A DNA stretch of 64,000 nucleotides from Candidatus Uhrbacteria bacterium (GTDB lineage Bacteria; Patescibacteriota; Patescibacteriia; JACPHY01), in NCBI GenBank assembly GCA_016188355.1, contig JACPHY010000003.1, positions 8,170 through 72,169 of the forward strand, read 5' to 3'. Positions within the stretch are counted from its first letter, which is position 1, and each line of letters begins with the position of its first letter. Positions 1-64,000 of this stretch are shown here, piece after piece. Below the pieces are notes generated by a model. It saw only the letters and a list, made by a program, of their open reading frames with translations, searched no databases and was not told where the DNA came from. A program made the position numbers and the translations under genes.

Positions 1-567
1 ATCGTTCTCCCAGAGCACCGTCGCAAGACGCAGCCCGAATCGTTCTGCGATGGTGGATGGCGTGTCGCCAGACTCCACCACGTACATGGTCACCCCACCC
101 TGCGCACGCTCTTCGAGCGCCGTGTCGGTCAGAATGGGCTGCACCACCGCAAATCCATTCGTCGCCACCTCGGACGCAGTCATTTCTGCGGCAAGCACCG
201 TCGGGGGCATGGCCGCGCTCACGCTAGCCGCACGGAATGCGGGGCGCTCCACGTGGAATGCCGGACCGGCAATGGTTTCCTCCACGCCGTCATCTCCCTC
301 CTCGCTAGTGACGAACATGGCGAGCAGCGGTCCCCGACCCATGAATCCGCCATACTCTCGCGCATGGAGAGTCTGCGCCGCCATGCCGAGCACCACGATA
401 ATAAAAATGGCATGCACCGCAGCACGGCTGGTGAGCAATGCAATCAGCCAGGAAAAACCTCGGAGCTGTGCGCGTGCAGCACACCGACGGAACACCCACC
501 ATGCACGGAATGCAGGGAGCAGGGCGCGCGCGCCGGAGTGTCCTGCTGTTTTCCCAAATCCCACCAT
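1..567 (-). CDS. LysM domain-containing membrane/secreted protein, partial (3' end lies beyond the window start)
   Basis: Hand translation of the minus frame with codons at 1-3, 4-6, ... (not in the ORF track because it has no stop inside the window): open from a stop at 853-855 down to position 1. Visible part ends '...ERAQGGVTMYVVESGDTPSTIAERFGLRLATVLWEND', a LysM signature (YxVxxGDTxxxIAxxFG...N). It is preceded by a basic stretch and hydrophobic segment 'FRRCAARAQLRGFSWLIALLTSRAAVHAIFIIVVLGMAA', a signal-anchor. Start is uncertain: ATG at 567-565 or a GTG near 417. Confidence 0.4.
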   Translation of the reverse strand, partial: MVGFGKTAGHSGARALLPAFRAWWVFRRCAARAQLRGFSWLIALLTSRAAVHAIFIIVVLGMAAQTLHAREYGGFMGRGPLLAMFVTSEEGDDGVEETIAGPAFHVERPAFRAASVSAAMPPTVLAAEMTASEVATNGFAVVQPILTDTALEERAQGGVTMYVVESGDTPSTIAERFGLRLATVLWEND

Positions 568-910
568 GCCATGACCAAACGCCCGGAACCCACGTCCGAG
601 CGCTAAAAGCGCCCGAATCACGGAGATTCCAAGCGCAACTGCCGTCTTCTTGAGTGATCGTGCGATAGCTACCCCAGCACCCCCGCGGCGCCCTCCCGAA
701 CGCCCCTCGGGGGGATAAGCCCAACATGCGGTCTCCCGAAACAACCTTTTCTTTATGTTGAGCGGAGAATATCCCCTGTGGACAGCAAATCCAGAAAAGA
801 AAAAACCTGGAGTACACGTCGACCGTGCGGATCCAGGACTGCCAGTACTATATCACAGGATTCCCCTCCGGTCAACCGCCTGTCAAACCAATCATGGGTG
901 ATACACAAAA

Positions 911-1594
911 CTATTTCACGGCCCTCATGCCAGGTAATGACACAAATGAATCGCAGAACGAACGCCGATGGAGTGGTGTTAATCCGTGCTGCAGAATCGC
1001 TGCGCGGTGCACGGCAGTCGCGTATCCCTTATGGATTGCGAATCCATACGCGGGATATTGCTCGTGGAGTTCGCACATGAGTCGATCGCGGGCGACTTTT
1101 GCGACGATGGATGCCGCGGCAATCGATTTCACGAGCGCGTCGCCGCGAATGATGCCGCGTTGGGGAATCGGCAAATCCGGGAGCGTCCATGCATCAATGA
1201 GCGCATAGGCGGATCCTGTGGCATAGCCTGCATCCAGGAATGCGGTGATGGCGCGCCGCATTGCGAGATAGGTGGCCTGGCGAATATGGAGTCGGTCGAT
1301 TTCTTCGACGCTCGCGGCGCCAATCGTCCATCGGTATCCTCGCTCGGCAAAGACCGCGGCGAGACGCTCGCGCTGCTTCGGGGAGAGCAGCTTCGAATCA
1401 CGCACCTCTGGCAGACGTGACTGCAGGGGAAGATGCATCGCCGCGGTGACCACCGGACCCGCGAGACACCCGCATCCCACTTCATCCACGCCAACAGGAA
1501 AATACCCGTCACGCAGTAACGCGCGCTCGTGGTGGAACGTGGGGAGTATCATGCATCCCCATCGTACCGCACCAACAAATGAAAACCGCCGCAC
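911..1594 (-). CDS. rnhB: ribonuclease HII
   Basis: 227-aa ORF. 'VGVDEVGCGCLAGPVV' is the RNase HII catalytic N-terminal motif, followed by 'RDSKLLSPKQRERL'. Typical length. Confidence 0.9.
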   Translation of the reverse strand: MRRFSFVGAVRWGCMILPTFHHERALLRDGYFPVGVDEVGCGCLAGPVVTAAMHLPLQSRLPEVRDSKLLSPKQRERLAAVFAERGYRWTIGAASVEEIDRLHIRQATYLAMRRAITAFLDAGYATGSAYALIDAWTLPDLPIPQRGIIRGDALVKSIAAASIVAKVARDRLMCELHEQYPAYGFAIHKGYATAVHRAAILQHGLTPLHRRSFCDSFVSLPGMRAVK

Positions 1595-1694
1595 CCGAGG
1601 AGTGCAGCGGCGAATATATCCACACGACTCGATGGAATCATCATCTCCGAAAACACCACGTATTCAGGATCCGGCAGCGTGCTCCGTTGCCGCC

Positions 1695-2108
1695 TTACTC
1701 GCCGGACGCACTCCCATCGTCCGGACAAGCATGCAGATGGCTCCATCCCGGCGGCTGCAGCGCGCCCGTACCATGCTGCGGCGGTGGATCGACCGCGACC
1801 GCCAGGAGGCGATCGTCCACATGCCCAGTGAGGATCGCCGCCAACTGCGCACGTGCGGACGCAAGTTCTTCCGCCTGCCAGCACAGTACGGAGAGGAGTG
1901 CCGTGGGAAACGCGTCGATGAGCGAAAGCAGCTCCTCAGCGGTGTGGATGTTGCACTCCGCGTCGAGCCATCGGAACAAGAGCGGAGACAATTCGAGCAC
2001 CCACTCACTCGTGGACTGCGGTACCTGTACCCGCCTCGGCATCAACGCTGCACCAAAATCACCGGGACGCAGCGGGTGTGGATTGGTTCCAGATTCCAAT
2101 CGCACCAT
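1695..2108 (-). CDS. hypothetical protein (upstream of rnhB, same strand)
   Basis: ORF 1695..2129(-), with start moved to the ATG at 2108 because AGGAGG lies 8 nt upstream (revcomp of 'caacctcctgcc'). Non-repetitive composition '...LLFRWLDAECNIHTAEELLSLIDAFPTALLSVLCWQAEELASARAQLAAILTGHVDDRLLAV...'. No recognisable family. Confidence 0.35.
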   Translation of the reverse strand: MVRLESGTNPHPLRPGDFGAALMPRRVQVPQSTSEWVLELSPLLFRWLDAECNIHTAEELLSLIDAFPTALLSVLCWQAEELASARAQLAAILTGHVDDRLLAVAVDPPPQHGTGALQPPGWSHLHACPDDGSASGE

Positions 2109-2299
2109 GCAATCAACCTCCTGCCGCACGAAGGACCTCTACGGCACGGCGAGCGTACCCGCGATCGCTCATTTTGTCAACCGCTTGACCGGCGCATCGC
2201 AGTTGCCCACAATAAAGCTACACGTCCCCGCGTACCTCCTGATGGTACGCGTTTTCTCATGGGACCACGGACCAGCCGTGTCATCCGCTGGTCATCACT

Positions 2300-4321
2300 A
2301 TGATCTCCATACTCACCTTTGCGCTCCTCACCGCGCTCGCAGCGATTGCGTACGGCGGCATCCTCACCGCCCAAATCCTGAAGCTCCCCGCGGGTGAAGG
2401 GAAGATGGTTGGCATCGCACATGCGATCCAGGAAGGTGCGCGCGCATTCCTGAAGCGTCAGTACATCTCCGTCGCATGGATCGGCGCGCTCCTCTTCCTC
2501 GTCATTGGACTGCTCCCGAGCCTCGGATGGAACGTCGCGATCGGATTCCTCGTGGGCGCCGTGCTCTCCGCAGCTGCCGGCATCATCGGCATGATGGTCG
2601 CGGTTCGCGCAAACGTGCGCACGGCAGAAGCCGCAAAGTTGGGGCTCCCCCAGGCACTCGACGTTGCCGTGAAAGGCGGCGCCGTGACCGGCATGCTCGT
2701 CGTCGGTCTCGCGCTCCTCGGTGTTGTTGCCGTGTTCTGGATGGGCGGCGCGAATGGTGACGCGCTCCACATGCTCGTCGGTCTCGGCTTCGGCGGTTCA
2801 CTCATCTCGGTCTTCGCCCGACTAGGTGGCGGCATCTACACGAAGGCCGCAGACGTCGGCGCCGATCTCGTCGGCAAAGTAGAGGCGGGCATTCCAGAAG
2901 ATGATCCTCGCAACCCGGCAGTCATCGCAGATAACGTGGGAGATAATGTGGGCGACGATGCGGGCATGGCTGCGGATCTCTTTGAAACGTACGCAGTCAC
3001 CACAGTCGCGACCATGCTCCTCGGCGCACTCATCGGCGGCGCGGACTCCGCGGCCGTACTCTACCCGCTCCTCATCGGTGGCATTGGCATCATCGCTTCC
3101 ATTCTCGGTACCTTTGCGATTCGTCTCGGCAAGGGTTCCACGCAAATCATGGCCGCGCTCTATAAAGGACTTGCCACATCCGGTGTGCTTGCCGCGATTG
3201 GCATCGTCGTCATTCCCGGACTCTTCACCATCGGCAATGCGTCCTTCAACGTGCGTTCCGCGGCACTCTTCGGCCCTGCACTCATCGGTCTCGCCGTGAC
3301 CGCGCTCCTCGTGCTCATCACGGAGTACTACACCTCGACCGGATTCGCCCCGGTCCGCTCTATCGCGCAAGCATCGGAAACGGGTCATGGCACGAACGTG
3401 ATTCAAGGACTCGCGGTGGGCCTCCGCTCGACCGCGCTCCCCGTGCTCGTCATCGCCGCCGCCATCGGCTGCTCGTATGCGCTCGGCGGTCTCTATGGCA
3501 TTGGCATTGCGGCTATGGCCATGCTCTCGCTCGCGGGCATCATCGTGACGATCGATGCATACGGTCCCATCACTGACAACGCCGGCGGCATTGCGGAAAT
3601 GGCCGGACTTCCGGACTCCGTGCGCGCGATCACCGATCCGCTCGACGCAGTCGGCAACACGACCAAAGCGGTCACCAAGGGCTACGCGATTGGCTCCGCG
3701 GGACTCGCCGCGCTCGTGCTCTTCGCGGATTACACGCACGCCCTCGCAAGTCGCGGCCTCTCGGTGGAGTTCCGCCTCGATGATCCGAAGGTGCTCATCG
3801 GACTCCTCATTGGTGGCGTCCTCCCGCATCTCTTTGGCGCGCGCGCCATGGAAGCGGTACGCAAGGCGGCGAGCAGCGTGGTGGAAGAAGTGCGCCGACA
3901 GTTCAAGGAAATCCCCGGCATCATGGAGGGGACCAGCAAGCCCGACTACGGTCGCTGCGTCGATATTGTGACGAAGGCTGCCATCCGGGAGATGATCATC
4001 CCTGCGCTCCTCCCTGTGGTCGCACCGATCCTGGTCGGCCTATTCCTCGGCGCACAGGCGCTCGGCGGTCTCCTCGTCGGCGTGCTCATCTCAGGACTCT
4101 TCATGGCGATCGCCATGACGACCGGCGGAGCGGCATGGGACAACGCGAAAAAGTACATCGAAGCGGGCAATCATGGCGGGAAAAAGTCACCCGCACATCA
4201 GGCGGCTGTCACCGGCGACACGGTCGGCGATCCATACAAGGACACCGCCGGACCCGCGATCAATCCGATGATCAAAATCGTGAACATCGTAGCGCTGCTC
4301 ATTGTGGGACTGCTCGCGTGA
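2300..4321 (+). CDS. hppA: K(+)-insensitive/H(+)-translocating membrane pyrophosphatase
   Basis: 673 aa, many TM helices. Contains the diagnostic '[22 protein letters not shown]' and '[17 protein letters not shown]' motifs of V-type H+-PPases. Confidence 0.95.
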
Positions 4322-5895
4322 GCCTCGCGCCGCGGTACGCAATACCCTTGCCCATGTGGGCAGGGGTATTGACATACATGCCTCGCCTGCGGTTCCATGG
4401 TTGCGCGGCGCCGCAGGGCTGTGCAGTACATCGCATCGTGATGCCGTGCTCCGCAGGGCAGCACGGAGCGCCGGGCCGAGTACCCAATCTCGGTACATTC
4501 GTCCTTTCCTTCTTCCCCCATCACCTGCGCACTGCCCGGCAACGCATCGCAATGCCTCGTGCCGCACGGCGCAGCTTCGACTCGCGCATGCCAACCGCGA
4601 GCAATGGGACACATGCGTCTCTCGTCCTCCACCTCCCACCGCGCAGCGCACCGCAGCGCACCGCGTAGCCCAGCAAGACTCGTCCCGGCAGCAAATCGAG
4701 TCCAATCTCGATGCATCCGCCTGCCACCGATCACCGCCGCGCAGCAGTGCATCGCGTCGCGGCGTACTGCTATGCGCCTCAGAGCGTCGCTCCGGATGGG
4801 GACCATCCCCATCCCCCCTCCCCCTGCACTCATATCCATTGATAGCGGCGCCGTAGTGCTACGCACCGCAGCGCATCGTGATGCAGCGCACCGCACCCGG
4901 CCGGGTACCCAACCCCGGCCGTTTCATTTTCTCGCCATACCACTTGACGACACTCCACCATCCCGGTATCGTCGCTGCGATGTCGAATCCTTCCCAATCC
5001 ACTCGCCCACTGCCCATGTGCTCCCTCCTCCTGGTGGACGACGATATCCTCACGATGGAATCCTACTGCTGAGCAACGTGCAGTTCTGCTAGGCATCGCC
5101 CAGCAATGTAGCGCGTTGCCCGGTCCGGAGTTCGGTCGAATCCGAACCCTCCAGATCCTCCACGCGCCATCGCCCTGCCCTGCGCAGCCGGGTATCGCGC
5201 TGCTACGCAGCGCGCCGCGAAGCGCGGTAGCGTTGTGAATCGGGCCACATCCCGATTACGTATTCCTGCGCACCACGATCTCATCGTCGCCAGGCTACGC
5301 AGTGCTCTGCTGCGCTCGGCAATGCTTCGGGTGGGACTCCATTCTCATCACGTCTGTATACATGGTGGCCGTTGCATGCCCAGCTTCGCCCAGCTACGCA
5401 ATGCACCGCGCAGCACTGCGCTGCCCTGTCGAGCAACGCATCGCGGCGGGTGAGGCCCCATCCTCACCAACCACTACTTCCACCCGCATCGCCACTCTCG
5501 CACTGTTCCTTGTTTCTTGTTCTCTTGCGCCGCGTCATGCGGCAATGCAACGCACAGTTCTGCTTCGCGGTGTTTTGTCGCGGGTGGGGCCCCATCCTCA
5601 TCACTGATCCCGTATATACCCATTGCTCACTCAGTGTCGCAGTGCTGCGCCCAGCAACGCAGCGCACGGTTGCGCTACGCACCGCTCCGGACCAGGTCCA
5701 TCCCTGGTCCGTTTTCTTTGCCATGACACACGGAAATACTGCGTGCGCCCATCACTTGACAGCACCTCGCGATTTGTTAAGGTGCCGATCGTCTCTGCGC
5801 CGCATGAGCGACCGCAAGAGGCGACCGCGCCTTCACAATCACAACAAAAACCTCTCAACCGAGTAGAGGGAAGAAGGCGCAAGGAGTGAGTATTC
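4322..5895. repeat. 1.57-kb non-coding repeat tract: degenerate ~12-mer arrays (GCARYGCANCGC-like) interspersed with hairpins carrying a conserved CCCAWYC loop and GTTTTC tail
   Basis: No credible ORF here; the track ORFs are Arg/Ala-rich antisense-type artefacts. Runs such as 'gcgcagcgcaccgcagcgcaccgcgtagc' and 'gtcgcagtgctgcgcccagcaacgcagcgcacggttgcgctacgcaccgctcc' show 12-nt periodicity. Hairpins sit at about 4898-4933 (CGGCCGGG/CCCGGCCG + TTTCATTTTCTC), 5449-5468 (GGTGAGG-ccccat-CCTCACC), 5583-5612 (degenerate) and 5689-5720 (GGACCAGG-tccatc-CCTGGTCC + GTTTTCTTTG). Confidence 0.7.
5756..5783 (+). promoter_or_regulatory. candidate sigma70-type promoter upstream of paralog A (TTGACA-16nt-TAAGGT)
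   Basis: 'cacTTGACAgcacctcgcgatttgtTAAGGTgcc' about 110 nt upstream of the ATG at 5896. Spacing is acceptable; the -10 is weak. Confidence 0.3.
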
Positions 5896-6792
5896 ATGGC
5901 ACGAAGGAAGAATACCGGCACATCCGGATCCCCAGACCCCGATGCCCCAGCGAGCACAGTGCAGGTGGGGAGCAGAAAGAAGACCCGGCCGCGTCAGACG
6001 GATGGCGCGAACGACAACAGTGGTCATGCGGCGGTGACCGCGGAGAGCGAGTTCGACGAGGAAGCGTTCCGGAAGGTCGTTGCCTTCCAGGTGACCTGCG
6101 TCGGCATCTCGCCCATCCTCATGGCGGCCGCGGATGAACGGAAGACGCTCGAGATTGATGGTGGCATCTCCGAGGATGACAAGGCGGAGAAAGGATCAAG
6201 CGTCGAGGCAATTCGCGAGCATGCACGAAAGTACGTCATGCCGCGGAAACTCTATCGCGATGCCGCGGGCCGCGTCGGTATCCCGGCAGAGAACTTCCTC
6301 GAGGCCCTCATGCAGGCCGGCGTGAAGATCAAGCACGACAAGAAACAGCTCACCACCGGCAAGCACTCATACGTGCCATCACTCCTCGACATCGTCGAGG
6401 ACTTCCTCCTCTTCCCGGAGTCCTGCCAGGATCAGCCGGACGGCACCCCGGGATGGGTCGAGGACTATGATCACGGCTGGGGCAAAACCGGTACGTTCGT
6501 CGCGATCAAGCGTCCGAAGTTCGAAGTCGGCAGCTGGGGATTCCGTGCGACGCTCATGTTCAACCCCTCCGAGATCCCCCCGAAGGTGGTCCGACAGCTC
6601 GTCGCGATCGCCGGACGATTCGTCGGACTCGGCGGACATCGCCCCGGCAAGCGCGGCCGATTCGGCAAGTTCGTGATCGGCGACTGGCAGCAGCTCGCCG
6701 TAGCACCGGCACTCAACGATCGCATCGACGTACAGAAGTTCGTGAAGGACGCGCGATGGCCCGAACCGATGCCCGCAGCCGCGTCGACCTGA
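5896..6792 (+). CDS. hypothetical protein, paralog A of a tandem pair (disordered basic N-terminus)
   Basis: 298-aa ORF. Clearly paralogous to the next ORF: 'FQVTCVGISPILMAAADERKTLEIDGG' vs 'FCTITCTGTSPLLLNQTTEEQTLRIDGG'; 'YVPSLLDIVEDF' vs 'LVPALLEIVEQE'; 'WGFRATLMFNPSEIPPKVVRQLVAIAGRFVGLGG' vs 'WGFTVTLACHPTLTPGPFLEELLTIAGARIGVGS'. No family recognised. Confidence 0.6.
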   Translation: MARRKNTGTSGSPDPDAPASTVQVGSRKKTRPRQTDGANDNSGHAAVTAESEFDEEAFRKVVAFQVTCVGISPILMAAADERKTLEIDGGISEDDKAEKGSSVEAIREHARKYVMPRKLYRDAAGRVGIPAENFLEALMQAGVKIKHDKKQLTTGKHSYVPSLLDIVEDFLLFPESCQDQPDGTPGWVEDYDHGWGKTGTFVAIKRPKFEVGSWGFRATLMFNPSEIPPKVVRQLVAIAGRFVGLGGHRPGKRGRFGKFVIGDWQQLAVAPALNDRIDVQKFVKDARWPEPMPAAAST

Positions 6793-7637
6793 GTCCGCAA
6801 ACGCGCAAGGACACTTGGACGCTCCGTCCGGAAATCCTTGCGGCGGCACGACGCGCACAGGAGGAAATCCTCCCCGCGTTTTGCACCATTACATGCACGG
6901 GCACCTCGCCGCTGCTCCTCAATCAGACCACGGAGGAGCAGACGCTCCGCATCGATGGCGGCATGCGCGGCCCGCGGTTTCCGAAACCGCCGAATGCCAT
7001 CGCGCACGTGGCCAATCTTGCGCGGCGACGACAACGCGGTGATCCATCAGCGCAGGAGGAGCGTGCCGCACCGGAGGAGTGGGCTGCCTTCCATGCGTGG
7101 GAACGCCAATGCTACCGCGATCTCGTGGCAGCGCCAGGAATTCCGCGCATGGCAGACGGCTCCCCGTTCATTCCGGCACGCTACCTGGAGGAATGCCTCG
7201 TGCGTGCGGGACGGTATCTGGAGCATCCGCGGCTCGGCATACTCACGGACCCGGAGCCGAACGGCGGCAGCCTCGTTCCCGCACTCCTGGAGATCGTGGA
7301 ACAGGAACTGCCACTCCCGAACGATCAATGGGAACTCGATCTCCGACCGGGATGGAAGCATGGCGAAACAAATCCGGATCTCCGGAAATCGATCGCCCGC
7401 GCCAAGTACCGCGTCTGGGGATTCACGGTGACCCTGGCCTGCCATCCGACCCTCACGCCCGGTCCGTTCCTCGAGGAGCTGCTCACCATTGCGGGCGCGC
7501 GGATTGGTGTCGGTAGTTTCCGCCGTGACCCACGGAAGGGACATACGGAGCTCCGCGCGGTGTTCGGTCGATTCCGACCGACGCAGTGCGTCATGCAGAC
7601 AATCAACGCGCTGCCGCCCGAGGAGGCGGAGGCGTAA
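6756..7637 (+). CDS. hypothetical protein, paralog B of the tandem pair
   Basis: 293-aa ORF. Its start overlaps the end of paralog A by 37 nt in another frame, with no alternative in-frame start before the conserved block. Same conserved blocks as paralog A. Confidence 0.55.
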   Translation: MARTDARSRVDLSPQTRKDTWTLRPEILAAARRAQEEILPAFCTITCTGTSPLLLNQTTEEQTLRIDGGMRGPRFPKPPNAIAHVANLARRRQRGDPSAQEERAAPEEWAAFHAWERQCYRDLVAAPGIPRMADGSPFIPARYLEECLVRAGRYLEHPRLGILTDPEPNGGSLVPALLEIVEQELPLPNDQWELDLRPGWKHGETNPDLRKSIARAKYRVWGFTVTLACHPTLTPGPFLEELLTIAGARIGVGSFRRDPRKGHTELRAVFGRFRPTQCVMQTINALPPEEAEA

Positions 7638-8048
7638 CGAGTATCGATTCCTACGACGCGCGCAACGCACTGCAGTGCAACGTTGGGCAACGCACATCTC
7701 CGGGCGGGGCCCCATCCCCGCCCGTTTTCACTCACCACGCGTTCTCTTCGACTGCGGCAGCGCATCGCGCCGCGCCGCAGCGTGCGGTAATGCCGCGTTC
7801 CGAACGGAGCCCAATCTCCGTTCTCGCTTTTGCCCGCCCTCCGCACACTTACGCCCATATGTCGCCTGCGCCGCTGCGCATTGCAATGCAGCGTGTGGCA
7901 AAGCTACGCATTGGATCGGGAACCCTATCCCGATCCTTTTCTTTTGCGCATGCGATCGCACGCGCCACATTGACGAAGTCATGCGATTCTGCCAATATCT
8001 CCCTGTTCGATACGATCGTTCCCAATTACCGAAGGAGGAGCATGAGCC
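7638..8048. repeat. intergenic repeat tract (12-mer-like motifs plus three conserved-loop hairpins); contains a candidate promoter for the helicase
   Basis: Hairpins at 7701-7728, 7802-7834 (GAACGGAG-cccaat-CTCCGTTC + TCGCTTTTG) and 7913-7946 (GGATCGGGA-acccta-TCCCGATCC + TTTTCTTTTG). Motifs 'gcaacgcactgcagtgcaacg' and 'cattgcaatgcagcg'. Promoter-like 'TTGACGaagtcatgcgattctgcCAATAT' at about 7970-7998. Confidence 0.55.
7700..7730 (+). terminator. intrinsic-terminator-like hairpin after paralog B (CGGGCGGGG-ccccat-CCCCGCCCG + TTTTC)
   Basis: Perfect 9-bp GC stem with conserved loop 'ccccatc', followed by 'gttttcac'. Located about 65 nt after the stop at 7637. Confidence 0.5.
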
Positions 8049-9926
8049 ATGCGCGTCACGCTCACCGACTGTCTTGCCCAGTTTCCGCATCGCGCCATTC
8101 GCCCGGAGCAACAGGAACTCCTCGCCGCAATCACCGCAACTCCGGAGAGCATCACCATTGAGGGACCGACGGGCCTCGGAAAAACGGATGTGGCGATGTC
8201 CGTGCTCCGCGCGCGAGCGGCGACAGTGGCACAGGAACTTCGCGATCGCCAAGCGACCAATCCCGCCGCACGACCGCACCCGCGATGGTACTGCACGCCG
8301 ACGAAGAACGAGGTGGAACAAATCCAGCATCGATTCCCAGAGGTGCGCGTCATCTATGGGCGCAATGAGTATCCCTGCGCGTACTACCATGCGCGCGGCA
8401 TGCCGCTTGCCGCGGACGCCGTGCCATGCGCGACGCTCCGGAAGCAGCACTGCTGCCCGCATGCCATCGTGCCAGAGACCGGTCTCCCGGAAGATCCGCA
8501 CGCCGAGCCCTGTGCGTACCTCGCGGCGAAACATGCAGCGAAATCCGGAGGCATCGTCGTGACGACCACCGCATTTTTCCTCACGAGCTCGCTGCTCGCG
8601 CGCGATTGGGAAACGCCGGATACGGTCGTCATGGACGAAGCGGACCAACTCGCGGACATCGCGAGCCAACTCTTTGCGACGCACATTACCGATTCCGCGC
8701 TGCTCCAAATCTTGGCGCTCCTAGAACGCATCAACGACGCGCATCACGCGGATCTCTTCCGCACGTTCCTCGACATACTCCAACGGCACACGAGTCGTAC
8801 CCCTGGGGAATCGAAAATCCTCGAACCCACGCAGACCATCGCCCTGATCCAGCTCCTCGAACGTGCGCATTATCCGCATCTCCATGAACGCATCCAAACC
8901 GCGATGCGATCCGGGGTCTTGGATCCCGTGCAACAGCAATCGGAGCTCCGCATCCTCGAGGACCTCACGCGGAACATTCTCCGTTACCTTCGCCATCTCC
9001 GCTTCGCCGTAGGCGACGCCGATCGCGGGCCGCGCAATCTTGCCTTCGCGTATGCGGTACGAGAACGCGCGGACGGCACCATGGTCTGCCGCCTCGTCAT
9101 TGAGCCGTACCTGGTGAATGGACTCATCCGCGCGGCGGTTGGCGACCATGTCCTCGCCATGTCCGCCACCATTGGCGATGGGACGTACTTCGGATACGAA
9201 ACCGGACTCACCGCGCCGGTGTACCGAGTCGCGCGGTCCCCGTTTCCGATCCATCACCGACGCATCTATCTCCCCATCGATACACCCGACCTCGCCCATC
9301 GGGCACAGGAACGCAACACGCTGCGCGACGCGGTCATCCGCATTCTCGACTGCTGCGCGAAGTTCCGCGCGCGTGGCCATCGCGCACTGATCGTCACCAT
9401 GTCCAATGCGGAGCGCGATCACTTCGTGCGCCGCGCACCCGATGCGGGCCTCACTCTCATCTCGTATGGGAACGGCGTGACCGCACGTAATGCGCTCGAA
9501 CGATTTGTGCAGGGGGAAGGCGATGTGCTCGTCGGCACGTCCGCACAGTTCGCCACCGGCATTGATCTCCCGAAACAGATCGCGCCCATCATTGTGGCGC
9601 TCCGACCGAAGTATAGTAATCCGCACGATCCGCGCGCACAGTTCGAGGAATTGCAGCGCCTCTCCAAGGGCAAACGATTCGCCCGAGAACGATATCGCGC
9701 CACCAAGAATGCACTGCAGGTCTCCGGTCGCAATTGGCGCACCCCGGAGAGCGTAGGCATCACCATCTTCTACTCACGCCAATTCCGCGATCTCTTTCCG
9801 CAGGGATTACCGAGGTGGCTCGAACCCGCGTACGTCTCGACGCGTACACTCGACCAAATCGTCGAGGAGGCATGTGTCCTCCTCGACGCCGCACCCGACC
9901 TCCCGATCGCCGCCAGCAGCACCTGA
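8049..9926 (+). CDS. Rad3/XPD/DinG-like SF2 DNA helicase with Fe-S cluster domain
   Basis: 625 aa. Walker A 'IEGPTGLGKTD', motif II 'VVMDEADQL'. Cys-rich insertion between motifs I and II ('YPCAYYHARG...VPCATLRKQHCCPHAIV...EPCAYL') is typical of 4Fe-4S Rad3-family helicases. C-terminal 'VLVGTSAQFATGIDLP' matches motif V. RBS AAGGAGG upstream. Confidence 0.8.
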   Translation: MRVTLTDCLAQFPHRAIRPEQQELLAAITATPESITIEGPTGLGKTDVAMSVLRARAATVAQELRDRQATNPAARPHPRWYCTPTKNEVEQIQHRFPEVRVIYGRNEYPCAYYHARGMPLAADAVPCATLRKQHCCPHAIVPETGLPEDPHAEPCAYLAAKHAAKSGGIVVTTTAFFLTSSLLARDWETPDTVVMDEADQLADIASQLFATHITDSALLQILALLERINDAHHADLFRTFLDILQRHTSRTPGESKILEPTQTIALIQLLERAHYPHLHERIQTAMRSGVLDPVQQQSELRILEDLTRNILRYLRHLRFAVGDADRGPRNLAFAYAVRERADGTMVCRLVIEPYLVNGLIRAAVGDHVLAMSATIGDGTYFGYETGLTAPVYRVARSPFPIHHRRIYLPIDTPDLAHRAQERNTLRDAVIRILDCCAKFRARGHRALIVTMSNAERDHFVRRAPDAGLTLISYGNGVTARNALERFVQGEGDVLVGTSAQFATGIDLPKQIAPIIVALRPKYSNPHDPRAQFEELQRLSKGKRFARERYRATKNALQVSGRNWRTPESVGITIFYSRQFRDLFPQGLPRWLEPAYVSTRTLDQIVEEACVLLDAAPDLPIAASST

Positions 9927-10329
9927 CCCACCTCTCCGACTCCGCAGCGCAGTGCCTCGCCATGCAACGTTCCGCGCCGCGACGCTGCGCTCCGCAATGC
10001 AACGGACTGGGATTCACCCTAGTCTCGTCGCCCCGTTCCGAAAACTGCCATCCTCCATGCCATGCGGCGCTCGGTACCGCGTGGCAATGCAGTGCGCCGC
10101 TCCGCAATGATTCGGGACCATCCCGTTGCTTCATCGCTCATGACGGATCGCCCGCGCGGTGCTACGCAGCGCGGTGCAATGCCCCGTGGCGCGTCGCGGT
10201 GCAATGCGCAGCTCATTATTGCAGCGGACCGGGTTACCCCCGGTCCTTTTCTTTTTCTCCAATCGCCACCCATGCTTGACGTCCACGGGATACCGTGGTG
10301 CACTAGGAACGCTGATTATCGAATCTTGT
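9927..10329. repeat. intergenic repeat tract of the same family (GCAATGCAACG-type 12-mers plus hairpins)
   Basis: 'gcagcgcagtgcctcgccatgcaacgttccgcgccgcgacgctgcgctccgcaatgcaacgg', 'gtggcaatgcagtgcgccgctccgcaatg' and 'ggtgctacgcagcgcggtgcaatgccccgtggcgcgtcgcggtgcaatgcgcagc'. Terminal hairpin 10225-10259: GGACCGGG-ttacc-CCCGGTCC + TTTTCTTTTTCTCC. Confidence 0.6.
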
Positions 10330-11634
10330 ATGCAAGTCACGACCACCACACTCCCCAAATCTTCGGTTGCACTCCAAATCGAGCTCACCGCAGAGGAACT
10401 CCAGCCATACCTCACGAAAGCTGCGGAGGCGCTCTCCCGCGAACATCAGGTGAAGGGATTTCGCCCTGGCAAATTGCCATACGCACTTGCGGTGCAGCGC
10501 TTCGGTGCAGAGGCGCTCCGCCACGAAGCCGCGGATCATGCAATCCGCGATGCGTACGTGCGCGCCGTACGCCAAGAAAAGCTGAAGACGGTCGGGCAGC
10601 CGCGCATCGAACTGGCGGAGCCCACTCCAAACGCATCGATTGCCTTTACGGCAACGGTAGCCATATTGCCCACCATGGAGCTTCCGGACTTCGCGTCCAT
10701 TGTCGTCGATCGCCGCGCCGTCCACATAGATGCGCAGGACGTCGACCGCGCACTGGAGGATCTCCGCAAGATACAACCCATTGAGGCGCTCGTGGATCGC
10801 GCAGCAACCGCTACGGATAAGGTGATCGTCGACATCGATCTCAAGAAAGATGCGGTCCCACTCGAAGGCGGGCAGGCCCGCGGACATCAGATCTATCTCA
10901 CGGAATCCTACTATCTCCCCCGAGTAAAGGAAGAGGTCGTGGGCATGACGAAGGGCGAAACGAAAACGTTCCCCCTCGCATTCCCGGCCGATCATTTTCA
11001 AAAACACCTCGCCGGACAAACCGTGGATTGCGCGGTGACCCTCCGCGACGTCTATGCGGTCGAGCTCCCCCCGCTCGATGATGCCCTCGCGCAGCGACTC
11101 GGCCAGCCAACCATCGCCGATCTCCGTACGCGCATCGAGCACAACCTCCGGGAAGAAGCGACCCATAAAGCAAACGATGCGGAAGAGATTGCCATGCTCG
11201 ATGCCATTGTGGCGAAGGCGAAGATTGGCGATCTCCCGGAAATCCTCATTACGGGCGAAGCGCATCGCATGGTGGATGAACTCGCCTCGAGCATCGCCGA
11301 ACGCGGACTCGAATTTGCGACATACCTCGCGAAGATCCAAAAAACGCGCGACCAACTGCTCATTGATTTTGTGCCCGAAGCCATCCGTCGCGTGAAGGTG
11401 GCACTCGTCACCCGCGCCGTTGCGGAACAGACGACCCTCACCGTTGCCGATGCGGAGGTAGAAGCAGCAATTCAGCAGCAGCTCGAACGGTACGCCGAAA
11501 CCCCCGAGTTCCATCAACGCCTGCAGTCCGAAGAAGCACGCGACTACGTTCGCATGACGCTCCGCAATCGCAAGGTCATCGCCCACCTCCGCGGACTCGT
11601 CCAGTGGAAAGACGCGAAACCTGCCGCAGCGTAA
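10330..11634 (+). CDS. tig: trigger factor (ribosome-associated chaperone/PPIase)
   Basis: 'HQVKGFRPGKLP' trigger-factor signature and the N-terminal ribosome-binding 'ELTAEELQPYL' region. Start set at ATG 10330 ('MQVTTTTLPKSS'). The upstream in-frame extension of the track ORF lies in the repeat tract. Confidence 0.9.
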   Translation: MQVTTTTLPKSSVALQIELTAEELQPYLTKAAEALSREHQVKGFRPGKLPYALAVQRFGAEALRHEAADHAIRDAYVRAVRQEKLKTVGQPRIELAEPTPNASIAFTATVAILPTMELPDFASIVVDRRAVHIDAQDVDRALEDLRKIQPIEALVDRAATATDKVIVDIDLKKDAVPLEGGQARGHQIYLTESYYLPRVKEEVVGMTKGETKTFPLAFPADHFQKHLAGQTVDCAVTLRDVYAVELPPLDDALAQRLGQPTIADLRTRIEHNLREEATHKANDAEEIAMLDAIVAKAKIGDLPEILITGEAHRMVDELASSIAERGLEFATYLAKIQKTRDQLLIDFVPEAIRRVKVALVTRAVAEQTTLTVADAEVEAAIQQQLERYAETPEFHQRLQSEEARDYVRMTLRNRKVIAHLRGLVQWKDAKPAAA

Positions 11635-11811
11635 ACCGCATTCCCCATTCCGCAGCCACATCCGCATCCCACACCACGGGGTGCGGATTTGGCTGCACGA
11701 CGGCCGCGTCCCGAGCACCAATCCAGCCTTGACGCCCCGATCGACGTTTGGTACTGTTGCCCCGCACCTGATGTGCGGGTTCCTTCCCTGTAGTCCATAA
11801 GGAGATTTCGC

Positions 11812-13098
11812 ATGCACCCATCGCGGATCATCCAGCGCACTGCGCTGCTGATCGTCCTGGCCATGATGCTCCCCGTCTCTGCGCTCGCTGCTCCGTGGCA
11901 TGTCGTGATCACCCGCATGACGGAGGAACGCTCCCTCTGGCTCCTCCCCTGCGCGTTCGTGGCGGGCATGGTGAGCGTGGCCACGCCGTGTGTCCTCCCC
12001 ATGCTCCCCATCACGCTCGGCACGCTCGGCGTACGATCGGACACCACGCGACGCATCACCCTGCTCCGCACGCTCGCGTACATCGGCGGCATCCTCGTCA
12101 CGTTCATGGGACTCGGCATGCTCGCGGGCATTGCCGGTAACGCCGTGAGTACCATCTTCACGTATACCTCCGTGCACCTCGTCCTGGCTGCCGTCTTCCT
12201 GATCTTGGCACTGAGTACGTTTGGCGTGTACACGCTCCAGCTGCCGTCCGCGCTCCAGACGCGATGGAGCCGTATCGGCGGCGCGAGCATCTTCGGCGCA
12301 TTTGCCGCCGGAACCGTCGGCGGCCTCCTCGCACTCCCCTGCACCGGTCCGGTCCTCGCCGGCATCCTCGGCGTGATCGGTTCTGCGGGATCCGCGATGT
12401 ACGGCGCGCTCATCCTCGGCTGCTACGCGCTCGGATTCGGCATGCCGTTCCTCGCGCTCGGCATCGGACTCATCCGTATGCCCAAGACGCGCACATGGAC
12501 GCAGCGCACGGAGTACGGCATCGGCGCGCTGCTGCTCATCGGTGCATTCTGGATGCTCCGAAATGCGTTTCCGGATATCGCGACGCCGTTCGCGCACCCG
12601 GCAGCCTTCCTCCCTGCGCTTGGTCTCATTGCCATCGGCAGTGCCACGCTCATCTGGACCGCATCGCTCTCGACATTCGCCGTCGTGCGTGGCGTGGGGG
12701 GCATCACGCTCGGGGGCGTCCTCGTCATGAGTGGACTTGCGGCTCCCACCAACACCGATTGGTGCGAGGAGGGCCGTGATGGTGCGTGCCTTGCGACCGC
12801 GTGCGCCGCCCATCCCATCACCGTGGTGGACGCGCATGCGCCATGGTGCACCTCCTGCCGCACCCTCGAACGCGAGACGCTCGCCGCCCCATCGGTCCAA
12901 CAGGCGATCGGCATCTACGGCCGCGTGCGCATCGATGTGGACGCGCATCCGCAGCACTTCGATCGATTCGCGCCACGCGGATTGCCGGCGATCACCTTCC
13001 TCGATCGCACCTGCACGCCAGTCCACGGCGTCACCGGTCTCATTCCCCCAGCGCAGCTCCTCGATCACCTTCGCCGAGCGGAAATACTCGTGCAATGA
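11812..13098 (+). CDS. thiol:disulfide interchange protein, DsbD/CcdA transmembrane domain fused to C-terminal thioredoxin-like domain
   Basis: 428 aa. Signal peptide, multiple TM helices with paired cysteines ('VATPCVLPMLP', 'ALPCTGPVLAG'), and a C-terminal 'WCTSC' CxxC thioredoxin motif. RBS AAGGAG. Confidence 0.8.
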   Translation: MHPSRIIQRTALLIVLAMMLPVSALAAPWHVVITRMTEERSLWLLPCAFVAGMVSVATPCVLPMLPITLGTLGVRSDTTRRITLLRTLAYIGGILVTFMGLGMLAGIAGNAVSTIFTYTSVHLVLAAVFLILALSTFGVYTLQLPSALQTRWSRIGGASIFGAFAAGTVGGLLALPCTGPVLAGILGVIGSAGSAMYGALILGCYALGFGMPFLALGIGLIRMPKTRTWTQRTEYGIGALLLIGAFWMLRNAFPDIATPFAHPAAFLPALGLIAIGSATLIWTASLSTFAVVRGVGGITLGGVLVMSGLAAPTNTDWCEEGRDGACLATACAAHPITVVDAHAPWCTSCRTLERETLAAPSVQQAIGIYGRVRIDVDAHPQHFDRFAPRGLPAITFLDRTCTPVHGVTGLIPPAQLLDHLRRAEILVQ

Positions 13099-13110
13099 TG
13101 GGAGCATGGT

Positions 13111-13434
13111 ATGCGCATCTACGCGATTCTCCTCACCCCTGACGCCATGACGGGTTTCCGCCAATTCGCGGAAACCGATGGCCACGAACTCGTGCCGTTG
13201 GACGATTGCACCGCATTGCCCTCCGAACTGGCCACAACGGATTGCATCGCCATTCCGATTAGTCTCTTCGTGCCCCTCACCCGCGCGCTCCGATCGCGCC
13301 AGGTACCGACGGAGCTCAATGTCATGGCCGTACTCCCCATGGGCACGGTCGCTAGCAACCGCACGACGGCCGCAGACGGCCTGAGCGTGGTCTACATATC
13401 CGAAGATGATCTTATCCGCCTCCCCTCGCCATAA
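13111..13434 (+). CDS. hypothetical protein (107 aa)
   Basis: Starts 13 nt after the dsbD-like stop, with GGGAG 8 nt upstream. No recognisable motif. Confidence 0.3.
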   Translation: MRIYAILLTPDAMTGFRQFAETDGHELVPLDDCTALPSELATTDCIAIPISLFVPLTRALRSRQVPTELNVMAVLPMGTVASNRTTAADGLSVVYISEDDLIRLPSP

Positions 13435-13455
13435 CGTGGGGAGGTTTTCGTTGTT

Positions 13456-14352
13456 ATGTCCCATTCCCCAGAACGCACGCAGGAATCCGCAGCGGAGGCA
13501 TCACCATCGCGCGCGAAAGAAACCATCTTTACTGCGGAGCGCGCGGAACACGATGTCTCCTGGGATGAATCGCCGGAAGCGGTGTTCCGCGATGCGCTCG
13601 CGCTCCTGGCGCCCGAACTCACCCCCGCGCAAACCGATGCGCTGACGCAGGAGCTCTCGCACGAATCTCCGACGCTCGATGCGATCCGCGCGATTGTCCA
13701 CGACGCTGCGCTCGCGCGTCGGATCGGAAAATGCAGCGATCAGTACCTGGGACGGCCGGTGCTGGTACATGGCATCTGGGAACAGCTGCGGTATGGGGCC
13801 ACCACATCCGGCATGACGGACACCGGACTCGGCCTCCGGCGCGCGCTCGCATGGCAGAGCGCGAACACCCACCGCACCGATCTCCGGGTGACGTATCCCG
13901 CATCCGGAGCGGATGCGACCGGATTCCTCGATCACCTCACGGGTGCACCGATTGCCCACCTCGACTGCGTCACCGCTGGCGGTCCTCAAGGCGCCGATCG
14001 CAAAGCAGCATCCCAAGACATTGATACGACGCTCGTCAAAAGCACGATCCAGCAAGCACTCGAGCAGCAACGCATCGCTCCCGCGGATTGCGTGGTCCTC
14101 GACAGCTCCGGATTCGGCGTGCTCATGGATCTCGCCGATCCCACGGTGCTCGCGGGGGCGCTCGATCGTCTCGTGGTGCCGGGTGGTATCCTCGTCACCA
14201 CTTCGGGGTATCTGGGTGCGGGAAGGGAATCCGTTAAACACGTACTCACGCAACTTCCGCCGGAACGCTACCGATACGTGGGACACCAGGGCGGTAACGT
14301 CTTCATCGTGGAACGCACGCGCACTACATCGGATGCGACCACATCCACCTGA
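13456..14352 (+). CDS. hypothetical protein (298 aa)
   Basis: RBS 'GGGGAGG' upstream, non-repetitive composition, fits between neighbours. Family not recognised. Confidence 0.5.
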   Translation: MSHSPERTQESAAEASPSRAKETIFTAERAEHDVSWDESPEAVFRDALALLAPELTPAQTDALTQELSHESPTLDAIRAIVHDAALARRIGKCSDQYLGRPVLVHGIWEQLRYGATTSGMTDTGLGLRRALAWQSANTHRTDLRVTYPASGADATGFLDHLTGAPIAHLDCVTAGGPQGADRKAASQDIDTTLVKSTIQQALEQQRIAPADCVVLDSSGFGVLMDLADPTVLAGALDRLVVPGGILVTTSGYLGAGRESVKHVLTQLPPERYRYVGHQGGNVFIVERTRTTSDATTST

Positions 14353-14357
14353 TCGCT

Positions 14358-15206
14358 ATGCCCATCGGCGCGCACGTATCCATTGCGGGGGGAATAGTTC
14401 ATGCGCCCGCGAACGCGGCAGCGCAAGGATGTGAGTGCTTCCAGATGTTCACCCGATCCCCTCAAGGCGGCGCGGCACCTCCGCTCACCGAGACGGTTGT
14501 GGCCGCATTCCGCGCCGCATGCGATGCACACCAGCAATCGCTCTGGGTCGTGCACACGCCGTACTACATCAATCTCGCCTCCGCGGAAGAACGCATTCGG
14601 AGCTCCTCCACGCGAGTCATCCGCGAAGAACTCGAACGCGCGTCGTGCATCGGTGCACAGTACGTCATGGCGCATCTCGGTTCTGCACGTGACGTGGGCG
14701 AGGCAGCGGGACGTGCACTCGTGGTGGCTGGACTCACGAAGGCGCTCGATGGATACACCGGATCCGCCACCTTCTGCATCGAAATTGCTGCTGGTGCGGG
14801 AGCAGTCATGGGCGATACGTTTGAAGAAATCGCAGAGCTCATTGCGGGCGTGGAACGAAACATCCATCGCAACGGCATGATCGGCGTCTGTTTCGATACG
14901 CAGCATGCCTTCGGTGCAGGATATGATATCCGTACGGTGGATGCCGTTGCAGCGACCGTCGCGGCACTGGACGCCACCATCGGTCGCGAGCGCCTCCGTA
15001 TGTCCCACATCAACGACTCCAAGGTGGAACTCGGTGCACAGAAAGATCGCCACGAGCATATTGGGAAAGGGCACATTGGTATCGACGGCATTCGCGCCGT
15101 CGTGCAGCACCCCGCATTCCGCGGCCTCCCCCTCATCCTCGAAACCGAAGACGAGGGACGCGAAGCGGATGTGCAACTCCTCAAATCATTCCGCAATCAC
15201 CCGTAA
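14358..15206 (+). CDS. nfo: endonuclease IV (AP endonuclease, xylose-isomerase-like TIM barrel)
   Basis: 'VHTPYYINLAS', 'CFDTQHAFGAGYD' and 'HINDSK...KDRHEHIGKGHIG' match Nfo metal-binding motifs. Confidence 0.9.
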   Translation: MPIGAHVSIAGGIVHAPANAAAQGCECFQMFTRSPQGGAAPPLTETVVAAFRAACDAHQQSLWVVHTPYYINLASAEERIRSSSTRVIREELERASCIGAQYVMAHLGSARDVGEAAGRALVVAGLTKALDGYTGSATFCIEIAAGAGAVMGDTFEEIAELIAGVERNIHRNGMIGVCFDTQHAFGAGYDIRTVDAVAATVAALDATIGRERLRMSHINDSKVELGAQKDRHEHIGKGHIGIDGIRAVVQHPAFRGLPLILETEDEGREADVQLLKSFRNHP

Positions 15207-15217
15207 CCATATTTGCT

Positions 15218-15472
15218 ATGGGCCTCGAATACGAACTCCGCCATTTTCTGGAACGCATCATCGAAAAACTCGACAACGGAATCGAGCGCCATCGCGCACA
15301 CCGAGATGCGCTCGAGGTACTCACCCGACGCAGCGAGCACGAGAAAGAACGCGTAGACGCAGCAATCTATCGCCTCGACCAACTCCTCGAACGTGTGGAC
15401 ACGCTCACGCACACCATTAATCGCATCGAGGAACGCACGAAACACATCGATCACCAGGTCACGAAGTCGTAG
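15218..15472 (+). CDS. small coiled-coil protein (84 aa), member of a 3-gene paralog family in this window
   Basis: Heptad-rich 'MGLEYELRHFLERIIEKLDN...' resembles the N-termini of ORFs 15520..15864 and 38911..39270(-). Confidence 0.45.
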   Translation: MGLEYELRHFLERIIEKLDNGIERHRAHRDALEVLTRRSEHEKERVDAAIYRLDQLLERVDTLTHTINRIEERTKHIDHQVTKS

Positions 15473-15519
15473 TCGGCACGCTTGACGCGTCCGCGCAGCC
15501 ACGGGATACTGGCCACACT

Positions 15520-15864
15520 ATGGCGCTGGATCCTGAACTCAAAATGGTCTTCGAGCATCTCGACCAGAAAATTGATGTTCTCGTTGAGGCGCGTCAGGCT
15601 GATCGCGAAAAGCTCGACGCCACATTCGACGCAGTGGGCGTACTCCAGGAAGACATGGTGGAGGTGAAGGGAAAGGTCGACGTCTTGCAAAAAGACATGA
15701 CCGAGGTGAAAGGAAAGGTGGGCGTCCTGGAAGAGAACGTCGTCGAGATCAAAGCGCAGCTCGACCTCATCCGCGGCGACCTCAAGGCCAAAGCGGACCG
15801 CACCGAGCTCCATCTCCTCGAGGAGCGCGTCACGAGACTCGAACGACGCATGGCTGCTGCATGA
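15520..15864 (+). CDS. small coiled-coil protein (114 aa), paralog family
   Basis: 'MALDPELKMVFEHLDQKIDVLVEARQ...' with internal repeats 'VEVKGKVDVLQKDMTEVKGKVGVLEENVVEIK'. Confidence 0.5.
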   Translation: MALDPELKMVFEHLDQKIDVLVEARQADREKLDATFDAVGVLQEDMVEVKGKVDVLQKDMTEVKGKVGVLEENVVEIKAQLDLIRGDLKAKADRTELHLLEERVTRLERRMAAA

Positions 15865-15948
15865 GGAGCCGCACCCGTCGAACGCCCTGGGCGCCCAGGG
15901 CGTTCGACGTTTCCCCGCCAGCCAGTACAATCAAAACAACCAAGCTCT

Positions 15949-16875
15949 ATGTCGGATCCACGAAATGTCATCATCATCGGCGGCGGACCTGCCGGGCTTA
16001 CGGCAGCAATCTACGCGTCGCGGGCCCAACTGCAACCGCTCGTCATTGCGGGCACGATTCCCGGCGGCCAGCTCATGCTGACGTCGCATGTCGAAAACTT
16101 TCCCGGATTTGACGAACCCATCCTCGGTCCAGAACTCATGGAGCGCTGGCGGAAACAGGCGATGCGCTATGGCGCCGAATTCCTCGATGAGGATGCCACC
16201 GCGATCTCCGCAACGGAACGCCCATTCACGGTGACCGCTGCCGGTACCCCATACGCTGCGCGCGCTATTATTGTGGCGACGGGAGCATCTGCAAAGTGGC
16301 TCGGGCTTCCCAATGAACAAAAATTCATGGGGAAGGGCGTGCACACTTGCGCCCAATGCGATGGATTTGCGTACAAAAATAAGGAAGTGGTTGTCGTGGG
16401 CGGCGGTGACACCGCGATGGAAGAAACGTTGACGCTCGCAAAAATCGCATCGCACATCACCATCCTCCATCGCCGCGGCGAATTCCGAGCATCGAAAATC
16501 ATGGCCGATCGCGTACTCCAGCATCCGAACATTCGGGTGCTCTGGAACACGGTGGTCGAGGATGTACTCGGCGATACGCGCGTGACGGGCGTTCGTGCTC
16601 GGAACACGGAAACTCACGAGTCCATCGAACTCACGACGAGCGCGCTCTTCGTGGCCATCGGATACGCACCAAACACGGGCTTCCTCCGCGACCAGCTCGC
16701 CCTCCGTCCGAATGGCTACCTCGAAGTGCAGCAGCACACCCGCACCTCCGTGGAAGGCATCTTTGCTGCCGGTGATGTGGAGGACGCGCACTACCGTCAG
16801 GCCGTCACCGCCGCTGCGGGCGGCTGCATGGCAGCGATCGATGCGGAGCGGTGGTTGGCCACACAAGAAAACTGA
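15949..16875 (+). CDS. trxB: thioredoxin-disulfide reductase
   Basis: FAD-binding 'VIIIGGGPAGLTAAIYASRA', redox-active 'CAQCDG', NADPH-binding 'VVVVGGGDTAMEE'. 308 aa. Confidence 0.9.
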   Translation: MSDPRNVIIIGGGPAGLTAAIYASRAQLQPLVIAGTIPGGQLMLTSHVENFPGFDEPILGPELMERWRKQAMRYGAEFLDEDATAISATERPFTVTAAGTPYAARAIIVATGASAKWLGLPNEQKFMGKGVHTCAQCDGFAYKNKEVVVVGGGDTAMEETLTLAKIASHITILHRRGEFRASKIMADRVLQHPNIRVLWNTVVEDVLGDTRVTGVRARNTETHESIELTTSALFVAIGYAPNTGFLRDQLALRPNGYLEVQQHTRTSVEGIFAAGDVEDAHYRQAVTAAAGGCMAAIDAERWLATQEN

Positions 16876-16885
16876 TACGCAACAT

Positions 16886-17047
16886 ATGCGCCTTCTCTTC
16901 TCGCTCGTGCTGGTGAGCGGTCTTTGGTTGCTTATCTCGCCGTTTGTGTTGAGCTATCTCGGCGTGGGGCGCGCGAATGCGCTCCTCGTGGGGCTGATCG
17001 TGACTATCCTGGGAGTCATGGGGGTGGCTGGAACCACTGGGAAATAG
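16886..17047 (+). CDS. small hydrophobic membrane protein (53 aa)
   Basis: 'MRLLFSLVLVSGLWLLISPFVLSYLGVGRANALLVGLIVTILGVMGVAGTTGK', two predicted TM helices, immediately after trxB. No RBS check possible beyond the gap. Confidence 0.3.
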   Translation: MRLLFSLVLVSGLWLLISPFVLSYLGVGRANALLVGLIVTILGVMGVAGTTGK

Positions 17048-17149
17048 AGGATTGGGGCTCCTCCATCGGATGGACGTTCAGCCAGTTCTTGATCCGTGAC
17101 AATCACGCATCTCGGAAAATACTTGCCGACTGGCAGTAATTTTGGACAC

Positions 17150-17177
17150 AAAGATTAGCTCCACTGAGCTAATCTTT
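17150..17177. promoter_or_regulatory. perfect 12-bp palindrome AAAGATTAGCTC-cact-GAGCTAATCTTT in an AT-rich spacer (operator- or terminator-like)
   Basis: Seen directly in the sequence. Followed by 'gtttgc'. Lies at the left boundary of the small-ORF island. Confidence 0.5.
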
Positions 17178-17188
17178 GTTTGCATGTC

Positions 17189-17226
17189 TTGACAGAAATG
17201 ACAATCAATGCTAGTCTATAAATATA
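17189..17226 (+). promoter_or_regulatory. AT-rich promoter-like region (TTGACA ... TAGTCT/TATAAAT)
   Basis: 'cTTGACAgaaatgacaatcaatgcTAGTCTATAAATatac'. A -35 consensus with either a 17-nt spacer to weak TAGTCT or a 22-nt spacer to TATAAAT. Only strongly AT-rich block in the vicinity. Confidence 0.35.
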
Positions 17227-17392
17227 CCCTGTTTCAGGATTACTACTTCCCAATCGCAATCTCGTCAGACACAGCGCAACGGCCATCCTTCATTCGAGGT
17301 ATCGAAAATGGATGTCGACGCGCTGACACGAGAGAGGCTCGCGCGGGCCTGTAATGAATCCTGAACACCCGCCATTCCGTTCACCAACGGAC

Positions 17393-17433
17393 CCGAGCTC
17401 TCTCCTTTCTGGAGGGGGCTCGGTTTGTTTGTG
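17393..17433 (+). terminator. strong rho-independent terminator (13-bp stem CCGAGCTCTCTCC/GGAGGGGGCTCGG, loop tttct, tail TTTGTTTGTG)
   Basis: Hand-folded: all 13 positions pair (two G-U). The U-rich tail follows immediately. Confidence 0.6.
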
Positions 17434-17510
17434 CCTTCCACTCGAGCGACGGAGTCCCCAGTGGATTCCGGTGCTCAAGTGGGGGTCACACGCGCAGTCG
17501 AGTGAGCACC
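17434..17510 (+). repeat. family-A element, copy 0 (divergent)
   Basis: 'tCCACtCGAGCGAcGGAGtCCCcAGTGGaTTCCgGTGCTCAaGtGGG' aligns at about 80% to the consensus of copies 1-3. Followed 30-40 nt later by GGAGGG + ATG of the next ORF. Confidence 0.5.
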
Positions 17511-17540
17511 CTGTCACCGGAAGGCATGGAGGGAAACGAG

Positions 17541-17969
17541 ATGCCGCAGCGATCGAAGCAGTACAACGGAAACGGGCTCGCGGCGAGCCTGCAGCACGAT
17601 CTCATCACGAGAAAGAGCAGGATGGGGGAAATCCCGGACGAGGCATGGGCCGACAAGGGACCGGAGGGGCAGGGCGACTTCGATCCTGATCTCACCGTCA
17701 CGCCGGACCCGACGATCGAAGAGGACCTGCTCGACCAGGCGCCCGAGAACTGGTTCCAGCATCAGCGAAGGATGCGCCTGCTCGGCGAGGACAGCATCGA
17801 TCCGGACTCGATCCCGGACATGAGTCTCAACCCCGAGACGATCCTCATCGCGTGTGAGGAGGAGACCGAGGAGAGCACCGCGCTCGCCGCCGAGGCCACG
17901 ACGGCCTGGCGCGCCACGAAGGAGCGCAGCAGGCGCACGGTCCGCTTCCCCACCAGCGCCGTGGCCTGA
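17541..17969 (+). CDS. hypothetical acidic protein (142 aa), island ORF
   Basis: ORF 17502..17969 with start moved to the ATG at 17541 (GGAGGG 9 nt upstream). Asp/Glu-rich; no motif recognised. Confidence 0.45.
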   Translation: MPQRSKQYNGNGLAASLQHDLITRKSRMGEIPDEAWADKGPEGQGDFDPDLTVTPDPTIEEDLLDQAPENWFQHQRRMRLLGEDSIDPDSIPDMSLNPETILIACEEETEESTALAAEATTAWRATKERSRRTVRFPTSAVA

Positions 17970-18059
17970 GCCACTCGCACCCACCAGCAAGCAAGCACAT
18001 TCATCACAGACGCGTTTGCGACGTGACCTCTGACTCACTCTGCGAAGCACTTCGCAGAG

Positions 18060-18120
18060 GAGGAGTCGGAGGCCCACCCGAGCGATGGAGGCCCAAGTGG
18101 CTTCCAGTGCTCAGGCGGGT
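18060..18120 (+). repeat. family-A element, copy 1
   Basis: 'ggaggcCCACCCGAGCGATGGAGGCCCAAGTGGCTTCCAGTGCTCAGGCGGG'. Internal hairpin GGAGGCC-caagt-GGCUUCC (one G-U). Confidence 0.6.
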
Positions 18121-18152
18121 CACGCAACTTCACTCGAAAAGGAGACCGAGAA

Positions 18153-18455
18153 ATGGCAATGCATGTGATCACCGCACAGGAGAGCAGGATGGAGCCCATC
18201 GTGATCGACGGCGAGACTGTCGTCACCCTGCACCCGGCAAAGGACCGATTTGAGGCGGCGAAGATCGCGCATCAGCGCATTCGGCCGCACAACGGGCAGC
18301 ACTTCAGCTACACCGTGTTTCCGGGCGAGGGCCGCGACCCCGCCCGCAACCTCAGCCGGGAGTACGCGGGACGGGTGACGCACTGCATCATCTCGATGCC
18401 GGAGGCGATCCAGCTCTCCCCCGGCGACCAGGTCGCCCTGGTCCTGTACCCGTAA
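18153..18455 (+). CDS. hypothetical protein (100 aa), island ORF
   Basis: AAGGAG RBS 8 nt upstream of the ATG; 33 nt after family-A copy 1. No motif recognised. Confidence 0.5.
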   Translation: MAMHVITAQESRMEPIVIDGETVVTLHPAKDRFEAAKIAHQRIRPHNGQHFSYTVFPGEGRDPARNLSREYAGRVTHCIISMPEAIQLSPGDQVALVLYP

Positions 18456-18458
18456 CTG

Positions 18459-18528
18459 GTCCCCGACTCCGGTCGGGGCCCCACCCGAGCGATGGAGGCC
18501 CAAGTGGCCTCCAGTGCTCAGGCGGGGA
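18459..18528 (+). repeat. family-A element, copy 2
   Basis: 'ggtCCCCGACtccGGTCGGGGcCCCACCCGAGCGATGGAGGCCCAAGTGGCCTCCAGTGCTCAGGCGGGG'. A 5' hairpin CCCCGAC/GTCGGGG plus a perfect GGAGGCC-caagt-GGCCTCC hairpin. Confidence 0.6.
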
Positions 18529-18917
18529 TGGCCCAAGCACCCCGAACACGGCTACCGCCCACGCGAACCAGAGAGGAGGGTCCGTGCGACTGCGATACCC
18601 TTCTGGGTTTCTCTAACGAATCGGGGCTGAACCCATGCGGTTCAGTACCCAGTCACCCCACCCCCGCCAGAAGAGAGGAGGAGGGTCCGTGCGATCTCAG
18701 TACCCCAGCGGCGAAACGTAAGGCCGCTAAGGACAATCCTCGCTCAGGGAACAACGCTTGCCGCGATCACCAACGGCGAATCCCGACGCGGCCCGTTTCC
18801 TGAGCGCGATCTCCCGCCCCACGCCCCGCCCCATTTCCCCGACGTCATCCCACCGGCACCACGCCGCACACAGGATGATCCCGTCCCTTACGACACACAG
18901 ACGCGCTAGCGACAGCG

Positions 18918-18983
18918 CCCCCGACATCGGTCGGGGGTCCACCCGAGCGCCGGAGGCCCAAGTGGCATCCGGTGCTCAGGCGG
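18918..18983 (+). repeat. family-A element, copy 3
   Basis: 'CCCCCGACatcGGTCGGGGGTCCACCCGAGCGCCGGAGGCCCAAGTGGCATCCGGTGCTCAGGCGG'. The 5' hairpin is conserved through different bases than copy 2. Confidence 0.6.
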
Positions 18984-19024
18984 ATATTTCCTGGATGCAC
19001 CTTATTGAAGAAAGGAGGCCCGCA

Positions 19025-19474
19025 GTGCGCGCAAATGGATTTTGGCAACGTGGCGAATTCCGACTGGTTCGGCTTTCGCGATACGATAACTCCCGCGCCA
19101 TGCGGGAATGGTTCCCGCCCACGGCAGGACGCGGCATTTGGGCCTGGGCGGTGAAACTCTGTGATCTTCCGGAGTTCCACCACATCTATCGCGATCAATC
19201 GCGGCAGATTGTACACCCGAGGCGCGATGCCCGAGCGTGGGCGATCCGATGGACGGAGCTTGACGCCTACGTCTGTGGGCTCTCCGAGCACCATCCGGAG
19301 TGTGCGGAATTTGACCCCTCCCTTCACCACGTCCAAATCGTGGACCGCATGCAACCTTGTTGGTGCGGCTGCGATAGGACGGATGGTCCGTTCCGATACG
19401 TCACGAACTCCTGGGCAATCTACGTCGAAGGACCCATGCGCCGTCGACGCTGCCTCCCCACGCACCACCCCTAA
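19025..19474 (+). CDS. hypothetical Cys/Trp/His-rich protein (~149 aa), island ORF
   Basis: GTG start 9 nt after GAAAGGAGG, about 40 nt after family-A copy 3. '...HHPECAEFDPSLHHVQIVDRMQPCWCGCDRTDGPFRY...'. The upstream part of track ORF 18758..19474 runs through the repeat and was rejected. Confidence 0.45.
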   Translation: MRANGFWQRGEFRLVRLSRYDNSRAMREWFPPTAGRGIWAWAVKLCDLPEFHHIYRDQSRQIVHPRRDARAWAIRWTELDAYVCGLSEHHPECAEFDPSLHHVQIVDRMQPCWCGCDRTDGPFRYVTNSWAIYVEGPMRRRRCLPTHHP

Positions 19475-19519
19475 TTCACCCTGACTCCCACTTCGCGAAA
19501 TGCTTCGCGGGACAAGTGC

Positions 19520-19593
19520 GGTCGGGGGTCCACCCGAATTTCGGAGGCCGCGCTATGGTGTCGCAAGATGCCATACCTCCGGAATTCAGGCGG
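19520..19593 (+). repeat. family-A element, copy 4 (indel variant)
   Basis: 'GGTCGGGGGTCCACCCGAatttCGGAGGccgcgctatggtgtcgcaagatgccataCCTCCGgaattCAGGCGG'. The central hairpin is replaced by a longer nested hairpin (UAUGGU..GCCAUA). Confidence 0.5.
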
Positions 19594-19630
19594 ATCGTAT
19601 ACGGAACGCACTTTCAAGGAGGAGGACATC

Positions 19631-19783
19631 GTGACGAAAATTGACGTGCAACGAAGGCAGTTCGCAATCCCTTGGCCCAGAAGCACGCTCGGGATCATGG
19701 GCGTTCTGGGCGCACTCGCGCCGTATGTGGCCGCTGCATGCCTCGTCGCATACATCATGTACCGATCCTGCTTAGGTTCGTAG
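19631..19783 (+). CDS. small membrane peptide (50 aa), island ORF
   Basis: GTG 7 nt after AAGGAGGAGG. 'VTKIDVQRRQFAIPWPRSTLGIMGVLGALAPYVAAACLVAYIMYRSCLGS', one TM helix. Confidence 0.4.
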   Translation: MTKIDVQRRQFAIPWPRSTLGIMGVLGALAPYVAAACLVAYIMYRSCLGS

Positions 19784-19799
19784 CAAAAAGGAGCACCTG

Positions 19800-20249
19800 A
19801 TGCGCATCGCACACTTCCTGTTGAACCTCGACATCCCGGACCATCAGCCGACGGCAATCCCAGCATTCCGGATGGACGGCGCGAAGATGCACGCGAACTC
19901 GAGTCCGTACATCGTGTGGCTGCCGGGGAGCGTCGATCAGACGCTGCTCGCGAGCCTCACGATCATCGGAACGCGCCGAGCCGGCGAGCGTGTGCACGTC
20001 GTCCACGCGTCCGGATCTCCGGAGCTCATCGGATCGGGACCTGGGGGGAGCATGGCAACGCAGTTGACCTGCCAACCGGGGAGCGCGTTCTCGATCGTCC
20101 GTGACTACCTCGGCGAGCGACGATGCCAGACTCTGCGCTGGAACAACGACCGCTTCACCAAGGAGCAGGCGCCGCGCGAGCTCATCGACCGCGTGCTCGG
20201 CCCGCCGCCGATGCCCACCAACCCCGCGAGCGCGGAGGCGCGGTCGTGA
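19800..20249 (+). CDS. hypothetical protein (149 aa), island ORF
   Basis: AAAAAGGAG RBS upstream. Stop overlaps the GTG of the next small ORF (GTGA). Confidence 0.5.
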   Translation: MRIAHFLLNLDIPDHQPTAIPAFRMDGAKMHANSSPYIVWLPGSVDQTLLASLTIIGTRRAGERVHVVHASGSPELIGSGPGGSMATQLTCQPGSAFSIVRDYLGERRCQTLRWNNDRFTKEQAPRELIDRVLGPPPMPTNPASAEARS

Positions 20250-20374
20250 AACGCATCATCGGCATCGTCCTCCTGCTCGCGCTCGTCGCGTGTGAGGAGG
20301 GTGGCTGTTTCGATCCGGAGGCGATGAGCGGTAACGACCTCGGGCGCATGAAGCTCGCCGAACGCGCGCAGTAG
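20246..20374 (+). CDS. small putative lipoprotein (42 aa)
   Basis: 'VKRIIGIVLLLALVACEEGGCFDPEAMSGNDLGRMKLAERAQ'. Signal peptide with an L-V-A-C lipobox. Translationally coupled to the previous ORF. Confidence 0.35.
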   Translation: MKRIIGIVLLLALVACEEGGCFDPEAMSGNDLGRMKLAERAQ

Positions 20375-20570
20375 AGCACCCGAGACATCCAGCGGATCGA
20401 TGCGGAGCTCAATGATCTCCGCAGGCGCATAACCGAGTTCGAAGAGCGCTGCCCCGCGCGCTGATACGATACCTGAGCCTGTCGGTCCGCACCTCGTGCG
20501 GCCGACGGGTCTCCCTTCGTGGAGTCGATCGCAAGATCGAAGATACGAGAAGGAGCGGCGAGATACATGC

Positions 20571-20637
20571 CACTCCTCCGCCCACCCGGATTTCCGAGGA
20601 CGCGCCTTCATTCCTCACGGAGTGATTGCCTCGGAAT
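20571..20637 (+). repeat. family-B element, copy 1 (about 67-nt imperfect palindrome)
   Basis: 'CCACCCGGATTTCCGAGGacgcgccttcattcctcacggagtgattgCCTCGGAATTCCAGGCGGG'. The arms are imperfect reverse complements; the central 30 nt is conserved with copy 2. Confidence 0.55.
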
Positions 20638-20710
20638 TCCAGGCGGGCGTGAACGGATTGTGTGCGGTGGAGCACCGATCGCGAGTCACTCCCGGTTTGC
20701 GGAGGGGAAG

Positions 20711-20977
20711 ATGGTCAACGTCCATGTTCGTTCACTCGAAATCCTGCCGACGGAGGAAGAGCACGCCGCCATGCAGGCCTTTCGAGAAATCTGCGGGGGT
20801 CCGGACACGCCGGAAACCCTGCTGTTGCTCGCGGAAAGCGCGCAACTCTTGCAGAAACCGTTCTATCGGGTCACGCAGAACGCCGAGGGACTGCGCGCGG
20901 CTGCGGCGCGCAGCATACTCGAGCGCATGGCACACAACCGCGGCGTCGGCCTGGGTGCCCTGATCCAGTCGGCGTAG
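20711..20977 (+). CDS. hypothetical protein (88 aa), island ORF
   Basis: GGAGGGGAAG-ATG. 'MVNVHVRSLEILPTEEEHAAMQAFREICGGPDTPETLLLLAESAQ...'. Upstream in-frame extension rejected because it crosses the repeat. Confidence 0.45.
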   Translation: MVNVHVRSLEILPTEEEHAAMQAFREICGGPDTPETLLLLAESAQLLQKPFYRVTQNAEGLRAAAARSILERMAHNRGVGLGALIQSA

Positions 20978-21132
20978 CCGAATGCCCTGATCCCGACCCC
21001 GTAAGGTCGGGATCCCACCAGAGCAGCAGAGACATCCCATTTCTGCCGTTCCGGTGGAAGGACCACATCTGTGGTCGCATCCCATCGCGCATTCGTTTCA
21101 TCGATCACAACAACAGTAGGAGGAGGACGTCG

Positions 21133-21708
21133 ATGCACACTGCGCAGCGACAGTACACATCGGATCTCGATCCGGAGGTGCTCGACCAGATCGCCAGTGC
21201 ACTCGAGCCAGCAGGAGATCCAATTCCGAAACTCCAGGACGACGGCTACGGCGATCCGTACTGCGACAGCGAGCCCGAGAAGGAACTACGACGCCATCAA
21301 CAGGAGTGGGAAGACTTCTATGGTCGCTTCGGGTGGGACGGAAATCGCCCGCTCATCAATGTCGCGCACAATGTCGTGTACGATCACGGGCCGTGGGAGA
21401 TCGATTTGCGCATGCGCTTCGCGCTTGACGCATACCAGACCATCGGACGTCGACTCGCGGAATTCGAGACAGCACCACCACGCGCAAGCACAGCGCGATC
21501 AGTGATCGTGGAGACTGGCCGTACGCCACGCGGCCTCCACGAATGCCGCAAGGGCGCGCACAAACGATGGCGCCGCGCACGAAGCGAGGGTGGCCGCCGC
21601 CTGCCCCGTGCGCCGCTCCAGCTGCGACGCCGCGGTGGCACGCAGGATGACATCTTCGGTATGTGGTGGGATCAAGAGAGCGGTTGGCAGCCGATCTTTA
21701 AGAAGTAG
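21133..21708 (+). CDS. hypothetical protein (191 aa), island ORF
   Basis: AGGAGGAGG 7 nt before the ATG. The N-terminal 100 aa are acidic and non-repetitive; the C-terminal tail is Arg-rich, so the true stop may be earlier (possible frameshift). Confidence 0.4.
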   Translation: MHTAQRQYTSDLDPEVLDQIASALEPAGDPIPKLQDDGYGDPYCDSEPEKELRRHQQEWEDFYGRFGWDGNRPLINVAHNVVYDHGPWEIDLRMRFALDAYQTIGRRLAEFETAPPRASTARSVIVETGRTPRGLHECRKGAHKRWRRARSEGGRRLPRAPLQLRRRGGTQDDIFGMWWDQESGWQPIFKK

Positions 21709-21761
21709 CTCAGTGTAACGATATCTTCGGGGGAGCACGTGCACGATCTTCGCGCGTGCTC

Positions 21762-21808
21762 CGTCCACCCGGATTCCGAACTCTTCCCCCGTTCGGCATC
21801 CAGGTGGA
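21762..21808 (+). repeat. family-B-related palindrome (CCACCCGGATTCCGAAC-tcttccccc-GTTCGGCATCCAGGTGG)
   Basis: 17-bp imperfect inverted repeat sharing the 'GTCCACCCGGATT' start with family B. Its right arm supplies the GGAGGTGA RBS of ORF 21817. Confidence 0.45.
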
Positions 21809-21816
21809 GGTGATCC

Positions 21817-22236
21817 ATGAAGCTCCTTGCTCTGGTTCTCGGTACACTCGCCGCGTTTGCGGCGTGGTGGCTGCTCATGAGCCGCGATGACGTCATCGTG
21901 GCGTCGTACGCGGCACTCGTGTCCACGGCGAGTGCAACAATGGCATTCGCGCTCATCACGCGTTCGCACGTGCCGAAAATCCGCATTCCCATTGAAATCA
22001 CGGCCATCATGGGACTCGCGATCGGTCTCATCACCGAAGGTGCTGCGTTCGCCATCACGGGATACTCGGACTTCAGTGTACTCGCCATCATCGTCGGCGC
22101 GATCGCGTGCGGCGTGATCCTCGATCAACTCCTCACCATTGCCCATCGCGCCGGATACGAATCCGCAGAGCCGGGCCGCCACGAGTCCGAGCGGAAGACA
22201 ATCGAAGAGCAGCTGCCCGAATGGCCGCCGGAATAG
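21817..22236 (+). CDS. membrane protein (139 aa, 4 predicted TM helices), island ORF
   Basis: GGAGGTGATCC-ATG. Hydrophobic segments 'LLALVLGTLAAFAAWWLL', 'IMGLAIGLITEGAAFAI' and 'VLAIIVGAIACGVIL'. Confidence 0.5.
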   Translation: MKLLALVLGTLAAFAAWWLLMSRDDVIVASYAALVSTASATMAFALITRSHVPKIRIPIEITAIMGLAIGLITEGAAFAITGYSDFSVLAIIVGAIACGVILDQLLTIAHRAGYESAEPGRHESERKTIEEQLPEWPPE

Positions 22237-22359
22237 ACGGAAATCGTCGGTAGCGATCCCTGCATCTGGAATCCCCGGACCCGACGGCACCCGCTGTCGG
22301 ATCCTCCCTCGGGCGATGGAGTCTTCGGATTCCATCTTCCGAGAAGAGGAGTACCTTCC

Positions 22360-23277
22360 ATGCGCATCATGCTGATTGCGACGCTCAGCGGTTGCATTGC
22401 CTGTGCAACCACACGAGGGACTTCCGAACGCGAACTCCAGGCGGTTCGCAATGCGACAAACGGAGACACCTATCGCGGCACGATTCCCGCGCTGCACGCG
22501 CTCTTCGACGCACTCGAAAAGGACGATGCCCCACAGATCCTCCAGGCGCTCACCGCGATGCGTTTCGGGGCGGCCACAGCGGCGGCAGTGCAGTGTCCTC
22601 CCACGGAGCTGAAGGAGAGCATCCGTATCTCCGCGATACCGGGTCCCCGCGCGATGATCGTGCGCGCATCGGTTATCTGCGTCATCGGCCCATACACGAA
22701 CGCAACGCTCCATTACGGGGAAGAGAGCCGTGCCTTCGATTCGGTGCAATTCCCAGAAGATCCCGATGCGACGCTTTCGCCTTCCCAGCTCCGCACGCAG
22801 TACGAAGATCTCCTGATTGCGGATGCTGCCGCGTGGGGGAATTCCGGACTCCGTATCCCTACGGAGTTCGCTACCAACATCGTATTGCTCCTCGCGAACT
22901 ACCAGGAAGCACTTGAGGGGAAACGCACGATCATGGTCGAACCCAGCACATCTGGGTTCGACATCCGTACAGAACACCACTTCCGTTTCCGTCTCACCCG
23001 CGCGAAAGTCATCCCAACCCTGGAAGCGCTCGGGAAGCTGGCGGATGACTACCACGATGCGAATGGCGTCGCGACTCCATGGGAGGTCATGCGACTCACG
23101 GAGGATGCGCCATACCTCCTCGCGGTCGCATTCGATCTCTTCCCTGACTCCCGCGCGCTGCCGCAGCTCGCACAGGATGGAGTCGATTTCGGACGCGCCG
23201 CACTCGTACGGACTGGTCTTGGCAATCTCAAAAACAGCGTCACCAGTGACGCAATACAGATCCCCTCCTTCGAATAG
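22360..23277 (+). CDS. putative lipoprotein (305 aa), island ORF
   Basis: 'MRIMLIATLSGCIACA', a signal peptide with L-S-G-C lipobox. RBS GAGGAG upstream. No family recognised. Confidence 0.5.
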   Translation: MRIMLIATLSGCIACATTRGTSERELQAVRNATNGDTYRGTIPALHALFDALEKDDAPQILQALTAMRFGAATAAAVQCPPTELKESIRISAIPGPRAMIVRASVICVIGPYTNATLHYGEESRAFDSVQFPEDPDATLSPSQLRTQYEDLLIADAAAWGNSGLRIPTEFATNIVLLLANYQEALEGKRTIMVEPSTSGFDIRTEHHFRFRLTRAKVIPTLEALGKLADDYHDANGVATPWEVMRLTEDAPYLLAVAFDLFPDSRALPQLAQDGVDFGRAALVRTGLGNLKNSVTSDAIQIPSFE

Positions 23278-23337
23278 TTCTCACCACAGAGGACGCGTAT
23301 AGCCACCCCCTTCCGCGGGGCAGGAAGCGCGTCCTCC

Positions 23338-23405
23338 GTCCACCTGGATTTCCGGGACCGCGCCTTCACCTCGCAAGAGATGATTGCCCGGAAGTCCGGG
23401 TGGAC
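23338..23405 (+). repeat. family-B element, copy 2
   Basis: 'CCACCTGGATTTCCGGGaccgcgccttcacctcgcaagagatgattgCCCGGAAGTCCGGGTGG'. The arms match 15 of 17 as reverse complements; about 80% identical to copy 1. Confidence 0.55.
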
Positions 23406-23470
23406 GCGCTCCGTCCGTTGCAGCGCATCCCGCACATTTCCATCACAATACGCCACAAGGAGGGCGGATA

Positions 23471-23740
23471 ATGCCCATTTCCATCACGACGCGAGAAGCC
23501 ATCTGCATCATCGATAGCACGAAGCGAAGAGAGGATCCGTGCGCTCACGTGGAGCTCGCCCCTGGCCGCTACGAACTCGAGGAAATACAGAATCCATACG
23601 GCTTCGATGCTCCATGGTTCGTGCTCAAGGGCACGAAACGAGGGATGGCACGAAAAGCGTGGATGGACGAAGGAGCATTCGAGGGTCTCACCGAGGCGGA
23701 GATCGATGCCATCCGCAATCGACCCGAGCGCTCGGCCTGA
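23471..23740 (+). CDS. hypothetical protein (89 aa), island ORF
   Basis: CAAGGAGGGCGGATA-ATG, about 65 nt after family-B copy 2. 'MPISITTREAICIIDSTKRREDPCAHVELAPGRYELEEIQNPYGFDAPWFVLKG...'. Confidence 0.45.
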   Translation: MPISITTREAICIIDSTKRREDPCAHVELAPGRYELEEIQNPYGFDAPWFVLKGTKRGMARKAWMDEGAFEGLTEAEIDAIRNRPERSA

Positions 23741-23760
23741 AGAAAGAGGGAGAACACCCC

Positions 23761-24177
23761 ATGCAAATTTCCTGCTTCATGATCGACTTCAAGGATCCGA
23801 CCAAGATCATCCGACTTCCGTTCGGTAGTGTGGGGGAGCGATGGGCCACCTTCCATGATGATGGGCCTGGTGCCGCGCAACTCTCACACATCCCCGATCC
23901 CGCTCCTGCCCACGCGTTCATCGTGGCGCACTTCTCGCTCATCAACAGCGGGGAGACGGTGACCATCGATCTCATGGGTCCTGGTCACCATCTCTACGGA
24001 TCTGCGCTCGACCATGCGGCTGCGGCAAAGCCATTCACGCTCCTCCTCAACGCACGAACGCACGCCGAATTCACCTTCCGCGTGCAAAACAAGCACTGCA
24101 CCTGGATCCTCCGCTGGGACGGCTGCGAGCTGAGCAGCGTGCCGAAGCATGGCAACGATTTCCATATGCCCCACTGA
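23761..24177 (+). CDS. hypothetical protein (138 aa), island ORF
   Basis: AGGGAG RBS. 'MQISCFMIDFKDPTKIIRLPFGSVGERWATFHDDGPGAAQLSHIPDP...'. The upstream part of the track ORF overlaps the previous gene. Confidence 0.45.
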   Translation: MQISCFMIDFKDPTKIIRLPFGSVGERWATFHDDGPGAAQLSHIPDPAPAHAFIVAHFSLINSGETVTIDLMGPGHHLYGSALDHAAAAKPFTLLLNARTHAEFTFRVQNKHCTWILRWDGCELSSVPKHGNDFHMPH

Positions 24178-24201
24178 GCATCGGCTGGAGCGGAGAGACA
24201 C

Positions 24202-24483
24202 GTGAACGTCTTCGGATGGCTCATGTCCCTCTACCTGGCCGCAGCGTTGACACGGAGCACCTACCTCTCGATCGTTGCCGCACACCATGTGTACGACGCA
24301 CGCGCGGAAGCAGCAACGGTCCCGATGGCGGTGCGCGAAATCGCGAATGCGGCCGTCCGCAGCGCCGAGAAACAAGCATATGTCGCGGGATGCGACTTGC
24401 TCATGTGGTGCTTCTGCGGCGCATTCCTTATTCTGGTCATCCTACCGACGATCCCCGAACACCGAAAGGAGTCCCATCCATGA
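24202..24483 (+). CDS. small membrane protein (93 aa), island ORF
   Basis: GTG start after GGAGCGGAGAGA. Two hydrophobic segments. Stop overlaps the next start (ATGA). Confidence 0.4.
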   Translation: MNVFGWLMSLYLAAALTRSTYLSIVAAHHVYDARAEAATVPMAVREIANAAVRSAEKQAYVAGCDLLMWCFCGAFLILVILPTIPEHRKESHP

Positions 24484-24836
24484 GACCGTTCATCTTCGCC
24501 TGGACCTTCGGCCGCGAGCAGGCGAGGGATCCGGATGCGGCGACGCTCGCGCTCGCATGGGCAGCCATGGAATGCGGAGCGACCCGAGAGGCGGCCGCAC
24601 TCGAATTCATCCACCTCGGATGGAGCATCGCGGCCGCGACGCGCATCGCGAAGGCGGCAGAGGCAGAGCTCCGGCGAGAGCGCATCTCGTACGTCGTCGG
24701 ACTTATCCGCGAGGCACTCGCGGATAAGTCCGACGACCACGCCATCCGCGCGCTCCTCACCACCGAGCGGTGGATGCGGCCGCAGGAGCTCGATGCACTC
24801 ATCGCCGACCTCCGTGCGGCAGCACTCGTTGCATGA
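24480..24836 (+). CDS. hypothetical protein (118 aa), island ORF
   Basis: AAAGGAG RBS, ATGA coupling to the previous ORF. Followed by a terminator. Confidence 0.45.
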   Translation: MRPFIFAWTFGREQARDPDAATLALAWAAMECGATREAAALEFIHLGWSIAAATRIAKAAEAELRRERISYVVGLIREALADKSDDHAIRALLTTERWMRPQELDALIADLRAAALVA

Positions 24837-24852
24837 TCATAGATATTCCCGG

Positions 24853-24890
24853 CCCGGAGCTGCCCTCGCAGCTTCGGGTCTTTCGTTTTC
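24853..24890 (+). terminator. rho-independent terminator (CCCGGAGCTGC-cctc-GCAGCTTCGGG + TCTTTCGTTTTC)
   Basis: 11-bp stem (one G-U) plus U-rich tail, directly after the stop at 24836. Near-duplicate of the terminator at 26297. Confidence 0.6.
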
Positions 24891-25327
24891 ATGTGCGCAG
24901 GCGGAATCTGCTCACCCGAACGAACGGAAGAACGCACACCACACGCGGTTACACGGATATTTCGGATGCATTCCTGCCCGATGCTCCACAGGCACTTCAT
25001 CTCTTTAGAACTCTCACCCGAAACATTTCATCGTGTAACGTAGTATCTACTATTGTGACGGTATATATGGAAGGTCCAATAGGCACGGGTGGACGATGGC
25101 GGCTGCGCTGAACGGATAGTGGGAACGTCGTTTGCCGGAGCCAGAACGAAGTAATGCCTCCCTCAAAGAAGCCATCGTCCACCCATGTCTGCACCCCATC
25201 GCGCTGAGCGCGACGGGGTGCAATGTTGCGCCAAAACAACACGGAGGATGTTTGCGATCGCATTGACACGCTCGCATGCTGGTGATAGGACAAAGGTGTA
25301 GCTCGTTCCTTTTCCTGGAGGTGCATC

Positions 25328-26275
25328 GTGGAAGTCGAAGTACGCATGGATCCGCAGCGGCCGCCAATGTCGCTCGAGGAATTCCGCCGAATCGCACCGC
25401 CGCACGCGGTCGGCATCGATGGGTGCGTAGACGCTGGCCCGTGGCGGGATTTCGGATCTACCGGACCGCGCTACGTGTGGAATCATCATTCGCACGTCGA
25501 TCGCCTCGCCACGCGCGCCACCTGCATGCAGGCGCTCCTCGAACTGCGCTGTGGCGATCTCGACGAGATCCTGCGCGGATCCACCGGCCGACCATTCGCG
25601 ATCGTCTTCGCCGATGACTGCGACGCCGATGCGTCGAGTACCATCGTCATCCTGCGGCGATCGGAACTGTTCGCCCATCCCGTGAACCCGCTCGCCAATC
25701 GCTTCGTCGGAGCGGAAGATCTCATGGATACCTTCGCAGGCGCATACCCGTACCCGTGCGACCTCGAACTACTCGAGGAACTCGCATGGATTTTTCAGCC
25801 CTACGACGATTTCCGGCAGGAGGGCGGACTCGAACGGAAGATCGCGGCGGAGTACCTCCGCGTCGTTGATCTGATCGAGGCGAACATCGTACAGTACCTC
25901 GTCGGACGCGGGAAACGTCGAAAACTCGACCTCCGGTACGACGTACTTCAGACCGGCAACGGATGGACGATGGTGCGCGAACACGGCGCGCAGGCGCGGA
26001 CGAAAATGCGCGACGACGGTATCCGGGTGTTCGTTTCGGTGCATGAACGCACCTCCGGCACACGCGACGTTCGCATTGGGAAAATGCACCTCCATGCGCG
26101 CGGCGATCTCATCGCGATTTGCAACGATCTCAATGCACGCGAAGGGGTCGCGGCCGATCGCTGGGGCGGCGGAACGAACATCATCGGCAGCCCGAAGGTC
26201 GCCGGCACTAAACTCGACGATCGCACGATCATGGAGGTGCTCAACCACCATCTCGGCTTGCCGCTCGCCGCATGA
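25328..26275 (+). CDS. hypothetical protein (315 aa), last large ORF of the island
   Basis: GTG start 6 nt after GGAGGTG. Non-repetitive sequence. Followed by a terminator. No family recognised. Confidence 0.5.
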   Translation: MEVEVRMDPQRPPMSLEEFRRIAPPHAVGIDGCVDAGPWRDFGSTGPRYVWNHHSHVDRLATRATCMQALLELRCGDLDEILRGSTGRPFAIVFADDCDADASSTIVILRRSELFAHPVNPLANRFVGAEDLMDTFAGAYPYPCDLELLEELAWIFQPYDDFRQEGGLERKIAAEYLRVVDLIEANIVQYLVGRGKRRKLDLRYDVLQTGNGWTMVREHGAQARTKMRDDGIRVFVSVHERTSGTRDVRIGKMHLHARGDLIAICNDLNAREGVAADRWGGGTNIIGSPKVAGTKLDDRTIMEVLNHHLGLPLAA

Positions 26276-26296
26276 GGTAAACGGCATACGCACTCC

Positions 26297-26333
26297 GGCC
26301 CGAAGCTGCCCCCGCAGCTTCGGGCCTTTCTGT
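26297..26333 (+). terminator. rho-independent terminator (GGCCCGAAGCTGC-cccc-GCAGCTTCGGGCC + TTTCTGT)
   Basis: 13-bp perfect stem, 22 nt after the stop at 26275. The stem core is identical to the terminator at 24853. Confidence 0.6.
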
Positions 26334-26435
26334 GGCAACCTCGCCCCACGTCCAATCCACCACCGCGCCCCCACTTGCATCCATGGGGGCAGATACGCGC
26401 ATACTGGAAACAGGATTCTTAATTGATGGTGTGGT

Positions 26436-26597
26436 ATGGAGTACGCATGCGCCACCTGTGGGTCGACCGCGTCGGAAGCGCCGGAAACCTGCTGTGAAAC
26501 GGAACGCGAAGAAGCGTGCGACCGGTGTAAGGAAGCGATGTCGAACTGCACGTGCGAAAGTGCCGAGCTAGAGGGCACGGAAGCGGAGGAGGAATAG
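26436..26597 (+). CDS. candidate Cys-rich acidic small protein (53 aa), not in the ORF track (<60 aa)
   Basis: Hand translation: 'MEYACATCGSTASEAPETCCETEREEACDRCKEAMSNCTCESAELEGTEAEEE', 9 Cys including CxxC, CC, CxxC and CxC. Weak RBS (GGTGTGG). Followed by a hairpin terminator at about 26619-26655 (AACGGAAGCT-tcccaagg-AGCTTCCGTT + TGTTATACTT). Confidence 0.25.
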   Translation: MEYACATCGSTASEAPETCCETEREEACDRCKEAMSNCTCESAELEGTEAEEE

Positions 26598-26677
26598 TAA
26601 TCATACCGACGAGCAGCAAACGGAAGCTTCCCAAGGAGCTTCCGTTTGTTATACTTCAGCATTATCCGAATTCGATT

Positions 26678-27127
26678 ATGATTGTCGTTCTTGGCGCAGA
26701 TCACCGAGGGTTTGCCATGAAGGAGATCCTGACGGAATGGTTGCGGGTAAAGGGGTACACCGTGGAAGATGCCGGCGCCGCCACCCTCGATGCGGACGAT
26801 GATTATCCGGACTTCGGCGCAGCGGTAGGACGTGCAGTCGCATCGCGTGCCGATACGTTCGGTATTATCCTCTGTGGCAGCGGAGCTGGCATCGCGGTTG
26901 CGGCGAATAAGATTGCCGGTGCACGCGCGGTTGCTGCCACTGAACCCGCTATTGTCCGCGCCGCGCGCCGGGACGATGATGTGAACATCCTCGCCATTGC
27001 GGCGGACTACACCACCGAGGACATGACGAAGATCCTCACCGCCATTTTTCTCGAAACGCCATTCAGCGCCGAGGAACGTTTCCAACGGCGGCTGCAAAAA
27101 ATTCAGCAGCTGGAACATGCGCACTAG
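26678..27127 (+). CDS. rpiB: ribose-5-phosphate isomerase B
   Basis: 'MIVVLGADHRGF...LCGSGAGIAVAANKIAGARAV' matches the RpiB/LacAB family. Start set at ATG 26678; the upstream in-frame part of the track ORF lies inside the terminator and spacer. Confidence 0.9.
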   Translation: MIVVLGADHRGFAMKEILTEWLRVKGYTVEDAGAATLDADDDYPDFGAAVGRAVASRADTFGIILCGSGAGIAVAANKIAGARAVAATEPAIVRAARRDDDVNILAIAADYTTEDMTKILTAIFLETPFSAEERFQRRLQKIQQLEHAH

Positions 27128-27794
27128 CATCATCCCTGCCATTCTCGCCACCACCGCGCGCGATTTCCACCAGCGATTCCAGATCATCGCCAGCATTGCG
27201 CCGATGCTCCATCTCGATATCATGGATGGCAACTTCGTCCCCAACCGCACATGGGCCACACCACGACGCATCGCCGCGCTCCCGCAATCCACACGATTCG
27301 AAGTGCATCTCATGGTTCGTGAGCCCGCCGCCGCGGTTGCCACATGGGGACGCATCGCCTCCGTGGAGCGCATCATCGTGCACGCCGAAGCAACGGAGGA
27401 CCTCGCCTCGCTCCTCGCCACGGTTCGCGCGACTGGAAAAAAAGTGGGCCTCGCGGTGAATCCGAGTACCCCGCTGCGCCGTCTACTCCCCTTCCTTCCC
27501 TCCTCTCCGCCCCAATCCCACACCCAGCGCCCGCCCGCATACACGGTGGACGATCTCCTCCTGATGGCGAATGCGCCGGGATTTGCCGGACGCCCCTTCC
27601 AGCGGCCCACGCTCCGTCGCGTCGCGTCGATCCACCGTCGATATCCGAAATTGCCGATCGGCGTCGATATTGGTGTGGACCACATCACCATCCCACTCCT
27701 CCGTGCAGCGGGAGCATCCCGCCTGATTGCCGGGAGCGCCATCTTCGGGCAGTCCGATCCCGTTGCCGCCTACCATCAGTTACGTCATCTCTAG
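27117..27794 (+). CDS. rpe: ribulose-phosphate 3-epimerase
   Basis: 'IAPMLHLDIMDGNFVPN', 'EVHLMV', 'PGFAGRPF', 'GVDIGVD...AGSAIFG' are Rpe motifs. Overlaps the rpiB stop. Confidence 0.85.
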   Translation: MRTSIIPAILATTARDFHQRFQIIASIAPMLHLDIMDGNFVPNRTWATPRRIAALPQSTRFEVHLMVREPAAAVATWGRIASVERIIVHAEATEDLASLLATVRATGKKVGLAVNPSTPLRRLLPFLPSSPPQSHTQRPPAYTVDDLLLMANAPGFAGRPFQRPTLRRVASIHRRYPKLPIGVDIGVDHITIPLLRAAGASRLIAGSAIFGQSDPVAAYHQLRHL

Positions 27795-27798
27795 TCGT

Positions 27799-28317
27799 AT
27801 GCGCTGCACTCGTCCGATCGCTGCCGTCCTGTTGATCGCACTATTCCTTGGTGCCGGATGCGCCGCGCAGCAGTCCCCACCGTCACCGGACACCGATGCT
27901 GACGCCGCGATATCCGTGGTGCCCATGCCGACTCCTCCTGCGGCGCCCCCCACTAATGCCACCGCGCCACCCAACCCCATCGCACCGCCGGAGCGCAGCA
28001 ATGCTATCGCCACCACACCGCCTCCGACACCATCAGCCGCTCGCACCATTCGCATGACGGCGCGGCAGTGGGCGTTCGATCCCGAAGAAATTCGCGTGCG
28101 CAAGGATGATCGCGTGATTCTAGAAATCGTGAGCACGGACGTGGACCACGGCATTGCCATTCCCGACTTCCATGTGCGCGAGGATCTCAAAGCAGGGACC
28201 ACGACCCGCGTCGAGTTCGTCGCAAGCAAAACAGGGCGCTTCGATTTTTCCTGCTCCGTCTTCTGCGGCAGTGGCCATCGCAGTATGCGCGGGACGCTCA
28301 TCGTAGAGCCAAAATAG
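27799..28317 (+). CDS. cupredoxin-fold (COX2/N2OR-like copper-binding domain) lipoprotein
   Basis: Signal + lipobox 'LFLGAGC', Pro/Ala-rich linker, then 'WAFDPEEIRVRKDDRVILEIVSTDVDHGIAIPDF...FDFSCSVFCGSGHRSMRGTLIVE', the C..C..H..M copper-ligand pattern of the cupredoxin/CuA-type fold. Confidence 0.6.
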   Translation: MRCTRPIAAVLLIALFLGAGCAAQQSPPSPDTDADAAISVVPMPTPPAAPPTNATAPPNPIAPPERSNAIATTPPPTPSAARTIRMTARQWAFDPEEIRVRKDDRVILEIVSTDVDHGIAIPDFHVREDLKAGTTTRVEFVASKTGRFDFSCSVFCGSGHRSMRGTLIVEPK

Positions 28318-28556
28318 CGCACCACACACCCGCATCGCCCTCTTGACCCCACCCCGAGCCAGTGATAGGCTCAGCCTACTGAGAGGAACCTTCCGGTTCC
28401 CCTCAGCGCTCCCCTCCCTCCGGACGGGCAGCACATCCCTTCGGACGCTTGCCTGCGGGCGTATGCGGGGTCGGGCAAAGCCCTTCTTCCCCGCACACGT
28501 CCTCAGCTGCGCTCGAACAGGTTCCTTCACAATATCGCAATGAATCGGGGGTACCC

Positions 28557-30266
28557 ATGCGTGTTTGCCCGCAGTGCCGTTCGGTCTTTCAGGGCGAAGT
28601 AACGCGCTGTGGGATCGATGGAGAGGCACTCCAAATCACCACGATCGATCCGCTCATCGGCACGTCCATCGGCAATTATCAAATCACCGCACTGCTGGGT
28701 GAGGGCGGCATGTCGCGGGTGTACCGCGCGTCCCACCACACCATTGGATCCGACGTCGCGATCAAGGTGCTCATCGGCAACATCTCCATGGACCAACGGG
28801 CAGTGGAGCGCTTTCGCCGAGAAGCCAATGCAATGGCGAAGATCCATCATCGCAATGTCGCCATGGTCCACGATTACGGAACGACCCCGCAGGGGCTCAC
28901 GTACATGGCCATGGAGTTCCTCTCCGGTCGTTCACTCGCAGATGCCATTGAGGCGGATGGGAAGTTTTCTCCGCCGCGCGCCGCGCGTATTACCCGACAA
29001 ATCGCAGCGGGGCTCAACGCCGCACACGCGCTCGGGTACGTGCATCGCGATCTGAAACCAGGCAACTGCATGCTCATCCACGAGGATGGAGACGAGGTCG
29101 TCAAGCTCCTCGACTTCGGGCTCGTGCGCGTGCAGAGAGATGCGGAACCGGAGAATGTTCGGCTCACGAAAACCGGCTATACGCTCGGCACACCGCTCTA
29201 CATGGCGCCCGAGCAAATTCGTGGCGAGCCAGCGACCCCGCTCACGGATCTCTATGCGCTCGGTGTCGTGCTCTATGAAATGCTCGCCGGCAAGCCGCCG
29301 TTCGCGGGCGCATCGAATGCGGAAGTGTGCTACAAGCACACCTCGGAACTGCCGCCGAAGCTACCGGAATGCGGGGGGCTCGAGGATTGCGCTCTGCAAC
29401 TCCTCAAAAAGATACCCGCACAGCGACCCGGCAGTGCGCAGGAGGTCATCGAGATCCTCGACACAACCCCCATGCAGCGATCGACCGCCGGTCGACGAGC
29501 CGCCGCACTCAGTGAACCCGCGATCACGTACGGGGACGTGATCCCCGTACTGCGTGAACACCGTGAATGGTCGCGCACCGAACGGAAGCTCATCCTCGGC
29601 GCCCCGCTGCTGCTCATGAGCATCCTCGCCATTGTGGCGTGGTGGAAACGCGCGGACGTCGTCGATCGCTCCGCCACCGAACCTCCGACGGCCATCTCCA
29701 CGCCCGCGGCTATTCCTCCCCCGCCAATTGCAGCGCCGACGCATACCGGAACCGCTACCCCCGCCACCGTGCGCACACCACCCGTGATCGACGCGAGTCC
29801 TCCGATCGCCACGCCCCCTCCGAAGGCACGGACTCCCACGGAAACCGATCGCGCCGCACTCGCTGCACTCCGGCGCTCCATTGAGAGCGATGCTGCCGCG
29901 CGCGGACTCACGGCGACCGACCTCGCACATCTCCCCGCGCTCGCTCCCACCTATACGTCATGGCGGCGCGCGGTCAGTGGAAATAATCTGCAATCCGCCA
30001 CAGAGGCAACGCAACGCATGCGCACCGCCATCACCGCGCTCGTCTTCGACGCGGCAACGATCGATGCGAAATTCCAGATCGTCCGAACTGCGCTCGCCCA
30101 AGCGAATATCGCGGACCCCGTCCGCATGGCAGATCTCGAAGGACAGCTCGACGAACTGGCACGTGCGGCACGCTCGGACCGCATGACCGACGCGGAGCGT
30201 CCGAGACTCTTCCAACAGCTCGCCGGCATCGAGCGCCGCATCCGAACAACGCACGCCGCTCCGTAG
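28557..30266 (+). CDS. Ser/Thr protein kinase (Hanks-type) with N-terminal zinc-ribbon and C-terminal TM + Pro-rich + helical region
   Basis: 'CPQCRSVFQGEVTRCGIDG' zinc ribbon; kinase subdomains 'LGEGGMSRVY', 'AIKVL', 'HRDLKPGNCML', 'DFGL', 'GTPLYMAPE'; TM 'LILGAPLLLMSILAIVAWW'; Pro-rich 'PPTAISTPAAIPPPPIAAP'. Start at ATG 28557. Confidence 0.85.
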   Translation: MRVCPQCRSVFQGEVTRCGIDGEALQITTIDPLIGTSIGNYQITALLGEGGMSRVYRASHHTIGSDVAIKVLIGNISMDQRAVERFRREANAMAKIHHRNVAMVHDYGTTPQGLTYMAMEFLSGRSLADAIEADGKFSPPRAARITRQIAAGLNAAHALGYVHRDLKPGNCMLIHEDGDEVVKLLDFGLVRVQRDAEPENVRLTKTGYTLGTPLYMAPEQIRGEPATPLTDLYALGVVLYEMLAGKPPFAGASNAEVCYKHTSELPPKLPECGGLEDCALQLLKKIPAQRPGSAQEVIEILDTTPMQRSTAGRRAAALSEPAITYGDVIPVLREHREWSRTERKLILGAPLLLMSILAIVAWWKRADVVDRSATEPPTAISTPAAIPPPPIAAPTHTGTATPATVRTPPVIDASPPIATPPPKARTPTETDRAALAALRRSIESDAAARGLTATDLAHLPALAPTYTSWRRAVSGNNLQSATEATQRMRTAITALVFDAATIDAKFQIVRTALAQANIADPVRMADLEGQLDELARAARSDRMTDAERPRLFQQLAGIERRIRTTHAAP

Positions 30267-30342
30267 TGACTGCTCTCGAGAGGATCCCCCCGGGGGGTCC
30301 TCTTTTTCGTTCTCCGCGTGGTCCGCGGTACACTGGAGCTAC

Positions 30343-31194
30343 ATGATGACCATTGCGCAACTCGAACGCAAAGCGAGTGCCATTCGACAGGATTGCATTC
30401 GGATGCTCACGGAAGCGGGATCGGGACACTCCGCCGGATCGTTGGGCATGGCAGATATTTTTACCGCACTTTATTTCGGCGGCATCTTCACCCACGATCC
30501 GGCACACCCCGATGATCCACACCGCGATCGTCTCTTCCTCTCGAATGGACACATCTGTCCCATCTGGTACACCACCCTTGCGCATGCGGGCTACTGCTCG
30601 CGCGAGGAGATGCTCCATACGCTGCGCGCCCTGGGCACGCGCCTCCAAGGACACCCACACCGCAAAGCGCTCCCGCCCATTGAGAATCCCTCCGGGCCGC
30701 TTGGCCAGGGCCTTTCGCAGGCAGTGGGATATGCGCTCGCCGCAAAAATGGATCGCCGAAAGTTTCAGGTGTACTGCATCCTCAGCGACGGCGAACATGA
30801 TGAGGGGCAAACCTGGGAGGCCATCCTCTTTGCGGGCAAACATCGGCTCGACAACGTCACCGCAATTCTCGATCGCAACAACATTCAAATCGATGGCATG
30901 ACGGAGGACATCATGCCGCTCGAACCGCTCCGCGCAAAATACGAAGCCTTCAACTGGCATGTGATCGAAATTGACGGCCATCATCACGAACAAATTATCG
31001 CCGCCTGTAGCGAAGCGAAGGCGATCTATGAGAAACCGGTCCTCATCCTCGCGCACACCATCCCGGGCAAGGGCGTTGATTTCATGGAGTTCCAATACGA
31101 GTGGCACGGAAAGCCCCCGAACGCCGCGGAGGCAAAGGAGGCGCTCCGACAACTGCGGACACTCGGGGGGAAGATCCACGGAGAACACGAGTGA
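30343..31194 (+). CDS. tkt: transketolase, N-terminal (TPP pyrophosphate-binding) subunit of a split enzyme
   Basis: 'GSGHSAGSLGMADIFTALYF', 'DRLFLSNGHICPIWYTTLA' and 'ILSDGEHDEGQTWEA' are transketolase N-domain motifs. The ORF ends after about 283 aa. Confidence 0.9.
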   Translation: MMTIAQLERKASAIRQDCIRMLTEAGSGHSAGSLGMADIFTALYFGGIFTHDPAHPDDPHRDRLFLSNGHICPIWYTTLAHAGYCSREEMLHTLRALGTRLQGHPHRKALPPIENPSGPLGQGLSQAVGYALAAKMDRRKFQVYCILSDGEHDEGQTWEAILFAGKHRLDNVTAILDRNNIQIDGMTEDIMPLEPLRAKYEAFNWHVIEIDGHHHEQIIAACSEAKAIYEKPVLILAHTIPGKGVDFMEFQYEWHGKPPNAAEAKEALRQLRTLGGKIHGEHE

Positions 31195-32342
31195 CCTGCA
31201 AAGCAAATTTCCTTCCCTTTGTGCTCGCCAAACATCTCCACGCCAAACTCTTCACGAATCAGGTCGTACAACTCCCCACCCGAAATGGGTACGGGGATGG
31301 ACTCGTGCTCGCGGGCCGGCAGAATCCTGATGTGGTGGTGCTGTGTTGCGATCTCACAGAATCCACGCGCTCGCTCGCATTTCAAAAGGAATTCCCCAAT
31401 CGGTTCGTGGAGGTCGGCGTGGCGGAGCAGAACATGATGGGACTTGCCGCGGGCATGGCGGCGTACGGCAAGGTGCCGTTCGCTTCGAGCTATGCGGTGT
31501 TCTCACCGGGGCGCAATTGGGATCAAGTGCGCGTCTCCGTCGCATACGCGGAGGCAAATGTGAAAATTGCCGGCGCGCACTCCGGTATCTCCGTTGGCCC
31601 GGATGGCGCTACCCACCAGGCACTCGAGGATATCGCGATCACGCGCGTCCTGCCGAATATGGTAGTGCTCGCACCCTGCGATGCGCACGAAACGCGGAAG
31701 GCGACCCTCGCCGCTGCCGCACATCACGGTCCGGTATACCTCCGATTCACGCGCGAACCATCACCGGTACTCACCACACCGCGATCACCATTCATGATCG
31801 GCAAGGCACAGGTATTCCGTACGGGCACCGATGCCACGATCGTGGCATGCGGGCCGCTCGTCTATGAAGCGCTCCTCGCTGCGGAGTGCATCGCGGGCAA
31901 TGGAGCGGCACAGCGCATCCTCCGGGATCGATATCCCGCACTCACCGCGCGCCTCACGCAATCCGCACTCCCCGGCCACACCCGCGAGCGCGCGCAGACG
32001 GTCACCGTTTGGACTCCCGAGTCCATCCGCGATCTCCTCTCGGATATCGGGAGACGTGACATCGAGGTCATCAATTCCCCCTCCGTGAAACCGCTCGATG
32101 CCGACACCATCGCGAAGAGCGCCGCAAAAACGGGCCGCGTCGTCACCGTGGAAGAACATCAGATCACCGGAGGACTTTTTGGTGCGGTCGCGGAAGCGCT
32201 CGCACCGCGGTGTCCGGTACCGATCCTCCCCATCGGCATGCCCGACTCCTTCGGAGAATCCGGGGAACCTAGGGAGCTCCTCGAAAAATATGGCATGACG
32301 GCACCCTTCATCATCCAGGCCATCGGACGACTCCTCTCCTAA
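31191..32342 (+). CDS. tkt: transketolase, C-terminal (pyrimidine-binding + C-terminal) subunit
   Basis: 'PTRNGYGDGLVLAGRQNPDVVVLCCDLTESTRS', 'VEVGVAEQNMMGLAAGMA' and 'ILPIGMPDSFGESG'. Proposed GTG start at 31191 overlaps the stop of the N-terminal subunit (GTGA); the ATG at 31101 would overlap it by 94 nt. Confidence 0.8.
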   Translation: MTCKANFLPFVLAKHLHAKLFTNQVVQLPTRNGYGDGLVLAGRQNPDVVVLCCDLTESTRSLAFQKEFPNRFVEVGVAEQNMMGLAAGMAAYGKVPFASSYAVFSPGRNWDQVRVSVAYAEANVKIAGAHSGISVGPDGATHQALEDIAITRVLPNMVVLAPCDAHETRKATLAAAAHHGPVYLRFTREPSPVLTTPRSPFMIGKAQVFRTGTDATIVACGPLVYEALLAAECIAGNGAAQRILRDRYPALTARLTQSALPGHTRERAQTVTVWTPESIRDLLSDIGRRDIEVINSPSVKPLDADTIAKSAAKTGRVVTVEEHQITGGLFGAVAEALAPRCPVPILPIGMPDSFGESGEPRELLEKYGMTAPFIIQAIGRLLS

Positions 32343-32457
32343 TCGAGGATACACGAAAAAGAACCGCTGCGCACAGCGGTTCTTTTTGTTTGAAATCCCA
32401 GAAATTGGATGCGGAGGATTCTCCTAGTGTAAGGTTACGGCACTCTGGCGCATTCCT

Positions 32458-33018
32458 GTGATATGCGCACCTCGTGTGCCTGATATCCCACTCCGTTCGC
32501 CCACCACGGCCGCCGAAGAGTCCGCGCTCTGCACACGTGCCCGTCAGGGCGACCGTGCTGCGGTTCGCGCGCTCTTCGATTGCTACGCGCAACGGCTGTA
32601 CGGATATCTGCTACATACGTTGCGCGATCCGCAGCTCGCTTCCGATTGCTTCCAACAAACCTGGCTACGTGCGATCGAGCAATTCCCTCGATTCGAGGAT
32701 CGCGGCGCATCCTTCGGTGCATGGCTCTTCACGATCGCTCGAAATGAATGCCGCCAGCACTGGCGCCGACGCACCAATGAGCCGCTCGATGCCATCACGC
32801 ACGACGTGCCGGTGCCCAGCCCACAGCATGCCATCGCCAACGCGATCGAAATAGAACGCGTGCTCACCCAACTCCACGAAGACGATCGGGAACTCCTCCG
32901 CCTCCGCTACCTCGCCGACCTCCCCGTCGCCACCATCGCGCGCACCTTAGGCATCCGGACCGCGACCGCGCATGTCCGTATCCATCGCGCGCTCCGACGC
33001 GCGCGCCGTCTCCTATGA
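32458..33018 (+). CDS. RNA polymerase sigma-70 factor, ECF subfamily
   Basis: Region 2 'LFDCYAQRLYGYLLHTLRDPQLASDCFQQTWLRAIEQFPRFE...FGAWLFTIARNECRQHWRR' and region 4 'LRLRYLADLPVATIARTLGIRTATAHVRIHRALRRAR'. Confidence 0.8.
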   Translation: MICAPRVPDIPLRSPTTAAEESALCTRARQGDRAAVRALFDCYAQRLYGYLLHTLRDPQLASDCFQQTWLRAIEQFPRFEDRGASFGAWLFTIARNECRQHWRRRTNEPLDAITHDVPVPSPQHAIANAIEIERVLTQLHEDDRELLRLRYLADLPVATIARTLGIRTATAHVRIHRALRRARRLL

Positions 33019-33539
33019 TTCGCCATCCCCGCATCACGTCCCGTCATCTCCGCGCGTGGGGCAACACGCATCGTCCGCCGCTTCCCCCATCGCTCACCGC
33101 ATTCCGTTCAGAGCTCCTGGATCGGGTGCGCCCGAACGCACCGATGCCGGAAACCCGACCCGTGCTCTTCCCCTGGGCGCCGGTCGCGCTCATGGGAGCA
33201 GCAGTACTCATCCTCATTATTGCCCCACCAACACCCCCAACACTGACCGCCACGCGCGCGTCACCGCTCACCACATCGTTGCCCGCGCCCACGAGCAAAA
33301 AACGTCTGCCGGATCAGGGCGCGGCGGAGATGGCGCTTGCGCTCCGTGCCCCGGAAATGCCCCATGCCGACGCATCGCCGCAAGTTTCGGAACGCACCTT
33401 CGGGCAACCCGCCGGACTCGCGCAGTCCTCCCGTCCCTCCCCACTGCCTGCCGTACTGCGCGCGTGCAGCGCGGCACTACTCCTCATCCTCGCGATCATC
33501 CAAGTGCTGCGCTGGCGACGACCCCGTGCCACGTCATGA
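33015..33539 (+). CDS. putative anti-sigma factor (single-pass membrane protein)
   Basis: ATGA overlap with the sigma-factor stop. One TM helix 'VLFPWAPVALMGAAVLILIIAPP' with a Pro-rich extracytoplasmic part. Position and topology are typical of ECF anti-sigma factors. Confidence 0.55.
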   Translation: MIRHPRITSRHLRAWGNTHRPPLPPSLTAFRSELLDRVRPNAPMPETRPVLFPWAPVALMGAAVLILIIAPPTPPTLTATRASPLTTSLPAPTSKKRLPDQGAAEMALALRAPEMPHADASPQVSERTFGQPAGLAQSSRPSPLPAVLRACSAALLLILAIIQVLRWRRPRATS

Positions 33540-35776
33540 GCAGGTTACTCAAAAGAACTCCCCATATGCGCCGCTGGCTTTTCTTCACGCTCCTGGCCGT
33601 ACCGCTCCTCGGACTTGCGCTCCGGTTCACCCCCATCTCCCATGCGGAGGAGCGGCCCGTCCCCGTCGTCAGTACCCCGGACCTTCCCGCCGGTTCGCTC
33701 CGCATCATCACCGACCACCCCGACCAACCGCCGCGCACGTTGCCGCTCCGGCATACGTCGGTGGAGGCGGATGTCGCCGGCAACGTGAGCGCGGTCACCG
33801 TGCGTCAGGAATTCGTGAATCCGGCCACCGATCCTATTGAGGCGGTGTACGTATTCCCCTTGCCTGAAGATGCGGCCGTGCATGCCATGGAAATGCACAT
33901 CGACGATCGCGTCATCAAAGGCACCGTTCGCACCCGCGATGAGGCGCGCCGCACCTACGAAACCGCGCGCGCGAATGGCCAACGCACGAGCCTCCTCGAG
34001 CAGGAGCGTCCGAATATCTTCACGCAGTCCGTTGCCAATATTCCACCAGGAGCATCGATCACCATCGAACTCCGATACGTGCACGCGCTCGTTCCGGATG
34101 ACGGCCAGTACACATTCGTCTACCCCATGGTCGTCGGCCCGCGCTACATCCCAGGAGCACGCATAGGGCAACAGGGCACTGGGTGGTCATCGGACACGGA
34201 CCGTGTGCCCGACGCATCCCGCGTCACCCCGCCCGTCCTTCCACCGGGCGAGCGCTCGGGCCACGATATCGAACTCACCGTGCGCCTCGATGCCGGTCTT
34301 CCCATTGACCAGCTTCGCGCACTCGCGCACGCAGTCGACGTGGAGCGCGGCACCGATACCCGAGCAACCATCCGCATTCGGCCATCGGATCGCGTACCCA
34401 ACAAAGATTTCGTCCTCCGCTGGCGCACGCCCACCCGCGCGATCACCCCCACACTCCTCGCGCATCGCGTGGAAGGGGATGGCCATTTCCTCCTCCTCAT
34501 CCAGCCACCCGCAACTCCTCCGGAGGATACCATCATCCCCAAGGAGCTCATCTTTATCGTGGATACGTCTGGCTCCATGTCGGGCCACCCCCTCGCGAAG
34601 GTACAGGCGGCAATGCGCTATGCGCTCGATCACCTCCATCCGAACGATACGTTCACCATCTTGAGCTTCCAGCACACGACGGACTGGTTCTCCGAGCGAC
34701 CCGTACCCGCGACCCGGGAGCACATTGCCCGCGCGCAGCAGTACATCAACGGACTCGCCGCGCGCGGCGGAACAGAAATGCTCCGTGCCACCCAGGCGGC
34801 GCTCCGCCTCCCCGAATCAAACGATCGTCGCGTGCGCATTGTCTCGCTCATGAGTGATGGGTACGTGGGCAACGAACGAGAAATCCTCACCCAGGTCGCT
34901 ACCGATCTCGGCAACACACGACTCTTCCCGTTCGGTGTCGGTTCCTCCGTGAACCGCCACCTCATCACCGCGCTCGCACAGGTGGGACGCGGGCACGCGA
35001 CCGTCATCACCCTCCAGGAACCGGAGGATGCGGCCGTGCAACACTTCTATGACCGCCTCGCGCAACCGATGCTCACGAACATCCAGATCGATTGGGGCGG
35101 GCTCGCCGTCCATGCCACCACCCCAGACCCGCTTCCTGATCTCTTCGCTGGCCAATTGGTCGCGGTGACCGGGAAATACACGCACGGTGGCTCGGGGACG
35201 ATCCGTGTCCGCGGCATGCTCCGTGGCGCATCCACCGAGTTCCCGCTCTCCGTGACGTTGCCGGAATCGGAATCCGCACATGACGCAATCCCGACGATCT
35301 GGGCGCGCTCCCGCGTGGAGGCCATCAGCAACAATTACCGCGCCACCGAAACCGAGCAGCAGGACCAGATCACGGCGCTCGGACTCACCTACAACATCGC
35401 CACCGCCTACACCTCGTTCGTGGCAGTGGATACCACACCAGCAAGCGCGCCGGGACAACTGCCGCGCACCGTCCCCGTTCCGGTACTGATTCCCGATGGC
35501 GTGTCCCACGATGGCATCTTCGGGCAAATGCAGTTTGGATTGTCGGCCGGAATCGCCGCACCGCAGGCGGATACGAAACGTGGACGCATGCATGGGGCAC
35601 GGGAAGAATCCCTCGCACCGGTTGCCGCGCTCAGCCCGGACGCAGCCGCGCCATCATCCCCGAACACGCAGCCCGTGTCCTCGCGCGCCCGCATCATCGC
35701 CCTCGTCATCGCCGGGATCACCGCATGCGTGCTCCTCGCCCGCATGATCCGCTCGCGCCTCCGCCCGCACCCATAA
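33536..35776 (+). CDS. VIT domain + von Willebrand factor type A domain protein with C-terminal TM anchor
   Basis: Start ATG overlaps the anti-sigma stop (ATGA). Signal peptide 'MSRLLKRTPHMRRWLFFTLLAVPLLGLAL'. vWA MIDAS 'IFIVDTSGSMSGHP...DTFTILSF...GGTEM'. The N-terminal about 130-aa beta-rich region fits VIT. TM 'IIALVIAGITACVLLARMI' at the C-terminus. Confidence 0.7.
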   Translation: MSRLLKRTPHMRRWLFFTLLAVPLLGLALRFTPISHAEERPVPVVSTPDLPAGSLRIITDHPDQPPRTLPLRHTSVEADVAGNVSAVTVRQEFVNPATDPIEAVYVFPLPEDAAVHAMEMHIDDRVIKGTVRTRDEARRTYETARANGQRTSLLEQERPNIFTQSVANIPPGASITIELRYVHALVPDDGQYTFVYPMVVGPRYIPGARIGQQGTGWSSDTDRVPDASRVTPPVLPPGERSGHDIELTVRLDAGLPIDQLRALAHAVDVERGTDTRATIRIRPSDRVPNKDFVLRWRTPTRAITPTLLAHRVEGDGHFLLLIQPPATPPEDTIIPKELIFIVDTSGSMSGHPLAKVQAAMRYALDHLHPNDTFTILSFQHTTDWFSERPVPATREHIARAQQYINGLAARGGTEMLRATQAALRLPESNDRRVRIVSLMSDGYVGNEREILTQVATDLGNTRLFPFGVGSSVNRHLITALAQVGRGHATVITLQEPEDAAVQHFYDRLAQPMLTNIQIDWGGLAVHATTPDPLPDLFAGQLVAVTGKYTHGGSGTIRVRGMLRGASTEFPLSVTLPESESAHDAIPTIWARSRVEAISNNYRATETEQQDQITALGLTYNIATAYTSFVAVDTTPASAPGQLPRTVPVPVLIPDGVSHDGIFGQMQFGLSAGIAAPQADTKRGRMHGAREESLAPVAALSPDAAAPSSPNTQPVSSRARIIALVIAGITACVLLARMIRSRLRPHP

Positions 35777-35902
35777 GCATCGCTACCGCCCACACGACCG
35801 TGCGTCGTGTGGGCGGTGCGTCTCCGCGCATCCGGTGCATGATATGCTGTGCGCAACCGCTGCTCGTGTCCGGTTGCTCAATTGGACGGACGGCGCGCAC
35901 CT

Positions 35903-36886
35903 ATGCACGACCTCGTGACGATCGGGGATATCAAGCTCGACACGTTCATCGTTCTGCCCGATGCGCATCTCCAGTGCAATTTTCGACAGGCAGACCGCGC
36001 CTGCTATCTCTGTCTCGAACATGGTGCCAAGATTCCTGTGGAGGATTTCGAACCACAAATCGCCGGATCCGCGGCAAATGTGGCGGTGGGCATGCGCCGC
36101 CTGGGATTCACCACCGCCATCGTGGCGATCCTCGGCAAGGACGCAACCCGAGCACTCGCGAAAGCCCGGCTCGCGGAGGAACGTGTGGATGCGCGGTATC
36201 TGAAAACCCTGAAACACGAACGTTCGAGCTACTCCATCGTCATCACATATAAAGGCGAACGCACGATGCTCACCGCGCATCGTCCCCATCACTACCATCT
36301 CCCTGCGCTCCGACCGTTCAAATGTCTCTATCTTTCGGAAATGGGCAAAGATTTTGAGGAGCTCTTCCACGATGCAACGGCGCTCGTGCGGCGACGCGGT
36401 GCGAAGCTCGCCATCAACCCCGGCACGATCCAACTCCAAGCAGGGCAACGGAAACTCCTCCCCACCCTCAAGGCAACGGACGTGCTCTTTGTGAACAAAG
36501 AAGAGGGCGAACAACTCCTCAACGGACGACGCGGGGAGGGCATCGATATCCGCCACACGATCACTGCACTCTGGAAACTCGGACCACAAGTGGTCGTACT
36601 CACTGATGGGAAGCGCGGTGCCTATGCCTTCGATGGTGGCGAGGTCTGGTATCTCCCCCCGTTTCCCACGACGGTCGTGGAGATGACCGGTGCGGGCGAT
36701 AGCTTCGCCACCGGATTCCTCGCCGCGCGGATGCATGGCAAGCCACTTGCCGAGTGCCTCCGCTGGGGCGCTGCCAATGCCACATCCGTCATTGGCATGG
36801 TTGGCCCGCAACCGGGACTCCTCACGAAAACCACCATGACCAAGATGCTCCGCGCACACCCCGCGGTCACCGCACGCGCCATATAA
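35903..36886 (+). CDS. PfkB-family carbohydrate/nucleoside kinase (ribokinase-like)
   Basis: 'GSAANVAVGMRRLGF', 'VLTDGKRGAYAF' and 'TGAGDSFATGFLAARMHG' (the DTxGAGD anion hole). Confidence 0.8.
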   Translation: MHDLVTIGDIKLDTFIVLPDAHLQCNFRQADRACYLCLEHGAKIPVEDFEPQIAGSAANVAVGMRRLGFTTAIVAILGKDATRALAKARLAEERVDARYLKTLKHERSSYSIVITYKGERTMLTAHRPHHYHLPALRPFKCLYLSEMGKDFEELFHDATALVRRRGAKLAINPGTIQLQAGQRKLLPTLKATDVLFVNKEEGEQLLNGRRGEGIDIRHTITALWKLGPQVVVLTDGKRGAYAFDGGEVWYLPPFPTTVVEMTGAGDSFATGFLAARMHGKPLAECLRWGAANATSVIGMVGPQPGLLTKTTMTKMLRAHPAVTARAI

Positions 36887-36933
36887 CGCGACCGCAAAAT
36901 ATCCCTGGATGCAGCTGCATCCAGGGATATGCG

Positions 36934-37533
36934 TTACCGGCGTTCGTCGCTTCCGCCCCCACTGCGCGCGGCGCCGACCCATGGGTCATCAACCGCGAAC
37001 GGATGATCCGGCCAGATACGCGCGCTCGCCACATCTGCGCAATGGCAACACGCCGCGAGTGGACTCATGTGCCGCTGATGCTCGGAGTACACCCCAATCT
37101 CTCCCTCGACGTACCGAAGCGCATCCTCCTGCTCCGCGGTGAGAATGATGCCAAACGCACGAATCTGCTCGATCCGGAACGCATGCTGCGCCGGTTTCGG
37201 CTGCAGGTCTGAGGTACGCTCGTACGTGCCATCTGCATGCCGAACAATCGCCCATGGCTTCTCGATGTCATGGAGGAAGCTGACGAGCAAGGCGTCTGAC
37301 AGGGCGTAGGGCTGCCGTCGCAGCGCGGAAAGGAGATGATAAAATTGGATCACCAGATTCATGCATTCCCGGATGTGATCCAAGTATCCGCCGGGCCAGG
37401 CCTGATGATTGTGTGTGGAGCCAGGCGCACCCGCATGATGGGCGCGCAGATGCTCGAGGAGCCGTCGGCATGCGGTACGGTTTGGCTCGGATATCATCTC
37501 GAGCATGGCGTCGATGGTGAAGTACGTCTGCAT
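36934..37533 (-). CDS. HD-domain-like metal-dependent phosphohydrolase (hypothetical)
   Basis: 'HNHQAWPGGYLDHIRECMNL...LLVSFLHDIEK' gives the H..HD...D pattern. Start taken at 'MQTYFTIDAML'. Confidence 0.45.
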   Translation of the reverse strand: MQTYFTIDAMLEMISEPNRTACRRLLEHLRAHHAGAPGSTHNHQAWPGGYLDHIRECMNLVIQFYHLLSALRRQPYALSDALLVSFLHDIEKPWAIVRHADGTYERTSDLQPKPAQHAFRIEQIRAFGIILTAEQEDALRYVEGEIGVYSEHQRHMSPLAACCHCADVASARIWPDHPFAVDDPWVGAARSGGGSDERR

Positions 37534-37672
37534 GGTGCCTCCGTTGGGAATGTGCGCGCCCAGCGTACCGATCGGTACGCCCCTCGTCAAGACGTGCGAT
37601 CGAATGATACGGTGACACCATCAGAATCCCTCTATGATGCGCCGCGCTCCACGATCCGCTGTGCACGTCGTC

Positions 37673-37894
37673 ATGGAAGTGATCGGTTGGCTGGGGGCGC
37701 TGGCAGTGTTGATTGCCTACGCGCTCGTGAGCCTCCAGTGGATCACGTCCGCCGATCCCCGATTCCCTATGCTGAATGGCCTTGGTGCGCTGGGACTCGC
37801 GGCACATGCCATCACGGCGCGCGATTATCCGATCGTGGCATTAAATAGTATTTGGCTCGTGATCGCCCTCATCGCACTGTTCTCATCCTACTGA
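37673..37894 (+). CDS. small membrane protein (73 aa)
   Basis: 'MEVIGWLGALAVLIAYALVSLQWI...LGALGLAAHAITARDYPIVALNSIWLVIALIALF', two TM helices. Immediately upstream of fba. Confidence 0.35.
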   Translation: MEVIGWLGALAVLIAYALVSLQWITSADPRFPMLNGLGALGLAAHAITARDYPIVALNSIWLVIALIALFSSY

Positions 37895-37895
37895 T

Positions 37896-38837
37896 ATGCT
37901 CGGCAATCCTCGCACGCTCCTCGCGAAGGCACTCCGTGGTCGATATGCGATCGGCGCGTTCAACGTCAACAATCTCGAGATCCTCCAAGGCGTGATCCGC
38001 GCTGCCGAAGCGCAACGCGCGCCGGTAATCGTGCAAACGAGTGAGGGTGCGATCGAGTACGCGGGCATGACGGAACTACTCGCCATGATGCACACTGCGG
38101 CGAAGCGAGCGTCGGTTCCCGTGGTGATCCATCTCGATCACGGAAAAAATCTCGATGTGGTACGGGCGGCGATTCGGTCCGGATATACGAGCGTCATGTT
38201 CGATGGGTCGTCGCTCCCGTACGCGGAGAATGTCGCGCGCACAAGGCAGGTGGTCCGCTGGGCACACGCGAATGGCGTCGCAGTGGAGGCAGAACTGGGC
38301 GCGATCAAGGGCGTGGAGGATTTCGTCTCCGTCGCCGAGCGCGATGCGGCGTTCACGAATCCCGAACAGGCCCTCGACTTCGTGACGCGCACGCAGTGCG
38401 ATTCGCTTGCGGTGTCCATTGGGACCGCGCATGGCGCGCATAAGGCGACCGGCGACATCACGCTCGACGTCGCCCGCCTGCGCCGCATCCATGCGCTCCT
38501 CCCGAAGACGCCGCTCGTCCTCCATGGGGCATCATCCGTTCCGGACGATCTCGTCGGCGCCACGCACCTCTACTGCACGATGCTCGGCGACTGTCATCGC
38601 CTCGAAGGGGCGAAGGGCATCCCCGACGCACAGACGCGGCTCGCCATCCGACACGGCGTCACGAAAATTAACACCGATACCGATCTCCGCATCGCGTTCA
38701 CCGCAGCGGTCCGCGAGACGCTCATCGAGGACACCACCGTATTTGATCCCCGCAAACTCCTCGGTCCCGCACGCGATGCCGTGCAGACGATCGCAGAGCG
38801 ACGCATTGCGGTGTTCAGGAGCAAATGGAAAACATAA
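37896..38837 (+). CDS. fba: fructose-bisphosphate aldolase, class II
   Basis: 'YAIGAFNVNNLE', 'PVIVQTSEGA', 'VVIHLDHG', 'VEAELGAIKG' and 'LAVSIGTAHG' are class II FBA motifs. Confidence 0.9.
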   Translation: MLGNPRTLLAKALRGRYAIGAFNVNNLEILQGVIRAAEAQRAPVIVQTSEGAIEYAGMTELLAMMHTAAKRASVPVVIHLDHGKNLDVVRAAIRSGYTSVMFDGSSLPYAENVARTRQVVRWAHANGVAVEAELGAIKGVEDFVSVAERDAAFTNPEQALDFVTRTQCDSLAVSIGTAHGAHKATGDITLDVARLRRIHALLPKTPLVLHGASSVPDDLVGATHLYCTMLGDCHRLEGAKGIPDAQTRLAIRHGVTKINTDTDLRIAFTAAVRETLIEDTTVFDPRKLLGPARDAVQTIAERRIAVFRSKWKT

Positions 38838-38910
38838 TGAACCCCCGCGGCACAAACGCACGCCCCACTCCAAAGAGTTGGGCGTGCGTCATACCACCAA
38901 TCACCGAAAA

Positions 38911-39270
38911 CTATACTCGCGCGCCCTCAAGTCGAGTCACCCGACGCACAAGATCGTTCTGTTCCTTCTCCAAACGTTGACACTTATCGCGAAGCGCGAC
39001 TAGTTCAATGTCCAACGTCTTATGTAACGTCACAAAACCATCCACGCCCGCGGCGAGGTCATCGATGCGTGTATTGGTCGCGTCGATCCGATCATTCATC
39101 ACACCAATGCGGTCACCCACCGCATCAATACGAAGATTGGTCGCGTCGATCCGATCTCCCAGGTTCTTCGTTACCTCGACAAGCTGTTGATCAATCTTTG
39201 TGAACTGTTGATCAATCTTTGTGAAGTGACCCTGGAGAAATTCGATGAGTTCTTGCTGCTGGTCAGCCAT
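38911..39270 (-). CDS. small coiled-coil repeat protein (119 aa), paralog family
   Basis: 'MADQQQELIEFLQGHFTKIDQQFTKIDQQL...DRIDATNLRIDAVGDRIGVMNDRIDATNTRIDDL' with 11-residue repeats. N-terminus similar to ORFs 15218 and 15520. Confidence 0.5.
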   Translation of the reverse strand: MADQQQELIEFLQGHFTKIDQQFTKIDQQLVEVTKNLGDRIDATNLRIDAVGDRIGVMNDRIDATNTRIDDLAAGVDGFVTLHKTLDIELVALRDKCQRLEKEQNDLVRRVTRLEGARV

Positions 39271-39310
39271 ACGGAGAGAGTATACGCACCTCTGGGCACA
39301 CGAGCAAGCG

Positions 39311-40051
39311 CTAAAGACCTTGGCGCAGGACAGTGAACATCATCTTCATCGCAGCGGCAAGTGGCGCACTTGTAAGCACGGTGCCGAAAATGGGATTGGT
39401 GGTCACAATGAGCGCAATGGAATCGTTCCAGATGAGGAGATCGGTAGGAGGGTCGCCGTACTCCTTTGGGAGCACGCGAAAATCGTACATACCCTTCACC
39501 GCATTTCGCATGGCATCCGCAGCACCGTATTCTTGCGAGGCGTGAGTGAGGATGTCGCGAAAGAGGATGCCGCGCTCACGGACGAGCTCGACATACCGCG
39601 GGAAAAACTTCGGGTAGAGCTGCTCGAGGTGCGCGGTAGAGCCAATCGCATACACCTCCTTCGCGGTGAGCGTTTGGAGGTAGATCTCCTGAACCTGCTC
39701 GGGACCATCGTAGAATTGAATTTTTGGTTTGTTTTTCTGCGTCATGTACCGTCCGCGCAAATCCGGCAGGATGCGCGCGATCGTTTCGCGTTTGCGGTCG
39801 AGGGAGCGGAGCAGTGCCTCGGGATCTGAAGCGAGGTACGCTTTCCGCTTCCCGTTCCGCTGCTCCTCAATGAGCTTCGCCTCCTGGAGTGAGCGCAGAA
39901 TACCGTAGCAATGCGTCCGGGCAATACCAGTCCCCTTCGCAATCTGCGGCGGCGTCGAAAGGCCCTGCTCCAGCAGATACAGGTAGACCGCAATTTCCGA
40001 TGCAGGGAGTCCAAGTTCCTTGAGTGGGGGAGGGAAATCCATATTGGTCAT
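39311..40051 (-). CDS. TrmB-family sugar-responsive transcriptional regulator
   Basis: N-terminal wHTH 'LGLPASEIAVYLYLLEQGLSTPPQIAKGTGIARTHCYGILRSLQEAKLIE' plus a C-terminal TrmB sugar-binding-like domain. Flanked by sugar kinases. Confidence 0.7.
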   Translation of the reverse strand: MTNMDFPPPLKELGLPASEIAVYLYLLEQGLSTPPQIAKGTGIARTHCYGILRSLQEAKLIEEQRNGKRKAYLASDPEALLRSLDRKRETIARILPDLRGRYMTQKNKPKIQFYDGPEQVQEIYLQTLTAKEVYAIGSTAHLEQLYPKFFPRYVELVRERGILFRDILTHASQEYGAADAMRNAVKGMYDFRVLPKEYGDPPTDLLIWNDSIALIVTTNPIFGTVLTSAPLAAAMKMMFTVLRQGL

Positions 40052-40227
40052 TTTTTATTGTACCATTTTTTTGTGTATATGAAAACTATTTCTCATATTT
40101 GGCCAGAATAAGAATCATTGGCAATTGACCAAATTGCGATTTCTCGGTATGCTGGAATGTCGATGATCGAGGAATGAGCCTCGCCCACCGGCACCGAACT
40201 TTCACCACCAACGGAAGGAAAGCAGCC

Positions 40228-41046
40228 ATGAAGATTCTCGTGATCGACGACACGCGCACGAACCTCGATGCCGCGAAGCAGGTCCTCCCCGAGCACGAAC
40301 TGACGCTCGTCACGGACTACGATCGCGCGTACAAGCTCCTTGAGCGGCCGAAGGCGAACTACGACGCAGTGCAAGAGGAGCTCAAGCGTCGTGGGTTCCG
40401 GAATGAGTACGATCGGGACGCGAGCAAGCAGGAGCGCGATGCCACGCGAGTGGAGCGGAGCCGGCTCGAGGTCGAACTCTGCCCGCCTCCACCGTTCGAT
40501 GCGGTGCTCTGCGACCTCCTCATGCCGGCGGGGCGGACGACCCAGGGACCGAAGGGCGAACGGTATGTCGGGCAGGAGATGCCGGTCGGGTGGGCGCTGG
40601 CGCTCATGGCAGTGCTCCAGGGCGCGAAGCACGTCGCGGTGGTCACGAACCTGAACCACCACGATCATCCCGCCGCGGCCATGCTCGACCGCCTCTGCAG
40701 TGGCCCGTTCCACGTCGGCGAGCCGCATCCCGTGAAGCTCCACATCAACGGGGCGCCAGTCGACTTCGTGAACGATGCGCCGATGGTCCCAGTTGAGGGA
40801 ACGACGTGCGCCGACTGTGGCGGATCCGGAACGAAGGCGGAGAAGGACTGCTGGCTCTGCAACGGGAGCGGCCGCAACGAGCACCTCGACAAAGAATGCC
40901 ACCCTTGCAAGGGCAGTGGGCGCGAGGTACCGACGTGCTACTCCTGCCGTGGCTCGGGAAAGGTGCTGGGCAAGGACTGGAGCAAGGTCCTCGCTCGACT
41001 CCTCGGCACCGAGACGCCGCTCGCCTCCGAGGACCATGACGCCTGA
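40228..41046 (+). CDS. response-regulator receiver domain fused to a DnaJ-type CxxCxGxG zinc-finger repeat domain
   Basis: 'MKILVIDDTRTNLDAAKQVL...FDAVLCDLLMPAG' gives the receiver fold with the phospho-acceptor Asp in 'LCDLLMP'. C-terminus 'CADCGGSGTKAEKDCWLCNGSGRNEHLDKECHPCKGSGREVPTCYSCRGSGKV' has four CxxCxGSG units. Start at ATG 40228. Confidence 0.65.
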   Translation: MKILVIDDTRTNLDAAKQVLPEHELTLVTDYDRAYKLLERPKANYDAVQEELKRRGFRNEYDRDASKQERDATRVERSRLEVELCPPPPFDAVLCDLLMPAGRTTQGPKGERYVGQEMPVGWALALMAVLQGAKHVAVVTNLNHHDHPAAAMLDRLCSGPFHVGEPHPVKLHINGAPVDFVNDAPMVPVEGTTCADCGGSGTKAEKDCWLCNGSGRNEHLDKECHPCKGSGREVPTCYSCRGSGKVLGKDWSKVLARLLGTETPLASEDHDA

Positions 41047-41152
41047 AACGCGGCACCGTTCCCATCCGGCGCACCGACAGGATTGCTCGTGACGAACCGC
41101 TGACCAGGAGGTCGGCGGTTCTTTTCTATTCCATGGTAGAGTGGAGGCGCAT

Positions 41153-42148
41153 ATGCACGACATCATCACCATTGGTTCTGCGACGGAGGACGTTTTCCTG
41201 CGATCGTCCGCATGGGAGGTCCGGGAAGATGCGGACTCCCCCACGGGGCTCGATCAGTGCCTTCCGCTGGGGGGGAAAATTCCCATTGATGAACTCCAGA
41301 TCACCACGGGTGGCGGCGCCACGAATGCGGCGGTCACCTTCGCACGCCTCGGACAGCTCCGCACCGCGTGCGTGTGCCGCATTGGCGCGACGGACACGAG
41401 CGGGCGGGCGATCGTCGCCGCGCTGCGCGAGGCGCGCATCGCCACCCCATTCGTCCAATCGGACGCCAAGCTCCGCACGGGCTTCTCCCTCATCCTCCTC
41501 TCGGGCAGCGGGGAACGGACGATCCTCACCCACCGCGGCGCATCCCATGCGATTGCGCCCGCACGGATTCCGTGGCCGCGGCTGCGCGCCCACTGGTTCT
41601 ACATCACGTCGCTCGCTGGCAACCGCACGCTCCTCCGCCGCATCCTGTCACACGCGGAGCGCATCGGCGCGCAGGTGGCATGGAATCCTGGCAACGACGA
41701 ACTCGCGTGGGGGTGGGATACACTCGCGCCGCTCGTCCGTCGGTGCGCGGTGATCAATATGAATCGCGAGGAGGCGCTCGTGGCGACGCGTTGTGCTGCG
41801 GACGATCTCACCGGAATGCTCACCACCCTCCACGCCCACGCACCACATGCCATGCGCATTGCGCTCCTCACGGATGGCAAACAGGGCGCGTACGCATTCG
41901 ACGGCGCACGCACCTGGCACATCCCTTCCCGCAACATCCCGGCCATCAACACCACCGGCGCCGGCGACGCGTTTGGTTCCGCCTTCGTGCTCGGCCGCAT
42001 CCACGGTTGGGACATCCCGGACGCGCTCCGCTTGGGCCTAGCGAACGCCGAAGGCGTCATCACGCACATGGGGGCGAAAGTGGGCATTCTCCGAAAACTC
42101 CCCAGCCGCCACGCGCTCCAACGATACGAAGTAGCAGCGTACGCATAA
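41153..42148 (+). CDS. PfkB-family sugar kinase (second copy)
   Basis: 'ITTGGGATNAAVTFARLG', 'LLTDGKQGAYAF' and 'NTTGAGDAFGSAFVLG'. Confidence 0.8.
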   Translation: MHDIITIGSATEDVFLRSSAWEVREDADSPTGLDQCLPLGGKIPIDELQITTGGGATNAAVTFARLGQLRTACVCRIGATDTSGRAIVAALREARIATPFVQSDAKLRTGFSLILLSGSGERTILTHRGASHAIAPARIPWPRLRAHWFYITSLAGNRTLLRRILSHAERIGAQVAWNPGNDELAWGWDTLAPLVRRCAVINMNREEALVATRCAADDLTGMLTTLHAHAPHAMRIALLTDGKQGAYAFDGARTWHIPSRNIPAINTTGAGDAFGSAFVLGRIHGWDIPDALRLGLANAEGVITHMGAKVGILRKLPSRHALQRYEVAAYA

Positions 42149-42151
42149 CCG

Positions 42152-43156
42152 ATGCATGGTATGGCGACCATCTTCGTCACGCGCCGCATCCCTGATGCGG
42201 GGGTCAAGCTCCTCACGGAACATGGGCATCAGGTGATTCTCGGACGCGCGGATCGCGCGCTCATCCACGAAGAGCTCCTCGATGCGGTACGTGCACATCA
42301 ACCGGAAGCGCTCCTCTGCCTCCTCACCGATCGCATCGACGACGCCGTATTTGCCGCCGGCAGTCCGCATCTCCGCATGGTCGCAAACTACGCTGCGGGA
42401 TTTGATAATATCGACCGCGCCGCCGCCGCGAGCCGTGGCGTTTTCGTGACCAACACCCCCGACGTGCTGACGGATGCGGTCGCCGAGTATACCCTCGCAC
42501 TCATCCTCGCGCTCGTGCGTCGCGTGTGCGAAGCGGATCGATATGCGAAGTCCGGTCGCTACCGCGGATGGGATCCGCTCCTCCTCCTCGGTGGAACGCT
42601 CCAAGGGAAAACCCTCGGCGTGGTAGGTCTGGGCCGCATCGGCCGCAGTGTTGCGGAGCGCTGCGCGCGTGGACTCGGCATGCGCATCCGCTATCACAGC
42701 ACCAAAACGGATGCCGCATTCGAGCAGCAGCTCGGCGCGCAATTTCGCGCGCTCGACGATCTCCTCGCTGAATCCGATATCATCAGCCTGCACGTCCCAC
42801 TCACCCTGGACACCTATCATCTCATTAATGCTGCCCGCCTCGCGCGCATACGCCCGACCGCCTATCTCGTGAACACCGCGCGGGGACCGGTCGTCGATGA
42901 ATCAGCGCTTATTAATGCCCTCGAACGGGGGCACCTCGCCGGCGCAGCGCTCGATGTATTCGAATGCGAACCATCCCTCGCCTGCAGCGTCGACGATCAC
43001 CTCAAACTAAAGGTGCTCCCGAACGTGATTCTCACCCCGCACATCGCGTCTGCGACCACTGAAGCGCGCCAAGCCATGTCCCGCGTCGCCGCCGAGAACA
43101 TTCTCGCCGTCTTGGAGGGTCGCGCACCACCCAATCTCGTTCCCATCGCCCCATAA
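42152..43156 (+). CDS. D-isomer-specific 2-hydroxyacid dehydrogenase (glyoxylate/hydroxypyruvate reductase-like)
   Basis: NAD-binding 'LGVVGLGRIGRSVAERC'. Catalytic 'NTARGPVVDESAL...GAALDVFECEP' and 'LTPHIASATTEAR'. Confidence 0.85.
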   Translation: MHGMATIFVTRRIPDAGVKLLTEHGHQVILGRADRALIHEELLDAVRAHQPEALLCLLTDRIDDAVFAAGSPHLRMVANYAAGFDNIDRAAAASRGVFVTNTPDVLTDAVAEYTLALILALVRRVCEADRYAKSGRYRGWDPLLLLGGTLQGKTLGVVGLGRIGRSVAERCARGLGMRIRYHSTKTDAAFEQQLGAQFRALDDLLAESDIISLHVPLTLDTYHLINAARLARIRPTAYLVNTARGPVVDESALINALERGHLAGAALDVFECEPSLACSVDDHLKLKVLPNVILTPHIASATTEARQAMSRVAAENILAVLEGRAPPNLVPIAP

Positions 43157-43192
43157 AACACCGCGGTCGCTCATGGGCGACCGCGGTACCAG

Positions 43193-43969
43193 TTACCGTA
43201 CCAATCGAAGTGGGGAGGGCGCGGACCGACGCTCGAGGAGCAGGTCGCGATCATGGCCATCCCGCACGAGCACCATGCCATTCGGCAAATAGATCTCCTG
43301 ATGGGGCGCATGCGACAGCGCGATACGCACGCGCGACGTCAGCTCACCGAGGAGCGCGGACGCGCCCTGCGCATCGATGGCACCTTCGCATGCATCGCGT
43401 GCGATTGCCTTTCCAGCGTCTTCGATCGAATCCGGAAAAAGGCTCGTGGAAATCCGAGTTCCTCCGCGCACCATGACGCAATCCAGCATTGCCAGCCAAT
43501 GCGCTACGATTCGCGTCCGCAATTGCTCGACGAGCTGTTCTATGGATATTCCTTGATCCACCAATCCATCACCGAGCAGCAGCGTCACGAGCAATCCATA
43601 CACCCGCCAGCCCACCATCCAGACACTGCGGAGCGGGTGGCGGAAAAATGCGCGCAGGATACTGCGCATGACGGATGGACGGGAGCGCTGCAATTCCTGC
43701 ACGCAGCGATGATAGGAAATGAGCGATGCGAGCGCCTCTCGTTTGGCACGATCGGCATCGGTATCGCAGGCGGCATCGAGCAGCGCCGTGGGAATGAATG
43801 TGCAATCCGTCACGCGATACCCCCTTCGCACATGGGACGTGCGCAGCAACCCTATCAATTTGCCTCGATGGTTGGCAAGCAACGGAATGCCCCGCACCAT
43901 TTCCTCCGAAAATCGTCGGCGTTCGCTGGACGTACTTCGCTCCATGCACGCCTTTTGCGCATGCGACAC
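43193..43969 (-). CDS. hypothetical protein (258 aa)
   Basis: Non-repetitive ORF divergent from the 44059 gene. No family recognised; start uncertain. Confidence 0.4.
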   Translation of the reverse strand: MSHAQKACMERSTSSERRRFSEEMVRGIPLLANHRGKLIGLLRTSHVRRGYRVTDCTFIPTALLDAACDTDADRAKREALASLISYHRCVQELQRSRPSVMRSILRAFFRHPLRSVWMVGWRVYGLLVTLLLGDGLVDQGISIEQLVEQLRTRIVAHWLAMLDCVMVRGGTRISTSLFPDSIEDAGKAIARDACEGAIDAQGASALLGELTSRVRIALSHAPHQEIYLPNGMVLVRDGHDRDLLLERRSAPSPLRLVR

Positions 43970-44058
43970 CTTTTATCATGATGCACGCCCTGGGGCGTTG
44001 TGTGCGCACGTGGCATCCTCTTCATGCGGAGAGATCTTTCTCACGCAAGGAGGACACC

Positions 44059-44823
44059 ATGCGTGCCGCAACAAAAACCACTGCGGTCACTGAACCAGGG
44101 CTTCCCGTGGATCCCATCCCCCGCGCCCTCGCACTGCTCGGGGTGCAACCAGAACAACTCGCGCGGCGCATCGCGCCCGCGGAGGCGCGGGCACAGCTCC
44201 AGCGCATTCAGGAGTTCCAGCGTCATGATGCGGCGCGACTCCTCCCAATCGAACGCGCGGCCACCGCGCGCGCGGTCAAACTCCGGGTCGCTGCGCTCGA
44301 AAGTCGGCTTCCGGCGTTCCAGCGCATCCCATTCCCCGCACTTGCAGAAGTGCTCCAATGGCGGAACGAGCAAGGCATGCCCGCGCTCGCACCCTTCTCC
44401 CCACAGAGCGACCGATTCACGATCCGTGTGGAGCCGGACAGCTGGAACAACGGCCCACGCACGATCGAACCGCATCTCCCCGCGCCGGTCCTGGCCTGCT
44501 ACGAGGACGTCTTCCTGAAACTCGAGGAGCGACGCGGACGACGCAATGTGCGCGTGGAGGCAGCAGTCACCTTCACCGGAACCATCCCTTCGGATGTTCG
44601 GGAGGCGATCCGTGCGGCACAGCAGACGTTCTCCGACGTCCGCATCCTCGCGGAGGTAGAACGCTGGCAGATCGAAGAGCACGCACCGCCCGCATTGCGC
44701 ACGGACCCGCTCGTCATCGGTTATGACGGCGTGGAATTCTGGCTCATCGCCGCCTTCGACCTCACCCCGCTCGAAGAAACCGTCCACCGCATCTGCCTCG
44801 GGACCGCCCCCTCCGTGGCATAG
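44059..44823 (+). CDS. hypothetical protein (254 aa)
   Basis: AAGGAGG RBS 7 nt before the ATG. Followed by a hairpin terminator (AACGCCCCAC-gacctggt-GTGGGGCGTT + TTCTCTTTG at about 44850-44885). Confidence 0.5.
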   Translation: MRAATKTTAVTEPGLPVDPIPRALALLGVQPEQLARRIAPAEARAQLQRIQEFQRHDAARLLPIERAATARAVKLRVAALESRLPAFQRIPFPALAEVLQWRNEQGMPALAPFSPQSDRFTIRVEPDSWNNGPRTIEPHLPAPVLACYEDVFLKLEERRGRRNVRVEAAVTFTGTIPSDVREAIRAAQQTFSDVRILAEVERWQIEEHAPPALRTDPLVIGYDGVEFWLIAAFDLTPLEETVHRICLGTAPSVA

Positions 44824-45241
44824 CCATCGCGCCGCAGGTGAACGCCCCACGACCTGGTGGGGCGTTTTCTCTTTGGATAGTCCTCCATCTTGACGAGGCG
44901 ATGCGCCAACCCGATACTCCAGTCATCCATCACGCACGGAGGACTGTCCCTTGGAACTCCACTCTGTTGATGATCCCCCAACCCTCGCGCACATCCTTTC
45001 GGTATTTGGGATATTGATCGCCGGATTTCTTGTGCTCCTCGTGGTAGCGCACCTCATCGATCGCATCCGGAGATTGCTCCGCGCGCCGCCGCAGCTCCAC
45101 ATCGTGCCTCCTCCCTCGCCGCCGCCACGCCACGTGATACTCCTCCGTCCGCCATCATCCGATCCGTCAGACGATCCACCGCCCGCCGCATAGATTCGCG
45201 CCCCACAAAACCAGTGGGGCGCTATACTATATGCATTCCCT

Positions 45242-46183
45242 ATGCTTGCCGCGATCCTCGGTGCCATTATTCCCACCTTCGGATTTGTCGGCATTGGTTG
45301 GTTTTGCCGCCGCGTAGGCGTGTGGGGACGCGACGCGGTGCACGTGCTCAATAGCTACGCCTACTACATCGCGCTCCCCGCGCTCATTTTCGACGCGGTG
45401 TTCAAGATCGATTTCCTTTCCACAGCAACCACGCAGGATCTGCGCTATCTCCTCGGTCTGCTGCTCGGCCATGTGATCGTCGCGGCGATTGCCGTCATCG
45501 CTACTTGGCATGCACCACGTCCCATCCGTGCGGTCGCGCCCATGCTCCTCACTTTTGGATCAACCGCGTATCTCGGCATTCCCTTCGCGACGTTCGCATT
45601 TGGTGCCGCCGGTACTGCGTACGCCGCTATTGGCTCGGTGGTCGTCGTCGTGGCCATGCTCTTCATCGCCCTCACCACGCTGAATGCCTTCAGTCAACGC
45701 ACGCACCATACCGCAACGTGGCAACAGCTCCTCGAGCTTCCCTTTCTGTGGGTAGTCCTCGCTGGTCTCTTCCTGCCCATACTCGGCATCAAATCGCTCC
45801 CCGACGCCCTCGCCCATCCCATTGAGATTCTCGCCGGTTCCGCAGGTCCCACCTCTCTCCTCGCGCTGGGCGCATTTGATTTTGATCTCCAATGGAAACG
45901 GATTCCCTGGCGCTGGTCGCTCCCATTCGGTATCGGTAAGGTGATCCTCTGCAGCGTAGCGACATTCTTTGCCCTCAAATTCTTTGGGGTCACCGGGCTG
46001 CCACTCGCGGTGGGCACCACGCTCGCTGCCACCTCAATTGCCGTGACCGCATTTGTCCTTTCCGAGGAATACCGTACAAGCACCAACGTCACGGATGGTG
46101 CGATTGCCGCCTCCAGCATGACCGCGCTCCTCTGCCTCTCCCTCATCCTGGCGCTCTGGGTGGGGACCGGGGTGTTCCAGTAG
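45242..46183 (+). CDS. AEC-family (auxin-efflux-carrier-like) membrane transporter
   Basis: 313 aa, about 10 TM helices. N-terminal 'ILGAIIPTFGFVGIGWFCRR' and 'YIALPALIF' are typical of the AEC/malate-permease family. Confidence 0.75.
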   Translation: MLAAILGAIIPTFGFVGIGWFCRRVGVWGRDAVHVLNSYAYYIALPALIFDAVFKIDFLSTATTQDLRYLLGLLLGHVIVAAIAVIATWHAPRPIRAVAPMLLTFGSTAYLGIPFATFAFGAAGTAYAAIGSVVVVVAMLFIALTTLNAFSQRTHHTATWQQLLELPFLWVVLAGLFLPILGIKSLPDALAHPIEILAGSAGPTSLLALGAFDFDLQWKRIPWRWSLPFGIGKVILCSVATFFALKFFGVTGLPLAVGTTLAATSIAVTAFVLSEEYRTSTNVTDGAIAASSMTALLCLSLILALWVGTGVFQ

Positions 46184-46270
46184 CGCGCATTCCGAACGAT
46201 CGCCACAGCAGAGCAGCCGATTCGGCTGCTCTGCTGGTTTATGCTCCCCCGCATCCTCCTACGGAAACCT

Positions 46271-46513
46271 CTACGGCTCATCCACTCCTCCATGCGACCA
46301 CGGGTTACATCGCAGCACACGCCAGACTCCCCGCAATGCTCCACGGACCACACCGTAGCGGGTCACCGCCTGACGTGCGTATGCGGAGCAGGAGGGAAAA
46401 TATCGGCAGTATCCGTTCGGAAATACCCATCGCCCCACCCGACTGTGATCCGGAGAGATGCATCGCTGGTACAGGGAAATAACGCCGACCGCAAGTCGCT
46501 GCGGAAGCTGCAT
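46271..46513 (-). CDS. yidD: membrane protein insertion efficiency factor
   Basis: 'ISLYQRCISPDHSRVGRWVFPNGYCRYFPSCSAYARQAVTRYGVVRGALRGVWRVLRCNPWSHGGVD' matches the YidD signature (C..SP...CRF.P.CS.Y...A....G...G......R.LRC.P...GG.D). Confidence 0.8.
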   Translation of the reverse strand: MQLPQRLAVGVISLYQRCISPDHSRVGRWVFPNGYCRYFPSCSAYARQAVTRYGVVRGALRGVWRVLRCNPWSHGGVDEP

Positions 46514-46553
46514 TATTGTGGTGTACACAATTGTTGTCCACATATATCCCAAG

Positions 46554-46997
46554 CTATCCACTGTTTTCTCCTAGCGACGTTTCCGCACTATTTTGCCTTA
46601 CTGGAGAAGAAATTCCTGATTTTTGCCTATGCGTGGTGTGGATATCCACCCAAAATCCACAGAGGAGGTGCGCGCGGTGCAGTGCAGCACCAATTTGCGC
46701 CGAAATATCCTCATATTCCTTGCCCACCATGGACGGTTTCGCTGTGATCACCAGGTCCACACCAGGACGAATGCTGGGCAAGTGGCGGCGAAGCACCTCC
46801 CGGATCAATCGCTTCGTACGATTCCGGACCGTGGAGCGCTTCGACACCTTGAGGCCCGCCACCACGGTTGCCCGAACGAGCGGCAGCCGATTCGGTGCGA
46901 ATCGAATGATGCAGTCCAACGCAGCAACGGGCCTCCCGGTGCGGGAGACCCGTTGGACGTCACGTGTCTGATGGAGTCGATGACGTCGCGGCAGCAT
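46554..46997 (-). CDS. rnpA: ribonuclease P protein component
   Basis: 'LPRRHRLHQTRDVQRVSRTGRPV...VSKRSTVRNRTKRLIREVLRRHL' matches the RnpA RNR motif region. Directly downstream of rpmH. The C-terminal extension may be shorter than the ORF. Confidence 0.8.
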   Translation of the reverse strand: MLPRRHRLHQTRDVQRVSRTGRPVAALDCIIRFAPNRLPLVRATVVAGLKVSKRSTVRNRTKRLIREVLRRHLPSIRPGVDLVITAKPSMVGKEYEDISAQIGAALHRAHLLCGFWVDIHTTHRQKSGISSPVRQNSAETSLGENSG

Positions 46998-47006
46998 ACT
47001 CCGTGC

Positions 47007-47162
47007 TTAGGATGCAGTCCGCCGCGCAGACACCACGATGCGCTTCCGCCCCTTGGCGCGACGCCGTTGCAGCACCGTGCGACCCGCCTTCGTCCGCATG
47101 CGGCGCAAAAATCCATGGCGCCGCGCTCGCCGCCGCTTCCGCGGTTGGTACGTACGCTTCAT
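47007..47162 (-). CDS. rpmH: 50S ribosomal protein L34
   Basis: Hand translation of the minus strand (not in the track, <60 aa): '[51 protein letters not shown]', canonical L34. Confidence 0.85.
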
Positions 47163-47694
47163 ATCTTATGAGACCTCTGCAAGAATCGCTTTCGTGCCAG
47201 GGACGTGATGTTCGAGCGAGCTGCGCGACGCAGACCCGAGCGATATCCAGCGGATCTCGTGAACGGTCGAGGAACGCAGCGCAGCCGAACAGCGCGTTCC
47301 TGGCGCGAATCTGGATTTTTGCAGAGGTCTCTTATTGCAATATCCGATGAACACCATTGGTGCGCACCCGCTAGTCCGAAGTCACCGTACCGTAATGACA
47401 AAACGATGTCAATGGAGCACACGGGGATCGATTCCCCCGTCTCATTTCCTGATTCCAAAACCTGCGGCGCCGCGCACGCGTCATGGAGCATTCGTGGGGT
47501 CGTCCACCGCTTCTCCACCTCCCATCCACGGAAACGCCTCCGAGCGCGCTTGTCCTGCGTCCGAACATGCGCGAAAATAAAACGCGTAGCCGGTGGTATC
47601 TCGTTCGCGGCGGAGGAGCGCGCACGGGGATCTTGTTGGTGCGTGATGGTCCTCGTATACTCCACCCGCGGGTTAACGCGTGTCGGTGGTACGT

Positions 47695-49104
47695 ATGCTC
47701 GATTGCACGCAAGCATGGCAGGCCGTCCTTGGGGAGCTCGAACTCCTCATTTCGAAACCGAATTTCACGACGTGGTTCAAAGGTTCTGGCCTCCTCTCGT
47801 TCGATGAACAATCGGCGATCGTTTGCGTGCCCAACACGTTCACGAAGTCGTGGCTCGAACAGAAGTACCACCAGCACATTCTTCGCGCGCTCCAGAACGT
47901 GACGCAGGTGCGCATTCGTCAGGTGGTGTATCGCGTAGAGGTGGTGCGGGTAGAAGATCGCCCCCTCCGTCGGGAGATGCCCGTTGCCGCGGCAGCGGTT
48001 CCCACTGCATCCGCGCCGTATGCGACGGAATCCGCCGCAGCGGCACCAAAGGAAGCAGCGGTCGTGAATCAGTTCGGTCTCAATCAGAAATATCTCTTCG
48101 ACACGTTCATTGTCGGCAAGAGCAGCGAACTCGCGCACGCTGCGTGCCAAGCAGTAGGATCCGCGGTCATTGATGGCCGCCAAAAACCGTACAATCCGCT
48201 CTTCATTTACGGCGGCGTGGGCCTTGGGAAGACCCACCTCCTCCAGGCGGTCGGCAATCGCGTCCTCAAATCGATGCCGCAAGCACGCATCCGGTACGTG
48301 ACCTGCGAGCAGTTCATGAATGATTTTGTCGCAACCGTGCGTGGCGGACAGGGGAAGGACTTCCACGATCGCTACCGCAACATCGATCTCCTCCTCATCG
48401 ACGACATCCAGTTCATTGCCGGAAAAGAGGGCACCCAGGAAGCATTCTTCCATACCTTCAACCACCTCCATCAGAATGATAAACAGGTGGTCCTCACGTC
48501 CGATCGTCCACCAAAGGCAATTCCCGCGCTCGAGCAACGACTCCTCTCGCGTTTCGAGTGGGGCATGATCGCGGACATTCAAAATCCGGACCTCGAAACA
48601 CGCATTGCCATTCTTGAGGCGAAGTGTCGCGAGCGCAATTTCCCGGTCGCCACGGAAGTGGTCCGCTTCCTCGCAACGAACATCCAGAGCAACGTGCGGG
48701 AACTCGAAGGCGCGCTCAATAAGTTCTTCGCGCACGTGCAATTCCACAAAGTGCCGACGACGGTGGAGGTGGCGCGGCAGATCATCACGCAACTCAGCAC
48801 CCTCCCCCGGCGCACCGCGCTCACTCCGAGGCAGCTCGTGCAGGTCGTTTCCGATTTCTACGACGTGCCCATTCCCGACATTGTAGGGAAGAGCCGAAAG
48901 AAGGAGCTCGTCGTCCCGCGACAAATCATCATGTTCCTCATGCGTGAGGAGATGAAAGCGAGCTACCCTTCCATCGGCCAGGAGCTCGGCGGTCGCGATC
49001 ACACCACCGCAATGCACGCGTACGACAAGATTCGCACCGAGGTGGAGAATGACGAGAAGATCCGCCAGGACATCCAGCTCATCCGCCAACGCATCTACGC
49101 ATAA
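47695..49104 (+). CDS. dnaA: chromosomal replication initiator protein DnaA
   Basis: AAA+ 'NPLFIYGGVGLGKTHLL', sensor motifs, and C-terminal DNA-binding domain 'YPSIGQELGGRDHTTAMHAYDKI'. Start at second Met (47695); 47680 is also possible. Confidence 0.9.
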   Translation: MLDCTQAWQAVLGELELLISKPNFTTWFKGSGLLSFDEQSAIVCVPNTFTKSWLEQKYHQHILRALQNVTQVRIRQVVYRVEVVRVEDRPLRREMPVAAAAVPTASAPYATESAAAAPKEAAVVNQFGLNQKYLFDTFIVGKSSELAHAACQAVGSAVIDGRQKPYNPLFIYGGVGLGKTHLLQAVGNRVLKSMPQARIRYVTCEQFMNDFVATVRGGQGKDFHDRYRNIDLLLIDDIQFIAGKEGTQEAFFHTFNHLHQNDKQVVLTSDRPPKAIPALEQRLLSRFEWGMIADIQNPDLETRIAILEAKCRERNFPVATEVVRFLATNIQSNVRELEGALNKFFAHVQFHKVPTTVEVARQIITQLSTLPRRTALTPRQLVQVVSDFYDVPIPDIVGKSRKKELVVPRQIIMFLMREEMKASYPSIGQELGGRDHTTAMHAYDKIRTEVENDEKIRQDIQLIRQRIYA

Positions 49105-49153
49105 GAGTGAACGGAGAACCTCCCGCCACAATCACGTGGCGGGAGGTTGGTAT

Positions 49154-49609
49154 TCAGGCAGCAGCCGGAAGTGTTGGGAGCTCATGCCAGCGGGGCGCGC
49201 CGACGCTCACATTGTCCGCGAAGTGGGAGGGGTTGAGGGCATGGTCGTGCCCCGACGGAATGTAGAGGGGGACGAAATCGCCGATGCACTCCGTTCGGAA
49301 ACCAGCCGGGTTCAGGGTCGTGCCGGGGTGCAGGTACGTCCCGTCATTGCGCATCCCGCTGATCGAAACGCCGGCACGCGCGGATGCACAGCAGGCGCAC
49401 AGGAACTCCCCGCGCTGATCATGATCCTTGTAGCGCCACAACTTGCATCCCTGCGCCGCGCACTGCGTGCACCGCAACTTCCCCGCGGCCATCAAGCGCG
49501 TCCACCAATCCACCCATGCCATTTGCTCACTTCCTTTCTCATGCACGCACCGCAGCACGGCGGTGACCTGCTGATTGTTTTTATCAAACCAAGACTCCCC
49601 AAGCGCCAA
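49154..49609 (-). CDS. hypothetical Cys-rich protein (151 aa) inserted between dnaA and oriC
   Basis: 'LRCTQCAAQGCKLWRYKDHDQRGEFLCACCASA' (CxxC...C...CxCC) and 'SGHDHALNPSHFADN'. A possible metal-binding or nuclease-like fold, not assignable. Confidence 0.4.
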   Translation of the reverse strand: MALGESWFDKNNQQVTAVLRCVHEKGSEQMAWVDWWTRLMAAGKLRCTQCAAQGCKLWRYKDHDQRGEFLCACCASARAGVSISGMRNDGTYLHPGTTLNPAGFRTECIGDFVPLYIPSGHDHALNPSHFADNVSVGAPRWHELPTLPAAA

Positions 49610-49629
49610 GCGTTCAAGCTACAAGTACC

Positions 49630-50457
49630 TCACTCCCGCAAGCGAGGCACCGAGAGGCCCGAGTCGTCATTGCTACGGCCGCTGGCGCGGACGCTCACCT
49701 GACGAGAGCCGCATCTGAAGTGTACGACCACGACGTCCTGCCACGCCTTACCGCCGCTCTCGGGGACGTTGACCTCGTAGCCAGCGGCGAACAAGCCGGG
49801 GAGCTTGTCGTAGTCGATGGCGCGGATCATGTCCGGGAACATCCACGCGATCACGAGCAACTCGTCGGCGAGCGAATGGGTATCGCGTACCGCCGTGATG
49901 CTCTCGCGATCTCGGTTGGTGTTGCAATCGGCCACGATCCACTCGACGACCGCGTGGTGCGTGTGGTTGCCGTTCAGGAGCCGCAGGCACTCCACCGGTT
50001 CGCCCTTGTACTCGACCGCACCGGAGCGGAGCCGTTCCCAGGGCCAGAAGCGGCCCTCACCAAAGACGTGCTGGATGCGCGCGTAGTGCGCCTCAAAGGT
50101 CCTAGCAACTCCCTCGTCCCCCTCGCCGAAGCGGATGCGAAACGAACGGTAGGCGGACCTGCCCTTCGGCCACGCGGGAGCGGACGAAGTGAGACGGGTG
50201 AAATCCTCCTCGGTCAATCCCCACTGCTCCTCGTTATTGGCGCGACGGAGAGCGGCGAGTTGCGCGTCGATGGTCATTTCGTAGGAGCCCCTTCCATGCG
50301 CATCGATCAATCCCGGGATCGATTGCACCCACTGATCCATGAGATTGTCGTCACCGAGCAACAGAGCGAGCTGCTCAACCGTGCCGCCGAAGCGACCAAA
50401 CCGACCAAAGAACTCTGCGCTCTGTGTGATGCTCACTTCCGATGCAAGACTAGTCAT
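49630..50457 (-). CDS. hypothetical protein (275 aa), co-oriented 21 nt upstream of the Cys-rich ORF
   Basis: Start chosen at Met17 (GAGGAAGG RBS about 10 nt upstream; none before Met1 at 50505). No family recognised. Confidence 0.4.
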   Translation of the reverse strand: MTSLASEVSITQSAEFFGRFGRFGGTVEQLALLLGDDNLMDQWVQSIPGLIDAHGRGSYEMTIDAQLAALRRANNEEQWGLTEEDFTRLTSSAPAWPKGRSAYRSFRIRFGEGDEGVARTFEAHYARIQHVFGEGRFWPWERLRSGAVEYKGEPVECLRLLNGNHTHHAVVEWIVADCNTNRDRESITAVRDTHSLADELLVIAWMFPDMIRAIDYDKLPGLFAAGYEVNVPESGGKAWQDVVVVHFRCGSRQVSVRASGRSNDDSGLSVPRLRE

Positions 50458-50539
50458 GATGACCTGCCCTTCCTCTGCGCCGCCGACTAGCCCGGGTTCC
50501 GACACCTGTCGGATGACCGAACCTGCCTATTTTGGTTGA

Positions 50540-51099
50540 AAGCGGCATATTGCAGCCAATAAATTAGCCACAAAACGCCGCTTTCAACGAAGAATTCCAT
50601 GAAAAAGAACACTCATTTATAGCTCGTATTTGGGAAAAAGTCAAGCGTTTGAGCAAAAAAAACTCTTGTTCGCGCTATTTTTCAATTTACAAAGCGATGC
50701 TCTCCCATCCACGGGATCTTATCCCCACTTTCCACCGGTTATCCACTTACCCACTCCGATCCACAGAATTATCCCTCAACTCTGATAAATTTCCACATGT
50801 GGACCCATAGTCGATAGGGGTATGGAACACTGGGGCGCGTCCTGGTGATGATTCGATCACTATTCCACACCCATTTTTCGTGCCCGTTTTTGATCCCCAT
50901 TTCCTTCCCCATCCTCCCCCGCGCTACCCACGGGTTCGGCGAACTTGTGGATTGCGGTGGATTACGCTACACTGAGCTGTAATTGTGGTGCATCATTTTG
51001 ATGCCTTTGCGAGTATCCACCGCCTTATTATTATTCTTAGTATCTCTATATCTTAAGAGAGAAGAATAAGAGTACGGCATTAATGAGGAGGAAACCGAC
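50540..51099. other. candidate chromosomal origin of replication (oriC): AT-rich region with clustered DnaA-box-like 9-mers immediately upstream of dnaN
   Basis: Only extended AT-rich block in 64 kb. Boxes: 'TTATCCACT', 'gATCCACAg', 'TTATCCcTC', palindromic 'TTCCACATGTGGAc', 'TTGTGGATT', 'GGTGGATTA', 'AGTATCCACC'. AT-rich unwinding-like stretch 'ttattattattcttagtatctctatatcttaagagagaagaataagag'. Confidence 0.6.
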
Positions 51100-52224
51100 A
51101 TGCAATTCTCGTGCACTCAAGAAAATTTCCGGATCGCGCTCGGCCTCCTGAGTCATATCGCTGCCCGGCAAGGAACATTGCCCATTCTCTCCAATGTCCT
51201 TTTGCGAGCAGAATCGAAGGTGCTCACGTTGGTGGCGACTAATCTCGAGTTGGCGATGACATGTGCGCTTCGCGGCAAAGTGGAAGAAGATGGCGCAGTG
51301 ACGGTGAATGCGAAACTCTTGGGGGATGTAGTGAATCTCCTCCCGAAGGATCGCGTCGATGCGCAGACACATAGTGCGGAGCTCGAACTCTCCTGTCGTG
51401 GGAGCAACACCAAGGTGCGTGGTATGGATGCGGCGGAGTTCCCGCTCATTCCCACGGTGGATCGCGGTGCGGAGGCACGGGTGCGAATCCAGGAACTTCG
51501 GGAGGCGCTGGGGAGCACAGCGTTTGCGGTAGCGGCTACAGAGAGTCGCCCGGAGCTCGCGGGGGTACTCATCACCTTCGAATCGAGCGCGCTCACGGTG
51601 GTGGCAACGGACAGCTACCGACTGGCGGAACGAAAGCTCCCAGTGATCGCGACGACGGTTCCTGCGGGCATGAGTGTGATTGTACCGGCGCGGACGATTC
51701 AGGAGGTGCTCCGGGTCCTTGGGGTGCTCGAGGGAACGGATGATGCAGGCGAGGAGGTGGCGATTGCGGTCACCCCCACACAGCTCCTCATTACGATTGG
51801 TGGACTTCAAGTTGTCTCGCGTCTCATCGATGGGACATATCCCGACTACGCACAGATCATTCCCCGTTCGGCGTCCACGCGCGTCCGTGTCCCACGTGGC
51901 GAGCTACAATCCATTGTGCGGGCCGCAAGTCTCTTTGCGCGCACTGGGGTGAATGATGTGCACCTTCGCATGCTGCCGAATGAGCATCAGTTGGTGGTGC
52001 GCTCGGAGAATGCGCAATTGGGCGAATACCAGTCCATTGTGAGCGCGGAGGTCACCGGCGACGCCGCGCAAACGATTCTCAATGCTCGCTACCTTCTCGA
52101 CGGACTCGCCGCAATACCCGACGCGGATGTTTTTATCGAACTCACCGGCGCCGTCGCACCGGTTGTTATCCGCCCCGCGGAGCTCACGGGGTACCTCTAC
52201 ATCGTGATGCCCATTAAGCAGTGA
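51100..52224 (+). CDS. dnaN: DNA polymerase III subunit beta (sliding clamp)
   Basis: 374 aa. N-terminal 'MQFSCTQENFRIALGLLSHIAARQGTLPILSNVLL' and three-domain clamp architecture. GAGGAGG RBS. Confidence 0.9.
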   Translation: MQFSCTQENFRIALGLLSHIAARQGTLPILSNVLLRAESKVLTLVATNLELAMTCALRGKVEEDGAVTVNAKLLGDVVNLLPKDRVDAQTHSAELELSCRGSNTKVRGMDAAEFPLIPTVDRGAEARVRIQELREALGSTAFAVAATESRPELAGVLITFESSALTVVATDSYRLAERKLPVIATTVPAGMSVIVPARTIQEVLRVLGVLEGTDDAGEEVAIAVTPTQLLITIGGLQVVSRLIDGTYPDYAQIIPRSASTRVRVPRGELQSIVRAASLFARTGVNDVHLRMLPNEHQLVVRSENAQLGEYQSIVSAEVTGDAAQTILNARYLLDGLAAIPDADVFIELTGAVAPVVIRPAELTGYLYIVMPIKQ

Positions 52225-52287
52225 GGATGAGGTTTTGGCCATGATAATCCCCGCGTACCAGAAGGTACGCGGGGATTTGGGTAGTGG

Positions 52288-53562
52288 TTACTTTTGGGCG
52301 GCAACCAGCGTTGGAGGTGCTGAGGAACGACGTTGTTTTGCTTGCGTTGTTTTGAGCGCATGCACGCAGAAGGGGTGTGTCCAATCGACGCGATACCCGG
52401 TGTAGACTCCCTCTCCGCGGGGGTGCGGGGCATTGCACGGGATGAGGATCTTGATGCGGATGAGGAGGTTGAGGAGGGCGCGGCGATCGTCTTCGGTCAC
52501 CGCGGATTGCTCCTCACGGGGAATGCTGCGGAGGAGTTCCCGGAGATGGCGATCGAATCCAAATTCGGGATTGCCGTTATGTTGGCGGTGGAGATGGGAG
52601 AAGAAATGGCGGAGCACGCGTTCCACGAATGGGGCGCGGAGTTGGATGCGGAGGAGCGCCTCCTCTTGTGCGCGCGGCGTGGTGCCGAGGAGACGCTCCA
52701 AATCGCCCATGATGTCCGCGGGATTCCATCGGCGCGTTTCCTCCTCGATCTCCTCGGGCAGGGTGAGGACGATGCGCTGGACGCCATCCATGCGTGCGAG
52801 CGGTGCGCGATGGCGAAAGGTCGCCGCGGCGCATTGCCACTGTTGATCCAAGACGCGCCGCGCAAGGGGTATGAAGTTGCCGTCGTCGCTCACGAGGATC
52901 ACGCCCGCCACCACGTCCCGCCGGAGCATCTGGAGAAAATCGAGGACGTAGGTGATGAGGCTGGGATCCACCATGTCCTTCGTGCCGTGGAGTGCGTCGC
53001 AGTGGAATCCAATGGGGAATCCCGCCTCCGCAAATGCCTTCCGCCCCTCCCAGGGGATTGCGTCGTAGTTGCCGATGGCAAACGTGGTGGCGATCGGATG
53101 CCTCCGCACGAGTTGTCGCTGGAGATGACCGGGGCGTAGAGGCACGCCTGCGTCCGCGTGGATGCGGTACACGTTGTTTGCGTCTATGACCACGACCCAC
53201 GAGCGCGGTTCCGATAGCGGAGCGATGCTGGTGGGGAGTGGGGTGAGTGTGGTGGGTGGCGGTGTGGGCTCGGGCAACGATTCGCCTACGCGAGAGATGA
53301 TGGCATAGCTCACGCCCCCTTTCTTCTTGAGGTGTTGGAGTTGTACGAGTGCGCCGAGCGCTTCGGAATCCAGTCCCGCCTCGCGGAGCACCTGCCATGG
53401 ATTGACGACGATGAGTTCGCCCGTCGCATCGGACGTGGCGTGCGCACGAAGGGTCGCCATGATGTTGGCGAGGCCCGGAATTTGATTCACCGTTTCCTCC
53501 TCCTCGATTCCCTTGCGTTGGGAAAGGGCACGCGCTAGTGGCGCGTCGACCGAACGTACCAC
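52288..53562 (-). CDS. NYN/LabA-like (PIN-fold) domain protein
   Basis: 'WVVVIDANNVYRIH...ILVSDDGNFIPLARRV' is the NYN-domain acidic-residue pattern. Long helical C-terminal region. Confidence 0.55.
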   Translation of the reverse strand: MVRSVDAPLARALSQRKGIEEEETVNQIPGLANIMATLRAHATSDATGELIVVNPWQVLREAGLDSEALGALVQLQHLKKKGGVSYAIISRVGESLPEPTPPPTTLTPLPTSIAPLSEPRSWVVVIDANNVYRIHADAGVPLRPGHLQRQLVRRHPIATTFAIGNYDAIPWEGRKAFAEAGFPIGFHCDALHGTKDMVDPSLITYVLDFLQMLRRDVVAGVILVSDDGNFIPLARRVLDQQWQCAAATFRHRAPLARMDGVQRIVLTLPEEIEEETRRWNPADIMGDLERLLGTTPRAQEEALLRIQLRAPFVERVLRHFFSHLHRQHNGNPEFGFDRHLRELLRSIPREEQSAVTEDDRRALLNLLIRIKILIPCNAPHPRGEGVYTGYRVDWTHPFCVHALKTTQAKQRRSSAPPTLVAAQK

Positions 53563-53671
53563 GGAGCGCGATGGTGGTCAACAGGGGGTCGTCGGGATGA
53601 CCGTAATGGAATTGGTGGTGGACGCATAAATATAAAACCACCGGACCGAGGTCCGGTGGTTTTTGGGCCAG

Positions 53672-56533
53672 CTACTCTACGGTCACTTCGCGGGGATCAC
53701 TCTCCGCGAGGAGTGCGGTGTCCGCGTAGAGGCGTGCACGGAGCGTGATGGGGCCTGGCGTGGGGCGTTGTGGCCAGAGGACGCGGATGATGCCGTCCGG
53801 GGGCGGCACGACGCTCGTGAGGAGCTCGGTGCTCCCCTCGCTCGCCATGAGAATTTCCACGCGATTCGCTCCAGCGGTGGTCGTGGCGCGGATGGTGAGG
53901 GTCGCTGGAAAATCTGAGGTACGGAGCGTCGCGCCCGGGTTCGGCTGCTCCCAGATGAGCGCGATCGGTTCCCGATCGGAGAGCACATCAATCGGCACAA
54001 CGACGGTGCGCTCGTTGCCCACGTCATCGTAGGCGCTCACGCGGAGATCGTGGAGCCCGCGCCCAATACTCGCCGGGAGACGAACGGTGTACTGGAATTC
54101 CGGAGCGGTGGGCGCGAAGAGCGCAGCGGCAATGTGATCAATGGTGATCGTGATGCGCTGGACGCCACGCGGTGCGGCGACGGAGCCGGCCACGAGGACT
54201 TCACGGCCGCTCACGTACGCACGGGGCTCGGGTGTGGTGATCGCGAGTGCGGGTCGATTCGCCTCCGTATGGACATCGTCCATTTCCGCAGGCGGCGTGC
54301 TGAGCGTGAGGTGATTCCGTTTCGCCCAGGAGCGAACGCCTGCTTCCCACGCGGCGTACATGGGATCATCCTCTGGTCGATCTGGTGGCGCGCCCCGCGG
54401 GTCGTCACGCCGTACGTAGTGCAGAATGTCATGCAGGTCCTGGTACTCCCGTTCCTCCACCTGATCGGGCGGCGTGGCATCGGTGGCGCGTTTCCCCGTG
54501 GTGCGATCAATGCGGACGCGGACGGTGCCGGGGTGGACGCCATGGAGGATCGGGGGGAGATCCGGGATCGGCTGTGGCGCGGTGAAGGATTCCGCCGGTT
54601 TTCCGGTGAGTGACGTATCGAGGAACATGCGCCAGATCGGCGCGGCGACGAATGATCCGTCCGATCGGTGCTTCATGGGCGCGTTGTTGTTGTTGCCAAC
54701 CCAGACTCCCACGGCAAGTGATGGGGTGAATCCCATCGTCCATGCATCGCGCCAGTCGTTCGTGGTGCCCGTTTTCGCAGCGACGAGACGGTTCGGGAAA
54801 GCGAGCGGCGATCGCGGACCGAAGACGTAGGTGCGCGCGTCATTGTCCGTCATGACGCTTGTGAGCTGTCGGACGACCTCCGCATCCACGACCCGCGTTC
54901 CCGAATCGGGCGGTGCCTCAGTGAGGACCTGACGGTGCTGATCCTCGACGCGCAAGATGGCGACCGTGGGTCGGCGAATGCCATCCGCGGCGAGCGTCGC
55001 GTATGCGCTCGTGTGTTCGAGGAGCGTCACCTCGCCGCCGCCGAGCACGAGCGCAAGGCCGAATCGCGCGCGATCGCGGAGCGTGGTGTACCCGAGACGT
55101 TCCGCGAGATCAATCGCAGTATCAATGCCGGTGAGGTAGAGCGTTTTCACCGCGGGGATGTTGAGGGATCCCGCGAGCGCCTTCCGGAGGGTGACGAATC
55201 CGTACTCCTTGCCGTTGTAGTTGTGGGGTTGGTACGCACCGACGGTCGTGGGAAATGTGGTTTGCGTGTCCGCAATGAGGGTGTCCGGGGTATATCCTTT
55301 CGCGAATGCAGCCGCGTAGACGATCGGCTTAAAAGAGGAGCCCGGTTGCCGGGGACGGAGTGCGACGTTCACCTGGCCGTCTATTTTTGGATCAAAGAAA
55401 TCGCGGGATCCGACCATCGCGAGGATTTGGCCGGTGCGGGGATCGATGGCGACGAGTGCCGCATTGGAGGAGTTGAATTCCTTGGCATTGCGATCCCCAT
55501 ATTTTGTCACCGCCGCCTCAGCGGCGGACTGGAGATCGAGATCGATGGAGGTGGTCACCTTGAGGCCGCCCTGCTCCACCACGCGCTCACCGTATTGGTT
55601 GGTGAGGAGTTCACGGACGTACATGACGAAGTGTGGTGCAACGATTGCCTCGCGTCGCGGCCGAACGCGCTTGAGGATGTCCACCTGCGTTGCGGTTGCT
55701 GCGTCTTCCTGGGAAATATATCCTTGCTCCGCCATGCGGGACAGAATCGCGTGCGTGCGCGCCACGAGCGCGTCGCGGTGACTGCCGTATGGCGAGTAGT
55801 AGGTGGGCCCATTCGGGAGCGCCGCGAGCATCGCAGACTCCGCGAGATCGACATCGCGCGCGGATTTCCCAAAGAAGGTTTGACTCGCCGCCTCCACACC
55901 GTATGCCGTGGACCCGTAGGGAATTTCGTTGAGGTAGAGGGTGAGAATTTCGTCCTTCGAGAAGCGGCGTTCCATTTGGTATGCCACGAGCAGCTCCTTG
56001 AGTTTTCGGCTCACGATCCGGTCCGGGGTGAGGATCGCATTCTTGATGAGCTGCTGTGTAATGGTAGAGCCGCCCTGGAGCGAACCACCCCGGAGATTCA
56101 CCCATGTCGCTCGCAGGATACCGCGGAAGCTAATGCCGCGGTGCTGATAGAAGGTTCGGTCCTCCACCGCAATCGTTGCCCACTTCACGGTCGGGGCGAT
56201 TTGGTCGAGGGTGACATGCGTCCGTCGTTCCTCGCCATGGATTTCGTAGAGGAGTTTCGTGCCGGTGCGATCGTAAATTTTGGTGGATTGTGGAACGGTG
56301 CGCGTGATGAGGCGCGCGGGATCGGGGAGATCGCGCGCCGACCATGCGAGGAGGAGTGCGAGCGCGAGTCCGCCCATCAGTGTGCCGGCAATACCGAGCG
56401 CCACGAGGGCACCGAAGAGGCGTCGGATCCGGTGCCGATTTCGGCGCGTTTTTGCAATTGCTGCTGGCGGCCGCGCTTTCGGCTTGCGCCATTCACCGGG
56501 CGAGTAGGGCTGGCGAGGAGAAGGAGTAGGCAT
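53672..56533 (-). CDS. class A penicillin-binding protein (bifunctional glycosyltransferase/transpeptidase, PBP1A-like) with long C-terminal extension
   Basis: GT51 motifs 'IAVEDRTFYQHRGI', 'GGSTITQQLIKN', 'RKLKELLVAYQMERRFSKDEILTLYLNEIPYG'. Transpeptidase 'SSFKP', 'SLN', 'KTGTT'. N-terminal TM anchor. Start at 'MPTPSPRQ' (56533). Confidence 0.85.
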   Translation of the reverse strand: MPTPSPRQPYSPGEWRKPKARPPAAIAKTRRNRHRIRRLFGALVALGIAGTLMGGLALALLLAWSARDLPDPARLITRTVPQSTKIYDRTGTKLLYEIHGEERRTHVTLDQIAPTVKWATIAVEDRTFYQHRGISFRGILRATWVNLRGGSLQGGSTITQQLIKNAILTPDRIVSRKLKELLVAYQMERRFSKDEILTLYLNEIPYGSTAYGVEAASQTFFGKSARDVDLAESAMLAALPNGPTYYSPYGSHRDALVARTHAILSRMAEQGYISQEDAATATQVDILKRVRPRREAIVAPHFVMYVRELLTNQYGERVVEQGGLKVTTSIDLDLQSAAEAAVTKYGDRNAKEFNSSNAALVAIDPRTGQILAMVGSRDFFDPKIDGQVNVALRPRQPGSSFKPIVYAAAFAKGYTPDTLIADTQTTFPTTVGAYQPHNYNGKEYGFVTLRKALAGSLNIPAVKTLYLTGIDTAIDLAERLGYTTLRDRARFGLALVLGGGEVTLLEHTSAYATLAADGIRRPTVAILRVEDQHRQVLTEAPPDSGTRVVDAEVVRQLTSVMTDNDARTYVFGPRSPLAFPNRLVAAKTGTTNDWRDAWTMGFTPSLAVGVWVGNNNNAPMKHRSDGSFVAAPIWRMFLDTSLTGKPAESFTAPQPIPDLPPILHGVHPGTVRVRIDRTTGKRATDATPPDQVEEREYQDLHDILHYVRRDDPRGAPPDRPEDDPMYAAWEAGVRSWAKRNHLTLSTPPAEMDDVHTEANRPALAITTPEPRAYVSGREVLVAGSVAAPRGVQRITITIDHIAAALFAPTAPEFQYTVRLPASIGRGLHDLRVSAYDDVGNERTVVVPIDVLSDREPIALIWEQPNPGATLRTSDFPATLTIRATTTAGANRVEILMASEGSTELLTSVVPPPDGIIRVLWPQRPTPGPITLRARLYADTALLAESDPREVTVE

Positions 56534-56694
56534 GTCATTTGCGGGACACCCAGTAAAGGGCACTCGGCTCAATGAGGGCACTATACGTGCATATCCCCAT
56601 TGTATCAACCTCATTGGCACAGGTGTGGCGCTCTTGGTACGCTACACGCAGCAATGCGAGTGTGTCCGAGGTTGCTCAGCGGGAGATCGCCCTA

Positions 56695-56766
56695 GGCCCG
56701 GTAGCCAAGTGGTAAGGCGAGGGTCTGCAAAACCCTTATTCGTGGGTTCAATTCCCACCCGGGCCT
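56695..56766 (+). tRNA. tRNA-Cys (anticodon GCA)
   Basis: Hand-folded cloverleaf: acceptor GGCCCGG/CCGGGCC, D-arm GCC-AAGTGGTAA-GGC, anticodon arm AGGGT-CTGCAAA-ACCCT, variable TATT, T-arm GTGGG-TTCAATT-CCCAC, discriminator T. CCA is not encoded. Confidence 0.85.
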
Positions 56767-57308
56767 GAGGCGAACTCCCGCTGCTCCGCTCGATCGATGT
56801 GCTCGTGAGTCTCATTTTCATAGCGCGGGTGACCGTTCAATGACACGGAGGGCGATCGAGGTATTGTTGGGACGTGGATATGATTTGTTTGACTCTATCC
56901 ACAGGTTATCGGCAATCGAACGTGCGGTACGGTGGTGCTCGAGAATGCACGGGAGTTATGGTTCGGAGGAATCGCGTAACAGAGATTACTTGACACGTTC
57001 TCACATGCCTGGGAAACTATGAATGAACAGCGGCCCTGACGGGGTCGCGTCTCCGTACCCTCCGGGGTACTTTCGTTTTTCATCCACACGTACTCCTGCT
57101 TGCCCCATGATCGTCTCGTAAATCCTATCGGAGGGAATGCCCAACGGTAGGTGGAGACGAGTGGAGCAAGCCGGGGGTAGTTGTGGGGGAAAAACGTTTT
57201 TTGTTTTCCGCTCTTTTCTCCCCCAAGAATGACAAGATGATCGAGTACGGAATCCCGATCGCGGCAGCGAGGGGCTGCCCGGATTCGGGTGTTTGCAGGA
57301 GGAGCATC

Positions 57309-58439
57309 ATGCAGCAGGCAGAAACGGTGCGTGCGGAGACGGCAGCCGTCCGGGTGGACGCGACACCGCGACAGGAGTTCTTCAGCGTCGGTCGGCCGGT
57401 CGTGCGGGCGCGCAATCTCATTGCGAGTGTCATGTCGGCCACGAAACAGAAGCTCTTCGGGGCGGCCACTCCATTCGATCCGGCTTCGTTCCGAGAGTGC
57501 GTCGCCATTCCAGGCGGCGATGTCCGCGCCTACCTGGCGCAGCGACTGGAGCAATCCGATCTGACCGTGAACATCCCGAGCGTCCCGATGATCGACACCG
57601 CCATCATTGCCATGGCGAGACAGATCGCACACCCGCCGGAGCGGTTGCACACGCTCAATGGTCGGAAGCTCGAGCGGATCGCGCTCGAATACCTGATCGC
57701 CGGCTGCTATCTGCCCCCTGCGGCAATCGTGCCGTTCGAACGATACCTCGACATCTCGCTTGCGTTCCGTGATGCGGCGAAGCAGCTCAATCACGCCGCG
57801 CGCGTCTCCACGGAGGACGCGTTCGTGCGTGGGGCGAGTACGAACTTTGCCCCACTCATGCGCCTCAACACCGGTGCGGACGATGCGTGGAAGACCATCA
57901 CGACGCTGCTCACCACGGACGCGCACCTCGCGACCCTGCGTACGCGTTTCCTGGCCCCGTTCATCTACCCGAACTGGTCGACGTGGCAGGAGCTCGCACG
58001 CATGGAGTCGGCCCGTCGCCTGGCGATCTGCTCGGAGCTCTGCGTGCTGCTCACGGAAGAACGAACGCCGTTCGTCACGAACGAGCGATTCGTCCGCGCG
58101 GTGTCTCTGGTGGACGGCAATCAGCTCCTCGTTGGCGGTAATCCGTTCGGGGTCACCAGGGAGACGTGCATGGAATCGGTGCGGCACGCGCGGATGCCGG
58201 GCATGCAGCGCGCGGACGCAACGCAGATCGAGTTCCATGGGGTTCCCGCGGGGAGCGTCGGGGGAACGATCGCGGGGCTCCGCGGCGGCATCGATGGTTC
58301 AATGCGGTTGGTCGATGGTGGGCGCATCCAATTCACGCTCGCCCTCACGGAAGGCCTGCCGAAGTCTGCGCCGTGCGTCGTACCGATCGATGTCCATGTT
58401 CCGGGGCATGCCTGGAACGCGACCCTCTACTGTAGCTAG
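57309..58439 (+). CDS. hypothetical protein (376 aa)
   Basis: AGGAGG 7 nt before the ATG. The overlapping minus-strand ORF 56895..58238 is Arg-rich antisense-type and was rejected. No family recognised. Confidence 0.45.
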   Translation: MQQAETVRAETAAVRVDATPRQEFFSVGRPVVRARNLIASVMSATKQKLFGAATPFDPASFRECVAIPGGDVRAYLAQRLEQSDLTVNIPSVPMIDTAIIAMARQIAHPPERLHTLNGRKLERIALEYLIAGCYLPPAAIVPFERYLDISLAFRDAAKQLNHAARVSTEDAFVRGASTNFAPLMRLNTGADDAWKTITTLLTTDAHLATLRTRFLAPFIYPNWSTWQELARMESARRLAICSELCVLLTEERTPFVTNERFVRAVSLVDGNQLLVGGNPFGVTRETCMESVRHARMPGMQRADATQIEFHGVPAGSVGGTIAGLRGGIDGSMRLVDGGRIQFTLALTEGLPKSAPCVVPIDVHVPGHAWNATLYCS

Positions 58440-58736
58440 GTCACAATTCGAATAGGCACGGCGCATGGAGAGGTGCCCCCTGCCCGTGCCGCCGGGCTTC
58501 GCGTGCATACGGCCATACACTCGAATGCCCGGTTGCGACCGACCGCGAGGCGGAATTCGTGATCCTGCATGAGACGCCTTCTTGGAAAGCCATCCGAAAT
58601 GCATGATTGCGGGTGATCGAATTCCGCCTCGCGGGAGGCGCTGCGGTCCATGAGATCTGACGCCCCCATGAACTCCATGGGGGCGCTTCTTTTTGCGTTC
58701 CGAATGTCGACGCGGTGGATGGTATCGTGGAGACAC

Positions 58737-61508
58737 ATGGCATCTCCCCCCACCCTCCTCATTGTCGACGGTTCTTCTCTGCTCCATCGTGCGCACCATG
58801 CGTTGCCGCCGCTCACCGCGCCGGATGGGCGACTCGTGAGTGCGGCGTATGGATTTTTGGTCATGTTCCTGAAAGGGCTTGCCGATTTGCAGCCGACGCA
58901 CGTGGCGGTGACCTTTGATCGTCCCGAACCTACCTTTCGGAACACGCTCTTCCCCGCGTACCAGGCGCAACGCGAGGAAAAGCCCGATGAGCTCTATGCG
59001 CAGATACCCGTGATCACGCGTATCCTCACCGGACTCGGGGTGCCTGTATTTGCCATTCCGGAGTTCGAAGCGGACGACGTGATCGGAACGATCGTGACCC
59101 GGGTCATGGACGCGCCTGTTCCCCCGCACGTGACCGTGCTCACGGGTGACAAGGATTTGCTCCAGTTGGTGCGGGAGGGGGTGGAGGTGGTGCTGTTCCG
59201 GCGTGGGATGACGGAGACCGCGCGATATGACACCGCTGCGGTGGTGGAGCGGTTCGGGTTTCCGCCGGAGCGTATTCCTGATTTCAAGGCGCTCGCAGGC
59301 GATGCATCGGATAATTACCCCGGAGTTCCCGGCATTGGGGAGAAGACCGCAACGGAGTTGGTGCGACAATTTGGGGATCTCGCCTCGATGCTTGTGGCAG
59401 CGACTGCGGCGTCCCGTCCCGCGGGGCTTTCCGAGAAGCTCGCGGCGCGACTCGCCGCGCATACCGAAGCGGCACAGGTGGGACTGCGACTTGCGACGAT
59501 CGTGCGCACCGTGCCCATGGAATTTGATCTCGCGCAGTGCGTGCTTGGCATGTATGACCGTGATGCGGTGATGGCGCAGCTTCGGGAGTTGGGATTTCAG
59601 TCGCTCACGGGAAGACTGCCTGGTGCCCACGCATTATCCCGCGCCGCCGAGGCCGTACAGGATCAGCTCCTCCCCCGCTCGGATGGAGATGCTGCAAGCG
59701 CAGCACGCCATGTTTCCGTTGCCCCAGAAGCGGCGCATGAGGAAGTGCTCGCCGATGTCGCGTCGATGCGATCGGCGCTCGAGGCGGCAACGCGTTCCTC
59801 GGGCGTAGCATTATCCGCGGTGACGCGCGCGGATAACGTGCGATCAGGGCACCCGCTGGCGCTCGGGATGGCGTTTGCGGATCGCGCGTGCGGCCTGTAT
59901 CCCTGGGGCACGGCGCTTGCGGAAGTCGCGTCGCTCATCCGCGATGCGCACGTCCCCAAGGACACGCATGATGCGAAGGCGCTCCTCCATCTCCTCCATC
60001 GCTCCCGCATGAGCTGCGAAGGGCTGCGATGGGATACCGCACTCTTGAGCTACCTCCTCGCTCCTGGTTCGCGCTCCCATGATTTCGCGCATGTGGTGTT
60101 CCAGGAATTGGGAGTGGAAGTGGGGTCGTCCGCGGATGCGGAGACGGGACCCGCACCGGAGGATGAGGAGCATAAGGTCGCCGCGGCACGAGCGACGCAC
60201 GAAGCGGCACTGGTGGCGCGGTTGGTGCCCGTGCTCACCGAAAAAGTGCGTGCGGCCGATCTCCTGCGCGTCTATGAAGAGTTCGAGCGGCCGCTGGTCC
60301 CGGTGCTCCAACGCATGGAGGCAATGGGGGTGCGTCTCGACACGGAGCACCTCGCGGCGCTCGCGGTTCGCTTGCGAACGGAACTCGAGCGCGCGGATCG
60401 CGATATTTTCGCGCTTGCTGGACATGCGTTCAATATCGACTCCCCGCCACAGCTGAAAGTGGTGCTGTTTGCGGAGTTGGGTCTTGCGGCGCGGGGGATC
60501 AAAAAAACGATCAAAGGTCGTACCCTGTCGACCGCGGCATCCGAGCTCGAGAAATTACGCGGCGCGCATCCCATCATCGAGCACGTGCTCCGGCATCGCG
60601 AATTGCGGAAACTTCTCTCCACGTACGTGGAGGCGCTCCCCGCGCTCGTGGATCCGCAGACGGGGCGCGTGCATACCACGTATCACCAAACGGTCACCGC
60701 GACCGGGCGGCTCTCCTCCGCGGATCCAAATTTGCAGAACATTCCGGTCGCAGAACCGTGGGGACCAGAGATTCGCCGTGCATGTATTGCGGAAGACGGG
60801 TGGCAGTTGCTCGGCATTGATTACTCGCAATTCGAGCTGCGGATTGCGGCAGCGCTCTCGGGTGATCGTGCGCTCCAGGAGGCATTCCGCTCGGGACGGG
60901 ACATTCATGCAGCGACCGCCGTCGAGATGTTCCATGTGGAGCCGGAAGCGGTCACCAAGGACCAGCGCCGAGTGGCGAAGGCGATCAATTTCGGCATTCT
61001 CTACGGCATGGGCGCGAATGCGCTCGCGGTCACCGCGGAGATCGCTCGCGCGGAGGCAGAGGAGTACATCGCGCGCTACTTTCAAATTTACGCTGGCCTG
61101 AAGGAATGGATCGATACGACGATTGCGCTCGCACGAACGCGTGGATATGTGGAGACGCTGTTCGGGCGAAAACGATTCCTGCCGGAGCTGCAATCCGGCG
61201 TGCCGCAGGTGCGCGCGGCCGCGGAGCGCATGGCGGTGAACATGCCGATTCAGGGGACGCAGGCGGACCTCCTGAAGCGCGCCATGATTCGTGCAGATGC
61301 CTGGATTCGTGCGCATGCGGCCGACCGCGTTCGCATGGTGCTCACGGTGCATGATGAACTCGTGTTCGAGGTGCGCGAGGATTCGGTTGCGGAAGCGGCG
61401 CACGCACTCATCGATCTCCTCGAGCATGTCGAATCGTTGGCAGTGCCTATTCTCGTCGAAGCGAAGGTGGGACGGAGTTGGGGGGATATGCAGCGTTGGG
61501 TCCCCTGA
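58737..61508 (+). CDS. polA: DNA polymerase I (5'-3' exonuclease + polymerase domains)
   Basis: 5'-nuclease 'LLIVDGSSLLHRAHHA...FEADDVIGT'. Pol motif A 'LLGIDYSQFELRI', motif B 'RRVAKAINFGILYGMGA', motif C 'LTVHDELVFEV'. Confidence 0.9.
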   Translation: MASPPTLLIVDGSSLLHRAHHALPPLTAPDGRLVSAAYGFLVMFLKGLADLQPTHVAVTFDRPEPTFRNTLFPAYQAQREEKPDELYAQIPVITRILTGLGVPVFAIPEFEADDVIGTIVTRVMDAPVPPHVTVLTGDKDLLQLVREGVEVVLFRRGMTETARYDTAAVVERFGFPPERIPDFKALAGDASDNYPGVPGIGEKTATELVRQFGDLASMLVAATAASRPAGLSEKLAARLAAHTEAAQVGLRLATIVRTVPMEFDLAQCVLGMYDRDAVMAQLRELGFQSLTGRLPGAHALSRAAEAVQDQLLPRSDGDAASAARHVSVAPEAAHEEVLADVASMRSALEAATRSSGVALSAVTRADNVRSGHPLALGMAFADRACGLYPWGTALAEVASLIRDAHVPKDTHDAKALLHLLHRSRMSCEGLRWDTALLSYLLAPGSRSHDFAHVVFQELGVEVGSSADAETGPAPEDEEHKVAAARATHEAALVARLVPVLTEKVRAADLLRVYEEFERPLVPVLQRMEAMGVRLDTEHLAALAVRLRTELERADRDIFALAGHAFNIDSPPQLKVVLFAELGLAARGIKKTIKGRTLSTAASELEKLRGAHPIIEHVLRHRELRKLLSTYVEALPALVDPQTGRVHTTYHQTVTATGRLSSADPNLQNIPVAEPWGPEIRRACIAEDGWQLLGIDYSQFELRIAAALSGDRALQEAFRSGRDIHAATAVEMFHVEPEAVTKDQRRVAKAINFGILYGMGANALAVTAEIARAEAEEYIARYFQIYAGLKEWIDTTIALARTRGYVETLFGRKRFLPELQSGVPQVRAAAERMAVNMPIQGTQADLLKRAMIRADAWIRAHAADRVRMVLTVHDELVFEVREDSVAEAAHALIDLLEHVESLAVPILVEAKVGRSWGDMQRWVP

Positions 61509-61521
61509 CGTGATCTGACGA

Positions 61522-61559
61522 ACGACCAACCCGCCCGTGCGTACGGGCGGGTTGGTCGT
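61522..61559 (+). terminator. 17-bp perfect hairpin ACGACCAACCCGCCCGT-gcgt-ACGGGCGGGTTGGTCGT after polA
   Basis: Perfect reverse-complement arms seen directly. No clear U-tail, so it may be a terminator or another structural element. Confidence 0.45.
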
Positions 61560-61590
61560 TATGCTGGGAGAGGAGCATGGCGCATCCTCT

Positions 61591-62433
61591 ATGATTGGTG
61601 TTGCATTGACCGCGGTGGGTACCGGACTCGAGGAGTGTGCGGCGACGATCGGGAAGCGGCAGGTCCTCCGCCATGCGGAGAGCGTCCCGACGATGGGCGT
61701 GCTGCACCTGATCGTAGGAGCGGTCGTGTTCCTCGGCATTGTTGTGGTGCATCCAAGCAGCTTCGTGCTCGCGTCGGCGTCGTTGCCTATCCTGGTGCCG
61801 CGATTGGCGCTGGAAATATTCCAGGCACATGTGACGCTTACGGCAATCGCGCGCGCGGATCGGAGCACTTTCAGTTTTCTCCGCATGCTGACGATCCCCG
61901 TGTTGCTCGGCGTAGATGTGCTCTTGGGATATTCCCTGCGCACCACTCAGTTCGTGGGCGCACTCGTGGTGATGGCCGTGCTCACATTTGCGCTCTTGGA
62001 GCGCGGTATCCGCGCACGCGGTGCGGGTCTCGTTGTAGTGAGTGCGCTCAACTCCGCATTGACGATCTCCCTCTACAAGTACACGATCACGCATTACAAT
62101 TCCGTCGTTGCGGAGCAACTGGTGAGCACGTTGGTGTTATTGGGGTACTTTGCCGTACTCGCGCGTGTCCGTGCGCATGAGCACCCGCTCGCATTCCTCC
62201 GTCGTCCTATGTTTCTCGTGGAGTCGCTCGCGCAGGGAGTGGGTGGCGTGATCGAGGGATTCGCCTACGCGTTCGCCCCAGCCGCCGTGATCGTTGCCGC
62301 GAAACGATCGACGGCAGTGCTCTGGAGTATTGGCACGGGGAATCATGTGTTCCATGAATCGCATCTCGCCGTGAAGATGGTTACGGGCGTCGGACTGATT
62401 GTGGGTATCGTGCTCCTCGCGATGGGCGGATGA
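61591..62433 (+). CDS. EamA/DMT-superfamily membrane transporter
   Basis: About 10 TM helices in two EamA-like halves. Start moved to Met19 because Met1 lies inside the 61522-61559 hairpin. Confidence 0.55.
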   Translation: MIGVALTAVGTGLEECAATIGKRQVLRHAESVPTMGVLHLIVGAVVFLGIVVVHPSSFVLASASLPILVPRLALEIFQAHVTLTAIARADRSTFSFLRMLTIPVLLGVDVLLGYSLRTTQFVGALVVMAVLTFALLERGIRARGAGLVVVSALNSALTISLYKYTITHYNSVVAEQLVSTLVLLGYFAVLARVRAHEHPLAFLRRPMFLVESLAQGVGGVIEGFAYAFAPAAVIVAAKRSTAVLWSIGTGNHVFHESHLAVKMVTGVGLIVGIVLLAMGG

Positions 62434-62541
62434 TCGGCGCGCGTACCATACCGCACGGCATCCTTGCGGGTGCCGTGCGGTTGTGTCTCAATGCGGGAGC
62501 CGAGGCGGGCTCGGCGGTTCTTTAGTTCCCCGGAGGATGTG

Positions 62542-63924
62542 ATGGCCAACAATGGGGCTCGTGATCCGTTCGACAATATTTCGCCGATTGATTATCGGTA
62601 CTGGTCGAAGCGCCTTTCAAAATACCTTTCCGAAAACGCGTTCACCCGGTGCAAGCTGGAGGTCGAGCAGGCGCTCGTTCGGGTGCTCGCGCGCCGCGGC
62701 ATCTGCGCTGCGACGGTCGTCGAGGCGGTGGCGCAGGCGTGCGCACGGGTGACCACCGCGGAGGTGTATGCGGAAGAAGAGCGTATCCATCACGACGTCC
62801 GCGCACTGGTGAACTGCATTCGCGCGCACGTGTCGGATGATGCGAAGCCATACGTGCACATGACGGCGACCTCGTACGACATCGTCGATACGGCGAACGC
62901 CGTGCGTTATCGGAATGCGATGCAGGAGGTGCTGCTCCCCGCGCTCACCGTGCTCCTGCGGGTGCTGGTGGAGTGCGTGCATCGGTACGCGAACACCACG
63001 CAGATCGGGCGGACGCATGGGCAGCACGCGGTGCCGATCACGTTCGGATTCGCGATGGCGGAATACGTGCACCGTCTGGGCAATTCCTGGATGGCGCTGC
63101 GTGCATTGACGGCGGAAATCCCCGGCAAGTTTTCTGGAGCAGTGGGCGCGTATAATGCGTCCTCGCTGTTCTTCGAGGATCCCGAGGAGTTTGAGCGTGA
63201 GGTGCTCGAAGAGTTGGAGTTGCAGCCGTCGGAGTTCTCGACGCAGGTGGTGCCACCGGAAGCGCTCACGCGGCTCTTCAGTGAGATCACCATCGCCGCG
63301 GGCATCCTCGCGAATCTCGCCGACGACCTGCGGCACCTCCAGCGCACGGAGATCGGGGAGGTGGGTGAGGCATTTGCGGCGGATCAGGTAGGATCGTCGA
63401 CCATGCCGCAGAAGCGGAATCCGATCAATTTCGAGAACGCGAAGAGCTGCTGGAAGATCGTCATGCCGCGGATCATCACCGTGTTCATGGATCAGATCAG
63501 CGAGCACCAGCGCGATCTCACGAATTCCGCATCCGCGCGAACGTACGGTGAGGTGATCGCGTATGTGGTCACCATGACGGAGCGGCTCGCACGGACCATC
63601 GCCAAGCTCTCCGTGGATCCGGAGCGGCTTGCGCACAACCTCGCCTTGCAGCGGGGGCTCATCGTGGCGGAACCACTGTATATCATGTTGGCGGCGCTCG
63701 GGCATCCGCATGCGCACGAGCGGGTGCGGCAGCTCACACTGCGCGCGCAGCGTGAGGCGCGTCCCCTTGAGGTGATTGCCGCAGAAGATGTGGAGCTGCA
63801 ACCGTACCTGGCGCGCATGACCCCGCGGCAGCGTGCCATCCTCGCAGATCCGACGCAGTACACGGGTATTGCCGCCGCGAAGGCGGTCAAAATTGCGGAC
63901 TACTGGAAACTGCAGCTGCAGTGA
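62542..63924 (+). CDS. purB: adenylosuccinate lyase
   Basis: 'SPIDYRYW' PurB N-terminal motif. Fumarate-lyase signature 'GSSTMPQKRNPINFE'. Start at Met27 with GGAGG RBS. Confidence 0.9.
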   Translation: MANNGARDPFDNISPIDYRYWSKRLSKYLSENAFTRCKLEVEQALVRVLARRGICAATVVEAVAQACARVTTAEVYAEEERIHHDVRALVNCIRAHVSDDAKPYVHMTATSYDIVDTANAVRYRNAMQEVLLPALTVLLRVLVECVHRYANTTQIGRTHGQHAVPITFGFAMAEYVHRLGNSWMALRALTAEIPGKFSGAVGAYNASSLFFEDPEEFEREVLEELELQPSEFSTQVVPPEALTRLFSEITIAAGILANLADDLRHLQRTEIGEVGEAFAADQVGSSTMPQKRNPINFENAKSCWKIVMPRIITVFMDQISEHQRDLTNSASARTYGEVIAYVVTMTERLARTIAKLSVDPERLAHNLALQRGLIVAEPLYIMLAALGHPHAHERVRQLTLRAQREARPLEVIAAEDVELQPYLARMTPRQRAILADPTQYTGIAAAKAVKIADYWKLQLQ

Positions 63925-64000
63925 TGGGATGATCCGGAGTAGCAGAACACCGTCCGCTTCGTGCGGACGGTGTTTTTCTATTTCAGGGAGCGCAGTGTGG

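Follow-up and report, generated by a model that had tools for sequence, protein, structure and literature searches.

The 64,000-nucleotide stretch of Candidatus Uhrbacteria DNA examined here (hereafter called the window) carries a composite block of about 1.6 kb, located at about 49105 to 50690, that is inserted between the stop codon of dnaA and the DnaA-box origin. The block includes two modules. Module 1 (~49584–50690, minus strand) would be a cassette for a variable protein of a diversity-generating retroelement (DGR), with its own promoter, a structured 5′ leader, a 275-amino acid gene (ORF B) ending in a C-terminal variable region (VR), and the first half of the hairpin that normally follows the VR. 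Module 2 (49149–49583) would hold an unrelated Cys4 zinc-ribbon gene (ORF A) that has its own ribosome-binding site and ends at a hairpin common to dnaA. On the evidence described below, we judge it likely that the insert represents an orphaned DGR target cassette with a structured leader, accompanied by an unrelated zinc-ribbon gene and residing beside the origin. The features of the locus are collected in Table 1.

Table 1. Features of the dnaA–dnaN locus, numbered from the first nucleotide of the window.
Feature	Position	Strand	Description
dnaA (left border of the insertion)	47695–49104 (47680, alternative start)	+	Pfam DnaA_N, Bac_DnaA, Bac_DnaA_C
Inverted repeat between the convergent stops of dnaA and ORF A	49117–49148		Perfect 13 bp, 6-nt loop
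ORF A, predicted small Cys4 zinc-ribbon protein	49154–49522	-	122 amino acids from ATG at 49522 (probable)
Remnant of the conserved post-VR hairpin of the ORF B cassette	49584–49629	-	5′ arm and loop only
ORF B, DGR variable (target) protein family	49630–50457	-	275 amino acids from ATG; 291 from upstream GTG
VR of ORF B	49632–49768	-	Last 137 nt, codons for ...NVPESGGKAWQDVVVVHFRCGSRQVSVRASGRSNDDSGLSVPRLRE
Structured 5′ leader RNA of ORF B	50474–50590	-	Hairpin P1/P2, linker, hairpin P3, GGCGGC element
Predicted sigma-70-type promoter of ORF B	50616–50644	-	TTGACT, 17 nt, TATAAA
oriC	50700–51099		DnaA-box cluster (~50706–51021) and AT-rich unwinding-type element (51021–51099), abutting dnaN
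dnaN (right border)	51100–52224	+	Pfam DNA_pol3_beta, _2, and _3 (all three beta-clamp domains)

An insertion between dnaA and its DnaA boxes

A preliminary description of this DNA had assigned dnaA and dnaN as the borders of the locus, and the Pfam domains of their products confirm that both genes are genuine, with a Bac_DnaA match of 4.8e-66 for the dnaA product. It had also placed two co-oriented minus-strand genes between dnaA and the origin, in agreement with our ORF search, which locates ORFs at 49154–49609 (ORF A) and 49630–50457 (ORF B). Furthermore, it had proposed that accessory genes were inserted near the origin. Comparison with 78 related Patescibacteria loci that hold both dnaA and dnaN bears this out and indicates that the insertion is lineage-specific. 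The distance between the two genes is 1,995 bp in the window versus 58–509 bp in all 78 related loci, and none of these loci carries a relative of ORF A or ORF B within 6 kb of dnaA–dnaN, which clearly speaks against conservation of the pair at this site across the lineage. The two closest relatives, whose DnaA proteins are 74–75% identical to that of the window, have gaps of about 370 bp, and synteny with the nearest of these (L010; DnaA 75% identical) spans a transporter gene, rnpA, dnaA, and dnaN. We infer that the direction of the event was indeed insertion.

The coding GC pattern of both ORFs (GC3 0.76 and GC2 0.51 for ORF A; GC3 0.79 and GC2 0.46 for ORF B) is that of the neighboring genes. 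No convincing target-site duplication or terminal repeats flank the insert. Where dnaA and ORF A converge, the inverted repeat between their stop codons (I10) has 100% complementary arms, lacks a clean U-run, and probably serves as a two-way terminator shared by these genes.

The source genome is metagenome-assembled, and the breakpoint inside the insert falls in a hairpin of which paralogs carry further copies. The arrangement might on these grounds be an assembly artifact, generated by a chimeric join at repeated cassette sequence, which we regard as extremely improbable. The flanks (dnaA on one side, oriC–dnaN on the other) together make up a single conserved locus, correctly ordered and oriented, and therefore two compensating misjoins would be needed. 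The composition and codon pattern of the insert also agree with those of its host.

The origin is of the dnaA–dnaN type. Ten 9-mers that resemble DnaA boxes (at most two mismatches to TTATCCACA; 103 such sites in the whole 64 kb) occur within 340 bp from about position 50690, which makes this the densest stretch of the window, and the 79 bp directly before dnaN have a GC content of 35%. Before about 50 kb the GC skew is below zero, and beyond about 51 kb it is above zero; the turn lies at about 50.5–51 kb and the cumulative minimum at 50–52 kb. Thus, the DnaA boxes and AT-rich element lie at the GC-skew switch next to dnaN, and the earlier origin call withstood this check. The AT-rich DnaA-box region as first described requires trimming, however. 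Its box cluster does abut dnaN, but ~185 bp of it (50506–50690) belong to ORF B as its promoter and 5′ leader. In its size and its TATCTCTATAT... element, this oriC resembles the dnaA–dnaN spacers of L010 and L011.

The window shares with the Bacillus-type oriC a cluster of DnaA boxes with an AT-rich element just upstream of dnaN, a GC-skew switch at the origin, and rpmH–rnpA upstream of dnaA. Unlike that type, the window has ~1.6 kb of foreign DNA parting dnaA from the boxes, an arrangement found in 0 of 78 relatives. This origin thus tolerates 1.6 kb of foreign DNA, predicted to be transcribed, between dnaA and its boxes.

ORF B and the adenine signature of its family

Apart from adaptive immunity, DGRs are to our knowledge the only natural system for the targeted hypervariation of proteins. 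They abound in Patescibacteria, which are also called the candidate phyla radiation (CPR). ORF B, considered at first to be a gene of unknown function, is a member of a family of DGR variable (target) proteins that occurs only in Patescibacteria. Our search recovered 226 homologs at E ≤ 0.001, restricted to Patescibacteria, where the named ones are mostly assigned to Uhrbacteria or to the Patescibacteria group. None of the 226 has a Pfam match, and the family likewise has no match in PADLOC or the PDB. The AF2 model of ORF B has a pLDDT of 88.5. A phage origin was rejected, as INPHARED and IMG/VR each contain 0 relatives. The candidate of a conserved partner gene was also set aside, as clustering of the neighboring ORFs yielded shadow ORFs and DGR genes only.

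Membership in this class is evident from seven distinct homolog loci that carry a VR paired with a template repeat (TR). At each, the VR occupies the last ~135–146 nt of the gene and a near copy, the TR, sits 330–560 nt downstream with 85–93% identity. The mismatches between the two fall almost entirely at TR adenines (12/14, 10/10, 18/20, 17/18, 19/19, 18/19, and 11/11), and the template codons of the C-terminal VR are AAC-rich. Wherever the sequence continues beyond the TR, it encodes a protein similar to the reverse transcriptases of L091 and L139, and these two references match Pfam RVT_1. In such complete cassettes, the TR would be copied by the error-prone reverse transcriptase, and the resulting cDNA would overwrite the VR with random bases at template adenines.

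The window lacks these partners. No TR-like repeat of the window VR is present in the whole 64 kb, and tblastn with three family-associated reverse transcriptases gave no match in the same 64 kb. Some repeats of 14–30 nt within ORF A were considered as a TR remnant and rejected, as they are at chance level. Even so, the window VR bears the mark of past adenine mutagenesis. When aligned with the heterologous TR of L091, it has mismatches at 19 of 34 A sites versus 10 of 103 other sites (Fisher p = 1.1e-7), and six further TRs give p values between 1e-4 and 0.016. Stand-alone homologs exhibit the same pattern against heterologous TRs, for example with mismatches at 21/36 A sites versus 3/110 others for L006 and at 13/33 versus 1/101 for L114. 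The near copy that differs at TR adenines is thus direct in seven family loci and indirect, through the L091 TR, in the window.

The window cassette is also incomplete at its 3′ end. In most homologs the stop codon is followed by a hairpin, for which we found no match in Rfam. The window retains the 5′ arm of this hairpin (GCGCTTGGGGAGTCTTGGTTTGA), whereas unrelated sequence stands in place of the 3′ arm (CCTTGGCTCCCC...), placing the breakpoint between the two modules at ~49584, inside the hairpin loop. The VR ends with an IMH-like sequence (CTCGGTGCCTCGCTTGCGGGAGT) that is identical to the DGR-linked copy of L090/L091. Therefore the IMH-like end is kept and the 3′ arm is lost, such that an intact IMH followed by a hairpin or cruciform is absent from the window. 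A function in retrohoming has been established for the post-VR hairpin of the Bordetella phage system (PMC3240598), and by extrapolation the hairpin of the ORF B family may serve the same process. The window copy would accordingly have lost its competence for retrohoming. With TR and reverse transcriptase absent and the hairpin cut in its loop, ORF B is most likely an orphaned, frozen DGR target, which is predicted to be expressed from its own regulated promoter.

This explanation has a scope of 64 kb, and a DGR elsewhere in the ~1-Mb genome could still act on the VR in trans. ORF B would then be an active remote target whose truncated hairpin is tolerated or replaced by another structure. The preserved IMH-like end accords with this possibility, and other DGRs are known to have remote targets (PMC5758913). 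Among family members flanked by 2 kb of sequence or more, approximately three quarters have no nearby TR or reverse transcriptase. Several of these nevertheless agree almost completely with heterologous TRs outside the adenine positions, which suggests that trans-targeting is common in the family. Nevertheless, we consider an active remote target to be unlikely for the window. There, the conserved hairpin lacks its 3′ arm, and divergence from the best available TR at non-adenine positions is 10% (10/103) compared with 1–3% in apparent active remote targets. Moreover, according to surveys, a DGR of the CPR is usually accompanied by just one adjacent target (PMC5758913).

The reading of ORF B as an orphaned target can be placed among known systems. 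CPR DGRs form clade 2 of Roux et al. 2021 (PMC8144416; see also Wu et al. 2018, PMC5758913), and the seven homolog loci resemble them in having a C-terminal VR followed by a hairpin, a TR at the spacing given above, adenine mismatches, and RVT_1 beyond the TR. The targets of CPR DGRs lack a recognizable membrane or Pfam domain, and the ORF B family is alike in this respect (PMC8144416). The window copy departs from them in having neither TR nor reverse transcriptase in 64 kb and a truncated hairpin, and the family does so in carrying a conserved structured 5′ leader and in consisting mostly of stand-alone members, whereas surveys describe a single adjacent target. The DGR of Bordetella phage BPP-1 (mtd-avd-TR-brt; Guo et al. 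2011, PMC3240598) shares with the family the order of target, short spacer or small ORF, TR, and reverse transcriptase, as well as adenine-specific mutagenesis and a GC-rich hairpin with a 4-nt loop after the VR. In contrast to BPP-1, the elements of the ORF B family are cellular and do not occur in phage collections, the 74-amino acid ORF between VR and TR in L091 has no bAvd Pfam match, and the hairpin is much longer and contains a CUUGG...CCUUGG motif.

Recognition of this family allows DGR targets to be identified even where no retroelement is present, and it explains many “hypothetical proteins” of Patescibacteria. That most copies stand alone and are yet marked at adenines points to either frequent trans-targeting or frequent orphaning, as opposed to the single adjacent target that has been reported.

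A structured leader upstream of ORF B

Approximately 90% of the ORF B family, including the window copy, has a conserved promoter followed by a structured leader of ~115 nt. About 40 distinct homologs carry the leader upstream, in every case on the strand of the gene and in sense orientation between the promoter and the Shine–Dalgarno sequence (SD), and it ends 12–23 nt before the start codon. Promoter–leader spacing is kept in homologs from unrelated contexts (alignment A4). In the window, the SD (GAGGAAGGG) is located at ~50465–50473, just outside the leader. The leader is not obligatory, because five ORF B homologs are without it.

Covariance model R1 scores the window leader at 81.1 bits (E = 2e-18), and the fold z-score of this sequence is −5.2. 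In leader alignment A7, 93.3% of cells are paired and 13 of 23 base pairs have compensatory changes, a degree of pairing that is reached in 0 of 500 shuffles, whereas slid controls give 35–47%. RNAalifold applied to plain MAFFT alignments recovers P1 alone, because indels misalign P2 and P3. The leader loop tolerates insertions of 30–70 nt that themselves fold, and a highly conserved segment (GGCGUUUUG) lies inside an imperfect long helix.

The 3′ strand of P1 has a second potential partner, which is the downstream GRCGGC (“anti”) element. Duplexes of these two segments have −11.0 kcal/mol for self combinations versus −9.15 kcal/mol for non-self combinations, a result reached in 0 of 2000 permutations by a statistic that ignores phylogenetic relatedness. 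Five control segment pairs were not significant in this test, nor were the P3 3′ strand with the pre-AUG region and the 5′ pyrimidine tract with the SD. Thus, the leader exhibits strong covariation as well as alternative, mutually exclusive pairing. It probably controls the translation or stability of the ORF B mRNA by switching between the two pairings, wherein the P1 3′ strand would interact either with the P1 5′ strand or with the GRCGGC element next to the SD.

We propose the leader as a candidate new cis-regulatory RNA. Like translational riboswitches and protein-binding leaders such as those of ribosomal-protein genes, it is positioned between promoter and SD, has covarying helices, and offers two mutually exclusive pairings with one strand next to the ribosome-binding site. 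Unlike them, it matches 0 of 4,227 Rfam families, has no terminator stem, and holds its conserved GGCGUUUUG segment in an imperfect long helix instead of a multi-helix junction. Indeed, Rfam gave no match at E ≤ 1 in positions 48900–51300 of the window and none at seven homolog loci save one tRNA. Our literature search found neither this leader in reports on DGRs nor any native riboswitch reported in Patescibacteria, to which the leader adds a candidate regulatory RNA.

Several other assignments were rejected. Among viral contigs, 47 exact-pattern matches are close to the number estimated by chance, and only one of them gave a weak model match (24 bits). A type III toxin–antitoxin RNA is disfavored by the absence of tandem repeats and also by motif order and position. 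Some properties of the element might suggest that it acts as DNA, either as a palindromic operator or as a recombination site resembling an integron attC. Its core is a long inverted repeat with 29-nt arms, the opposite strand also scores in the model (43.7 bits), and its ends (GTTGAAA...TTTCAAC) bear what we take to be a loose resemblance to integron core sites. A DNA element seems very unlikely to us, though, for reasons of both pairing and position. On the sense strand, U-G predominates at two of the 23 pairs (in 18 of 24 sequences at each), and G-U also occurs at several others; these would become A-C mismatches on the opposite strand, which argues against action at the DNA level. The insertions accepted by the loop fold, the element always lies in sense orientation between promoter and SD, and the second hairpin and covarying downstream partner exist on the sense strand only. 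As for attC, the inverted repeat is upstream rather than downstream of the gene, the core-like motifs come in the opposite order to those of attC (RYYYAAC...GTTRRRY), and no integrase is among the neighboring genes scanned in the window.

That the leader is conserved and switch-like implies regulated expression of the variable protein, and such regulation makes the timing of DGR-target use approachable by experiment. More speculatively, the leader could represent a new class of riboswitch or protein-bound sensor that gates hypervariable proteins, most family members being remote targets rewritten in trans. We hold this broader view only tentatively and regard it as possible but doubtful. If it is true, then these ultrasmall bacteria maintain sets of binding proteins that can be diversified and are each regulated independently, and one such protein has become fixed next to the replication origin.

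ORF A, a predicted zinc-ribbon gene

ORF A is annotated as a 151-amino acid protein that begins with TTG at 49609. Its start is probably the ATG listed in Table 1, which is preceded at a distance of 8 nt by AAGGAAG. Codons 1–8 of the TTG-start version fall in the truncated hairpin arm, and the AF2 model of the 151-amino acid protein has pLDDT values below 50 at residues 1–4 and 16–23. The preliminary description was thus correct in reporting a Cys-rich gene on the minus strand, but its length of 151 amino acids probably must be reduced to 122.

A spacer of 107 bp, or of 20 bp if ORF A begins at its annotated TTG, separates ORF A from ORF B. No terminator is predicted in this spacer, and ORF A is probably cotranscribed with ORF B. 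Their common orientation and close spacing might indicate a functional accessory pair, such as a nuclease, defense, or toxin–antitoxin system, that was acquired as a unit at an origin-proximal hotspot, and one relative of ORF A resides in a contig with strong phage-family matches. We give this proposal very little credence. ORF A is adjacent to ORF B at none of about 50 distinct homolog loci, so the two are not a conserved pair, and the cassette breakpoint lies between them. Neither protein has a match to PADLOC, HNH, or nuclease families, and a defense system was rejected because PADLOC gave nothing for either. A phage origin of ORF A was also set aside, as INPHARED contains no relative of it.

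A nuclease, perhaps of the HNH type, had been suggested for the Cys-rich protein from an H-D-H stretch. This suggestion must be abandoned, as Pfam, PHROGs, NCBIfam, and PADLOC contain no HNH match for ORF A, and the His and Asp residues lie in a variable segment that is not conserved among relatives. A fold search gave no significant match, and its sole zinc-finger matches, to ZZ domains, have E values of about 4, as expected by chance.

The residues that are conserved instead point to a divergent Cys4 zinc-ribbon protein. A word-indexed search with ORF A returned a self-match only, whereas full phmmer recovered 29 relatives, mostly of 104–152 amino acids, that align from about residue 33–48 to about residue 145–150. 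Only C47, C50, K56, L57, W58, C71, C74, and G90 are invariant in ORF A and 25 distant relatives. Although ORF A itself falls below every Pfam threshold, 15 of the 26 alignment members match Pfam DUF7573 with E values down to 1e-9, and seven of the 26 match the GATA zinc finger. DUF7573 has been described from halobacteria (PMC11952846). As in DUF7573- and GATA-like Cys4 ribbons, ORF A has a CxxC...CxxC arrangement with a conserved KLWR between the cysteine pairs; unlike those ribbons, ORF A and its relatives carry an additional C-terminal helix with a WW..LP motif.

The insertion between dnaA and dnaN

The window derives from a Candidatus Uhrbacteria (Patescibacteria) metagenome-assembled genome, in which the two open reading frames (ORFs) between dnaA and dnaN, here called ORF A and ORF B, are annotated as HYV74_01660 and HYV74_01665, both hypothetical proteins. 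Their GC content at third (0.76 and 0.79) and second (0.51 and 0.46) codon positions follows the coding pattern of the neighboring genes. Two antisense ORFs, one of 586 aa opposite dnaA (47371-49131, minus strand) and one of 217 aa opposite ORF A (49049-49702, plus strand), exhibit mirror-image codon-position GC and were rejected as artefacts that exist because of the 60% GC content.

Coordinates of features in the window and of the cassette on contig L095
Feature	Coordinates	Strand	Remarks
dnaA	47695-49104	+	Pfam
dnaN (beta clamp)	51100-52224	+	Pfam
rpmH, rnpA, yidD	upstream of dnaA	-	
ORF A, annotated form	49154-49609	-	between dnaA and dnaN
Hairpin remnant	49584-49629	-	5′ arm and loop alone; unrelated DNA beyond
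ORF B	49630-50457/50505	-	between dnaA and dnaN
Predicted promoter	50616-50644	-	TTGACT, 17 nt, TATAAA; conserved in spacer alignment
L095 ORF B homolog	2649-3491		
L095 template repeat	3876-4014		10/10 mismatches at adenines
L095 reverse transcriptase	from ~4309		

The preliminary description placed a DnaA-box cluster against dnaN and proposed GC skew as a check on the origin. Indeed, 10 DnaA-box-like sites occur within 340 bp from ~50690, the densest such group in the 64 kb, and the skew switches sign at ~50.5-51 kb. A stretch of 79 bp at 35% GC lies between the cluster and dnaN, directly before the gene. Together, these three features make the origin assignment sound.

The same description regarded the separation of dnaA from dnaN as abnormal, and comparison bears this out. 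A scan of the window DnaA against species-representative genomes yielded 80 Patescibacteria loci, 78 of which hold both genes. The gap of 1,995 bp in the window compares with 58 to 509 bp in all 78 relatives, and none of these 78 loci encodes a relative of ORF A or ORF B within 6 kb. In the two nearest relatives (DnaA 74-75% identical), the gap is ~370 bp and ends, as in the window, with an AT-rich element of the TATCTCTATAT... type. Synteny between the window and one of them, L010, includes a transporter gene, rnpA, dnaA, and dnaN. The genes surrounding the insertion have housekeeping functions (class A penicillin-binding protein, DNA polymerase I, adenylosuccinate lyase, and a dehydrogenase), and none among them is an integrase or phage gene. 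The insertion is small (~1.6 kb), isolated, and lineage-specific.

Directly after dnaN, a minus-strand ORF (52288-53562) encodes a 424-aa protein with an NYN (PIN-like RNase) domain (Pfam, 8.6e-07). It is non-syntenic in L010, where similarity stops after dnaN, and may be a second lineage-specific gene at the origin flank.

ORF B and its variable region

At E≤0.001, 226 homologs of ORF B were found, with identities of 46-77% among the matches listed, and those with names are mostly labeled Uhrbacteria or Patescibacteria group. None of the 226 carries a Pfam domain, and ORF B itself has no match in Pfam, PHROGs, PADLOC, or NCBIfam. The first six homologs examined occupy six different contexts, always as stand-alone genes with an upstream spacer of 200-400 bp. 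When all ORFs from 63 homolog loci were clustered, the only recurrent neighbor was a reverse transcriptase (11 loci; bAvd in 7).

Repeat searches revealed a second copy of the final ~135-146 nt of the ORF B homolog, located 330-560 nt downstream, as expected of the variable region (VR) and template repeat (TR) of a diversity-generating retroelement (DGR), which is defined jointly by a target-gene VR, a TR, and adenine-specific mutagenesis (PMC8144416, PMC5758913). Identity between the two copies is 85-93% in seven distinct loci, where 12/14, 10/10, 18/20, 17/18, 19/19, 18/19, and 11/11 mismatches fall at adenines of the downstream copy. An RVT_1 reverse transcriptase gene follows the TR on contigs L091 and L139, and similar genes follow on L095, L118, and L119, where the sequence continues. 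The translation of the L091 TR, ...WQNVVIVNFNRDNRQVNVNANDRSNDNSNYSVPRLR, places AAC codons exactly at the variable alignment columns of the family. Judged by these features of its family, ORF B is a DGR target protein.

Patescibacteria are also called the candidate phyla radiation (CPR). The ORF B family agrees with CPR DGR targets (PMC8144416) in being devoid of recognizable domains and confined to Patescibacteria, and ORF B likewise has no obvious signal peptide or membrane segment, as judged by eye. No member was found in isolated phage genomes or IMG/VR. The ORF B product would be a binding protein, present as a fixed variant. Although DGR targets in Patescibacteria and remote targets elsewhere were already known, identification of this family, with its many stand-alone members, is new, as is an orphaned, truncated copy between dnaA and oriC.

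Within the 64-kb window, the VR is not repeated, and searches with three reverse transcriptases associated with the family gave no match. Relative to the L091 TR, the window VR (last 137 nt) is mismatched at 19 of 34 TR-adenine positions versus 10 of 103 others (Fisher p=1.1e-7), and six further TRs reveal the same bias. Therefore, a DGR that carried a related template has written to the window VR in the past.

A strong hairpin lies 10-50 nt past the stop codon in most homologs, both DGR-linked and stand-alone; in it, GGGGRRYCUUGG and CCUUGGYYCCCC flank a small hairpin with a 4-nt loop. By analogy with phage BPP-1, where a hairpin/cruciform is needed for target recognition (PMC3240598), this structure is probably a retrohoming cis element. 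In the window, it is truncated. We infer that the window copy is orphaned and has probably lost its competence as a target; a DGR active in another part of the genome, beyond the 64 kb searched, may still serve its VR. Stand-alone homologs with an intact hairpin have near adenine-only differences from the best heterologous TR (21/36 vs 3/110 in L006; 13/33 vs 1/101 in L114). Three others (L109, L115, and L138) have a plain terminator in place of the hairpin and decayed VRs (33-38 non-adenine mismatches). The window copy, by its non-adenine mismatches (10/103), lies between both classes, and the series supports a gradient across the family.

In the region 150-4713 of L095, a Patescibacteria contig whose DnaA is 58% identical, a complete DGR cassette directly follows rpmH-rnpA-yidD, on the other side of dnaA than the window insertion. 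This second origin-proximal placement, one more among ~29 loci, is not statistically compelling.

Several minor features of the family were also observed. Some members end in ...LRE and others in a further conserved tail, SPALGA or SPALGT, where the gene runs into the region before the 3′ hairpin; the tail does not strictly track DGR linkage. DGRs usually encode Avd between VR and TR. At this position, L091 has a 74-aa ORF (5006-5230) with no Pfam match, which may encode a divergent accessory protein or be spurious. Just upstream of the DGR-linked homolog on L139, the only phage-like context found for the family, lies a Terminase_6C gene (2299-3798; terminase large-subunit RNase H-like, 4.7e-05). 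Contig L008 (1-9000) carries a different DGR 2.4 kb upstream of a stand-alone homolog, comprising bAvd, a reverse transcriptase, a VR (2584-2717) in a 211-aa protein, and a TR (3056-3189), with 15 of 18 mismatches at adenines. A 211-nt direct repeat on L008 (4991-5201 and 8075-8285, 94%) flanks a block of Fic, AEP-TOTE, and ORF B genes that may be a duplicated or mobilized segment.

A structured 5′ leader RNA

When the spacer upstream of ORF B is aligned with those of six homologs in unrelated contexts, a structured element is conserved in addition to the promoter. The window leader folds with z=-5.2 versus shuffles, and one architecture is common to 27 homolog leaders folded singly, with the exception of L003. 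A long imperfect hairpin, P1/P2, carries GGCGUUUUG, which is invariant in most members and altered in the most divergent ones. It is followed by a AACAAAGG-like linker, hairpin P3, a GRCGGC element, and, 5-10 nt on, the Shine-Dalgarno (SD) sequence. Across 24 aligned sequences, pairing in the P1/P2 helix amounts to 93.3%, compared with 35-47% in slid controls. Compensatory changes occur in 13 of 23 pairs, and not one of 500 column shuffles attained the observed values. On the sense strand, U-G predominates in two pairs and G-U occurs in several more, a pattern that favors RNA over a duplex DNA site.

Searches with a covariance model recover the leader in front of ~40 distinct homologs, on the same strand as the gene, in both DGR-linked and stand-alone copies; the window leader scores 81 bits. 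Elsewhere in the 0.4 Mb of loci, there are essentially no matches. The leader is missing from five homologs, one of them the L095 copy behind rnpA-yidD.

We also applied an alignment-free test, wherein duplexes between segments of the same leader are compared with duplexes formed with segments of other sequences. Self pairing exceeds non-self pairing for the two P1 strands (-17.0 vs -12.8 kcal/mol), the P3 arms (-9.4 vs -6.5), and the P1 3′ strand with the downstream GRCGGC element (-11.0 vs -9.15), and in each case 0 of 2000 permutations reach the self value; five control segment pairs are not significant. Replacement of GCGGC/GCCGC in P1 by AUGGC/GCCAU or GUGGC/GCCAC is accompanied by a matching shift in the downstream element. 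Because this element covaries with P1, the P1 3′ strand has two mutually exclusive partners, which is a hallmark of a switch. Candidate roles are a ligand-sensing riboswitch, autoregulation by the protein, or a stability element. Rfam gave no match for the window or for seven other loci, and no description was found in the literature searched. This conserved, switch-like leader is above all what is new at the locus.

Just downstream of the predicted -10 box, many leaders share a conserved GTTCTTT (window 50590-50615, minus strand). In leaders of the L105 type, CACCTTCC replaces it and is paired with a GAGGTG-type SD. This tract may be a 5′ anti-SD, for which the self-versus-non-self test is not significant (892/5000).

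ORF A and a proposed origin of the gene pair

A word-indexed search with ORF A returned only itself, and exhaustive phmmer found 29 relatives, mostly of 104-152 aa, that align from about residue 33-48 to about 145-150. Residues C47, C50, K56, L57, W58, C71, C74, and G90 are invariant and form a Cys4 zinc ribbon; near-invariant positions are W141 and L144, within a C-terminal W..LP motif. The H-D-H motif pointed out earlier does not hold, as its His/Asp residues are unconserved among the relatives. Of 26 alignment members, 15 match Pfam DUF7573, an uncharacterized halobacterial Cys-rich domain (PMC11952846), and 7 match the GATA zinc finger. The AF2 model (pLDDT 77, with a low-confidence N terminus) has no significant match in the PDB, where the only zinc-finger matches, ZZ domains, are at chance level (E ~4).

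The annotated TTG start of ORF A falls inside the truncated hairpin arm. Translation from the ATG at 49522, which has AAGGAAG in front of it, would yield 122 aa, a length typical of the family. On these grounds, the ATG is probably the true start. ORF A was never found beside another ORF B homolog among the homolog loci examined; thus, the two genes are separate modules joined at ~49584.

Recombination could explain this junction. Either the ORF B cassette would have arrived by this route or it would have lost its TR and reverse transcriptase, and the same event would have severed the 3′ hairpin and fused the cassette to a zinc-ribbon gene of mobile origin. The ORF B promoter would then drive both genes leftward, in a direction that leads away from oriC and matches that of the leftward replication fork, with transcription presumably ending at a 13-bp hairpin shared with dnaA. 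The leader would set translation of the now-fixed variant of the binding protein.

One ORF A relative, P0133, is encoded on a phage-like contig (L145, 1-11002) with many small co-directional ORFs. Strong PHROG matches on this contig include a DNA topoisomerase (2.8e-111), a DHH phosphoesterase, a DNA methyltransferase, and a transposase, a gene set that by homology is a phage replication-type module.
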